A DNA stretch of 58,523 bases, the filler included, from Sluysia triapertura (lineage: Eukaryota): NCBI GenBank assembly GCA_046118255.1. It is 4 parts of 4 records of this genome, joined end to end, with 100 filler letters (N's around TTAATTAATTAA, not from the genome) between each part and the next. Parts side by side here need not be neighbours in the genome. Positions count along the whole stretch, not along the records: positions 30,137 to 46,043 come from JBJNIA010215253.1; 3 more parts are not named here. One strand, written 5' to 3'. Below are positions 1 to 58,523 of the stretch, piece after piece. The notes beneath the pieces were generated by a model. It was not told where the DNA came from. It worked only from the letters and a program-made list of their open reading frames with translations, and ran no database searches. The position numbers were made by a program, and so were the translations under genes. Each line of letters begins with the position of its first letter. Positions within the stretch are counted from its first letter, which is position 1.

Positions 1-1253
1 GTGCGAAAATAAGAACTTCATTTTATATTTATACTTACGAATAAGTATTTTATTTAAACATATTTAGATTGCAAAATAAATTAACATTATAACACAATAC
101 GTATTAAAACTATAAATATTGATTTAATGATTTACTGAAAGCAATTTGGAGGTGAATAATTTATTAAATCACAATTATTTATGGCTAATCAATAAAAGTT
201 GTAATATTTAATTTATGTTGCTTCATTGTAAATCCTAAGTTTTATAGTAGAGTTATAATTCAAAAATTGTAATTGTAAATGAAAAACTATATTAGAAGCT
301 TTCAAAAGTTAATCGAACTTTATGAATTAAAACTTTAGGTTTATGGCCTTTAATTATTGTAAACAAATTAACCAAAAAATAAAACCTTTATTCCAAAACA
401 AATAAAACACAACAAAATTGTTACATATAAATTTATGGAAGACTTTAATGTTATGTATAAATATCCGTATAATATAAATTATAGGATTTTTACTTAAAGT
501 GGAATAAATTTTTCTATCAACGTGAACAAGAGCGAATTCATATGTAGCAGGATTATGTAGAGGAATTTAAAAGGAAAAGTACATCATACTTGATGTCGAA
601 GGTTTTCTCTTTTGCTTTACTTGAATCTTTAAAATCCATTCGACAATCGAAGTAATTCTCTAAAATGTTTACAATCTCGAATGCCCTTTATATTTAGTTG
701 CATTAGCACTTAAAATATACTTTAATGAATTCATTTTTTAAAAAAAATTAAAGTAACACTTGGAGAAAAATTATTAAATAAATCGCACAAAGTTATTAAT
801 ATAGTATCACGATAGAAATCATGCGGTATCCAATTAAAACTACCGTATCTTATAACTGTAAAATATATAAATATGTTGTAAATACTAATTTGTAAAAACT
901 AATTTTTGTTTAAATATGTTGTAAATATTAATTTTGTTATATCGTGTAAATATTATTTTTGAAAATATTAATTGAATTACAAAACCATAAATAAAATTTT
1001 AATTAATAACGAACTTTAATAATTAATCCTTAAAATAGAATTTAAGATAAATATTTAAATTATTTTACGTCAAAATTTTTAAAACATTTACGAATTATGG
1101 TAAACATTTAATTTTAAATATATAATCGTATTTAATTCTAAAATTAGAAAAATTATAGAATAGGTTTACTTAAGAAATATATAAAAGAAAAGCCAAGTAA
1201 ATCTTTCTCACAATATTTTAATTAGTAAGCAGTTTAGTTGGACAAAAAGGCTC

Positions 1254-1392
1254 ATATTTTCGGAAATTTGGAGATATTAATAACGATTCGAATACATATA
1301 TTCATCTGTGAAGAACCACTAAGAAAGCTAATATTTTTGGAAATTTGGAGATATTAATAACGATCAGAATACAAATATTCATTTGGAAATTT
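1254..1392 (+). repeat. Tandem duplication of ~55-bp unit (period ~77 bp)
   Basis: GGAAATTTGGAGATATTAATAACGAT..GAATACA.ATATTCAT.TG occurs twice. Confidence 0.85.
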
Positions 1393-4148
1393 ATTCCAGT
1401 AGATAACTAAGTAAGCTTATTCATATTAAGTTTTCGGCATAAATATTTGCCTCAAAATCAGACTTACATTCTTTAATTATTTTTTAATAAACCCAAGGAT
1501 TACCCCTAGGTCAAATTGAATTCAAAATATTATTATACAATAATTATTCGTGTTATATAATTTTTCTTAAATTTGTTAATTTTCTTTTATTTTTGATATA
1601 ATAAACTTTTAGTTGTTGTAAAGTTCATTTTTATAAATCATAACATTAAAAAAATTGAATTGAATAAATAATATTAATAAGTTTAAATTAATTATTACGG
1701 ATTTATAAATAATCTTTCTGACAAAGTTTAAGAATCATTAGAAGTAACACACAATAATAATTAACATATTATTTGTTAGAGTCTAGTGACCCTCTCAGTT
1801 AAAGTTTCTTTTCAAATCCTACGAACGCGTCCTTAGTTTTTTAAGACAAAGCGCGTTACGTAGGTGCTTTATATTTTTTTAATCTAAGAAAGCGAACATA
1901 ATTATATCAAAGCCAATAATTTTATATTCGCATGCCTTATAATTAAAAGCATCTCTCAAATTTAATAAGTAAGTTAAATCAAAATCATAAGTACATGTAT
2001 AAACAATAATAATAAGAAGAAGCAAAGTAATGTAAAAAAAATTTTTATAAAACACATTGTCCCTATTACTGAAAGTGATGTAAAACAAAAATATAACTGA
2101 CAATACAATTAATAACGATAAATATACTGATTAATATATAAATGTACCTTATGTACTCAATATGCTCAACATAAGATAAAAATACACTGTTCATGGATAT
2201 TTTAAGACCAGAAGTCATACAATTTTTTAGAATTAAAAGTATTATTACAATTAAAATATGATATATCATATTTCAAACTTATATACTTTATAAATTGTAC
2301 AATATACATAAAAGTTAACTGATTAAAGTTATTAATAACGATAATATAAATAAAAGCTGGATAAATTTCAAGACAATAAGCCGGTGTTACTTCTTAACTT
2401 AACTTTTTTCTTTTGTTTTCATCAGAAGCTAATTTATTAAGAGTATTGATAATTTATTAATTAACTTTTTAAAATAATCTTTATAATCGTTAATTATAAA
2501 AATAAGTGAAATAATTAAAGCAATTAAAATAATAAAAAATAATTAAATAAAAATTAAACAAATCATAAAAACATACACTACACAGAATTTTAAGAATAAC
2601 ATTTAAACTTTTAATGTCAAAATTTAATTCATAATTTTATTTAAATTTTTTTATATAAGAATAAATTTATTAATAAAACTCTGCTTTAATTTAAAGAGTT
2701 ATCAAATTTTTAAATAAAATTAGTTAAATAGAAGAAATTAAATGCTTTTATTAATTGAATTTGTTTATAAATTTAATCTTTTGAAAACTTCTTTATGACA
2801 TGAAAATATTAATTATATTATAATCGACATAAAAATATAATTTTTGATATCCAAACAAAATGAAAAATACTTGAAATAAAAATAATAGCAGTAATAGAAC
2901 AATATTGACAGTGATAAAATGTGATTGACATTAAAATATATACACAAAGAGGAAAAATAATAACGAGAATTATAACAGTAATAATCAAAATAATATGGAT
3001 TTAGTAATTTGTTTATATAAGAACTGTTTATTTGTTTGTAATTATTATGAATTGATTTGGTGTTCAGTACAATTAAGTTCATTATTACCATTATAGTACA
3101 TTTTAATTGTAACCACAAAAATATTGAATACTAATTAATAACAAATGTTATCATACCAATCATTACTGCATGTATCAATATTAGAGTGTATAAAATATTG
3201 TGGAAAAAATAATTACATAAAAACTGTGCTTGTGTGCAAAACCATAAAAATAACATTATTTACATTTATTCAAGGTATTAAAAGTCGGTTTTAATTATGA
3301 TGTGGTTTTGCCTATCAGTGATTTCGACTGTGTTCCGAATCTTATCCAATTAAAGGCTCATCCACAAGATTTTAAGAAAAGGCAAACTTAACTATAAGTT
3401 ACATGTCTCAATCGGACAGATAGATGGTTTGCGTGATGTTAATAACTTAACAATTGGTTATATTATAATTTGATTATCCAATTAATATCTCAATTGAATT
3501 GAGTTAGAGTCTTTGACTCGTTAAATTTTTATATTTATTGAGTTATTTAAAATAGGACTTGAGAAAGCTTGGATTTATAAAACGTCTTAAAAATGTTTTG
3601 GAAAAATATCAATTTTATTAATTAAAAACTATGAAATTTAGAATCTCTTTGAATTTGCATTCTTCTTAAAATAGGACTTTGAAAGTTAACGCTAAAGTAA
3701 AAGTTTTGGGTAGAACAATGTTCTATGAATTTGCAGGCTTACTTAGAATAGCCTTTTTGAAAAAGTTCAATTATAATCAAAATTTAAGTTGATTTTAGTA
3801 CAGTAAGATGCGATATATGAATGAATAAACTTACTATGATTGAATAAATTTTTAATCAGTTAATCAACATTTTCTCCGAAAGAATATAAAATACATTTGT
3901 AAAGTGAATATCAAGGAAATTATGATTCCACTTCAATTAAAAAGTCGAATAGCGTTTGTGGTTGACTTACGCACTAAGAGAATTGATGATCGACAAAATT
4001 TCTCTATAGATCATGAGAGCACATATATTTTGTATAAAAGTTCTTATAAATATAAACCTAAATTAATTTGTACTTTACCATATTATTTAATATTTTAACA
4101 TATCATATTATTAAAATGTTTGAACTGCTACTAACATTAATTTATTAA

Positions 4149-4560
4149 TGTAGTGGCCAACCTTTATAACCACTAAAATTTTATAAAAAATTAATATCTT
4201 TCTTTCCTTTTTATTATATTTTAACACTCATACATTCATCTATTACATACTTTCTAAAATCTATCCATATCCACAATTCCACAACATCCAAATCACAATT
4301 ATTCCCAACATTACCAATTAACATCAACTAATCCACCAAAAACATATACTCGACATTCATAATAATCCAACAAGAAACACATTCGTGATAATCTATTCAA
4401 TACTTTCGAATCCTTTATTTTACACTATACTTTAATATTTAATACTTAATATTTAACAATATTTATTTAATAGTTTATTTGCCTAAACTAAATCATAGTC
4501 ACAAACTTATAACACATAAACCAAATTACATTTAATACCATTTAATACCAAATAACTACA
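4149..4560 (+). mobile_element. LTR-like repeat, TGTAGT...ACTACA, followed by a PBS-like TGGTGACC
   Basis: Starts TGTAGTGGCCAAC and ends ACTACA (6-bp terminal inverted repeat, TG...CA). CA-rich strand bias. TGGTGACC at 4570 resembles a tRNA-Trp primer-binding site. Confidence 0.55.
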
Positions 4561-4952
4561 CTACCAAATTGGTGACCGGCTTTCAAAATAAACATATTGA
4601 TCATTTTAAAGTATTGTAACATATTAACCATAAGCATAAACTATTCTTATATACACAATCTTAAAACTCCACACCTTTCTTAAAACTCCACACCTTTTGA
4701 AATATTATTACTATTATTATTATTATTATTATTAATTAATTAATTAATTAATTAATTAATTAATCATACAAAAATTATTGTTAAATTTTTTGAAATACTA
4801 CATAAAACTAACTTATTAAATCTCACATACTAGACTAATGGTAATTTTAAATTATTGTAACATATTAACTCTAATCATAAACTATTCTAATATGCACTTT
4901 TAATAAACAATTATACTTTTTCTTAAGGCAATAGACCTTTTAAATTATATTG

Positions 4953-4954
<2 letters not shown>

Positions 4955-5013
<59 letters not shown>
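4955..5013. repeat. (TTA)n microsatellite
   Basis: Seen directly. A further (TTA)n/(TAAT)n run lies at about 4705-4763. Confidence 0.95.
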
Positions 5014-5977
5014 TTCTACATGATTTCTATTCACATATTCTTTTGAATTTTATTTACCTACTCCTGTTGTGTTTCCTTATTATCTTTAGTTAGTACATTT
5101 CCTGTCTGGAATATATTATGACAGTAAACCATGATTTTTAAAAACAACAAATCGGCTTACTTGATTAGTATGGATTTTGCTATTGTATTACGAAAACATG
5201 TGAGTTATCAAAAATGCTCATTAAATATAATGATCATTACGTTGAAAATAAATCTTCTTTTTTTGTACTTCGTTATTTATTTTTCAAAGTCAACTTAATA
5301 GAACAAAAAAAATTTCATGTACGGCGTGCTAAGTTTATATTCTTGCATTTTCATTTATCTTAAATTTATTCGTTATGACTAAACTGCATAATGTATATGT
5401 TACTTGAACTCAATTAATTGCGTCATCATGGGTGATTATGATGTTTAAACCATTTTTTCAGACAAATAACAACGAAATGTTCCATTAAATATCACTCATG
5501 AATACTATTCAAAGAATCTTACATTGATAATTACCCTCAATGATTCAAAAAAATTAATATGAATGAAGGTAGGTTGAGAAATATTGATTTGTATCAGTAA
5601 AATGAAATGATTATTGATGAAACATAAAATTTTGTTAATTATAAAATTTATTTTTTATAGCTCAAGTTTTGGAATAACATATTCAGATTGTGTCAATGGA
5701 CAAATACTAATTTATTAGAAAATTCATTCGTTTTACTGACAAAAGTTTTAAGAATTTCGTGTTCTAAGGATATATATTTGTGCGATAATTCTTTGAAATA
5801 TTTTTAATAATTACATACACATATTATAAATTATATTTAAATATGAAGAATAAATAAAATTTTATTATTAATATTATTCCAACTTTTACAAGTTTTGGAA
5901 ATTACACTGCAGATTATTTTATAAACTTTATTAAATATTAGTAAAAACTCTGATGAAATAATCAGATTAATTCCCAT

Positions 5978-6008
<31 letters not shown>

Positions 6009-9000
6009 GTAATAATACTGCTAATAATTAATTATAATCGTAATAATAATCAAAAATATTATATCATTTATTAAAACAGACATTAAAAAATTTTCTACAT
6101 AAAAATTATAAAGTTATGAATACATTCAATAAAACTTGGTCCTCCAGTTGTAAATTAATAAATAATAAAATAATTATAATTAATAAAATAAATGAAATTC
6201 TAAGCCTATATATCATTATAAAACATTATGTTAGTTCAAGTTATCACATAAGTTCATAGCATTAGTCTTATGAGGAATAGAGAAAACTATTAACTACAGC
6301 ATGGGCTATGGCATCAGGTTTCGTAGTGAACTTACAAAACATGACCAAAATGACATGCAATAAGATGATGTCAATAATTATGAATTGATATAGCCAATTT
6401 TTAAAAAATATAACCAAATAATACGAACAAGACAGATAAAATTCAGTACATAAAGAAGTGAAATTTGTTTCACTCACAATTTAGAAGATCACAAGTTGAA
6501 CTGAACAATTATTTGATTGAAACTATTATTTTGATAAAGTTAACATTTGGTTTGTATGAGTTGTCATAACAAAATAAAGATTAAAAGTTGTAATTAAAAA
6601 AATTTTAAAATTTAATTGAAAACAAATATTTATATTCCTGCTTTTGAATTAAAATAAATTATTTTATAAGGTTTTATATTAATGTAAATTTTCAAAATAA
6701 TTATTGATAATTATTAAATTTTCATAATTATTAATTATTATTTTTCGAGTTAAGTAAGTAAAGTTAAAAAACGTTTGTAGACATATTTAGTTAAAAAGAG
6801 AAATGATCATAACTTTACATTTTATTTGTACCGTTATAATTAATTTAAAATTTAAACTTTTGTAATAGTAGGGTGCATTGAAGCATTATTTGCTGTACCT
6901 CGTATATTTTGTATTGCATCTATAGTTTTGTCTAATAATCTTTCAAATTTATCATTAGAATTGTCATTATACATTTTGGTAACACGTACATTTTAACACA
7001 CATTTTATGCTATTTATAAATTTTTATTTTGGTAATCAATAATAAATCAATAATATACATAATTTATATTAACAATTTATATAATTTGAACTTTGATATA
7101 ATAATCTAAGTTTATTTTTTCAATGTAATTTTATTTTATTTTAATAATTTTATAAATTTGAATTACGAACCTTAACAATAATACTTTAATCTTTAAAATT
7201 ACAAATTTTTAAAAAATTACAAATATTTTTATTTGTTTTAATTGACATACGTTGTCAAAAAACAATATGAATAACACGACATAAAATAATACGACTCAAG
7301 TGACTTGTCTTAACATAGAAATTTCTTTTTCAATGTAGTTCCACGAGCATTCATTATTCGAGATTTGAGTTTCATTCTTCGACAATAACAATATATTTAA
7401 AAGAGTCACGTTAGTCAATTTTATTATAAGTTTAATTAGATTAAATAGATGTAAAATATACTTAAACTATTGATCATACGTTTCCCTTCAACCATTTAAC
7501 GAGTTGAAGTAAAAAATATTTTTAAAATACAGATTAAAGAAAATTAATACTTTAAAGTACAATTTAGTAAAATTTATATCATTATATTTTATAACTGCTC
7601 GATTTCTCTATAAAAATCAACAATTATGAATAATTTTTAAATGAATGTGTCCGTCTATATATTGTGGTTTTGTCTGAACGAGGACGCAATTACAGATGTT
7701 CACTAAGATTAATTTGAAGCTTTCTTAAAAACAAAACGAATTTTCTTACTATAAATGTTATATGAACTTTACAGAAATGTGACAAAATTCTAGAATTATT
7801 TAATTTCAATTTACCTTAACTATTCAGTTGACTTATCTAACAAATTTCCTCTTCAAATTCTTTATGTAATTTCTTTTTCTTTAATCGGTCTCTCTAAAAT
7901 TCCTTACGTTCTTACTATAATTCTTTTATTAAAATTCCTTTAAAGTTATTAATATAATATATTAATAATATCGATATAACTTATATTAATATAATATAAT
8001 TCTTCCAAACTTTTTTACTTTTTAAATCCCTTTTAAGCTCTAAACTGAAATTTTCTTATTTTATGATTATTACGTAAATATAAAAATCGCATTAATTAAA
8101 TTTAAATAAATTTTGTTATTTAACTTTTAAATTAAATTTATTTATTTATGAAATTAAAACTATTTATTTTACCCTAACCAATTATTTTTTAAAAATATTT
8201 ATACAATAATATTTAATTTTACAAAATATTATAATTATTATCAAAATTTTATACAAAAATAATTTATACGAATTTTTTATAAAGTAATATAAAATAATAT
8301 TCACATAATTCTATCAAGTATTTGATTTTTGTATTGTCATTATATATAGTTTTTAACTTACACAAATTATTCTTTCCCATCATTTGCGAAAATTATAAAT
8401 TTACATAGCTATAAAATCAAATCAAAATCATTGACGATTTTTAATAATAATAAAATAAAAAAATTGCAGATTGTTCCTCGGATATCTGACGAAAATTATA
8501 TAGTTATAATCTGTCACTGCAAGAAGACAGGAAATAAATCTTGACACCACTGCATTAGTTCTTTAAGCTTTATTAGCAACATTCTTTTATATAACCTCCA
8601 ATTAGCTATTTTATACGCCACTTACGTATTAGCCCTTAAGTGAGTAAGCCTAATATTGTAAGGGATTCACGTAAAATCTAAAATCTAAATAAACGATTTA
8701 GCAAAATTCTAATTTCTAATATTTATCACATTTAAATTTACACCTTCACAGAATAGAACAGCATAAATAAGTTTAAGTTCCAACAGATTCTTGAATAATA
8801 AACCTATTTAAACTTGTAGTATGCATCAAGAAATATATTTACGTATCCCGTTATAGGGATTTGTGTTATATGGGGACTCCCGCATAACGCGGTAAATATC
8901 GCATTATGAGAATTTTCGATATTGAAGAATATTTTAGTCATTTAACATCAAGACTGGCTTTTTATGTTTATTCAAATGGGTTAAATTTTTGGATAATTTT

Positions 9001-10596
9001 TAATATATTTTTGCATAATTTTTAATATAATGATTACCTCCGGTGAAACGGTTCCAGTTGAAAATATATTGAATTTTAAAATTTAAGATTTATTTTAAAA
9101 ATAATCATTTTATTTAAAATAAAACAATAATTATAAATAAAACAATAATTTATATATTGTATTTTCTTTAATCAAACAAAATTATACCGTAATTAAATTC
9201 TTCAGTTTAAATAAATTACAAACAAAGCAAAATTATTTTTTGTTTCAAAACCAAATATGAAATGTTTTAATTTTTTTAGAAAAATGTAAAAGATCTAATC
9301 GTTTAAATTTAGCATAATTAAAATGAAACAAAGTAGAAAAGTAGAAAGCAACATAATTAGATATATGTATTGTGTTAAAAATGACAATGTGCATTGAAAA
9401 TAAAATATAGGGTAAGTAATAAATAACTTCGTGTTTCTATCTTATTTACCGAATATTGAAAGATAACTTGATTTTTATCTTATTATATAATTACTATCGG
9501 TATGTTACAATATATTATTTTACAAAAAATAATTATTTACTTTTATTCAGATAATGAAACATCAAAAATTAAAATAAATATTAATATAAATATATAATAT
9601 GTATTTATGTATTGTCACCATAGTTACAATGCTAGCTCTAAGTACTTCAAGCATTTTATCTTACTTTATCTTAATTCATTGATTTTGAAATGAAAACTGA
9701 TATTTAAACAATTTTCATAGTTTCTTGTAAAATATCAACATGCTTAATCTTGTTATTGTTAAGTTTTTGTTTTATTTAATCACAAATAAACGATTTAGAT
9801 CCGGACTTCTAGGTAGTCACTGAGGTTAGAAATGACAACTTCGTGTTTTAACATATCTTCATTACGTAAATTAATGTAAGAAAGAGCACCGTTTTGCCGA
9901 AAAAGAATATTCTTTTAATAAAAAATAATTATCGTCTCAGACAATTCCAATCATTTACAATAATCCTTTAAGATGTGATCAAGTTCCTGTAATAAGGGAT
10001 TGATCAATACGAAATACATTCTCATCTGGAAATTTTATTGACGATGTTTAATTTAAAAAGTTCAACATGATATTATAATCATTAACTTCTAACTTAAGGA
10101 TAACTTTATGTAATATTTTGCAAACTGTTCTTTGCCTTACATTCACCGCAGGATTATTAGCTATTTGCCTAGTAGATACTTTGATTCAAGTGGATACTTG
10201 ATTCTAAACCCTCCTAACCATTCTTACTTCATTTGTTGATGTTACTGGTGTGACATTTTTTTGTCTAGCTTCATTAAAATTTATTAATCAATCGCATTTT
10301 AAAGGTTCGTTAATAAAATTAAATGTCTTAAAATTACTTTTTAGGATAGTAAAATTATATCCGGCTTAACAGTTGTGCAAAAATGTAATAATAGTTACAA
10401 AGACACTTGACCCAATTGAAAATTCATAAGAGCAAACCAAAATCATATTACTAATATAAAACGTCTAATTTTTAACGCAACAATAACATTAGAACTTTAA
10501 CTCACCAAAACATTATTGCTTAAGTTAATTTTTAACGTATTTTGTAAGTTGACTTATTTTAAGAAACATATTTTTCGAAAAATATTGATTATCAAA

Positions 10597-10720
10597 TGTT
10601 TCTATTTGCAAACAGTCTAAATCATTTTACAATAGTATCAGATTATACTCTATTTAGACACCGGAGAATATCTTGGTGATACTAAAGATATTTGTACTGC
10701 TTTGAGATCTTTAGGTGAAC
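10597..10720 (+). mobile_element. Degenerate gag zinc knuckle and protease active site of an LTR retrotransposon
   Basis: Frameshifted C-S-I-C-K-Q-S-N-H (CX2CX4H) at about 10597-10625, then IILYLDTGE (TTA GAC ACC GGA at 10654-10665). Confidence 0.5.
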
Positions 10721-10849
10721 TTAATATTATCTTAAACATTTTGAAATAGTAAAGTACTCTTGAACTTGCAACTATTTGTAATCGTGTGAGCCATTAGGAA
10801 TAAATGAAACCTTGATGCGTAACTTTGCAAAACATTTAAACTCCTTAAA

Positions 10850-11820
10850 ATACCCTTGAAATAAAATTATTGTTACTGATTACAAAACAAATTTAATATG
10901 CATGTTGAGACTGCCCAAACCTTGAACAGGAGATAAGTAAGAAACATTTAGAATTACAAAATGAAGGAAGAATGCCAGAATGTGATGGAGAGAACATTAT
11001 AAACATTATTGGTACGAGAATGAAGATATCCACAGTAATGATGAGAGCTGAAGAATGCATTGGAGTTCCAAAGACCTTTATTAAGTATTGAGATCTTGTG
11101 AAGGTTTCAAGTAGGTTTGAAAAATGCGATATTTAAGGTACTTTTGTTTTTTTTTACATTAGAATCATCTAAGACCTCATTAGTCTTTGAAACCTCGATA
11201 AGCGTTTAAGTAACCTTATAAAATATTTGAGAAATAAAATAATTGTTACTAATATTCAAGATAAGTTTGATATTTTTAATAACTAACGTAAAGAATTAGA
11301 AAAAAGAAAAATATCTAGAATCCTGAATACCTTATAAACTACTAAATAATTTTAGAACCTTAATAAAACCTTTAAACATAAAATAAGATCAAGTCTAAAA
11401 ATAGAATAATTAATTAAAATCTTAATTAATTTAATTAAGAAAAAGTCCGTTTTGTGAATAACTTTTGAATGCGGAATGCTATGTTAAATTTGAAATATGC
11501 ATGTATTTGTTTTAAAAAGACCTTTCGAATTCATGCAAGGAAAGCCTTAATATTGAGAAAAGTCAAATTTTAATTAATCCTTAATTATGGAATGTTGAAT
11601 TTTTATACTTACAATTATGAAAATATAATGAATCCTAAACATTTTCGATAAGAAAATTTGGTGTAAAAAACCGAAATCAATTAAATTCTAATAACAAAAA
11701 TTAGATTCATTATTTTATATATATGTTAACAGTAATATTGATTGTTATTTTAATGTGAGAATTTAAGTAAAAGTAGATTGATTAAAGTAAAGGAAAATAA
11801 AAGATGATCATAAATCAAAT
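10850..11820 (+). repeat. Long dispersed repeat; inverted homolog at about 46460-47600
   Basis: CATGCAAG(G/A)AAAGCCTTAA(T/G)ATTGAG(A/T)AAAGTCAAATTTTAATTAA and other blocks are shared with the reverse complement of 46.5-47.2 kb. Boundaries approximate. Confidence 0.75.
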
Positions 11821-13760
11821 TTTGTGTTTTGTAGCCAGTAAAATTTGACTAACTATACCATATAATTGTCAAAGTTATTATTGTCGGATTAATTCTCAAA
11901 TAATTTTGTGACGATTTGTATGAGAGAATATTTGATTGTAAAAACTCGGGAAAGATTAGATGACGAAAATGTATAAAAGGAAATACTATAATGTTTTATA
12001 AAAAAAGTTTACTTTTATTGTGATAGCAGTTATGAACATATATTGGTAATTTTATTTATTATTTTATTTTGTTTTGATTAAAAAATTAATAAGATAATTT
12101 TATTGAATAACTTTATATTTTTGGTAGGTCCTGATTATTAAATTGAGTGAATTTAATGTGAGATTTCATTTAAATAAAAAGATTACCTAGAACAGAAAAA
12201 ATAATGATTAAATCATTAATCATAATTTTGTACTGTGGTCTTGATTCTCAAAATTTGTTCGAAAGATGAAAGAGGTATAAAAGAAAACTGAAAAAAAGAT
12301 TCATGTTGATATTTTTATAGGGTCGATGCTTGAGTAAAATATTACTATGTTGTGTTATTTTATTATTTTAAAATTTTACTTATGTTAGAGGATTGATTAT
12401 GTTTATATTTTACTTGAAATATCTAAGATTAAAATTTTGAAGAAATGTACGTTAGGAAACAATCTATTTTTATTTTTTATTTTGCTGAATAGTGCGCGAG
12501 AGAATAGATTTTCCTGAAAATAAGAAACATAATAAGAAATAATAATAGGTAAGTTATAAATAATTTTATAATAAGTTAATTTAATAATAATTTTAATTTA
12601 ATTTAAGAATTTTATAATAATTTAATAAGTTGTTTAGGAAAAGTTGAATAAAATATCAATTCCGTTAAAATAATAAAATAATCCATAAAAATATATCACA
12701 AAGTTTAATTTAAAAGTACTTTTAACTTCCAAAAATTTAAGTAAATTTATAATTCCAATAAATAATTATATTTATTAATAATTAAATAATTATAATTATT
12801 ATTTTAACAAAACATTTTCGTTTTTATATAAAGTTTTTAATAACCATGCATTACATTATTTAATATCAAATAAAATAATTAAAATATAAACTAATTCTTT
12901 TTACTTCATAAAAAAGAATTTCAATTTTTAAAGGGAAATAATGAATATTTCTTTTTAATGTTCACACTAAGAAACAAACAAACGAAAACTAGCAAGTTTT
13001 AATAAATTCAAATAACAGTAGTTTATTTATTTGTGTAAATAATACAACTCATTGTTTTATTTGACAAGAAATGATACAAAAATGATTTGAGTTTCTTTCT
13101 ACTTAATAAATAATTTACAAAGTAGACTGAAATGAATTTTCATTTAGTATATTTTCACTTTTAGTGCTTTGGATTAAACATGAAAATAAAACAATAAATC
13201 AATAAATCAATCATAATTACTTTTAAATTATCATAAAAATTTTAAAATAATAATAATAATGTATTATTTTTAGACTTTTGCTGAGTTTGTAAATATGTCG
13301 ATTTGAAAAATCAATATACATTTAATCGTATATTTTACATTTTAAATATTTGTTTTAAATTTAAACAAAGTTCATGCAACAAAACGAAACGGAGCATTTT
13401 TAATTTTATATATTCGTATATAGCATTATTGTATACCTCAGTACTAAAAATACAAGTTTAAAATAAATTAAACATTAAAACATTTTGTTTTAATTAATTT
13501 TTAAAATTGTGAATAAAAATCCAAATTGAATTTATTTACATTGTAGTAAAACAATATTATTTGAACAGTAAAATTGATATAAATACCGAACCCGTAAGTG
13601 TTAATGCAAGAAATAGGAATTACCATGGTTACCAATAAAAGCAAGAATATAAATAAAAATAATGATTGTAACTTAGTAATTAGTGATTCCGCTGACTGAT
13701 CTTTACTGCTAATCTTTGTTTGTCTTTCAAATAAAAAGAGAACAATATGTGTATATAATA

Positions 13761-13860
13761 NNNNNNNNNNNNNNNNNNNNNNNNNNNNNNNNNNNNNNNN
13801 NNNNTTAATTAATTAANNNNNNNNNNNNNNNNNNNNNNNNNNNNNNNNNNNNNNNNNNNN
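13761..13860. other. Artificial contig-joining spacer (44 N + TTAATTAATTAA + 44 N)
   Basis: Identical 100-nt layout at three places; the 12-mer gives stop codons in all frames. Confidence 0.97.
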
Positions 13861-14458
13861 ATTCGTGTTTTATTTATTAAATAGTATTGTTAATTTGTTA
13901 TAATATAAATTGTGTTTGTATATACAGCAAAAATAGAGGGTGTTCTATACTTTTGAAATAGGGTGTAACTTTATTATCGCTTGATAATATAGCCAATTGC
14001 ATTTATGTTAATTTTCTTCTATAATATTAGTTTTTCCACATTCATGTATTTTTCTAATATTTTTTTGTTTTAGTTTATGATTACTGATCTTTCTTTACGT
14101 GGCAATCAAGCCTAGTGAGTCTAGGCTCACACCTTTCGCGTCCTGTTTTTGTTTTCTTTAGAACGCTTTTAAAATTACTAAGATATTCTTTTACGAATAA
14201 GTTTATGTTGTTAAATCTATTTTAAGTTTTATAAATTTATTTCCTTATGATATAATTGTTATATTGTTATAGATATATAAAGTGAAAAATAATGGAATAT
14301 TTGCAGTTGAGCTTTATCGACAAATCCCAGCAAATTATGACATATTCTTTTCTATACATGTGTTTATATATTCAAACAATATCGAACAGTATCAGAGATT
14401 ATATAAAGTTCAGTTGTTATTGAGTGATTTAGAACCAAATTTGGTATCATTTTGAATA

Positions 14459-14513
<55 letters not shown>

Positions 14514-14527
14514 GTTATTATTATTAT
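14459..14527. repeat. (TTA)n microsatellite
   Basis: Seen directly. Confidence 0.95.
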
Positions 14528-14566
14528 CGATAAAAACTAAATCAAAATTTTAAAAGTTGCTTTTAA

Positions 14567-15049
14567 CCCTTTAATCGCCGGTGAACGCATTTTTGCGCAC
14601 ATGAATTTATTTGAGAAATTATATGAAATATATGTGAGAAAAGCCATTAAAAAGCTGGCTCCACTTGCGTTAGTGTTAATTTCAAAATTAATTAAAAATG
14701 CATAATTTTTCATGAATTTTCAATAAAATGTGAAAATTGGTAAATTTAGTATTCTCTCTGAAAATGTAATATAGTGTGGAATATTCTGAAGCAATCTGCC
14801 ATCTTCCAAGTAATAATAACTTTAGACTTCATAATATTTTCACTTATTTTATTTGATTCAAATATTTTTCTCACAAAATGGTGGTATATTATTGAAATAA
14901 CTTTGTGCACAAACTTTAAAAGCAGAAACGATTATGCAAAATATTGTCTTTATTTAATCCTCTAAAACAATATGTAACATGACCTGCTTAAGCCTGAGAA
15001 ACTTGCAGAATACGAGTGGAACCGATTGGTCCCAGCAGCGGCGAAAGGG
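14567..15049. mobile_element. Non-autonomous piggyBac-type element (483 bp)
   Basis: TTAA|CCCTTTAATCGCCG ... CGGCGAAAGGG|TTAA: TTAA target duplications and CCCTTT termini. Confidence 0.75.
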
Positions 15050-17699
15050 TTAATAAAATCAATGCAGAATCTGATAAATGACGATATCAGAAAGTATTTT
15101 CTGAGTACTTTAATAGTATCCAAAATGTTAATGCAAAATATTCAATATGTTTTCCAATTGACACAATTTCTTTCATTAATTTTTGTACTTATAAATTTTT
15201 TTATATTATTTCAAAAGATAAATCAAATTAAGATTTAATGTTTCAATTTTCAATTTAAGTCGATGAAAAAAAATTTATTTAATTCATAATATGAAATGCA
15301 CTCTCACTCGAAGGCAAACAGTAAATATGTCGTAGTCAGTACTTTTACTTATGAATCTGTTTGAACTATACAATTTCAAAATAAATCAAGCATTTCCTTG
15401 ACTTCCATTTGGTTTACAGATAGTAATCCATCCTATATATTCCTCGTTTTATGCGGCACTTTTTTAAACCATTTTTCGCTATTAAACAGTTCAAAAAATT
15501 TAAACTTAAACATTGAAAATTTGTTCATTTTAATCTTAGGTAGTTAATCCTCTTGTCAAATAACTTAATTTTTTTTAGAAATTAATTAGAACATTGTAAT
15601 TAAAATGCTTATTTATTATTCAATAAAATTATAATTTCTAGTCTAAATTCATTTGTTATTCTTATATTCAGCATATTTTTTGATTAAAAAGGATTCAATA
15701 AATTTATTAATTGTTTTAATGTAATGCTTAAATGACTTGACAGATGGATTAAAATTATATAAAAAAAACCCTGCATTTTCAATATTTAATTTTAAATTAT
15801 TCTGCACCATGTAAAAAATCGTGTGAATCGCATATATATACTCAAATTTCAAAAAAGTGCGTTTAGAATTTACGTAATAAATATTGTTTTTATATACATA
15901 AAATGTTTTAAGTGTATACGAATATATAATGTGAAATTGTTACAAATAATTAATGTATAATTAAACTATCACATAGATCAATATGGCCTACACTATTTAA
16001 TGTGTTTCTATAAAGTACATAATATTTTTTGAAGTACAGCATAGTTGATATTCTACTAAAATGGAACACTTAGAAAACTAAAATACTATCTATTCTACTA
16101 AATAAATAATAAATACAAATATTTATTACTATAACTTATAAAAATCTGGTCTTGTTAATTTAATTGGCTTATGGAACTATTTAATTTAAGATAGATGCTG
16201 AAGAAAAAATTGAGATAGAAATATCAAACGACGTTAAGAGTTTAATATTTAATAATAAACATTAAAATAAACTTATTATTTATTTTAATTGTCATTTAAT
16301 ATTGCTGATTATGTATAAGTCCTATAAGTATGTTTATAATTTAATAATACTGAATTGACTAAATGTTGGATTTCTCTGTCCGGCAGGGGAAAGATAAGTT
16401 TGAACTGAACAATATGTAAATCAAGACAAAATTAATCTATAAAAACTCAGTAAATGTAGAAATAATAATAATCGTATTCACACTAAAATGTTTTAATTTT
16501 ATTTAATTGTGTTTATTAACTTTGGTATTTGCGAATTATTTTTTACAAAAATATCAATGAATAAGTATTTAAATTGTATTTAAAAGCTTTGTCATTTTTT
16601 TACTGTTTTTCATGGTATATTTCTTATGCCTTTTTGTATTATTAACTATGCAATAATACTCATTTTTAACATTTTTAATTCTTACACAAACATTCAAACA
16701 CTTAAACAACTAAACAAACAAAACTTTTTAAACTTTAATGTAGCAACTTAATAAAAAGTAATATGATAATGGAATTTCTATAGAAGCAACCTAAGTTCTT
16801 ATTAACTTTATATCCTAACCTTCCTTTTACAACTAAAGAAAGACCACGCTTAAACAATTAACGCTCCTCACACATTACGCACAGCACTGAATCGAAAACA
16901 ATTGAATTTAAAAATCGAACACAAGAGATTGCCAAATTAAGAGGAAACATTAAGCAAACAATTCTTACAACACAATCAATTAAAACTTATAATTACATTC
17001 ACAAAACATGATCTCAGGACCGAAACCCATCTTATAATAAAGTAAAACTTTCAAAACAAGATCAAATCATCCGAAGTTTCGTAGATGAACAAATTGTTAT
17101 GTTTTGTATCAAAAGAATCTGAGTCAGCAAAAAATCGAAAAGATAAAAAGGCAAGAAAATTAAAAAATAATATTAATTTATGTATTGTTTAATTTTTTTG
17201 TTTATATTATGAAGTAATATAATAGTAATCAATAATAATAATAATAATTAATAAATAATAGTTATAATAGTAATAATAAATTACTACTGACGTTAATAAT
17301 TAAGTCAATTTGCAAAGTTGTTAAATTGAATTATGAAATAACAAATTAAACTATCTATGTATGCTGCCTACGTTTTATGCCGACATTGGTTAATTGCAAA
17401 ATCATTGTTATTTATCGAATCATGTTACAGAAAAGACAAAAAGACAAAAATTAATTAATTAAATTTAAGATACAAAAAATAAAATGACAGCAAAAAGAAT
17501 TAGTTTCGCAATAACGTTGGATAAAAAATAATTCCAACGAAATTGACAGATTATAATTTCTAGTAATTGTTAAAGAAGTTGGAACGATAATAAATTATTT
17601 TAGTTTTATTATGAAATTATTGTAGTTATTTTATTTATTAATTCTATTAGTTATTGTAAAATATTGTAGTCATAATTAGTTTTATTATGAAATTAAATT

Positions 17700-18260
17700 G
17701 ATATTGTTACTGTGAGACATCATTTGAAAAAGGAATCAATCGGATTACAAAATGAAATACAAACGATCAGAAATTCAAGTACAATGAACAGTAGTTTACG
17801 AGATATAAACGATAATCTTCGAAGTGCTATTGAATGTTCTGCTTTAGCAATTTAATTTATTATTACTATTATAACTATTTATTATTATTTATTACCACTA
17901 TATTACTACATAATATAATATTGCTGTAAAGTGAAAAATATTTTACAATGTGATCCTGCATATGTAAACCTTCGTGAAGAGAAAATTGATAAAACAGGTT
18001 ATTCAATCTTCACCGAACATGGTGATAGCGGATTATTAACACTACACGATGTAGCTGAAATAGTATCAGAAATAGAACCACCAATAAATCTTGCTATATT
18101 TAATTTGTATGATTTCCAACAAGGAGAAAAAGATTATGTTTTTGTCGACAATACCGTCATTAATAGCGCAATTACATTGTGATGAAGTTAAAAGATATTT
18201 TTTTGAAACGAATGATAGCGATGATGACATTTCTGCATATAGTACTTCAACAAAAAAATG
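17700..18260 (+). pseudogene. Decayed orphan gene (coiled-coil segment plus 83-aa acidic frame)
   Basis: ORF 17931-18182 continues after a frameshift as DEVKRYFFETNDSDDD. It converges on the minus-strand cluster. Confidence 0.35.
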
Positions 18261-18792
18261 AAAATTCCCGACAACGTATGAATCATAACATTAAAGTTCA
18301 CACCAATCGCTATTCGAAAAATTAAATTTTTAATGACTTAAATAGAAATTTATTTAGCGTCGTTAAGTATGTATTTTTATTCATTTATTCATGTGTTGTA
18401 TATAAGTTTGTAAAGTATTATTTGTGTTGTCGGGTAATTCACCTTTTACGTGAATGAAATGGGCCGTTTTTATTAATCTGCAAATTTAAAATTCTTGCAG
18501 AGTTAGTAAAAGTTTTAATTTCAAAGATGTTTTTCATATTATTATTTATTGTGGGGAGGGCTTTTTGTTTTTTAGTTTTACAAATTTATTAAATTTCTTT
18601 TTCATTTTTTTAACTTTATTAAATATATTAAAAATTTGAACTAATATAGAACAATTAAACAATAATTTAAATAAATAAGTTACAATTAATAAAGTAGGCT
18701 TTCGGCCTTTTGAAAACAATAATTTAAGTAAATAAACAACAAGGTCGAATTTTGTATTAACGAGAATAAAAATTATAAAAATATAAATAACG

Positions 18793-19390
18793 CTAATAAA
18801 TAAATAACGTGATATGTGCAACATTATCATTTTTATCTGTACAATCATGAGTAGTAACTGGATTTGAATTTTCTAAAGCTAATAGAGTGTCTTTATCGAA
18901 TGTATTAAGTGACTCCAATTTATCTTCACCAGTTTTTGCAAATGTCATTAAATGTTTAACTTTATGTTTTGTAAGATGTAGTGCTTTACAAATATATTGT
19001 AGCATGTCGAGTAGACCTAAATATCTACCTTTGTAAATATCAAAAATACGTTCAAACATATAGTATTCATTTCTATAAAAGCAGAGAACATTTTCAGTCA
19101 ATTTCAATTTACAAAAACGATAATATTATATTGTTTTCAAAAATGTTTCATCATATTTGCGTGAGAATTGTTTAATATAAATATTTGGATATATTGGTAT
19201 GATATTTGGAAGGTGAACATCCATTAATTTGTAACCAATGATCCAACCATGTATTTCGTCTTATATCAAAAATAAGAGCTTCTATTTGACATAATGTTGA
19301 TACTGTACTCATATCGAATTTTTCACTAATTTTAGTTGTTGATATTATATCAAAAATCAGCATCGAAAATAAAAACATAGTGTTCTGCAA
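18793..19390 (-). pseudogene. Decayed intronless orphan gene(s) downstream of the Dbx-like copy
   Basis: Consecutive same-strand frames with protein-like composition (IFDIRRNTWLDHWLQINGC; FERIFDIYKGRYLGLLDMLQYICKAL). Family not recognised. Confidence 0.4.
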
Positions 19391-19794
19391 ACTAGATAGT
19401 AAACAGAAATTTCGAATTAAATGTATATAAGTAGTTTCTAAATCTAATTCAACTAATTTGTTTTTAGTACAGATTCCAAATTTTGAGATATTACATTTTA
19501 ATCATTTAACATCAACATTTTTTAAAAATCAATTTTTTATAATTTTAATTTCTATATCTTTTATATTACCACAGCATGATATACCGTAACACAATAATAT
19601 GCAAAAGCACCAAATAGACTAAAACGATAGTTTTAAAATTAATTCTAGGTTGAATACGTAATGTAAAATTTTGTTAAACAATTTGTTATGACAATTTGTT
19701 CGATATAAATTGTCTTCAGCATTAGGAGTAGCAGTTGTTATCAAATATAACGGTTCAAATGTCTGAGACTGATTTGATAACCGTGTGGATTTTG

Positions 19795-20298
19795 CTAACG
19801 ATGATCAATAATTGATTGTTGACGTACAGCAGAATTTAATTCGTTATTTACAGCGTCTTGGTCATCATACTGCTCAGTATAAGAATGATCAGGCATTTTA
19901 TCATAAGTATCATCATCTTTACAAATTAAGTTTTCTTCATTGTCAATTATTGAATAAGATTGAAATTCGAAATATCTCGACCAATTAAATAATGACTTAG
20001 CCTCATTTGATTCATCTTCCATTTAGAATCGTAATTTTTTGTCTTCGGTGTTTTCATTTCTTTCTTCTCGTTGAGCTGCTTCTTGTTCGGATATCTCCGA
20101 TGATTTCATGTTATTACCAACAATTTTCAATTCTTCTCCAGAGTTACGCCATTTCATTCGATGGTTTTCACCTGCATCTTTTAATCCAAGTCTATCTGCT
20201 AATTACTTGTGATCTGGTTTAGCTATGTATACATGTTTCTTGAAGGCATCTTCGAAACCTTTTATTTGACTATCAGAAAATAGTGATCGACGTAACAT
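19795..20298 (-). pseudogene. Dbx: Dbx-like homeobox pseudogene (homeobox 20140-20298 plus acidic C-terminal tail)
   Basis: MLRRSLFSDSQIKGFEDAFKKHVYIAKPDHK*LADRLGLKDA-GE-NHRMKWRNS versus Dbx GMLRRAVFSD.QRK.LE..F..QKYISKPDRKKLA..LGLKDSQVKIWFQNRRMKWRNS. In-frame TAA at 20203-20205, net 15-nt loss removing IWFQ, and a second stop at 20023-20025 before the in-frame 75-aa ORF 19795-20022. Confidence 0.85.
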
Positions 20299-20661
20299 CT
20301 AGTTCGCATCTGAAATAATGCTGTCGAAAAATTACTTTTCGAATTCATGTGAATACTAGATGATCCGAAAAAAAGAAATGGAGATGCAGATAAGGAATGA
20401 AAAATTCTGGAACGGTAAAAAATAAGGATAACTTTTGTAATGTATTGGTTTACGAATTAAAGATGATTTTGAACATATATTTGCCTATAAATTTGTCTCT
20501 ATTGCAGAATGAAAATTAAGATGAGATTGGAATTGTGGAATCGTTTGATGTAGTCTTTGTACTTTAGAACTTGAAGTTATGCACTTGTTTTGATTTGCAA
20601 AAGAACTTAGTAGTAGTAATTTGAATTGTTAGAAATACAAACATTTGGAACTTTTGTGAAG

Positions 20662-20667
<6 letters not shown>

Positions 20668-20718
<51 letters not shown>

Positions 20719-20728
20719 ATTATTATTA
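20668..20728. repeat. (TTA)n microsatellite
   Basis: Seen directly. Confidence 0.95.
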
Positions 20729-21949
20729 AATGAGTGCTACAAACTAAAATAAGTTTGTCTTGACTAACCACTTGTTCATTTGCAGTAGAGGTTGCATGTA
20801 TATAATCATATGTAGGCACTAATGTAAATGATCGAAAATATTAATTTATATAATTCGAATGTTTCCTTATCATGAACATTTAAATTTGTTTGGTTTATTA
20901 CTAGTAGAAGTTCATGCTGTGATGCAACTGCGCTAGATGATACAACAAACATTGCTATTTCATAAACTACAAAATAAGATTCCATTTCAAATTTACTAAT
21001 ACTCATTAAATTAAATAAGAATACGTTAACTTATTCAACTGAAAATGTCTGTAAAAATTGTAAATTTTTAGAAAAGTTTTTCCATATTGTAGCACAGAGC
21101 TGAAAAACTCACAAATGCCTTTAAAGAATTTTAATTTTGCAATTTTAAAGAATTTGTAATTTTAGAGAATTTATTTTCGTGTTCTGTTTAAGAACATATG
21201 AGACTATTGACAAAGGTTTTTTGATCACGACGAATCAGTAAGTAAATTTTAAAAATGAACTCCATAAAATGATATTGTGATTTAGTAAGACTTCAATCTA
21301 TAAAAAAATCAAAAACTATTTTTTAATTGTCATTATAAATAAAATAAACAAAATGTCTCGTTTTCTCTTATTTCGAGGATGAGCATGTATAAATTGCATC
21401 TTTGAACGCATAATAAATCATGTCAATTCCACGAACTATAATAATTCAATGTTTTAGTTACTAATACTAATATTTACCTTTTCACATTCATTGGCATGTT
21501 TTTAAAAATAAGCGATATTATGTTATTTCAATTATCATTTGAAATTGCACAAAAACATATTTCAAAATATTTAAAATAAACAAAATATTTCACTTCACAC
21601 TGAAAATATAAAATAAAAATATAAATCGCATTTAAACATCAAAACTCCTAAAAACCTAAAATCAAACAGAAATTAAATAACAATAAAACACTCCTAACTT
21701 TTCTCAACTTTCTATCATCATTTCTAACTCACATGTTATTTTTTTACTCTTTTTAATACTTTTAATAACTGAAAATTTGTTGACGAACAATATGGTGATC
21801 ACTGGTATGGTCAGGACAACTACACGTACAATGTAGCATTTCAAAATCCCAAGTCAGAATTATCGGTAATACAAAAATGCCACAACACAAGAAATACGAC
21901 AGAAATATTGATTATTAAGTGCTACATTTTATCCAAACAAAGTAGCTGA

Positions 21950-22365
21950 ATAATTTAAATGAAACAATCGATTCTTATCGATGTGATTTACAAACTAGTC
22001 GTGAGGAATTAAAATTGGTAATTTCCCAAATAGAACAACTGAAAATCGTTTACGAAAAAGAACAATTGATTCTTCAACATGAGTACAAATTAAAACAGTG
22101 TCATAAACACGAATTAAACATGATCAATAGAATCCAATCAGAAATTTATCGAATCAGAAATTTTGCGTAACCACAAGAATTTAAAAGCGAAATCAGTAAT
22201 TTGAAACAAAAACTAGACTTGTTGAATCATTTGGATGGATTTAACGAAAATATGAAAGATTATTTGAAGAAAAAGCAAGAAAATATTAAATCTAATAAGA
22301 ATATGTTGGAAAAGCAACAAGAAATTATCTGCAAGAAATGTGTGAGAATAAAGCTACTTGAAAGA
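21950..22365 (+). pseudogene. Decayed coiled-coil ORF (retroelement ORF1/gag-like?)
   Basis: E/K/Q/L-rich frames (ISQIEQLKIVYEKEQLILQHEYKLKQ; ISNLKQKLDLLNHL...MKDYLKKKQE) broken by stops. Confidence 0.4.
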
Positions 22366-23260
22366 TAAGTGGTGAGTCCACCAACGTATTGGGCTTACCA
22401 ATTTAATGGTCAACCGTTGGATTTAAAACTATTTATCAAAAATCTAATTTAACAATCTATTGCTTTGATATTTTAGGAGGTCTTTTTATTTTTAGATTTT
22501 AAGAATTTTAATTAGTTTAAAAAAAATATAATTGAGAGAGTTTAATGAGATTCGCTTATACGAACCTTTTAATTTTAATATTTTAATTAGGTTCAATTTA
22601 TTTTAAGATGATTCGCAAAGGAACCAATACTTGATTTAATTGATTTTAAATGTTACAACACAGGTTTAAAAATGAAAATTTTATTAATTGCAAAAACGTA
22701 TATGGTACACATGATAATAAAATAATATAATATTAAAATAGATTATTTTGTAAATAATCTGGATAAAATAATTTTTGTGAAATAGTTTAATACGCTATCG
22801 ATAAATGATAGCGGCAAGGTTCAAAATATATTTTGAGTGTTATTTTAGAGATGAAATATTATAAATTGCTAATAAACTTACAGAAAAAACTAACGAGAAT
22901 AATATGAAAATGATCCAAAAAATTTCCTTGAGTAAATGTTGAATTGTGCAACCGTCTAGCAAAAGCCCTTCCAAATTAAGAATTAAACACTTGAGAAGAT
23001 TACAAAAAACTTGCAAAGAAAAATTTTGTGTAAGAAACGCTTAAGTATGAAGCCTTTTATAGATATTTTAAATGTCCTTGAAGTTATTTTTAGTCATTTG
23101 GATAACAAGATAAGTAAAACAAAAATAATTTTAGTTGATAATTTTAATAATATTTACAAATTTTTAAAATTAATTTTAATAATAATATTTACAATAATTT
23201 TTATAAATAATTTTTTAAAACAATATCAAAATATTAACCTGGATGACGATAAATAAATTA
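22330..23260 (+). repeat. Long dispersed repeat; inverted homolog at about 56530-57570
   Basis: Colinear shared blocks: GTGAGTCCA..CCGTTGGATTT, GATTC(G/T)CAAAGGAACC, AATGTCCTTG, AACCTGGA(T/A)GACGAT. Confidence 0.75.
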
Positions 23261-23612
23261 TAAATTATTTCCAAATTACTGATTTAAATTCCAAAATATT
23301 ATAAATTAATAAATTTTCCAAATTAATAATTTAGTAATTAAAATAAATTATCACTTTAAAAATGAATATAGTCTAATTTAAACTTTAGTATTATGCTAAA
23401 CTTGATGTATATTTAATGTGCTAAACTTTGATAGTGTACAAAACTTTGATCTTGATATAATCTTGATATATTCTACATATCACTGAACAACATTATCGAC
23501 TTAACGAGTTAACGTGAATTTAACGATTTAAAAGTTTTATTAGATAAATATTAGATAAAGGCCTAAAGTGCCATGTATAAATATTGACTATAATAAAATA
23601 AAATTGTTAGAT

Positions 23613-23669
23613 GATGCTGGGAGCTCAGTGGGTAGAGGTCCCGGGTTTGATCCCCGGTCAGTCCATTTT
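23613..23669 (+). pseudogene. Internally deleted tRNA-derived (tRNA-Ala-like) sequence / SINE head
   Basis: A-box AGCTCAGTGGGTAGAG joined directly to GTCCCGGGTTTGATCCCCGG (B-box/T-arm), then TCAGTCCA and TTTT. The anticodon arm is missing. Confidence 0.7.
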
Positions 23670-26600
23670 ATGAAGTCTAACAGAAAGATATAAATGAAAT
23701 GCCGATGAATAATGATCATCTAGTCAATGAATATAAAATTATAGAATTGAAAAATGCCCTAAAAGAAAAATTGAAACATAATGAAAATTTGAACAATAAG
23801 CTAGACAAATATCAGCAGAATATACTAATTTCGAAAAAGAATATTTCGAATTAAATAAAGAAAGAATGAAATTAAAAGCACATAAAGACTCATTATTGAA
23901 TTAACTAAATATAAATCGAAATTACAAACAACTTTATGTTATGATATTAAAGAAATATTATTTCTGCGAGTACAATAATTCGATTAATAATAATACTTAT
24001 AATAATAATAAATTAAAAAAAATTTAATTTATCGCATCGTGCGATGTGGTTAGGCATCATAATATAAATAAGCTACTAAAATTAGTAGCAGCTCACAATA
24101 AATTTATCAAGATAAAACTATGCAACATGAAATTTAAGAAAATAAAATTGGCAATCGACACAATAAGTTTTATTCAGTAAAGTTGGCATTTTACAATAAA
24201 ATTTCGTAAATACGAGATTTAATGTCTTACTTTAATTGCGCAAACAATTTTATTATCCTATGTGAATTTATTTATAGAAATTGAAATCAAAACCTATTAA
24301 GCATCATAAACAAATAAAGAGATGCTGATGTTAGTCTTCAAAGTTGATTCTATTAACAAAGATATTATGATAAAGTTAAAGTTATGTTAATGTATAAAGT
24401 TTATACTACTGACAAAGAAATTATCATAAATAAAGTTAGAGCTCACAACAAACCCAAGTTTATGCCGCAAATAAAGAGGTTTTCATGATCAAAGTTGAAG
24501 TTATTATTAAAGAGATGATTGTACTTAAAACTTCAAATGTAAATAACTCAATTTCATTGTTAATAAAGAACCTTGCAAACAGATGCATTAATCTTGTTTG
24601 AAATTCAAATGGTAGATAATTATGTGTTATTTTTCAATAAAATCACTTGAAAGTCAAACTGTAAATGATTCAATCTTTTTGTACAAAAAATACATTGTAA
24701 ATATAAAACTTACTTCTTCAAATCATCGATTTTTACAGAAATATTTTATCGGGTTGCTTAAAATTAAAAATGTTAATAATTTAATGTTTTTGTCAAAAAG
24801 AGTTTATAATTAAAAATGTCCTATTGTTCAACTCTGTAATATCTAATAATATTTCAACGATATTATGTAAAACGAAATCTTTAGACAAATTTATAAAACA
24901 ATATACAAACAAGAATACATTTATGTCTAATAATAAATTTACGAAATTCTCATTCTACGATGAAAAAACCAAAAATACAAGTTATTAGTAAATAGTTATA
25001 AAGTGGGAAACAAAGTAGTCCTATTCTCCAGAGTTAAACTTCTAACAATTTACGGCAAACGCAGCACCACAATTTTATCATTATGTGAGGTTGCAATTCA
25101 AGATTTTGCCATGGTCTTATCCACAAGTTATGAACTCATCACAGTTATATTATATTCTGGTCATCTTGCATTTCCTGTTCATTTTTCATCTTCTCAGGTA
25201 TGTCTTACCATATAGCCTGAGGTTCCTATATCACTGCAGATTTTATCACTATGAAGAGAAAAGTAAGAAGATATAATTACATTCTTGATTTTAATGAATC
25301 TTCCCCCTATATTATTGTATTTTCTGTGTTTTATTTCCTTTTGTCCTTTGTGGAGCCATTTAATAAAACGGTTCCATAGTTATCTTAATTTTACTAATTC
25401 AACATCAAATCAAAAGTATAAATTGTTTCTACGTAATCAATTTTATAATTCAATCAATAAAAATATTGTTAATTATTTTATGAATTACCACTCGAGCTTA
25501 AATGAATATCTCACAATTACAATGATAACATGTGAGCATTCCATAACATCTCTCCACATAACATTAAATCAATATCATAAAACTCTTACTTACATATGGG
25601 TGACAAAATAAAAATATTTCAATTAACAATTATTAAACTTTTATTTACATCAATATTTAATTATAGTACGAAATCACTCAGAAAATACAATCAATAATAG
25701 AAAAGTACTTGATTTGTAGAAACTTGTTAATTTTTTATATTAGTAGCTTTTTAAGTTTAATTTCGATAACAGATATAAAATACTAAATCTAGATTTAACT
25801 TAATTCTAATAACTTATGTGCAATGTATGAAACATCGTGTGTGATTAGACAATGTAGCATCTCTAGTTTAAATATCAAAATAATTACGAAAAATTACAAT
25901 ACGTTTGATCGTAAAATGCTTATAAAATAGTTTAGTTAAAGAAAAGTTAACTTTATGTTTATTTAAGTTATGTTAATACAACTTCGTATTACGCAATAAA
26001 AATACAAATTGTTGAATTGAAAATAATCAAAACTAAACGAAAATTATTTACTTTCAAATGTTAATAAATAAAATTATATAAATTAATTAAATTGTGGCAT
26101 ATATATGATCAGTTGCTTTTTGTTACCAATAGTATGATATAATGTAAAACCAGTTTTATTATTAACGTTAACTTTATCAGTATTTTCTGGTACTATTATC
26201 TCTTCGGTAGTAGTGCTTTTGTCATGCACCTCTGAAGTGATAGTTTCTGTTGTAATAGATTCAATGATATTTTGCTGAGTTTTCTGTAACATAGTTTCTT
26301 TAATATGTTTTGTAATCATCTTTATTGGTACTTCTTTTTCAATTACATGATTCTTCTTGTTGCAGCAATTCTTTGTTAGTTTCTTCTGATTATTCTGAAT
26401 TATTTTACTATCATTATTATTAAAACTTTTACGTTATTATTTTAAATTAAACTAGATTCACAAAACTTTAGAGTTAGCTTTTAATCAATGACTAATTTGT
26501 TTATATTATTCGCAAACTTTATGAAATTTTACTTTTATTTTTTTACTTTTACTTTTTATTCTGAGGCTTTTAAGTATTTAAGTTGTGACATTTTCTTTGA

Positions 26601-29069
26601 CCTTGAAGTCATATTTCCAACTCCTTCCCGATGTTAGAGATGTAAGAGATATAAAATTTAAACTTCTTTGAAATTTCTACAAAGAAAGAATAGCAAATTA
26701 CTAGATTAATTAAAATGTATTCTCAAATTTATAACACAATTATACTTTAAATACAATTGCATTAAGAGCCACTCATAATTTAAACGAAAACTAAAGAAAT
26801 TAACGTTTTCTTTATTTGAAAATAATTTAAACTTAATTGTAATTTTATTATGCGGTATTTACTTTATAGTGTCTAGCAATATTTTTCCAAAAATCAGCTG
26901 TTATATAAATATAAACATCTTGTTTTCTAAATATTCTCCAACAATGATGCTTCAAATGCATTCTTTAATACAAAGAATGACTTTAGTTCATTTAGTTTTT
27001 TGTTTATTTTTTTAGACCTAACAGGTAAAGACTGTTTGTAATAAGGTTGTAAAATAATTTGATTTGAGTGAAAGTACTGTGACAGTTTAAGTAATTAAAA
27101 GTCTTAGATTAAAGTTAAATCGGAGTAACGTTAGTGAATTAAAAGTAAAAATTTCATAAAGTTCAGAGTTATTTAAGAGTCATGAATTATTAAGTTTAAT
27201 TTTGTAAGTCTAATTTAAAGAAATAACACATTTCTGTGGTTTTCTTAACACTTAACCGGTTACAGTAAACGACTTATGACGTAAAGTCAGTGTTGCCTTA
27301 ACTGCTAAAACTAACACTTTAACTCTATCAATGTTGAGGGTTTTTGTCAATAAAATTGCTCACTAAAATTCCTTAAAGGTGTTGAGTTATAAAGTTAAGT
27401 TATAAAACATTTAGGCATTTGATATTGTTTTTATAAACACAATGTTTATTATTCATTTAATATTTAAATATTATTTTTATTATAAGAATAGAAAAAATAA
27501 TATTTAAAGTTAAAAATAAATATAAATTAAATATTTTAAGTTAAATATAATGTACATATGTAAATATAAATTTAATATAAAATATTTAAAATTAAAAAAT
27601 TGTATATATTTAAAATTTAATATAAAAAAATCAAAATGTGAGAATTTGTAGAAAATAAATAGAAATTAAATAAAACTTTGATATATATTCGTGAGTCTTC
27701 TATAACACCGGCCGATGAATAGATGTCAGCGATTAAGAAAATGGAAGTACCAGAGGATTAAAGAAAATATTCTCAATTATAGTTCTGCTAATATTAGCAA
27801 GGTTATGTTCTCAAATAGTTTAAATATGATCAAAAAAGATCTTTTAAATCGAATTTAAATTTAATATAAGAAATTATCTTTTATTATGTTCTAGATTAAT
27901 TTATTAAAATTACAGTTATATAAGTTGGTTAGTTACGTAAGTTCAGTATGATTTTTTAGATTCTTGAATACAAGAGATGATAACAACTAGAAAGATTATT
28001 AATGATGAATTTATTTCATACTTTTTAAAATTTTGTGTTTTTAATAATTTGGAGATTATCTGAGTAGAATTTTTTGTGAATGCTTTTACTTATTAATATT
28101 ATTATTTATGTACTTAATTCGGTAAAATCTTTTATTTGTTTATTTTAAAATAAAAGTCAACTTATATAAAATTAATTTTCTAAAATAAGAGCAGTTAATT
28201 AAATTCAATAATTAAAAAATAAAACAATAATTAATATAAAAATTTTAAATGTAATTTTACAAGTATGAAATCCGGATCAATTATATGGCTATAAATTATA
28301 ATCAGAACGATATAATTAGTAAATATTTGTTTAAATATTATTACTTAATAATAATAATTTTGCTGAAAAATTAATATAATTTAGATAGGTAATTAAAATT
28401 TATTTTGTATTTAGGATATTTAGCATGTATGTTATTAAATTATCTTTAAAATAAAATTCACTTAATAAATTGACATAAACTAACGTTACAAAAATAAGTC
28501 TCGATTCTTAGATTAAGATCAGTCGTACCAAAGTATCTTTTTTCAGATTAATAATAATTTCGCAAGGCACTGATGATTATGACAAAAATATAACGATTCA
28601 AGATTCAAAATTAAAATTATGAAAAAATTGTAATGCATAAGGTTGGTTAATTTATATTAACATCGCATTTAAGGTGAATTAGCTGAATCATAATACTGAT
28701 TAGATGAAGATGAATCATTATACCAACAATATGATAATTACTAATGATGATAGTGCTTTTAAATAAATACTTTTAATTTACAGTAATATTTTTAACACTT
28801 TAAAATAATAATTGATAATACTTTTAGATAAATAAAATAATATTTTTTAATTTATAATAATATTTTTAATACTTTAAAATAATGGAAAATTTAATATTTA
28901 ATAACTAATAATAATAATGATAATAATAATCTAATAATCCCTCTGACGACCATTCTATTATTAAAATATTACACTAATAAATTACGCATAAATTTCCTTG
29001 AAAATTACATATTGAAAATTAAATAAAATTTAGAATTAAAATACATATTTAACAAATTAAAAATCAAAT

Positions 29070-29650
29070 TAAAAATTACACATTTTAAAAAAGTAAGACA
29101 TTTAATATTTCTTTGTTTTAACAAATTAAAAATATAATTTTGTTTTGTTGAAACAGAGAAATAAATATTCAAGATAGCTGCCTAAATTTCATATAAATAG
29201 GGAAATTTAGGCGAAGAAAATCAGTAGCAAAAATTTTAGTAACAACATTCGGACAGTTTCTTTTTGTAATCAATCCATGAATGTAAGTTTATTTTTATAA
29301 GTTTAAAGTCCTTACTGTAAAAAGAAGGACCTAAAATCTCAACTAATATTACTTCTAATTTTGATGCTAAACCGTAATAAGGCTAGCTCAACATTCAAAC
29401 TAAAATATCATTAAAATTTTATTATCATTATTTTTCTTTGTTGTATAATTATCTTAATTGCCCTGTATAAATTTAGATCTTGTCTGCTAATATACATTAA
29501 GATTTTATTCTTTTTCATAAAAAATCATTGTTTTCTCGCTAGACCGTAAAAGGCGAAAAAATATATTATCATTTTGTTATACCGTAAAAGGCTAATTTAA
29601 AATCTAAGTTTTCTCATTATATGTTAGACCGTAAAAAGGCTAACTTTAAA
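29070..29650 (+). repeat. LTR/leader-like repeat with TATA box and hairpin array; inverted homolog at about 51940-52580
   Basis: TATAAATAGG at 29192, AATC(AA/AG)TCCATG, and four YTAGACC-N-GGCTAR units, all colinear with the reverse complement of 51.9-52.6 kb. Confidence 0.7.
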
Positions 29651-29952
29651 TATAATTTTAATTGAATATATTTATCATAAGTATTACGTGACTGATCTTA
29701 AAAGTTTTATAAGCTGTTGCATGACTACTCTTAAACTTAAAATATTACGTGACTGAAGTAAATAGGACGCCTTCGTTCAGATTTAAATCGTCAATCAGGC
29801 GAACTCTCATTTCATAAGTATAAGTCAATCTTTTATTAGATAAAATACTTGCATTATAATATACTATAGATACGTTATAATAATATTTGATATGGCCAAA
29901 TATATTCTACATTTAAATTGATGATATTAGTATCATTGCATTTTTCTATTAA

Positions 29953-30036
29953 TATTATCATTATTATTATTATCATTATTATTATTATCATTATTATTAT
30001 TATTATCATTATTATTATTATTATTATCATTATTAT
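29953..30036. repeat. (TTA)n/(TCA) compound microsatellite at contig end
   Basis: Seen directly. Confidence 0.95.
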
Positions 30037-30136
30037 NNNNNNNNNNNNNNNNNNNNNNNNNNNNNNNNNNNNNNNNNNNNTTAATTAATTAANNNNNNNN
30101 NNNNNNNNNNNNNNNNNNNNNNNNNNNNNNNNNNNN
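30037..30136. other. Artificial contig-joining spacer
   Basis: 44 N + TTAATTAATTAA + 44 N. Confidence 0.97.
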
Positions 30137-30500
30137 TTCTATTTCTGAGGTATTTGTTGACGTTATTGAATGGTGTTATTGTGTTTATGATTTGTGTATT
30201 GTATATTGTGGTTGTTGTTTTTTTGAAGAGATAGCTTTTGAGTGAATGTTGTGAATTATTCGAGATTAATTATCAAAATAATGTGTGGAGTAAATGATTG
30301 AAAGTGTTACTCGGGTTGTTGTTAAATATGAGTTGTTAAGATGTTATGAATGTGTAGTATTGTTTATGGTGATTGATTTGATGTAGTTCGATAGTACGAA
30401 ATGTGATTGTTTTGGAAATTATATTTTAGTGAACTTTTGGGTTATGAATGTTGGATGCGATGTTTTAATAAATTTTAGGTTGTGAGTGTTGGCCACTACA
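30137..30500 (-). mobile_element. Copy of the TGTAGTGGCCAAC LTR-like repeat
   Basis: GTTGGCCACTACA ends at 30500. GT-rich on +, truncated by the contig edge. Confidence 0.65.
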
Positions 30501-31235
30501 GTAACTAATCACAATTTTAACCAGATCTTTTTGTCATATATCATTAAGGCTATCCTTAGTATAAATGTCGTATTACGACCTGAAAATTCTAACCTAACTA
30601 GAAATTTCTTAATTAAAACCAAACACGCTTATTTCTTCAGAGGTCCAAATTATTTAAGGAATCATTCGGTACTAGAAACTTATAAAACCATCAATTGGTA
30701 TAAACTATGTAAAATTAATCATTTAAAAATTTATTCAGTTCAAAAACATAAACTTTTAAAATCATCATCACAACATCATAATATCATCGACCACCTAAAA
30801 TGGTGTCAGAAGTATAAAAGGACCCCACTACATTTGTTGCACTCTACGGATCCAGGTTTGTTTATTTATATATATGAATACGTGAAACTTTTATATTATA
30901 AACCCGATTCCATCATTGAAAAATATATACATAGATGCAATTTTTATAGCAACGATATTAATAACAACATTACGCTAATCTTTCATGATGAAGTCGCAAA
31001 TAAATGTGATAATATAATTATGTGCAAGATGAATGAGTGTAATGAATTCCTTAAAACTTACAATACTAATTTTTCTCGTAAAAATAATCAAAATGATCAC
31101 CAACTTAATATATTTAATAATTCCATTGAAAGCTCAAACAATTATATTTTTGCTAACAAAAATATAAACTATTCGACAAATCTAAAGAACAAACATGTTA
31201 TCTTTCAACTACAAAATACATCTTGGCGTATTTAA
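30486..31235 (+). mobile_element. 249-codon ORF, possibly the N-terminal region of a Penelope-like retroelement ORF
   Basis: Longest ORF in the window. HHNIIDHLKWCQKYKRTPLHL resembles the H..FL..C......P..L motif at the N-terminus of Penelope-like ORFs. It is bracketed by two copies of the TGTAGTGGCC repeat. Confidence 0.35.
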
Positions 31236-31510
31236 AATGTTGTTGAATGTTGTGATTTAAATATTTTGTGTTGTGTTTGTAATTTGGTTTGAGAAGATGA
31301 CTATTGAGTGAATGTTATGGATTGTTTCGCATTAGTTAACAAAGTGTGGTATGAGATGGATGGTTGAGAATATTAGACGAGTTGTTTAAGAAGTATATGT
31401 TGTTGAAATATTACGAACTAATTGTTGTAGTTTGGTAATGTTGAATGTGATTGTGATTTGAGTGTTATAATGTTTTAGTGAATTTTAAATTATGGGTGTT
31501 AGCCATTACA
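31236..31510 (-). mobile_element. Copy of the TGTAGTGGCCAAC LTR-like repeat
   Basis: GTTAGCCATTACA ends at 31510. Shares blocks such as TGAAGA..TGAGTGAATGTT and TTTTAGTGAA with the 30137-30500 copy. Confidence 0.65.
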
Positions 31511-31523
31511 CCTAATTAGTATA

Positions 31524-31590
31524 ATTGACTATAATAAAATAAAATTGTTAGATGGGTTGATAACTCAGTGGTCAGTCCATTTTATGAAGT
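31524..31590 (+). repeat. Second, more deleted copy of the tRNA-containing repeat
   Basis: Same 5' flank ATTGACTATAATAAAATAAAATTGTTAGATG and 3' GGTCAGTCCATTTTATGAAGT as 23583-23676. Confidence 0.75.
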
Positions 31591-31591
<1 letters not shown>

Positions 31592-31648
<57 letters not shown>

Positions 31649-31667
31649 CAACAACAACAACAACAAT
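31592..31667. repeat. (AAT)n(AAC)n microsatellite
   Basis: Seen directly; it immediately follows the tRNA-derived repeat. Confidence 0.95.
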
Positions 31668-31959
31668 GAATTGAATTGCATAAACTTCTTATACTTATTT
31701 CTCTATAATTTAAAAATTCTTGTTTTCTACTGATCTTTCTTAAAAGATTGCTTATTTCTTAGATAAAATAATAAGATGAATTCCTTATTACGTATGCTTC
31801 TATTCCTTACTTATTTCTGTTTCTGTTACATAATTCTGTTTATTTCATATATTTTTCTCTTCAAATTCGTTTACATTTCTTAATTATTATTGTTTTTTAA
31901 ACAGCATTATGCAGTAATAAAAAAAGTAACAACGTAGTTGAAGGTATTAAAAGAAATTT

Positions 31960-32136
31960 CATTTTGATTATAATGATGTTTAGATGAGCTTTTCAAATGT
32001 AAATTTAATGTTTTTCAATAATATTAAGGATTTGGATGTTGAAGAACTGTGAATTTAAAAAGTTTTAAAGTATCTAAAATTTTGATGAGTCTAAAAAAGT
32101 AAAATGTGATTTTAAGTAATAATGTTGGCCACCACA
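31960..32136 (-). mobile_element. Partial copy of the same LTR-like repeat family
   Basis: GTTGGCCACCACA at 32124-32136. Shares TTGGATGTTGAA..TGTGAATTTAAA with the 36.6-37.07 kb copy. Confidence 0.55.
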
Positions 32137-32504
32137 TATTTTCAATTTTCGAAATTGAAATCTCCTTATAATAATAAATCTTACCAAATAACCAAGTAAA
32201 CGGATGAGTAATATCCTTTAAAGCTGGCTGAAACCGAATTAATTAAATCAAAATGGCGCATCAACTTAAATGAAATTGTGACCTGTAAAATTTTATCTAA
32301 TTTGAATAACTAAAATAAATTGTGTGGCAAATTGAACTGATTCTAGCTTATATACTAGTCATCAGCCAATAGGAATCGATGGATTGTTTTGTTCTATTTT
32401 TAGAAGCTTATTTTCTTTTTTCGAAATTTTATTTTCTTTTTGGAAACAAATATTTTTTGGTGATTTGGAGCTAAATTTTTTAATGATATTTTACATAATT
32501 TTAG

Positions 32505-32539
32505 AGGGTTGCGATGGCTTCTAAGAAGCTTCATATTTC
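32505..32539 (+). CDS. Possible small upstream exon of the ENTPD-like gene (RVAMASKKLHIS)
   Basis: ttttag|AGG GTT GCG ATG...ATT TC|gt, followed by a 45-nt pyrimidine-rich intron ending cttag that keeps phase with the 32585 exon. Confidence 0.4.
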
Positions 32540-32584
32540 GTATTTTTTTGAATTTGCTTTATTTAATTTTCTCGCTTTACTTAG

Positions 32585-32961
32585 CTTATGTACATATTCA
32601 GGTTTACTGTACAAAATTGTATCACCCTGCCTACCTTCTGATTTCCGTGGAATTCTGTATCATCATGGACATCAGTATTCATTATCCGGTGCCGCTTTCA
32701 ATTCATCGCCATCATCACAATTCGATTCATGTTACCAAAGTGCTAAACAATTGATTAGCAATTATATACAAACCAAAAATCCTACAATGGCTACTGTGAT
32801 GTCTCATGCTCATTTATCTGGAGAATCGTCTTCAATGGTACATTTCTTTTTGTTTGGATATTTCTACGATCGAATATTCGATTTTTATGAATTTTTCCAT
32901 CAAAATGACATATTACCACGTGAAATATCTGTAAATAGTTATTACGAGTATGCCCAAATAG
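32585..32961 (+). CDS. Nucleoside diphosphatase/apyrase (GDA1/CD39 family, ENTPD5/6-like), internal exon
   Basis: Encodes IVSPCLP...YHHGHQYSLSG...FDSCYQSAKQLI...FFLFGYFYDRI...ISVNSYYEYAQI, resembling ENTPD5/6 SPCLP..KYQYGG..FEPCY..FYAFSYYYDR..VEDFERKA. Donor ATAG|gttatt at 32962. The acceptor is cttag (32584), or alternatively ttcag (32601). Confidence 0.85.
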
Positions 32962-33243
32962 GTTATTATTTATTAATTATTGTTATTTGGTTCATTTTCA
33001 TATTTTATGAACAAAGTCGTTTTATCTAAGTAATTATTAAAATGATTCAATTTAGCATTATATATTTCATCACTTAGTGGCACAATTGCGTTACGATTTA
33101 CTTCTGCATAGATATATTCTTTTATAATCTGTCAAACAGAAGAAACTCATTCTGGTTCTTACCGATGTCAAGTTGTAGATATTCCATGAAATTAAAAGTA
33201 GAGGTTATTTTAAAAATCAGAAACTATAAAGCGTATTTTTCGA

Positions 33244-33376
33244 TAAGGACAGTTACCAGTGCACGGACAGCGACGGCTATAGCCGTTTTCTCGATATTCA
33301 TGCTGTGACAAGACGACGGCAATAGTTAAAACGTGATTTAATTCTCAACGGCAATAGCGGTAGTCTGTTTGCCTTA
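33244..33376. mobile_element. Small MITE-like element in the ENTPD intron
   Basis: Imperfect TIRs (TAAGG-ACAGTTACC / GGTAGTCTGTTTGCCTTA). Three ACGGC(T/A)ATAG units, one a perfect 14-bp palindrome ACGGCTATAGCCGT (33273-33286). Confidence 0.45.
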
Positions 33377-33734
33377 ATTCTTCATACATACATGAATCAT
33401 GTCACCATAGAGAACAAGGTACAAATCACAAGTTTGTACAAATCTGCATAAACCTGACGTTTATACGATAAAAATCAATGTTTTGTCACAAACATGTTAA
33501 TTATTTCAACAAAGAATATTGGATGCTCAATAAAAACAATCCATTTATCAAACGCCACTACTTGATTTACTCAGTAAGAAGTTTATTCGAAATGTTATTA
33601 CTACTCTGTTTCAAATAGGAAGGTTGTAAGTAGGGATAAAAAATTAGTCGATATGATACAAAGATATCGATATTAAAAAGATTATGCTGTCTTTTTAATT
33701 TGTATTTATTATTATTATTATTATTCTTATTAAG

Positions 33735-33841
33735 CATGTTCTAGTAACAAGAAATATAGTCCGTATCAATGTGCTGATCTCTCGTTTATTTATTCGCTCT
33801 TAAAAGATGGTCTACGGTTGGACAACAACACACGTTTGCAT
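33735..33841 (+). CDS. ENTPD5/6-like apyrase, next exon
   Basis: taag|CA TGT...CAT|gttaat joins the previous exon in phase, giving (I)ACSSNKKYSPYQCADLSFIYSLLKDGLRLDNNTRLH. Compare ENTPD5 VC...[28 protein letters not shown]. Confidence 0.88.
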
Positions 33842-36639
33842 GTTAATTTTATTTTATAAATTTATCATTTATTGCTTTCTTAGCTTAATTTAAAAATTCA
33901 TTTCTAAAACAACTATTTTAAGTATTAAATTATACAAAAATATGACATTGTTTTTGTCAAATATGCACACATTTGTTGAATGTTAATTTTTTATCTCTTT
34001 GATTGATTATGTCAGTTTCCTGATCCCCATGATTATTTAGATGATATTTTATCTTAAGTTATTATAGGAATTTTTTGGAAATTGGATTTTAAAAATATAT
34101 TTATAAGTGTTCCCAACTGCCCACTTTTTCTCATCAATCATAGTTGTTTACATTTACTTGATTATTGTAAATAATATAAATACATTATTAAACAAATGGT
34201 TTACTCTGCTTACTCTACCTGTATTTTTATTTTGTAATTGACACATTTTTCCGACTTCAGTTAATTGAATTTGACTGTAAACCCTGTTTTGTTTAAAGCA
34301 GATATTGTTATAGTTTTTATTGTTTATTATTATAATAGTGACAGTTCTCTACACACTTTACATTATAATTCTGGTCACATTTATATCCAATTTGTTGATG
34401 TGTATTTATCAGTGTTATTTATTCTATTCTATATTGTATTAATTTATATTAGTTTAATTTTAATTTGTTATAGTAGGCTTTACTTTAATTTTTATTAAAA
34501 TTTATTCTGTTTTGTGACTGTCTACTTTAATATAAAATTTTCAACTTCGGGGTAATGTGTAAACTTTATAATTTTTATTTTTTATTGTAAAAACTTGTAA
34601 CTTTTATAAGGATATGTTAATAATGATGCGAAAATTAAAGAATATATGAAATTCACTATATAAATCTAAATAAGTGTGATTATATATTGTTATTAATAAA
34701 TGAAGGAATGTCTGATATTAATGTATGCATAATCAATGAGCCAACATAATAATGATGAAATTTAATAGCACTGAATAAATATGTATGTTGAATGTGTGAT
34801 AAATTTTATACGAACTATATTCACGAACGAATGTGATAAAAATAAACTATAAGATCTGGTATTCAGGGATATATAATGTTAATATATAACAAATAATAAA
34901 TGTTGCGCTATAACAAATTATGTTAATATCTATAAGCAATGCAGGTTTATAAAAGGATGACTCGTGAATATAATTCGTCTATAATTTCATCGCTTATTCC
35001 GGTATTATTCGGCTTGATCAACTCGAATCAAATTTGAAACGATCGAAATAATTCAACTCGCATTTTTGACTTGCTATTCTAACTAAATACATTTGATTTC
35101 GTACGTGAGTAATTGTTTAATTTTCAACAGTGAACTATTATAAAATTTTGTAGGAATCGTAAATACACCTTCCTTTTAAAAGAAGGTGTAATAATTCATC
35201 ATAATTGTGTTTGTAATCTTTACATAAAAGTAGTCTTATAAAAACAATTAAGGGGATTGAAAACTGAAATTTGTTTAAATCTAATTACAAAAAAATTTAA
35301 TTTAATCACCTTTAATCTTTAAGATCAGAGATGAGTATTGAACTCACTCTTCAAGATTAATTTTATAAGAAAACCGTCGAATAAATTAAACAAGAGACTA
35401 TTTAATCCTATAATGTTGGAAAATAAAATATGAAAAACGAGTGCTTGTGACGTGTGAATAATACCTTTAAAATCTAATGTTTAAAAATAGTGAGCCATAT
35501 TTAAATAAAACGTACTAACAAATAATAAGCTGTAAAATACTGAAAATTATAAAATGTAATACTTTCTATAATGTTTGAATAAATCAAATGTTTAATTAAA
35601 TATTTTAAATGGAACGTATAATAATTATAGTAGCAAATAGTGAGCCATAAACGAAAACTAACGAGGTATGAAAATGAATAAATGATGAGCTATAAAGGAA
35701 TCGATAAATTTAATAGAAAACTGAACGTATGCTAAAAATTATAGTAATAAATCTTTTCGCAATGATTGTTTTTGTCTAAAATGGACAAATGTTTTTTAAA
35801 GATCACGCATTACTGCCATTTATATAAGTTATCGTGATCGTTGTAGAAATTTTGTCAGCTTCAACTTGAATTTTACAATTAGATGATAGATTAGAAATGA
35901 ATACCAATGAGAAGCCCTGTATTCTAATATGCAGTGGAACCTGTCCAATAAAGACTTAATTTTAATTTGGTTTTAAATTTAAAGCCCTCCAAACCTAAAA
36001 TCTTTAAATTTGTAGACTTCAATGTTAAACTTTAAAATTTCAAATCAATCCACATTCACGATAAAGATTTCCCTGGTGTCAGCAACTATTATTGGGCTAT
36101 GGTCTAATTGATATTTGCTTCATGCTACATAAGTGAGTGAAGTGCTTATATTTCTGTGTTAGACTTAAGAAACACAAAGGGTTTAGGGTCACATGTATTT
36201 TGGCTATATTATTGAAAAGAAAAATTTGTAAATTCATATTACCGATTTTTAAATTATAGATATTTATATTAATTTTACCAACATTTTTATAAAATTTCAT
36301 TAATTTATATTCATTCTTTTTAAAAAATTTTAGTTTTAAATTTACTATAAAAGAATTTCAAGTATTATAACATATTTATTTTTATCAAAACTAAGATTGT
36401 TAATGACGTTATAGTTATTGGGCGTAATGTTTTTCGGATACTGCACTGTCTCTTCCTTAGGTTGTAGCATCCTAGAATAAGGAAAATCAAAATTTGTTAA
36501 TGCTTTTAACTTAAATTATTTTAAATAAAATTCTTTTCAGTTCTTTTCTTTTTTGTTTGTGTAAATACTTCATTTCTTTCTTTAAATGCTTTTTAAATTA
36601 TTAGTTCTAATTTTTATTTCCTTTGAAAGAGACTTTATT

Positions 36640-37072
36640 CGGTGATTACAAAGATGTGAATTGTGGAAAGAGTTGATAACAGAATGTTTGAAGGAAATAA
36701 TGCATAACTAAAAATGTTAAAGGTTTTAAAATGTGAATTTAATGTTTTTCAATGATATAAAACGTTGAGTGTTGAAAAACTGAAATTGAATATTTTGGAT
36801 TAATTTCGAAATAGATATTTGATGATTTAAGGTATAATTGTGGTTCTAATGTTATGGGATAATGAATAAAATGTTTTAAATGAATTTTTAAATGTGTATT
36901 GATGGTTTTGAAAGTAAGTATAGTTTGGATGTTGAAAGATTGTGAATTTAAATGTTTTAAAGTATGCAAAGGTTCTAAATAATCTGGGCAGGTAAAATAT
37001 AAAATGTTAATACATGTGATATTGCGAATAAGAAAATTAATCTGAACTTTAAATTAAAGGTTGGCCACAACA
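36640..37072 (-). mobile_element. Copy of the same LTR-like repeat family
   Basis: GTTGGCCACAACA ends at 37072. GT-rich body; the left boundary is approximate. Confidence 0.55.
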
Positions 37073-38273
37073 AAGGGGATATCATTTTTACCACAAAAGC
37101 TGTTAATGCCATTATAAAAAGATGTGCTGTTTATTATTTTTGCTTGTGGATGTGTCACATTGTTGTCTGTACAGAATATATTTTATAAGAAATTAGTAAC
37201 GAGATAATATATAATAAATTAATCGTGTGTCATTATTTTATTTATTTTTATTCTGAATTATTTCATATCCTATGTATTTTAGGAAAAGGAAACGAAATAT
37301 TAAATGTTTATTTTTAAGAAATGGATTGATTTTTCTTTTTGATTATTCTTATACAACTCTGTCTTTTTGTATAATAGTTTTATCTGTCTCTTGCGACGAT
37401 TGTGCTTTTACGAATGCGTCAATCCAGGAAGATAATTTGCCAGCGATATTTTTATGTTTGCTTCTTGATTTGTCTAATAAAATATTCATCTTTTGTAATT
37501 TCTACCTGTAATTAAAGTTTTATTATTTGATTAACCGTTACTTTGTAATTCTAATATTATTAAAATACAAATTTAATCATGAAACAGAATAAAATAACCA
37601 AAAATAACATATAAACACAAAAATACATAAAATATAAAACATATATAAAACGTATAAACATCTAATTACATATTCAGAAAAATCTGCCATTCAAACCATT
37701 AATTAAACACAATATGCAATGTTTTATTAATTACAATTTCAGTAAATAATTTAAGAGTAAAAAAGTAATTTAATAATTTCAATGATTTTATTTCTAGCTT
37801 AAACTAGAATCAAATAAGTTAGATTTTAAGTCGTATTTTATGACTTTACGTATAAAAATAAAAAATCCAACTATAAGAAACTTACAGAATCTATTGTTAG
37901 CCTCTCGAGAATTCTCTAGATATCTTCAATCAAATAGTTTCTTATTACGTAGATAGAATACTTCAACTTAATTTTACTTGTCCAATCAAAATTTCTTTAA
38001 AAAACTTTAGAACTTTCTCCAATCTATTGATGTTCCTTGCTAACAAATTACTATTTTTAACCTAAAATCTATTGTTATTTGTGAGTTTAGGTTTATTTAT
38101 ACTAACTTCAATTATAATTTTAAGAACAAATGTTTAATTGTTCACTTATATGAAAAATTAGTTAAAATTGTTAATTTAAAATTTAAAATAATAGTCTTAC
38201 AAATGCTTACTCTAATAGGAAGATTTGTCCTCAAATGAAAATAAATGTTGATTATAAAATGAAATCACGAATG

Positions 38274-38449
38274 TGTAGTGGCCAACTCAATGATTTGAAA
38301 TTTTATTCTAATAACACATTACAAAATCACTATTCAAAACATTTCATAATTCTAAACACTTCTAAACATAAAATTTCATAACATCAGATTCACATTCAAT
38401 ACCGAAAATCATCAAAGATTTACTTAAAAAGTTAATCCAAAATACTGCA
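38274..38449 (+). mobile_element. 5' fragment of the same LTR-like repeat, interrupted at 38450
   Basis: TGTAGTGGCCAAC at 38274, CA-rich up to about 38449. Confidence 0.55.
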
Positions 38450-39241
38450 TGTGGGGAAGGCTTTTTATATTTTACTATTATCAAATTATAATTATTTTCA
38501 TTTGTCTTTATATTATAAAGGTTAAAAAATTTCATTAACGAGAAACGATTAAAATTTAGCATTAAAACTATAACAAATTTTTTAATTATCAAACTGTAAA
38601 TAAAGAACGAATAAAAGGTTTAATAACGAAATATTGAAATTCAAAGTAATCATTTTCTGTAAAAATAGGTCTTAATGAAGGTAAAATTTGGGTAATAAAA
38701 TAGGTTCCATATAGAGGATGATTAATTTGAGTAAAGTTTTTAAATGAACAAGTCAAATTGGTTGACATCGAAAAATTAAAGTTGCAATTGTTGATAAATT
38801 CTGCTGCCACATATTGCATTAGTGTCAAGTCCTTCTACATCAATAGACATACTGAAGCATAATTTGAGTAATCATATAATTCACTGTTATTATTAAGAAA
38901 AACGTGTGATAAATTTGTCAATGTTTTGAATTTATCACGATATTCCGTTTCAAAAAGATAGCATAATATTCAATAATAATGTCGGTGTAAATATAACAAT
39001 ATCAGGTAGAATAAATGGAAAGGTTGATAATAAGGATAAAGAAATAAAAATGATAACAATAATGTTTTATTATTATATGTTTTAAAATAATGGTATTGTT
39101 GATGTTAATATAAAAGTTATTAAGTGGTAATCGTGGCAATTATATTATACGACAATAATCATAATAATTGTTATATTTTTAATACGACTGGAATTATAGT
39201 TCATGATAATTATGTACAATGGTTATGTTTGTTTTTTGAAT

Positions 39242-39720
39242 GAGTCTAGTAGTTTGTTTAATGTGTTCTGTATAAGTAAGTGATGTTTTTATGTGATGAA
39301 GCATGTATATTTTGATGCGATTTCTCTACACTTTACATAAAATCACATTCCATAACATTTTAACCATTCTTACATCTAAACCTTTTTGCATTTTATTTCC
39401 TTTACTTCCACTAAAACTTATCCTATACTTCTCAGTACATCCCTGTTTCGTACTTCAACATTAAAAATACATAAACTCTCAGTAATAACAGACATCTAAA
39501 AAATTCATAAAGACATTTTACGCATAGTCCTATAACAGCATAACCATAATCACATTTGTTTACATCTTACAACTACCTTTAGAATGTAATAAGACCAGTA
39601 ATATATTTCAATTCTTTCAGATTCTCCAAAATCATTTTTTAATATTATTTTTTCGAACGAGTCTAGTAGTTTGTTTAATGTTCTGCATAAGTAAGTGATG
39701 CTTTTATGTGATGAATCATG
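39242..39720 (+). repeat. Two ~63-bp direct repeats (39242-39305, 39659-39720) flanking a CA-rich insert
   Basis: GAGTCTAGTAGTTTGTTTAATG..TTCTG(T/C)ATAAGTAAGTGATG(T/C)TTTTATGTGATGAA(G/T)CATG occurs twice. Confidence 0.9.
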
Positions 39721-40354
39721 GATAATTCATAAGTTTTCAACATTCAATCATACTTTCAGTCAAAGCATTTTAAAGCCATAATTTTACCACATTTCACAAT
39801 ATTATTTATACTATTAGGCAAAAGAAATAATATGTTAAGAAAGTAGATTAAATTAAAAGGAAGGCTCATGCATTTTAAATTATCACAAATACTCTACATA
39901 ATTTTATTATCATTATTGAAATTATCGTTATTGTTATTATTTGGCCAGCATTTTCAATTACATTTAATTATGCACTCTGTCACCAATCGGCAGCAATCTA
40001 ATTAAATTAATTTACTGTTTCGTTTAAACTGTTGATTGATGACAGATTCCAAGTTAATTTGCTTGTCACCATTTAACTATCTTAACTCTTTAGTAGTATG
40101 GTGACAAGCATGCATTGATGCAATCATGTTTATGTTGTATGACAATTGATTGGATGTCCAATCAAGTCCATCTCATCACTGCAGTTCTATCTATTGGGAT
40201 TACTCATCCAATCAGTGTAATCCACCTTTTTAATAATGGTAAGTGAAATATTGATTTTTATAGCACTATTTATCATTTATAAAGAATTAACGGCTGATCT
40301 TATTAAATATTTACTATATTCCGTATTTAAGTGTAAAGGATAAATAAATGAAAA

Positions 40355-40816
40355 TTGTTTTTACACGATATGTCTACGATAACAGAAAACTTATCAAAAA
40401 TTAGTGGATCCTTTTTATTTGAACCGCAAGACTATGTTGAACTTAGTAAAGTCGAAATTCAATTTATATTTGATGTGTTAATTTATGTTAATGAAACTAG
40501 TACACCAGAAGAAATTTTAGATTGTAATTCAGTTCTACGGCTTAGATTCCTTAAGAAGCTGTCTGAACAGAATGATAGCTATGATTTTGAAATTTCGTTA
40601 AAGTTATGTATAGACAGAACAATCAATATGGTATCATTCCCAATTCTTATGGATGAATTATTTAGTCATATTTGTATTTCTTATGAAACTGGATATGTTG
40701 GCAAAGATTTTCTTGATATCAATAGAAAAATATTGAATCGAATTAAGATTGAAATTGAAAAAGATGAAGAAGCTATGTTATTAAAAGATTATTTAAATTA
40801 TTTAAAATGTAATTAA
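40355..40816 (+). CDS. Intronless orphan ORF, 153 aa, acidic/helical (first ATG near 40370)
   Basis: Unusually long open frame with protein-like composition for this AT content. A second short ATG frame follows at about 40833. Family not recognised. Confidence 0.5.
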   Translation: MFLHDMSTITENLSKISGSFLFEPQDYVELSKVEIQFIFDVLIYVNETSTPEEILDCNSVLRLRFLKKLSEQNDSYDFEISLKLCIDRTINMVSFPILMDELFSHICISYETGYVGKDFLDINRKILNRIKIEIEKDEEAMLLKDYLNYLKCN

Positions 40817-41336
40817 TATTAAAACTACATATAATGAGTGTAACAGCAAATGTCAAAGCGGAACACAACAGAATGTGGCTAGAAGAATACAAAACTGTTT
40901 TCAGAATTTTGAACGATCAAAAGAAATCAAACCAGGCAGTAATCTTAATGAATACTTAAGTAAAACTCTTCAAAAGTCTCATTTATTAGGAAAATTTTGA
41001 TCATACTTAATTTAGACTTACCTGATGATTTAAAGTATTTTAAGTCATTTAATATTGATATATATGACGTAGGAATAAAAATTGCTTTTCAATTTTTAAT
41101 GTGCTGATTTATTTGAAACTATATGAAAATGTGGCGTTAAAACCCAAGTTTAAAACGATTTTTGTTACTGTATTATTTTTTCTACGTAATCAGTATAAAA
41201 TAATATATAAAATAATAGCTCAATTAATTATCAACAATATAGTTAATTTAAAAACTTTTTGGTGATTTTGTCATTAATGTACGCAGCGTGATTAGTAAAA
41301 ATTTGTGGAATTTTAAATTAAAAAATACATTACTAA

Positions 41337-41680
41337 ATATCTCACGAGAAATATAAAAATTTAAACAGTTTTGACGATGATTATAATTATGAAGATTATT
41401 ATGACGACGATGATCATCATCTAACTCATATGCATGGTGATTTATCAAATGATAGTAGATTGAGAAAGAATCGTTATAGTCAATCAGAAAGAAAGCGAAA
41501 AGTTAGTATTAAAAGTAGTTATAGAGAATTACGTGAGGATATTCCAACTTTGAGGGATAATGAGGGATCGCCTTCACTTATGTTGCAAAAAGCTGTTGAA
41601 TAAGTAAAGGAAATAAACATGTTAATTTAGAAAATAAATACTGTGCAATGGAGCAACAACTACAATATTTGTTGTTACCA
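41337..41680 (+). pseudogene. Max-like bHLH-leucine zipper, disrupted
   Basis: Acidic leader (FDDDYNYEDYYDDDD), then RKNRYSQSERKRKVSIKSSYRELREDIPTLRDNEGSPSLMLQKAVE*VKE, then after a frameshift NLENKYCAMEQQLQYL. Compare Max [50 protein letters not shown]...LEQQVRAL. TAA at 41601 replaces the conserved Tyr. Confidence 0.8.
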
Positions 41681-41840
41681 ACAATGTATACTGATATTAG
41701 CAAGGCAGTGGTTTTACCAGCTGGTTCTAGTTCAAATAACACTCACGGTGTTGTGCTAAACTGTAATACAAACGCCTAATATTTCCACAGGACCAATTAG
41801 TAATAATCAAGTTTTATCGGTTACTGCTACTCATCCAGGA

Positions 41841-42167
41841 TTGGGTTGTGTGACAAATGATGATAAGCACGCAAGTTATTTTTCGAATCGAAAAAGTCAT
41901 CATTATTCTCGTAGAAAGTTTAATGAAAAAGAAGATGATAATAAATCACGTCTTTTTAAATCCACATTATGTATGTATGAAACTTCGATAACAGGCCAAT
42001 GCATCAAGAATGGAAAATTTTGTCCCTCTGCTCACGGATTATATGAATTAGTACCAATTCCTGGTGTCAAATCAATCAATCTTTTGTGCTCACAAATTGA
42101 TGAATCAGAAATTAACTTAACAACACAAAAATACTTTGACAACAAAACTTTTTTAAAGTTCAAATGA
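41841..42167 (+). pseudogene. ZFP36/TIS11-type CCCH zinc-finger ORF (single finger), probably the 3' part of the Max-like frame
   Basis: RLFKSTLCMYETSITGQCIKNGKFCPSAHGLYEL is C-x9-C-x6-C-x3-H with a lead-in and AHG..EL tail like RYKTELC...CQFAHGLGEL. The finger lies at 41970-42035. Confidence 0.75.
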
Positions 42168-42389
42168 AGAGATGACCGTAGCATATCCAAGCATTTTAAA
42201 ACAATTTCTATTAGCAAAATGTTACCACATAAAACAAAATATTAATATATGCTTATTTACTGTAATTAATGAATGTATTCAGCATTGTATTAATCTTATT
42301 TTTAATAAATTTCAAATTTGTTAATTTAATAATAATTATAAAACATACAATTAATCACAATACCCCCAAAATCCATATTTATTTTGCAT

Positions 42390-42791
42390 AACTATATCGT
42401 CGAAATTGGTAATAACATCCATCCCATCTATTAATTCAAATGGACTATTATCCCATACATTTATTGGCACCACTATGCATTCGTTTAAAACTGATACTAG
42501 ACACTAATATCCCATTGATATTTATGGGCATGTGGTTAACATCGTAAACTAGAGTATTTAATTTATTTAACAAAGTCATTTCCCAGGTGTTTAAAATACT
42601 GATGTATCTATTACGGCTCTTATCCACCTGCCATTTAAATTTATGTTCTGAAATATATGAATTCGAAAATTCAATGAAGAGTTTATTATCATTAATACCT
42701 CTTTCTTTTTAACACATCTATTTCTTAGATTATATTCCAATTTACACCTGTTAGTGCGTACCACAAATGTTTCGGTGTTTATTTGGATCAT
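42390..42791 (-). pseudogene. Degenerate retropepsin-like aspartic protease
   Basis: NINLNGRWIRAVIDTSV resembles ING..V.ALIDTGA. Downstream, after stops/frameshifts, VPINVWDNSPFELIDGMDVI resembles DLILGMD. Confidence 0.65.
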
Positions 42792-43339
42792 TGATAAATA
42801 AATTAGCGGGTGCAGTTTTCATAACTTCATAGGGACTGTTGAACGATTTATTCAGTTTGGAGTGTTGTGATTTAAACAATAGGTGTAATCAACTAATAAT
42901 TCTTACTTAAAACCTTAATATTTCATCTTCTATAATTACTGAATCTTTCAACAAGTTATACTTAATATTTTGATTGTTATACACAATTATAGTTTTAATT
43001 ATTCAAGACTCATCATTTTGACCATTGTTTTATGCCTTACAGTTATGTTTGTTAAGACATGCCCGAATAAAAATATAAAAATATTTTAAATAGTTTAATT
43101 TAATTCAGTTTTTTTATTATATTAATCGTTGTTTTATTTAATAATCTATATCATTTTTAATTCTTTATGTCAGTTGAAAACTTTTATATTATATCTCTTT
43201 AATGACTTAATATAAATTTGTCCTGGGAGTTGAGTTAATACTCGTTTCTGTTGTTAAAGATGGAAATGCAATTTGTGATTATTGGTAGCCTTAAATCTTA
43301 TTCATCAATCCCGAATAATAAATTCAAATGACAAAGCAG

Positions 43340-43470
43340 CTACTAAATATTTAGTATTGTTTATTAATTCAAATGGATAAGAATGCTTCAATCGAATAAT
43401 TAAATAATTGTTATTGATAATCAATGAAATATCTCCAATTTGATATTAAAAATTATGGTGTTTTTTGATC
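43340..43470 (-). mobile_element. Possible gypsy integrase C-terminal (GPY/F) remnant
   Basis: NYQIGDISLIINN...RLKHSYPFELI resembles F.IGD.VL..N...KL...Y.GPF.I. Confidence 0.4.
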
Positions 43471-43803
43471 ATAAAAATTCTACATAGGTACATATTTTAA
43501 ATTTATTACATACATTTTAATATAGTTACAAATTATACAACAAATTTATTACAGTTTACAATTATTAATGAATTTTTACAAATATTAGTAATAAATTTTG
43601 ATACAATTCATATTAAAAAATTTTAATGAGTTTTAATACATATGGTTTATGGAATAACAATTTTAATAAGATCGGTTATATTATTGGAACAGTATGCTTA
43701 ATTTAAACTGATTATAATCGAAAGACTCATTAAATTATTTATATCATGACGAATTGATTATTTCGTCGGTATCCGTAATTATGATTACATTAACTTCTAT
43801 CAA

Positions 43804-44408
43804 AATTTACTTAGCACAATCAATAACGTAATTAATAGTTGCATAAAAAATAATAATCATTTAATAATAGTAATATCAATAATGAGCATATATTGACTTT
43901 CTTAATATATTCTTTAATATTGATATTTCGGTAACACAATATCTTTCATAATCTGTGTAACAATCATATAACATGTTCTTTTAATTATATATAAATTTAT
44001 GAGGTCTAAAATACAACATAAATTGTATTACCAAAAGTGTAAATATGAATTATATCGATAATGGTACAATAAATTAATTGTACGTTTTTTCATTTAATTT
44101 ATAATTTATTCGTTTGGATCTTTTATTGATAGTTCATTAAAATTGTTTGAAATACTAAATGAAGTAATGTGACTTTCTGAACCAATTTCACCAATAAATT
44201 ATCTTAATTAGGTTTCAATTAGGTTCACTAAATATAAGATCTGTGATTTCGAGTTTGGCGGTCGAACTAGTTTGTAAAATCTAGATTTGCACTACCATTT
44301 AATGTAATACATAAACTTTATACTCGAATTTATTAATAAATGGCTTTCTCGAAAATCTACGTTGAGTATATATCGTCCTAGCATGTATGAATTTAAGATG
44401 AAAATATT
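43804..44408 (+). repeat. ~600-bp direct repeat, copy A
   Basis: Near-identical blocks with 45093-45786, e.g. AATTTATTCGTTTGGATCTTTTATTGATAG and TTTGGCGGTCGAACTAG. Confidence 0.92.
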
Positions 44409-45092
44409 GCTAAAAGAGAAATTAACCTATAATTCGATAAAACTAATTAATGTTTTATAAATATTTGAGTTGTAAGTAGTACGTTGTGCCTCTGTATTTT
44501 AGTTCATTGTTTTTTAAATATTATTAAGTGCTTTAAAATACAATAGGCATTAAATTAGTTTAAGTTTAGTTTCTTTACAATGTTACTTTTTAACTTGTTT
44601 GTGATTGGAAGGACGAAAGTATACATTTTGTTTCACTTAATTCACTAGGATGTATGTAATAAATTTAATGTATACATATGTAAACACATACGTAGTACTG
44701 CGCACTACAGGCACTTGTATGGCAAATAAGGTGTTTTTGAATTCTTTTCTCTAATAATTTTTCCTTTAGTTAATTTCTATTATATGGGCAATTTCTTTCT
44801 ATAGTTACGATGAAGTTTCTACTAATGAAAGAAATCTATGATCATAAATGGAAAACTTAACTTAATGAGTTCGCTCTTTCACAAATCTTACAGTAAATGA
44901 TTTGTCGATATGATTTGCAATGTTACAGTTTCATGACAAAGATGGAGCGAAAATAATATGTAGTAGAGTTACAGTAAAGACATAGCTCGAAATTAGTTTA
45001 TAATTTTCAAAGTCTTTCGTCTATATTAATTCAACGGTGACCAGACTTTAATTTTCTTTATAAAATGAGGTATTACATTAATTTCTATTATT

Positions 45093-45786
45093 AATTTACT
45101 TACCACATAATCAATAACGTAATTAATAGTTGCATAATTAATTATAATATAAAAAATAATAATCATATAATAATAGTAACATTAATAATGAGAATATTGC
45201 TTTTATTAATATATTTTTTAATATTGATATTTTATTTACACTTTCGATAACACATCTTTCATAATCTGTATAACATCATACAGCGTGCTATGTATATAAA
45301 TTTATGAAGTCTAAAATGCAACAGAAATTGTATTACCAAAAATGTAAATATCAATTGGAATATCAAACATTACAAAATGTATCGATAATGGTATAGAAAA
45401 TTAATTGTACATTTCTTCATTTAATTTTTAATTTATTCGTTTGGATCTTTTATTGATAGTTCATTAAAATTGTTTGAAATCCTAAATGAAGTAATGTGAC
45501 TTTCTGAACCAATTTCACCAATAAATTATCTTAATTAGGTTTCAATTGCATTTGCGATGGCTTCCGATGGCTTCTGTCACTTCTATGAATGTTTTTTGTT
45601 CTCTAAATATAAGAACTGTGATTTCGAATTTGGCGGTCGAACTAGTTTGTAGAATCTAGATTTGCACTACTATTTAATGTAATGCATAAACTTTATACTC
45701 GAATTTATTAACAAATGGCTTTCTCGAAAATCTACGTTGAGTATAATATGTTGTCCTAACATGTGTGAATTTAAGATTAAAATATT
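45093..45786 (+). repeat. ~600-bp direct repeat, copy B (with small insertions)
   Basis: Matches copy A, with extra sequence at about 45548-45602. Confidence 0.92.
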
Positions 45787-45956
45787 TACCATTAAGTTAT
45801 TAAATGGTTAAAGTCTTAAGGACTGAGAACATTATTTATTAGATTACAGGATCACAAAATAGTCACTATAATCTATATTATCTATACAAACTATTGATAA
45901 AAATTTTGTATCAGAGACTAAAAACATAAAAATAATGATTTAAGCAAAGTGTTTGT

Positions 45957-46043
45957 TGTAGTGGCGAACACTCATAATTAAAATCTATCAAAATATCATA
46001 TTCAACATTTACAAATTAAATTTCACCAAAATTCAAATTTTAA
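45957..46043 (+). mobile_element. 5' fragment of the same LTR-like repeat at the contig end
   Basis: TGTAGTGGCGAACACTCA at 45957. Confidence 0.55.
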
Positions 46044-46143
46044 NNNNNNNNNNNNNNNNNNNNNNNNNNNNNNNNNNNNNNNNNNNNTTAATTAATTAAN
46101 NNNNNNNNNNNNNNNNNNNNNNNNNNNNNNNNNNNNNNNNNNN
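46044..46143. other. Artificial contig-joining spacer
   Basis: 44 N + TTAATTAATTAA + 44 N. Confidence 0.97.
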
Positions 46144-47600
46144 AAAAATTATAGTTAAAGATTTACATTTAGTATATTTAAAGTCTTATTGAGCTTCAGT
46201 TTTAAGGCACCAAGCAAGATTATCATTTAATAGTTCACGATCCATTTTTTTGTGCATCAATACTTAAAGCAAATAATTAAACTCCAGAATTAGGGTATTA
46301 GACAAGGTTAACACTTAAATAAGTTAAATATCTACTTTAAAATCCAACGGCTGGCCCTCACTGGTAAGTCCAGTACGTTGGTGAACTCACATTAAAACTC
46401 TTTATTCTATTCTTTATAATTCTCACAATAGTAGTACTTATTAAACTTTATTATAGTAATTTGAATATTGATCAACCATTATTTTCCTCCTAAATTACTT
46501 CTCACAATTAGATAACAATCATTACTATTAATAACATATGTAGAAATAATGAATTTAACATTAGTTTTTTGAATTCAATTAATTTTCAGTTATTGACACT
46601 CAATTTTCTAATGGAAATTGTTTAAGATTCTTATTCTCAAATACATCAATCTTAAAACATGTTATATTAATTTCTAGATTCTCCACTTTCATAGCAATAA
46701 TCTCATATTCAATTCAAAAGATGAAAATTGTACTTTTTAGAGTTAATTAAAATTTGACTTTACTCAATCTTAAGGCTTTTCTTGCATGGACTCGGTCAAA
46801 CATTTCTTCATCGAAAGATCTCACCTAAATAATTGCATGCACAATTACAGCTTTGTCATACCACTCCACATTCAAATGTACTTTTATTAATTAGTTAATT
46901 AAAATTTTAATTAATTAATCTATTTTAAGCTTAAAGGTTCTAATAAGGTTCTAATGTTGTTCGGTACTTTATAAAGCATTCAGGGGTTTCTAGGTGCCTT
47001 CATCTTCACCACTCCGATTCCTTTTTCTATCAAATTTATCTTTAATATTGGTAACGATATTTTTATTTAACAAATATTTTCAAGATTTCAAAAACTTTAT
47101 AAGCTCATCAAGGTTTCAAAGATTCTTAAAGATTGATGCGATTTTCAATAGTTTCAAGGTTCATAGTCAAAGAGAAATTTAATGCTTCAAAACGTTATCA
47201 AACTAATCGCAAATGTTATCAAGGGTGACAACACTTCACAAAGGTCTTCCTCAAGCCTCAGAATAACTGTATATATTTTCATCCTCATAATTTGTTCTTA
47301 AGCAATGTCTAATTACGTTTTTTGAATTATTTTTTCAACAGCATAATTATTCCAACAAAAAATGATCGTGTACTAATATATTGAATGACTACAAAGTATT
47401 TTCATCTATTTAAAACATAAAATATTTTAGAGTCAGAATTCTGCTGTATTTAATAAAGACAAATCCATTTCGAGTTGAAAATTTAGTTTATGTTTGAAAA
47501 GTATTGTTAGTTATAAATGTTACATGAACAAAAACAATCACACTTTCTAACAATGTCATCACAACATTGGAGAGAAGATGGAATAGTCTCAGCAACGAGT
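46144..47600 (-). repeat. Long dispersed repeat (homolog of 10.85-11.8 kb; also carries the GTGAGT motif)
   Basis: Block similarity as above; motif at 46340-46390. Confidence 0.7.
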
Positions 47601-47917
47601 ACAATTAAAAATAAAATATCAATTATTCTAAAATTCAAGATACTCAATTTATAAGTTTTATTTTTAGAAATAAATGTATTTGTGTTTTCGGTTTTAAAAG
47701 ACTTCCTTAATAAGAGTCATTTTGCAATTTTGAAAATAATATTTTTAAATTACTAAATAACCAGTTGCGATCAATCATTCGAATGTACATGTACTATGAA
47801 ATATGAAATATTAGGACCGTTAATTAAAGGATGGGAATCTTCCTAATTCTAATCAGAATCATAATTATATAAAATTGAACTTGATTAAGGTTTGTTAATA
47901 TTATATTTGAATTTCTT

Positions 47918-47935
47918 TTAGATTGTATAGTCTTC
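47918..47935 (-). CDS. FLOT1: Probable terminal exon of flotillin-1 (EDYTI*)
   Basis: A 57-nt intron gtaagt...attatag (47992-47936) is followed by GAA GAC TAT ACA ATC TAA in the correct phase. Confidence 0.5.
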   Translation of the reverse strand, partial: EDYTI

Positions 47936-47992
47936 CTATAATTTCTCGAAAATTACGATATGCAATAGAAATAAATAAAATTTAAAACTTAC

Positions 47993-48199
47993 ATCTTTCA
48001 TGTTAAATCCAGTTATTTTTTCAATTGTTTCCGGAAGACGCTCCATAATTTCCAATATCTCATGCGTTAATTTTGATGCTCCAACTTTTCCGGAACCAGA
48101 TGAAATCATAGAAATTTCGTCACACTGGGACAAAGGTGCTGCTACTTCAGCAGCCAATTGTGGAAGCATTTCTAAGAATAAATTCAATCTGGCAGCTTC
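47993..48199 (-). CDS. FLOT1: Flotillin-1, C-terminal coding exon (207 nt, phase 0/0)
   Basis: ttttag|GAA...GAT|gtaagt encodes EAARLNLFLEMLPQLAAEVAAPLSQCDEISMISSGSGKVGASKLTHEILEIMERLPETIEKITGFNMKD. This matches the flotillin-1 tail (LPQVAxEVAAPL...SSGSG..GAxKLTGE..I...LPE.VE..TG). I did not find the upstream exons in 48200-58523. Confidence 0.93.
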
Positions 48200-50562
48200 C
48201 TAAAATAAGAACATTAATGTTAGTTTGATTATATTGCTTTTGTTTTGTAACATTGTATTATTATTTCGAAGTTTTCCAAAAGTCCAAATTTTAAAGTATT
48301 AGTTTTTAATTTGGTGGTGTGATAACAAAAGCAAAATTTACCTCATAAAAGACAATTTATCAGAAATGTGGAATTTTTACTTTTGTAATTAATATAATTT
48401 GTTTATTGTAAATATATAATCACGGTATCTAAGAACTTATCAGGAAAGTACACCCTTCTCGTTTTCAATGAGAATGTATTAATATAAGATTGGTTTGAAT
48501 AAAATTAAATAGTTAATAAAGAATAAAAAAGCTTTGTTTTCTGTCATTTTTTCATATAATTGAAAATTGTTGGGAAAATTGTTTTAGTGAAAATTAAAGA
48601 AAATATTTTTGGTCTTTTTTGTGAAATTTTTAATGCGCTTTTCTGCGTAATGTATTTTCTGCCTGAAAGAGGTAGATATATAATGATGATTTATTACGAA
48701 TTAAATATTCGATGTTTGCTTTTTATTAAAAAAAAACAAAACATTACATAAAAGCAACATTCCAGGATAAGAGATATCTTTAATTTTCATTTAACATTAA
48801 ATGTTTTGCCGCATATTTCGCGGCAAGTCTAAAGTGTTTAGAAAATTTACTAAAAGTTAAAACAAGTCAGATTTTGGAAAAAGCCTTATTGCATTATTTT
48901 TTCGTTTAAACCATTGCTGAACTTTTCCTTTAATGATAGATGTTTCTGAAGAAAATGTTTTGTGTAATGAAGGCGGTAGGTTGTCATCACAAATCGTATA
49001 ATGTTGCAAACATAAATTTAACTATTGAGATCATAATGCTTTGTATAAAATAACCATTTTAAATTGAGATTACGTAGAAGTAAAATAAAATCAAAATTTA
49101 GTAAGAAATAACAATCATTTTAAATTGAAATTGTATAGAGTAATCATGAATAAAGATAACATAAAATCAAAATTTATAAACATTAAACTCTACTACTACA
49201 GCTGATTAAACAAAAAAATCATTCTAAATTAAGATTAGATAAAATTAATATGAAATTAAAATTTAAGAGCATAATATTCAATCAAAATGATTTTAAAAAC
49301 AAAATTTAGAATATTCTGTAAATAAAATAAAATGTTAAATTAGGACTATGTAATCAAAACTTAAACAACATCATACTCATTGAAAACCATGTTGAATTAA
49401 AATGAGACAGAATAGATAAGAAACAGTATGATATTTAAGTTTAAAAATATTATGATCGACAAAAACTATCTTAAATTATGATTGAATAAAAATAATAAGA
49501 AATTAAAATTTAATATCACATTTTCATTCAGACTAAAATATAATGTGTATTTATTATATTCTAAAATTGATTCATGAATATTCTATTATTACATTTATTG
49601 AAATATTTATATTATTATTAGCTGAAACAACACTTTATTATACATATTATGATATAGGATTTACATTCTATACTTTGTGAATGTATAGAATAACACTAAA
49701 TTATTAACACTGTATTACGAATTATAACTACTATTTATTATTTTTGATTAAAATAAAATAGTACACTGTAATATATCAGACTAAAATTATTGCGATAATA
49801 TAAATAGCACCAGCAACAACGTACAAAAGAAAAATTTTTAAATTTTACTGAATATTTTTACGATTTTGACTGAAGCCAAGAATTAATATGAGGAATTTAC
49901 TGGTGATCGATAAAAAGAATTTTCAGAACTTAATTAATATAAAGGATTTAGCGAGCGAATAATTTACTAAAAATTTTCCAGGGATCACATTATATATCAA
50001 TTGATTTTTGATACGAAAAATTTCGGGATCTTGATATTTTTATTATTGATTAAAAGTTTTATAGCTGGTAAGCATTTTATGTAAATGGTATTTTATAATT
50101 TAAGCTGATAAATAAAATCTCTATTCTATTATATTGTAAAAATTTTGTTATTTTGTTATAACATAAATAAACTCATTACAGTTTAATTTGTTTTTAACAA
50201 CGTACAAAAGGGATTGAAAAGTTAGACTGAACGTAAAATATTTTAAAAAGTAAAATAAAAATTTTAAAGTGAAATAAAGTTAAACAAAGCTTTCAAACAA
50301 CATTAAAGTGCAACTGAATAAACCCAGGAATTTAAATAAATAAAATGTATAAAATTTCAAAGAACCAATGTTTATTAAGCATTTCCACCTCAAACAGCTA
50401 AGACTCACGACCAAAAGATAAGCATTTTGATTGAGTTAGACTTAAACAAGTTAGGTGAATTAATGTTATTTGACAGAACCTATACAATTAAAAGAACTCA
50501 TCATAGAGAACAATTGACAGTGCAATAAATCTACATACACAAATTACACTTTATAATTTGTA

Positions 50563-50563
50563 C

Positions 50564-50617
<54 letters not shown>

Positions 50618-50635
50618 GTAATAATAAAGTAATAA
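50563..50635. repeat. (AAT)n microsatellite
   Basis: Seen directly. Confidence 0.95.
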
Positions 50636-51939
50636 TTAAATAGTCGCATAGAATTATCAATAATAATTTCAAAATAATACTGATAATAGTAGAAAAATAA
50701 TAATAATTTCAAAAATTAACAATCAAATTAAGTCAAAGAAAATAACTATAAATACTCATTCTGTTTCATAACAAACAAGGGAGAAAGTGAATACATCGTT
50801 GATTCTAAAAGATTGTTTATAAATAAAACGAAAATTACATTAAATATTCCAGTTTTTTATTGAAAATGTCAAAGCTTGTAATTATAAGCTTATGTTAATA
50901 CACGCAACTTATTCTTGACTAATATCGCTTGAAATCTTTTTGCACTAATCGAAAATAAATTAAATATTTCTCACAATCGTCGAAACATGGTAGGATTGCA
51001 GATTTCCACTTAAAAATTTCTCTCAGTGTAGTAAAAAGATCGTTATCTAACAACCAATCAAATATCGTCCTTTCGAATAAAAATTTTGAGATTATTGTAT
51101 TAATTTTGATTTTTCTTTTACAAAATTCTCTAATGTTTACATTAAATAAATGGCATTCCATCTTTCTAATAAAAATTTCAAAAATAATATTGCACATAAA
51201 AATTCAGCATTTCTCATTCTAAGTCAACTTTTATATTAAAATCAAACTCGTATACATAACATCGTAAAATATCACACCATTCATAGTTAATAATATTGAT
51301 ACGAATAGGCTATAAGCATAGAATTAATATTATTATTATTATATTACTAAAATCATCATCATTATTATTATATTACTAAAATCATTATTATTATTATTAT
51401 TTCATTAATTTCTGTATATTATTATTTCAATGATAATAGTAATAATCTAACTTATTTGGCTAACATCATAATTGATTGATAATACCCTCATTCCAAAAAA
51501 TTTAAATAAGTTACAGTTAATAATAAATATTCCGAGAATTCAAAATAATAACAAGTTAACAGCAATTTTATTTTAACATTTAACTTTTATGCACCCAGAA
51601 TCGATAGTCTCTTATAAATTTATAAAAGTATCAATAATAATATATTCTTACTCTTATAAATTGATAAAAATAAAAATAAAAATAAAAATAATAATAATAA
51701 TAATAATAATGACAAAAGAATCACTAGTTTAATTTGATAAGATTTCTTATCTGGTCTGGAGTTCACCTAATACATACGACTTATATTTGACCGAATGCGG
51801 TCTATTAGGATTTTTAATGTGCTTGAAAGAATGCTAACTAAGCTTGACAATTAAGACGTCATCATACGCCGTATCAAGTTAATGTCAAATGAATTAATAG
51901 GTTGCACTACTCGATCGAGCTAAACTTTAATACAGATTA

Positions 51940-52580
51940 ACGTTAAACTAGCCAGATTATGGTCTAGTCTTATAAATCAATTAAGCTAGCCGGTTATGGT
52001 CTAGATTTTACGAAATTTAAACTTTAAACTAGCCTTTCTAAGGTCTAGTGAAACTACTGAAGAATTTAAATATAGTAGTAGAATATTAACAAGACGTAAC
52101 TACAATCTTTATTATATAAAACTTAAATAGTTGTTAAAACTACTAACAAAGCGTAAAAGTTCAATAAGTAAAAAATTCAATAAATATAATATCAATATTA
52201 ATTTTTTAAATCACTTAAGAATCAGTATCTTAATGGTTTTTTATTATTTTAAGTAAATAATTAAACAAGCCTTATCAAGGTCTTGCACAAATTAAAATAA
52301 TTTAGGTTTATTTTTAACTTTCCTTACCAGGTAAAGTTAATGACTTAACAATAAACGAATTACTTAAAACATGGACTGATTGAAGATTGATCGCTAATGA
52401 ACGAAAAAATTATGTTCGCTATGACTATTAAACTCCTATTTATATTATGTTTGCCATTTGGATATTTATTTTCATTGAAGAGATTAAACAAATCGTCCAA
52501 AAGAAATACAATATTTAGAATGGAAAATTTTCTGATAAGTTTTTAAATTAATATTTACATTTTTCTTACTTTTCTAAATT
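51940..52580 (-). repeat. Inverted homolog of 29070-29650
   Basis: CCTATTTATA at about 52435; hairpin units at 51947, 51985, 52028 and 52266. Confidence 0.7.
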
Positions 52581-54399
52581 ATTTATTTTGATTTAATATT
52601 CATAATATTTATATTTTTCGGATCAAATAAAGTTAAAAATAAATAATATAATCAAATAAAATAATAGAATTAAAAATAAATATTATTTACATATAATTTA
52701 CACAAATATTTATTATGTAACAACAAAATTAAAACATAATCAAAATGATTTATTCTCTTACAGTATTGAGTCATTATATAGTCACAAATTCCTTCATTGA
52801 TAATCCATAGCAACATCACTTTATAAACAATTTAAATGAATTCGTAATTCTTAACAAGGTTAATTTATTAATTTAATTTATATATAAGATTTTGATTTAT
52901 TATACTCCAGTTTTTTTCTCAAATTTTTTTAACATAGTACAGACTCTTACCTACTTATAAAAATTCCATACAGTTTTATTTGATCTAAATAAAACTGATT
53001 CTCGATGATTAATACATTACGTGCTATTTCATTCAAATGTGAATGACGGTAACATAGCATGACAATAAAAAATTAATTCATCTAAAATTAATAAAAATAT
53101 GAAATTAACTATGTCATACCTTTAACAAGAAATATTCTACAAATAAATACATCACCACGTGGCAATTTTGTCATATGTCACCGAGCAATGCTTGACACGC
53201 TATGTATTAAAAGATTTAATGTCATGCCTCTTTATTAATAACTAGTTGATAACCCTGAACTTTGCAATGGCTGAACTTGTTATTCATTTCATGACTATAA
53301 ATGGGTCATTGGATATGTGGTGTTACTTAAATTAAAATAGTATTTGAGCAATGGTATATCACATCTTTCTACTATCCAGTTTGCTTTACTTATGAAAACT
53401 ACCATTATTAGGAATTATTCTCCGAAGATTTCCTCAAACTATTCAAATTAAAGATCAAAGTGCTCGAATTAGAAATGGAAATCTGGAACTCAATCTATGA
53501 CACATAAATCTGATAAATTCCATTGATATTGTATCACAACATTTGTGTTGTTCAGGTTCAATAATTTTTAATGACATGAGGATTTTACTGCAAAATCAAT
53601 TACAAACTTCGTATTTATTACGTATTATATAAATTCAAAGCTCATTTTACCACCAATAATAACATTGTCATTTTTGAAAAACCATATAACTTTCACGTGC
53701 TATCCACAGATATCTTTTTACTCAGAATTTCAGAAATACATAAATAAAATATCAAAATTCTATCTTCCATCTTCATTGTAATAGAATGTTAACGATTTAT
53801 TTGCAAAATTACTTTCTTTAATTCATTATAGAAATGGTCGTTTTCGCAATTTCGTTTTATTTTAATGGAATTAAACTGTTTATTTACGAAACTTTCTGTC
53901 GTAATATCTGAAGATGTTTTATTTGAAAACTAACTTACATAGTATACGATTTATAGATTTATTTAGACTATAATATACGATTTATACTATTTTGGGAGAC
54001 CTATGTATATATGCTTATTCATTTTGTCTCTTTTTATTTATTCTCGTTATTGATGTTTTAGGATAAACATAAACATTTTTATTAAGTGTTTATTAACGCT
54101 TCTGTAAATTTATTTTTTTTGTCAGTTTATATATTTAAACAATTATAATTAGTATCAATCTAATTTATAATTATTCTTAACAACAAATTTTCCTTTTTAT
54201 AACCTATATTTCACGAAATTCTATGGTTAATTAACGGGTTAATTCTTCAGATGGTAGTATTCTGTCAATCTATTTCTCAAATTTACTTTTTTAAATCAAA
54301 TCTTCTGTAAATCTCCATAGGGTTATCTGATTGTCTCATTCATTTTTTTCTTTTTTATATATTCACTAATATAAACAATGAAAAGTATTTTATGATACA

Positions 54400-54745
54400 A
54401 ATTGTTATAAGTAATATACAATTAAAATGTTATAAAATGTACAATTATAATGGATGTAATTAAAAGATTTACAAATGTTCAATTATTTCCAATATACAAT
54501 TATAATGAATTTAATTCAAACGGATAATAATACTAAAATTAATAACAATAGTAATAACAACAATAGCTCAATACTAATCTGCATTATTAATAAATTTCAT
54601 TTATTAATTTTAATAAAATTTTATGACTAATGTAAGATATCCAAAATGAAAAAGGTTAATTAAGGAAAATGGCCTACGAATTAAATCAATTATCCGAAAA
54701 ATGCAATATTTTGTAATTCAGGACATAGAGAAGGCAGCCGAAACC
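54400..54745 (+). mobile_element. Possible gag remnant (Asn-rich segment plus decayed zinc knuckle)
   Basis: tgc aat att (t)tgt aat tca gga cat gives CNIC-NSGH after one frameshift. It lies close to the RNase H remnant but on the opposite strand. Confidence 0.3.
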
Positions 54746-55144
54746 AGTTTTCGTAATTTCAAGTATGGATGTGTCGAAGTCTTTTTGCGATGAATTCAAC
54801 CAGATGTAATGATTTAACACTATTTCAATTATTATTTACAAATTTTGAATTGATTTAATCTTTATGATCAAAATGATTCACTTAGTTTTCAAAGAACTGA
54901 GTTATAACTTAGATTTCCACCTACTCGTCGTAATTTATTGTTTTTGTTCTGAGCTTTATATCTTTTGCACTCTTACTTATATTAATGAGCGCTATACAGG
55001 CACATAATTTATTATTTTATTTATTATTAAGATTTTATTATTTTTCCTACTATAGTTTATACTTATTTCAGATATATTTACAAACTTTATTATTATTTTA
55101 TTACATATATTTATTAATTGTTATTACATAGTTAAATTGTGCCT

Positions 55145-55363
55145 TCACATGTCTAACGAAATGGGGATTCTTGACAGATTATCCTCAATTACAGAATCTT
55201 TATTAGGTATACGTTTGATCTGGAACCAATAATCTTTCAATCTTAATAACCACTTCTGGATATTCTTTAAGTCGTCAGACACTTCACATTTAATATCTTT
55301 GAATTTAACAGCACTTACCAATATTTTATTGGTTTTTACTTGTACTCCATAAAACCTCAACAT
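55145..55363 (-). mobile_element. Ty3/gypsy pol RNase H C-terminal remnant
   Basis: IQKWLLRLKDYWFQIKRIPNKDSVIEDNLSR resembles RW.L.LQ.YDF.I.YIPGK.NVVADALSR. Confidence 0.8.
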
Positions 55364-55430
55364 TATATTCAGTTTTAAAACATACTAATCATACACTAAT
55401 GAAATTTTTTAAGCTGATTCTAAAATGTTA

Positions 55431-55612
55431 TTAATTCTCTATGGGTCGAAGTTTTACTTAAATATAAAAAAATATTTATTTTGACATTTGATGGCGTTGA
55501 CAACCATCATCAAAATCATAATATCATCAAGACGTGTACATCATCTTGTAAAAAAATTAAAACTATTTGATAAAATATGACCTTAAAATTACGTGGGCCC
55601 ATAGAGAATTAA
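55431..55612. mobile_element. MITE with 15-bp perfect terminal inverted repeat including TTAA
   Basis: TTAATTCTCTATGGG ... CCCATAGAGAATTAA. Confidence 0.7.
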
Positions 55613-56529
55613 CATGTATAAAGAAAGTGTAAATCTACATTTCTTGGTTTAGTAATTTTAGTAAATTAAAATGGTATAATAATTTATGAAACTTTGTACT
55701 TATTATATTATCATAAATTTAATTTTTTCAAATTTCAGCTCGCTATATTATATTGGGGCAAACGCACACTCGAGAAATTATAGTTTTGAATTAATTATCA
55801 AAAAATGTGCTGTTTCTTATGAAAATAAAGAGAACGAATGAGTTATACAAAATATTTAGTTATCAAATATAAAATGACCGTTTTTTGTAACTAAAAACCT
55901 TATAATTATTCAATTAAGTAACGTTTTATATGAATTCAAAACTTATAATTATAAAATTAAATAATTTAAGAAATTGTATTTTATTACAAATCAAAAAGCG
56001 ATATATGTACTTTATAATTTTTATTTTTATTTTTATTTAATTATTTATTATAGTTTCGTAGATATACTTTTTGTACATAGAAAATCATCAGCATTCAGTA
56101 ACAGTAGGAGAAAACATAAAAATGACTTTAATTGGGCATGTTCTAAGGTACGAAAAGATAAAGCGACATTAAAAGTAATAGAGACAATAACTATTTAAGG
56201 TTGAATTTGAAAATTTATTCATTAATTCGAAAAGATTCGACACTTTTAGTGTATTTGAATTTAGAATTAGTAATGTAAAGCACATTAACTCATAAATTAA
56301 ACATCATTCAATTAATAAATTAAACATCATTAAACAGCATTCAATTTTAGTTTCAATAAACATTCTTAGTTATTCAATAAACATTAATCATTATTAAACA
56401 TAAATAGTTAAATATTTTATATTAATTCATTTATAATTCGAATATTTAAATATTTAAGTCTCTAATATGTTAAAAACATTAATCGGAAAATTATAATTTA
56501 AAGAATTTTTGTTTTGGAAAATTTAATCA

Positions 56530-57570
56530 AAATTTAATCATCATCGTCTTCCAGGTTAGAATTTTATTATTTTGATTATAGAATTTTATTATTTTGATTA
56601 ATATTATATTATTAAAATTAATAGAAAAATTATAAATATTAGATCTAAATTACTAAAATCGTTAATATTATTAAAATTAATATTAGATTAGATTTAAAAA
56701 TTGTAAATATTAAATTATTTTTATTTGTTTTAATTTCCAAGGACATTGCAAATAAGTATAAATAGACCTTACATTAGCTTACACTTCACAACAATAATTT
56801 TTATTTTCTAAGTTTGTCAAATTTGCGATATTTTTGCCAAGTTCACAATATTCTTCTAAGTGCACCAAGATCAGTTCTTCAATCCTTCATCGCTGTGGAA
56901 ACAATTTTACAATTCTTCAGAATTTTCTATTGTCGTTAGTTTTTAGTTATAAGTTTGACGCAATTTTTAAGATTGCCTGTATAAAATCAACTTAAATTAT
57001 ATTTTAATTAACTGGCTATCCTTTATAGATAGCAGAGAAAAATCATATTTTAAACTTATATTGAGATTATTAATAGAATAATCTTCTGTAAAATATAATT
57101 TTTATTTTTCTCATACCATTTATATCAAATTTATATAATTTTTATACCATTTTGTATTGAATTTATATAATACCATTTGTATTAAATTTTATATTAATAA
57201 AACTTCTTTGTTTAACTATTTGTGTCTATTGATCAGGTTCCTTTGAGAATCTAAGTAAAATCTTTAACAGGTTCATTTACACTGAACCTTAGTAAACTAT
57301 CTAATTTTTTGAAAAAAGGTTTGTATATTCAAACCTAAGAAAAATCATTTTTATTATTTTTTAAAAAATTCTTAAAATCATTATTAAAATCATAAATTGC
57401 CTCTTAAAATATTGAATTTATTAAACTATTAAATTATTAAATTACTAACCTCCATTTTTTAAACTAAAAAATCCAACGGTTGGCCATTAGGTTAGTAAGC
57501 CCAATACGTTGATGGACTCACATAAGTTTTTAAGTTTTATTCGCATACTCACACACAAATCTTGCAGTAT
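56530..57570 (-). repeat. Inverted homolog of 22330-23260
   Basis: Same blocks in reverse-complement order. Confidence 0.75.
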
Positions 57571-58523
57571 CATAGGCATTATATTGATGATCATTGCACT
57601 CTATTATAAAACTAATTTATACAAACTGAACACCCAATATAAAGCTAGTCATTTAGAAGCATCTGTGAGCTTATCCTGACTAGAACAACCTTGTTTACAC
57701 ATGATGACTCGACTTAAAATTTCTAAACAGAAAACCCTGAACACCAGTACTCGATAGAAGTCATTTTTAATAGACTATAAATCAACACATCACAATCATA
57801 AACACATTTCATTGATTTTAAGTTAATTGGTGGTTATTTTAAAGAAAAAAATAATGAAATAATAACTAATAAGTTGAATCTTTTTAATTGTAAAGAGAAA
57901 ATCATCCTAAAAGTAGATTAAAACTGAATTATTGGCATAAATAATTTCCGTAGTATGATTCCACTTAAACTATTATTACAGTTTGTAATCGATTAAAATT
58001 TTCTTACAAATCGTTACTCATTAAACTGTATTATTTAAATTAAACTGATGCCAGTATGTGTACTATTCATCAGCCAATCAAAATTGATTTGTTTGTTTTC
58101 AAAAATTAACTGTTATTTTTTTTATTTTTTAATAATAAATTCAAAACTTTAATAATAAAAAATTTTAACAATAAATTATAAATAAAATTTTATATATTCG
58201 AAAGTTTGGGATAGCTTTTTTAACAAGATATGTAAATTACGTTTTTTAATGTTTAAAGTGAACAATAATTTACAAAATCGATAATAAACTATTTCAAAGA
58301 TATAATAATAAATAATAATGTAATATGTAGATAAACAATGACTAATAATATAATAAAATTATTATTATTATGTTTCTATTTAAGTTAAATAATATTAAAT
58401 TGCTATTTAAATAATCACTACGTATAAGGATTAACTTTATTAAATATATGGATATTATTATTATAATTATTATTATTATTATTTTAAATTAGAACAACTA
58501 ATTGATTTATTGGTAAAACTAAT

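Follow-up and report, generated by a model that had tools for sequence, protein, structure and literature searches.

A predicted compact double-pseudoknot RNA motif of putative mobile repeats in Sluysia triapertura, possibly self-cleaving

The stretch of Sluysia triapertura DNA analyzed here (assembly GCA_046118255.1; 58,523 nucleotides, hereafter the window) carries a recurrent motif that is best read as a previously undescribed, compact double-pseudoknot RNA of mobile repeats. The existence of a conserved fold is very probable. By analogy with the ribozymes of retroelements, we favor the view, to which we assign a probability of roughly 0.35, that the motif is a high-copy RNA module of these repeats and most likely self-cleaving. 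The more specific proposal of a new small ribozyme class, modeled as a 49-nt double pseudoknot of HDV-like dimensions but with other wiring and present in thousands of copies, is rather unlikely and is put forward tentatively.

The window has a GC content of about 23% and consists of four contigs joined by linkers at 13761-13860, 30037-30136 and 46044-46143, each a 12-letter sequence, carrying stops in every frame, between two runs of 44 N. The flank behind member 2 ends at a linker after about 200 nt. All motif alignments comprise the following five members within the 58.5-kb window:

22372..22424, plus strand: member 1, the reference on which the P1, P2 and P3 helix map is drawn
46340..46390, minus strand: member 2, with a loop 2 nt shorter and C-G instead of U-A as the first P3 pair
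57469..57521, minus strand: member 3, of the same repeat family as member 1
8618..8670, minus strand: member 4, absent from the initial annotation; divergent, with GTGAAT replacing GTGAGT
1814..1872, minus strand: member 5, likewise absent from the initial annotation; P3 re-lettered, P1 formed by ATAAAGC/GCTTTGT, and an additional 4-bp loop hairpin

Members 1 to 3 correspond to the three copies that the initial annotation had claimed. Their positions and strands are all correct, and for these three the earlier account of the 9-bp stem 1, of stem 2 and of the 14-16-nt spacer holds; the copies are real, but their number is too low, since the window holds at least five members. The 27-nt 5' part of the motif gives three matches at 0 mismatches versus 0.00 expected from 100 shuffles. 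Member 4 was found by a fuzzy search, at 8670 on the minus strand, and displays four double-sided changes in P2 and P3, while one P1 pair and two P2 pairs are mismatched. A pairing descriptor derived from copies 1-4 returned four matches, namely members 1, 3 and 5 and a tRNA-like repeat, while two shuffles returned 0 and 0. Member 5 was also recovered by a covariance model with a rough E value of 0.069; matches 6-12 of that model (E 1.9-5) are noise. Because it was built on member 1 alone, a search with two 10-nt arms of member 1 constitutes an independent test: member 5 scores 18/20, a value that 0/300 shuffled windows reach (best 17). Loosening the descriptor (P1 at least 5/6) yields five matches versus 0.3 expected, a result that is not independent because the loosening followed the recognition of member 5. 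A scan for the topology free of letters finds members 1, 2, 3 and 5, and is unselective, with 2.1 matches per shuffled window.

The predicted fold consists of three helices, P1, P2 and P3, whose strands are distributed along member 1 (plus strand) as follows:

22372-22377, plus strand: P1a
22378-22379, plus strand: CC
22381-22386, plus strand: P2a
22387-22388, plus strand: unpaired UA
22389-22392, plus strand: P3a
22393-22398, plus strand: P1b
22399-22407, plus strand: loop with URA
22408-22409, plus strand: GG
22410-22413, plus strand: P3b
22415-22420, plus strand: P2b
22421-22424, plus strand: AUUU

Numbered from 22372, P1 comprises positions 1-6/22-27, P2 10-15/44-49 and P3 18-21/39-42, with a possible P1.1 at 7-8/37-38. 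P1 (6 bp), P2 (4-6 bp) and P3 (4 bp) can form in all five members. The motif spans 49-59 nt, of which the helix set takes up 49 nt and 18 bp. P1.1, a 2-bp C-G helix, is possible in members 1-4 and shows no double-sided change. The internal loop is fixed at 2x1, the loop letters URA-x-GR are conserved, and invariant unpaired positions number only about six. The same order of strands (P1a, loop, split second stem, P1b, loop, second-stem partners) is found in the SAM-II riboswitch of bacterial leaders, whose U-rich L1 engages in major-groove triples with U-A pairs (PMC3303485, in excerpt), whereas the motif has a C-rich linker of 1-3 nt and resides in an animal repeat.

P3, the stem missed by the initial annotation, is 4/4 paired in all five members and carries part of the covariation. 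With P3 included, 69 of 72 cells are paired in members 1-4 and five double-sided pair changes are seen, versus 0-1/500 shuffles, for a structure model drawn from the same sequences that score its covariation. All five changes are located in P2 and P3, four of them originating from member 4. Shifting the model by 1-3 columns leaves 0-2 double-sided changes, and the earlier 9-bp stem-1 model has three, a number equalled in 19/500 shuffles. Member 5 adds one such change in P2, three in P3 and two in P1. Among members 1-4, P1 is nearly invariant, with 0 double-sided changes, and thus provides no evidence either way on its pairing. In member 5, it is paired 6/6 (7/7 with the extra pair) at the same place, directly after P3a, an arrangement that flank composition alone would produce in about 2% of cases. 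C8 stays C in member 4 although position 20 changes, which favors a C8-G37 pair over the C8-G20 pair proposed previously. The alternative hairpin ATTGG/CCAAT does covary between copies 1 and 2, as had been claimed, but it is broken in copies 3 and 4; its T>C change is compensated by an A>G 24 places on, within P3.

Cells with G-U pairs outnumber those with A-C by 11 to 2, and the GC skew is positive on the motif strand in 9/10 flanks. Taken together, the excess of G-U and the G-rich motif strand point to an RNA on the motif strand, and transcription would proceed from this strand. The claim of a strand-specific, pseudoknot-type RNA structure beyond protein coding thus gains support from the covariation and the G-U bias.

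A weak helix P4 (CUUA/URAK) of 3-4 bp can be drawn in all five members and is mutually exclusive with P1 in members 1-4. In an idealised helix, a straight stack of P1, P3 and P2 would need to bridge about 25 A with a linker of 1-3 nt. Such a stack being impossible, either P2 packs beside the junction of P1, P1.1 and P3, or the RNA alternates between the pseudoknot and a long hairpin with CUUA/URAK as its closing helix. Our model envisages the former, in which P1, P1.1 and P3 would form a three-way junction free of gaps, with P2 lying alongside. When only nested pairs are allowed, members 1 and 3 fold into two hairpins (-18 and -19 kcal/mol) and members 2, 4 and 5 into the long hairpin. A 3' hairpin that has 10 bp in member 1, where it belongs to the optimal nested fold, and 7 bp in member 3 was discarded, as it is absent from members 2, 4 and 5. 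Folded as DNA, the motif strand has z-scores of -1.9 to -2.7.

The five members occupy four unrelated sequence contexts. Members 1 and 3 are the sole pair with common flanks; the other nine of ten pairs show no flank similarity above shuffle level within 1.5 kb. The features surrounding member 1 are:

22329..22371, plus strand: upstream segment of about 45 nt common to members 1 and 3, the left edge of their repeat family
22425..23540, plus strand: decayed AT-rich repeat body, matching 57468 down to about 56250 on the minus strand
21946..22365, plus strand: decayed coiled-coil-like reading frame, interrupted by one stop; its end lies 6 nt ahead of member 1

The repeat body shares more than 1 kb downstream of the two members, with identity in 505/657 alignment columns over its first 700 nt. 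Between members 1 and 3 the motif itself is more strongly conserved than this flank (48/53 positions, p=0.024), a sign of constraint. It also keeps a hairpin, GCTATC/GATAGC, at 22793-22813 (plus strand) and 57015-57033 (minus strand), 420-490 nt downstream of the motif; no homologue was found for the decayed Cys-rich frame that follows this hairpin. The coiled-coil-like frame is absent from member 3, and its last part (22300-22320) is at single-copy depth. A search with this frame (X at stops) revealed no homologue, with Atlas scores below 0.9, and a helical match to it was dismissed as chance. Pfam searches of 79 of the 95 ORFs of at least 60 aa and of the six frames of 46.5-58.5 kb revealed no reverse transcriptase, endonuclease, integrase or transposase domain; apart from a CCCH finger they returned weak noise alone. 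The large retroelement suggested initially is only a candidate carrier.

Depth was taken from the one sequencing run that contains this DNA, which is in contig form, is not on record as RNA and is a possible origin of the window itself; 641 of its contigs cover 22300-22500. Summed contig depth, which is inflated by overlapping short contigs and does not equal copy number, amounts to 16 in the single-copy flank at 22300-22320 and 1,100-3,600 at 22328-22362, with a step from 47 to 1144 at 22328. It then reaches 113,000-246,000 over 22370-22418, with sharp edges, and falls past the motif to 7,700 at 22426 and 630 at 22500. Loose contig ends concentrate at 22372 (13 contigs) and at 22424/22425 (27 contigs); no joints were seen in the contigs over 22300-22500. 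The sole motif variant listed in them is 22393 G>A, at 34% of the depth, by which a G-U pair in P1 becomes A-U. Far commoner than either flank, the motif forms a discrete module. Its copies in the genome may plausibly number in the thousands (compare five per 58.5 kb in the window), and several families of mobile repeats would carry it.

Other features lie at a distance from the members or touch them only by position. GC-rich mirror-image words at 8830-8900 (minus strand) form a twin hairpin some 160-230 nt upstream of member 4. A diverged repeat (65-78%) is present at 11184-11761 (plus strand) and 46499-47122 (minus strand); the latter ends about 110 nt before member 2, and the other copy is without the motif. 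A flotillin-1 exon with ordinary TTTTAG and GTAAGT ends is located at 47993-48199 (minus strand), with member 2 lying 1.6 kb downstream on the same strand; its best relatives are 55-58% identical, the named ones being from arthropods. An Unkempt-type CCCH finger exon (PF25427, E 3.4e-10) at 41760-42164 (plus strand) follows open frames at 40352-41600, with no motif member near. These two exons mark the host as a divergent invertebrate. The window further includes a direct duplication of about 650 nt with 78% identity (43784-44408 and 45072-45786, plus strand), and a tRNA-like (SINE-like) repeat with A- and B-box-like words at 23583-23660 (plus strand), partially copied at 31524-31571 (plus strand), where ARAGORN calls no tRNA.

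A search of Rfam, which includes the twister, twister-sister, pistol and hatchet classes, returned for the whole window at E of at most 1 one weak unrelated match elsewhere and none on the motif; local scans of members 1 and 4 at E of at most 10 gave only weak sRNA, snoRNA and miRNA matches far below gathering scores. The hammerhead core, CUGANGA and GAAA around three stems, was found in 0/10 strand-regions (within 120-180 nt, both strands), and no twister words were found at the motif. The SECIS pattern (RUGAN/KGA quartet, helix II of 9-13 bp, AAR loop) likewise occurs in 0/10 strand-regions. Searches at the motif for SL RNA or an Sm site, telomeric repeats and target duplications were negative. 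A viral collection, with few animal genomes covered, gave 0 matches; a looser pattern of the 5' half had six, none of them with the 3' half. Metagenomes, prokaryote genomes and phages (blastn) gave 0 matches each, in collections that contain few animal genomes and reveal little about other animals. No description of such a motif in flatworm or other repeats was found in the open-access literature. Judged from these comparisons, the motif appears to belong to no known ribozyme family, which speaks against the ribozyme reading. New natural classes of self-cleaving ribozymes are rare and have mostly been found in bacteria or metagenomes.

The wiring of the motif differs from that of HDV-like ribozymes. 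HDV-like ribozymes nest a P3-L3 hairpin between P2a and P1b, with P1.1 formed from L3; none of the five members has this hairpin. In place of the roughly 13 nt of HDV they have 5-6 nt, which pair with the 3' strand corresponding to J4/2. The helix sizes of minimal HDV-like ribozymes, and in part the P3-L3/P1.1 feature list, are general background to this comparison. Also unlike HDV-like ribozymes, the motif has CC directly after P1a. The strand equivalent to J4/2 begins with U, C, C, C and G in members 1-5, so that the motif does not keep throughout the catalytic C which is invariant at the first J4/2 position of HDV-like ribozymes (PMC10879173, in excerpt). With this wiring, the motif may work like an HDV-like ribozyme rather than be one. 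The likeness to the HDV-like ribozymes of R2, RTE and L1Tc and to the minimal/theta forms (PMC6765202 and PMC10879173, in excerpt) extends to a length of about 50 nt, a possible double pseudoknot, a P1 of 6-7 bp at the 5' edge, a C-G helix of 1-2 bp, a short P3, an optional loop hairpin, high copy within repeats, varied flanks and free sequence drift. HDV-like ribozymes are described as nested double pseudoknots with minimal forms that lack P4 (PMC10879173, in excerpt). Hammerheads of Penelope-like elements, retrozymes and Schistosoma SINEs resemble the motif as small structured RNAs in many invertebrate repeat copies (PMC6765202, in excerpt), but have another topology; Naiad elements are described in an excerpt of PMC8557442 as being without canonical hammerheads.

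Base pairing rather than protein appears to be what is conserved. A short peptide, or slower decay of a GC-rich patch, as the cause of conservation is largely refuted and highly improbable: members 1 and 3 do read alike in one frame, and the excess of motif identity over flank identity between them (48/53 versus 505/657) is modest (p=0.024), but the proposed frame has one stop in copy 3, two stops in copy 4 and a 2-nt deletion in copy 2, which leaves it broken in members 2-4, with double-sided changes on both sides of the stops, and the flanks are unrelated in nine of the ten member pairs. A second frame (ES.NVLGL.. to the loop TAA) looked conserved and was rejected, as stops lie just upstream in four of the five members and member 2 is frameshifted; the URA of the loop would be accounted for equally well by P4 or tertiary contacts. 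The stop-start TAATG is limited to members 1 and 3 and opens 6-7 codons. Recoding, in which the pseudoknot would let ribosomes pass from a coiled-coil ORF1 into a second ORF by -1 frameshifting or by reading through a stop, is very unlikely as well. Its attraction is that members 1-3 could adopt an H-type geometry in which stem 1 has 9 bp and that, at member 1, the pseudoknot comes directly after a coiled-coil-like frame, as in some Penelope-like elements drawn with an ORF1, a frameshift and a pseudoknot (PMC8557442, in excerpt). Unlike these, the motif has no slippery site or downstream reverse transcriptase, and the frame arrangement is not seen at other members. Members 1-4 have no X XXY YYZ heptamer within 30 nt; in member 5 an A7 run adjoins P1, and a stop follows it. 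Stops occur in all three frames near each member, member 2 has an indel of 2 nt and member 5 one of 6 nt, and the members share no second open frame; these observations do not support the recoding role suggested earlier. Quite unlikely, too, is a splice-donor switch in which P1 would hide GUGAGU from U1 and the long P2-P3-P4 hairpin would free it. The mutual exclusion of P1 and P4 in members 1-4 and the strain on a straight stack suit such a switch, and a precedent for a 3' site is provided by influenza A segment 7, where about 60 nt alternate between pseudoknot and hairpin with a splice-like word in a helix (PMC3369869, in excerpt). That system, however, concerns a 3' site in a virus, and the donor-like word of the motif is lost in two of the five members: GTGAGT is present in three, member 4 has GTGAAT after C, and member 5 has neither GTGAGT nor CTTAC, yet keeps stem 1, without a donor on either strand. 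G precedes GT in only one of members 1-4, P1 has no double-sided change among these, and the alignment of members 1 and 3 reveals no conserved acceptor downstream. A mirror version is conceivable, as GTAAGY on the opposite strand is invariant in members 1-4 and followed by an acceptor-like TGCAG 70-73 nt on (GTAAGC/TGCAG at 22329-22398, minus strand, and 57495-57567, plus strand, with TGCAG coinciding with the left boundary of the repeat that members 1 and 3 share); that the same dyad yields an equally good donor on the other strand also counts against the switch. Members 4 and 5 thus deprive the splice-site reading of its basis, although a subfamily might conceivably be under such control, and the resemblance to U1 pairing, taken initially as the purpose of the motif, is probably incidental. 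It cautions that a GTGAGT/ACUUAC pair can mimic U1 pairing by coincidence.

The remaining alternatives accept the structure and differ in what reads it. A signal at the level of DNA, that is, a single-strand hairpin or dyad recognized by some DNA-binding protein such as a rolling-circle (Helitron-type) transposase, is improbable. P2 and P3 form a hairpin on either strand and the DNA folding scores given above are favorable, but the bias of G-U over A-C and the pseudoknot partner kept in member 5 argue against it, as does the internal position of the motif in the member 1/3 family, where homology continues beyond both motif sides. No CTRR-type end, terminal inverted repeat or target duplication of at least 4 letters was found, and a check for a Helitron 3' end or MITE revealed no direct repeat of at least 4 letters at the edges of any of the five members. 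A non-catalytic role of the same RNA fold is possible, if somewhat doubtful: it could be a handle for an element or host protein, common to several repeat families that are thereby mobilised or stabilised, and could act as a reverse-transcriptase or packaging signal, an export signal or a block to 5'-3' decay. The depth plateau and all of the covariation and structural evidence are compatible with this model; the R2 protein binds a 5' pseudoknot (PMC6765202, in excerpt), and a place 45 nt inside the member 1/3 family suits a handle better than an end. On the other hand, the searches of the window revealed no partner protein or autonomous element, and the tight tertiary core to which the gap-free junction and the fixed 2x1 loop point would suit a ribozyme equally.

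Self-cleavage remains our preferred reading. The motif RNA is predicted to act as a compact double pseudoknot whose pairs are kept while the letters change. It would cut its own transcript at or near the 5' edge of the motif and so free, from read-through transcripts, element RNAs with defined ends, as HDV-like and hammerhead ribozymes do in retroelements. P1 starts at the sharp 5' edge of the depth plateau. The element edge of the member 1/3 family, however, is not at the first P1 base because about 45 nt upstream are shared, which argues against a 5'-end cutter. Retroelement ribozymes are described in hundreds of copies, with sequence that varies upstream of them and is conserved downstream, and small pseudoknotted RNAs at high copy in unrelated repeats are self-cleaving ribozymes, some of them also protein-binding sites or IRES (PMC6765202, in excerpt). 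With a candidate of about 50 nt and natural compensatory variants, self-cleavage is directly testable. Even without cleavage, a fold at such density across unrelated repeats would be a shared cis signal.

Follow-up and report, generated by a model that had tools for sequence, protein, structure and literature searches.

The locus at 41337-42167 of the window (the whole stretch of Sluysia triapertura DNA, 58,523 nucleotides with filler included) raises the question of whether a Myc/Max-type bHLH module and a CCCH zinc finger, found close together on one strand, once belonged to a single protein. To our knowledge no known protein pairs a bHLH with a CCCH finger, and none was found in a literature search. 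A sequence-only reading had proposed a chimeric gene carried as cargo by a mobile element. Our analysis leads us to a decayed remnant (pseudogene) of one small lineage-specific eukaryotic bHLH-CCCH gene, to which we give about an even chance. In its undamaged form this gene would have encoded, in one frame, an acidic leader, a Myc/Max-family bHLH, short heptads, an S/T/N-rich linker and an Unkempt finger-3-type finger.

Setting and layout of the locus

The piece of the window that holds the locus (30137-46043; 15.9 kb) has a GC content of 25.5%, carries no case masking and looks like AT-rich eukaryotic nuclear DNA; no tRNA genes or Rfam families were found in it. Long ORFs are scarce. By chance approximately 55 stop-free runs at 45 codons and 15 at 60 codons are expected in the piece, and runs of at least 130 codons number four, compared with 0.04 expected. 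These four are:

30486-31232, plus strand: stop-free run of 249 codons
32505-33026, plus strand: stop-free run of 174 codons
40352-40813, plus strand: stop-free run of 154 codons
41760-42164, plus strand: the finger segment of the locus

The first three, with lengths far above chance, gave no significant Pfam match, and the 249- and 154-codon ORFs gave no homologue in a word-indexed protein search; the 174-codon ORF was examined by Pfam and exact look-up only, and neither gave a match. The 154-codon ORF, on the strand of the bHLH segment and 520 bp upstream of it, is without a significant PDB match and is predicted, at low confidence, to be all-helical (AlphaFold single-sequence pLDDT 46, too poor for a fold search). 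Elsewhere in the piece we noted a perfect (TAA)18 microsatellite at 31592-31645, an 81-nt direct repeat pair at 39232-39312 and 39649-39727 (89% identity, 417 bp apart), a 104-codon stop-free segment on the minus strand at 36742-37053 that has no Pfam match, and short similar stretches at 31979-32073 and 36875-36965 (77%). On the minus strand at 42354-42888, overlapping open segments of 50, 86, 75 and 45 codons form a chain that changes frame; Pfam gave no match for the two longest, and the chain is perhaps a second coding remnant with frameshifts, or else a product of chance.

The features of the locus itself are as follows, where frame 0 denotes the frame of the bHLH and finger segments and frame 2 that of the middle segment:

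41337-41429, plus strand: open leader in frame 0, with a D/Y/E/H-rich acidic run at 41373-41420
41430-41600, plus strand: ATG and Myc/Max-type bHLH (Pfam HLH and PDB phmmer)
~41457-41501, plus strand: basic region
~41502-41543, plus strand: helix 1
~41544-41576, plus strand: loop
41577-41600, plus strand: first half of helix 2
41601-41603, plus strand: in-frame TAA inside helix 2, interrupting frame 0
within ~41604-41630, plus strand: first frame change (0 to 2)
41600-41776, plus strand: frame-2 open segment of 59 codons, with a heptad-like stretch, a Pro and then S/T/N-rich sequence
~41757-41779, plus strand: second frame change (2 to 0), where the frame-2 and frame-0 open segments overlap
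41760-41948, plus strand: S/T/N-rich basic linker of ~63 codons in frame 0, with no Met
41949-42041, plus strand: single CCCH finger, C-x9-C-x6-C-x3-H, with Cys at 41970 and His at 42033-42035
42042-42167, plus strand: C-terminal tail with weak codon signal, and TGA stop (42165-42167)

The bHLH segment and the CCCH finger

The first open segment in frame 0 (41337-41600) comprises 88 codons and is preceded by a stop at 41334-41336; the leader has no in-frame ATG after this stop, the first one being at 41430, and a candidate splice acceptor (aaacag) lies inside the leader at 41366-41368. The acidic character given to the leader by the sequence-only reading is present in its D/Y/E/H-rich run. For the bHLH, the Pfam HLH profile (PF00010) matched residues 43-87 of the 88-aa segment with an E-value of 0.011 and 16.0 bits, under the gathering cut-off of 20.7; of the 53 profile positions the match spans 1-46, ending at the TAA, i.e. 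the scored segment is truncated by the stop. The margin over the best of the spurious Pfam matches from neighbouring ORF segments (E 0.026-0.17) is modest. In a phmmer search against the PDB, all 13 matches obtained at E up to 10 were Myc or Max (E 9e-5 to 3e-3), with ungapped alignments running from the basic region through helix 1 and the loop into helix 2 and reaching the stop or ending at most three residues short of it, whereas control segments of the same piece reached E-values of only 0.19-0.31. The proposed Max-like bHLH is thus borne out by its PDB matches, while the HLH profile, the check that had been suggested, stays below its cut-off.

A reading in which the likeness to bHLH arose by chance in an AT-rich ORF, and only the CCCH finger is real, appears highly improbable to us. 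The sub-threshold Pfam score would fit such a reading, as would the AlphaFold single-sequence model of the segment, which was uninformative (pLDDT 56) and too poor for a fold search, but the uniform and ungapped Myc/Max matches, the much weaker controls and a codon signal that is the strongest in the piece (see below) speak against it. Taken by codon statistics and Myc/Max matches, the 88-aa segment is beyond chance; a word-indexed protein search with it returned no homologue.

Like the Max/Myc/Mxd bHLH-Zip proteins, the locus has a short acidic leader immediately before the basic region, an E-R-K-R core in that region, and heptads that follow; with Max it shares the ungapped alignment from the basic region to the helix-2 stop, Myc and Max being the only PDB matches. 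The basic region had been described as divergent, and in the PDB alignment Tyr, Glu and Lys indeed occupy the positions at which Max has its E-box contacts His, Glu and Arg. Unlike Max, the locus has Tyr and Lys where His and Arg read the E-box (CACGTG). Foreign to the Max/Myc/Mxd family is the C-terminal CCCH finger.

The finger lies in a frame-0 segment (41760-42164) of 135 codons that is significant by length alone. Its C-x9-C-x6-C-x3-H motif at 41970-42035, on the same strand as the bHLH as had been noticed, is the only one in the six frames of the 15.9-kb piece, compared with 0.035 expected in shuffles. In the comparison with zf-CCCH profiles, a check proposed beforehand, the finger scored above threshold; the profile is PF25427 (zf-CCCH_UNK, UNK-like; E=3.4e-10, 40.1 bits with a cut-off of 31.1) and not PF00642, which gave no match from the finger at E up to 10. 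Moreover, the structure 5elh, which contains Unkempt fingers 1-3, was the sole significant PDB match of the segment (E=2e-5), and it is finger 3 that the segment aligns with. When six Unkempt-type proteins were aligned to the segment, identity was 31-37% over 59 residues and 16 columns were invariant, among them the four zinc ligands, K-N-G and A-H-G.

The spacing points the same way: among the 25 proteins that matched the finger segment in our library search (see below), the 9/6 spacing occurs only in the third finger of Unkempt-type proteins, the generic CCCH spacing being 8/5. We accordingly replace the earlier assignment of the finger as ZFP36-type with an Unkempt finger-3 type. The ZFP36/TIS11 family has the lead-in motif YKTELC, and the locus, with R-L-F-K-S-T-L-C before its finger, shares K-[ST]-x-L-C and the CCCH ligand set with this family, but it differs in its 9/6 instead of 8/5 spacing, in having a single and not a tandem finger, and in having no PF00642 match; a ZFP36-type finger is ruled out on these grounds together with the PF25427 match.

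With finger 3 of Unkempt (UNK/UNKL) the locus has the C-x9-C-x6-C-x3-H spacing in common, in addition to the sequence identity given above. Unkempt recognizes RNA through two clusters of CCCH fingers, which read a UAG motif and a U/A-rich trimer (PMC11009413). The locus has one finger, and fingers 1, 2 and 4-6 of Unkempt and its RING are absent; in the Pfam scan PF18384, PF23035, PF23261 and RING gave no match in the locus segments. With the remaining fingers of Unkempt and its RING missing, we regard the finger as a lone finger-3-like module and not as part of an Unkempt gene.

Interruptions and bridge between the two domains

The earlier reading had placed a nonsense change at 41601, and a TAA is confirmed there, in frame 0 and within helix 2, at what we take to be the position of the conserved helix-2 Tyr (from family knowledge and the truncated HLH profile match). 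Past the TAA, frame 0 reads V-K-E-I-N-M-L-I up to a TAG at 41628-41630. Judging from family knowledge and the sequence, V-K-E-I-N fits the end of helix 2, which makes a nonsense change the economical reading.

An uninterrupted helix 2 that continues into a leucine zipper is absent (TAA at 41601, TAG at 41628, heptads in frame 2). What had been called a zipper remnant corresponds to a heptad-like stretch at 41624-41677 in frame 2, consisting of approximately three heptads and ended by a Pro. The stretch exists and such an origin is plausible, but it is not significant by itself: neither it nor the frame-2 segment matched Pfam, the only PDB match of the segment was a weak coiled-coil (E=0.19), and a length of 59 aa is not significant where chance alone would give some 15 runs that reach 60 aa or more. 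The locus differs from Max/Myc/Mxd proteins also in this respect, with helix 2 interrupted and about three, Pro-ended heptads in another frame.

One nonsense codon and two frame changes are thus clustered within ~180 bp. The sequence at both frame changes is rich in A/T, with junction homopolymers of no more than 3-4 bases. As written, the DNA would encode at most 57 residues from the ATG at 41430, without half of helix 2 and everything downstream; as far as this DNA can be read, the copy is broken. At the same time both flanking segments (88 and 135 codons) are fully open beside the three clustered lesions, which is somewhat unexpected for old neutral decay at 25% GC and would also fit assembly errors. 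We consider it rather unlikely that the gene is intact, the stop and the two frame changes being sequencing or assembly errors in a real bHLH-CCCH protein of ~276 residues. The perfectly open and coding-like flanks, the confinement of all lesions to ~180 bp and the A/T-rich, short-homopolymer sequence at the frame changes would agree with this, but one of the lesions is a base substitution to TAA and not an indel, homopolymers of 3-4 bases are short, and no matching protein was found among 1.84 billion representatives or by exact look-ups.

Codon usage was scored by log-odds, for which the three other long ORFs served as training set, stop codons were made neutral and 86 stop-free segments formed the background. 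The leader has 0.54 per codon and the whole bHLH segment 0.366 per codon, each exceeding 86/86 background segments, and nowhere else in the piece is the codon signal as strong as in the latter. The 70-codon stretch ahead of the finger (41760-41969) scores 0.235 per codon, likewise above every background segment. The middle segment has +0.105 in frame 2, where the frame-0 ORF that covers this DNA has -0.288, yet its codon score places it no higher than in the top 10%, and the tail (42036-42164) has 0.04, with 26% of the background segments scoring as high or higher. In a sliding codon score the signal passes from frame 0 to 2 near 41580-41610 and back near 41730-41760. The low-complexity linker described earlier was found, its S/T/N-rich character spanning ~41700-41900.

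The three segments share one strand, and at both junctions each open segment overlaps the one that follows it. Ahead of the finger come 70 stop-free codons without an ATG, the first ATG (41973) being inside the finger; with no Met ahead of it in its segment, the finger would be translatable only by entry from upstream. The span 41337-42164 corresponds to 276 codons, in agreement with the frame of ~275 aa that had been predicted after repair of one stop and two frameshifts. From the sequence, one ancestral frame joining the three segments is favoured, with a moderately supported bridge; the single fused frame proposed earlier follows the 0-2-0 codon path and is plausible but unproven. With one copy and no two-domain homologue found, the case for one ancestral ORF comes entirely from this sequence.

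It could also be that two unrelated fragments, a decayed Max/Myc-like gene or exon and a separate exon or fragment with an Unkempt-like finger, adjoin here and were never one protein, which we judge to be unlikely. Both domains together occur in none of the 25 library proteins retrieved with the finger segment, and the bridging segment is weakly supported, as would be expected from such a juxtaposition; set against it are the common strand, the open frames that overlap at both junctions, the 70 open and coding-like codons without ATG before the finger, and the absence of the other Unkempt fingers and the RING from the piece.

Splicing was considered by enumerating GT-AG introns over the locus. 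A functional gene whose introns remove the lesions would be very unlikely. Open-frame models do exist: one at 41533-41790 has the donor TAC|GTGAGG and the acceptor ttccacag, and a 43-nt candidate intron at 41748-41790 could bridge the second junction only. However, models that skip the TAA destroy the HLH, whose sequence is conserved up to and past the stop, and poor donors are found near 41582 and 41595. Intron rescue was rejected for the reason that every GT-AG model avoiding the TAA removes part or all of helix 2 and relies on poor donors. A code with TAA and TAG as sense codons was rejected as well, the middle part of frame 0 holding 3/53 such codons, equal to the background of 0.062, and the flanking segments 0/223. 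Runs of 150 or more codons free of TGA are abundant, numbering 35 in the piece.

Origin and possible meaning of the locus

The view of the locus as mobile-element cargo found no support in the piece, where neither flanking repeats, a duplication, a second copy nor a transposase or reverse-transcriptase ORF was detected. Specifically, direct and inverted repeats within 40900-42700 were limited to chance-level matches of 11-15 nt and none flanked the locus at the scale of the piece, no second copy of the locus was found in the piece, and 17 stop-free segments, including all five of at least 100 aa, had no Pfam match to transposase, integrase or reverse transcriptase. With terminal repeats, a duplication, a further copy and a transposase all absent from the piece, we regard the mobile-element reading as unsupported. 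A direct repeat of ~630-715 bp is present 1.6 kb downstream of the locus (43784-44408 and 45072-45786; copy starts ~1.3 kb apart, 78% overall identity with blocks of 95%) and does not flank the bHLH-CCCH unit.

Relatives of the finger were sought with HMMER in a library of 1.84 billion protein representatives at E up to 1e-3. The search returned 25 proteins, none of them close, i.e. remote CCCH/Unkempt proteins and low-complexity matches to phage tail-fibre-like proteins, and a Pfam scan of all 25 identified no HLH domain. Exact look-ups of eight ATG-started ORFs gave no entry in the protein collection, and scans of viral, metagenome and prokaryote-genome data gave no homologue, the one viral match being a low-complexity D/H run.

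If the locus is the remnant of a bHLH-CCCH gene, the ancestral protein would probably have dimerised through its HLH and heptads. The Tyr, Glu and Lys found in place of His, Glu and Arg may have changed or weakened its reading of the E-box, and the finger may have added a contact to single-stranded RNA. It is doubtful, in our estimate, that an intact and expressed gene family uniting a Max/Myc-type dimerisation and DNA-binding module with an Unkempt-type RNA-binding finger exists in the organism or one of its close relatives. Since the evidence is one broken copy, the practical value of the locus is that of a lead for the source genome. If such a family is real, it could couple dimerisation within the E-box network to RNA binding, or provide a partner of Myc/Max proteins that does not bind the E-box. 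Finally, an intact copy, should one exist, would represent a new DNA/RNA-binding architecture within the Myc/Max network, and the single Unkempt finger-3 module would be reusable outside its three-finger cluster.
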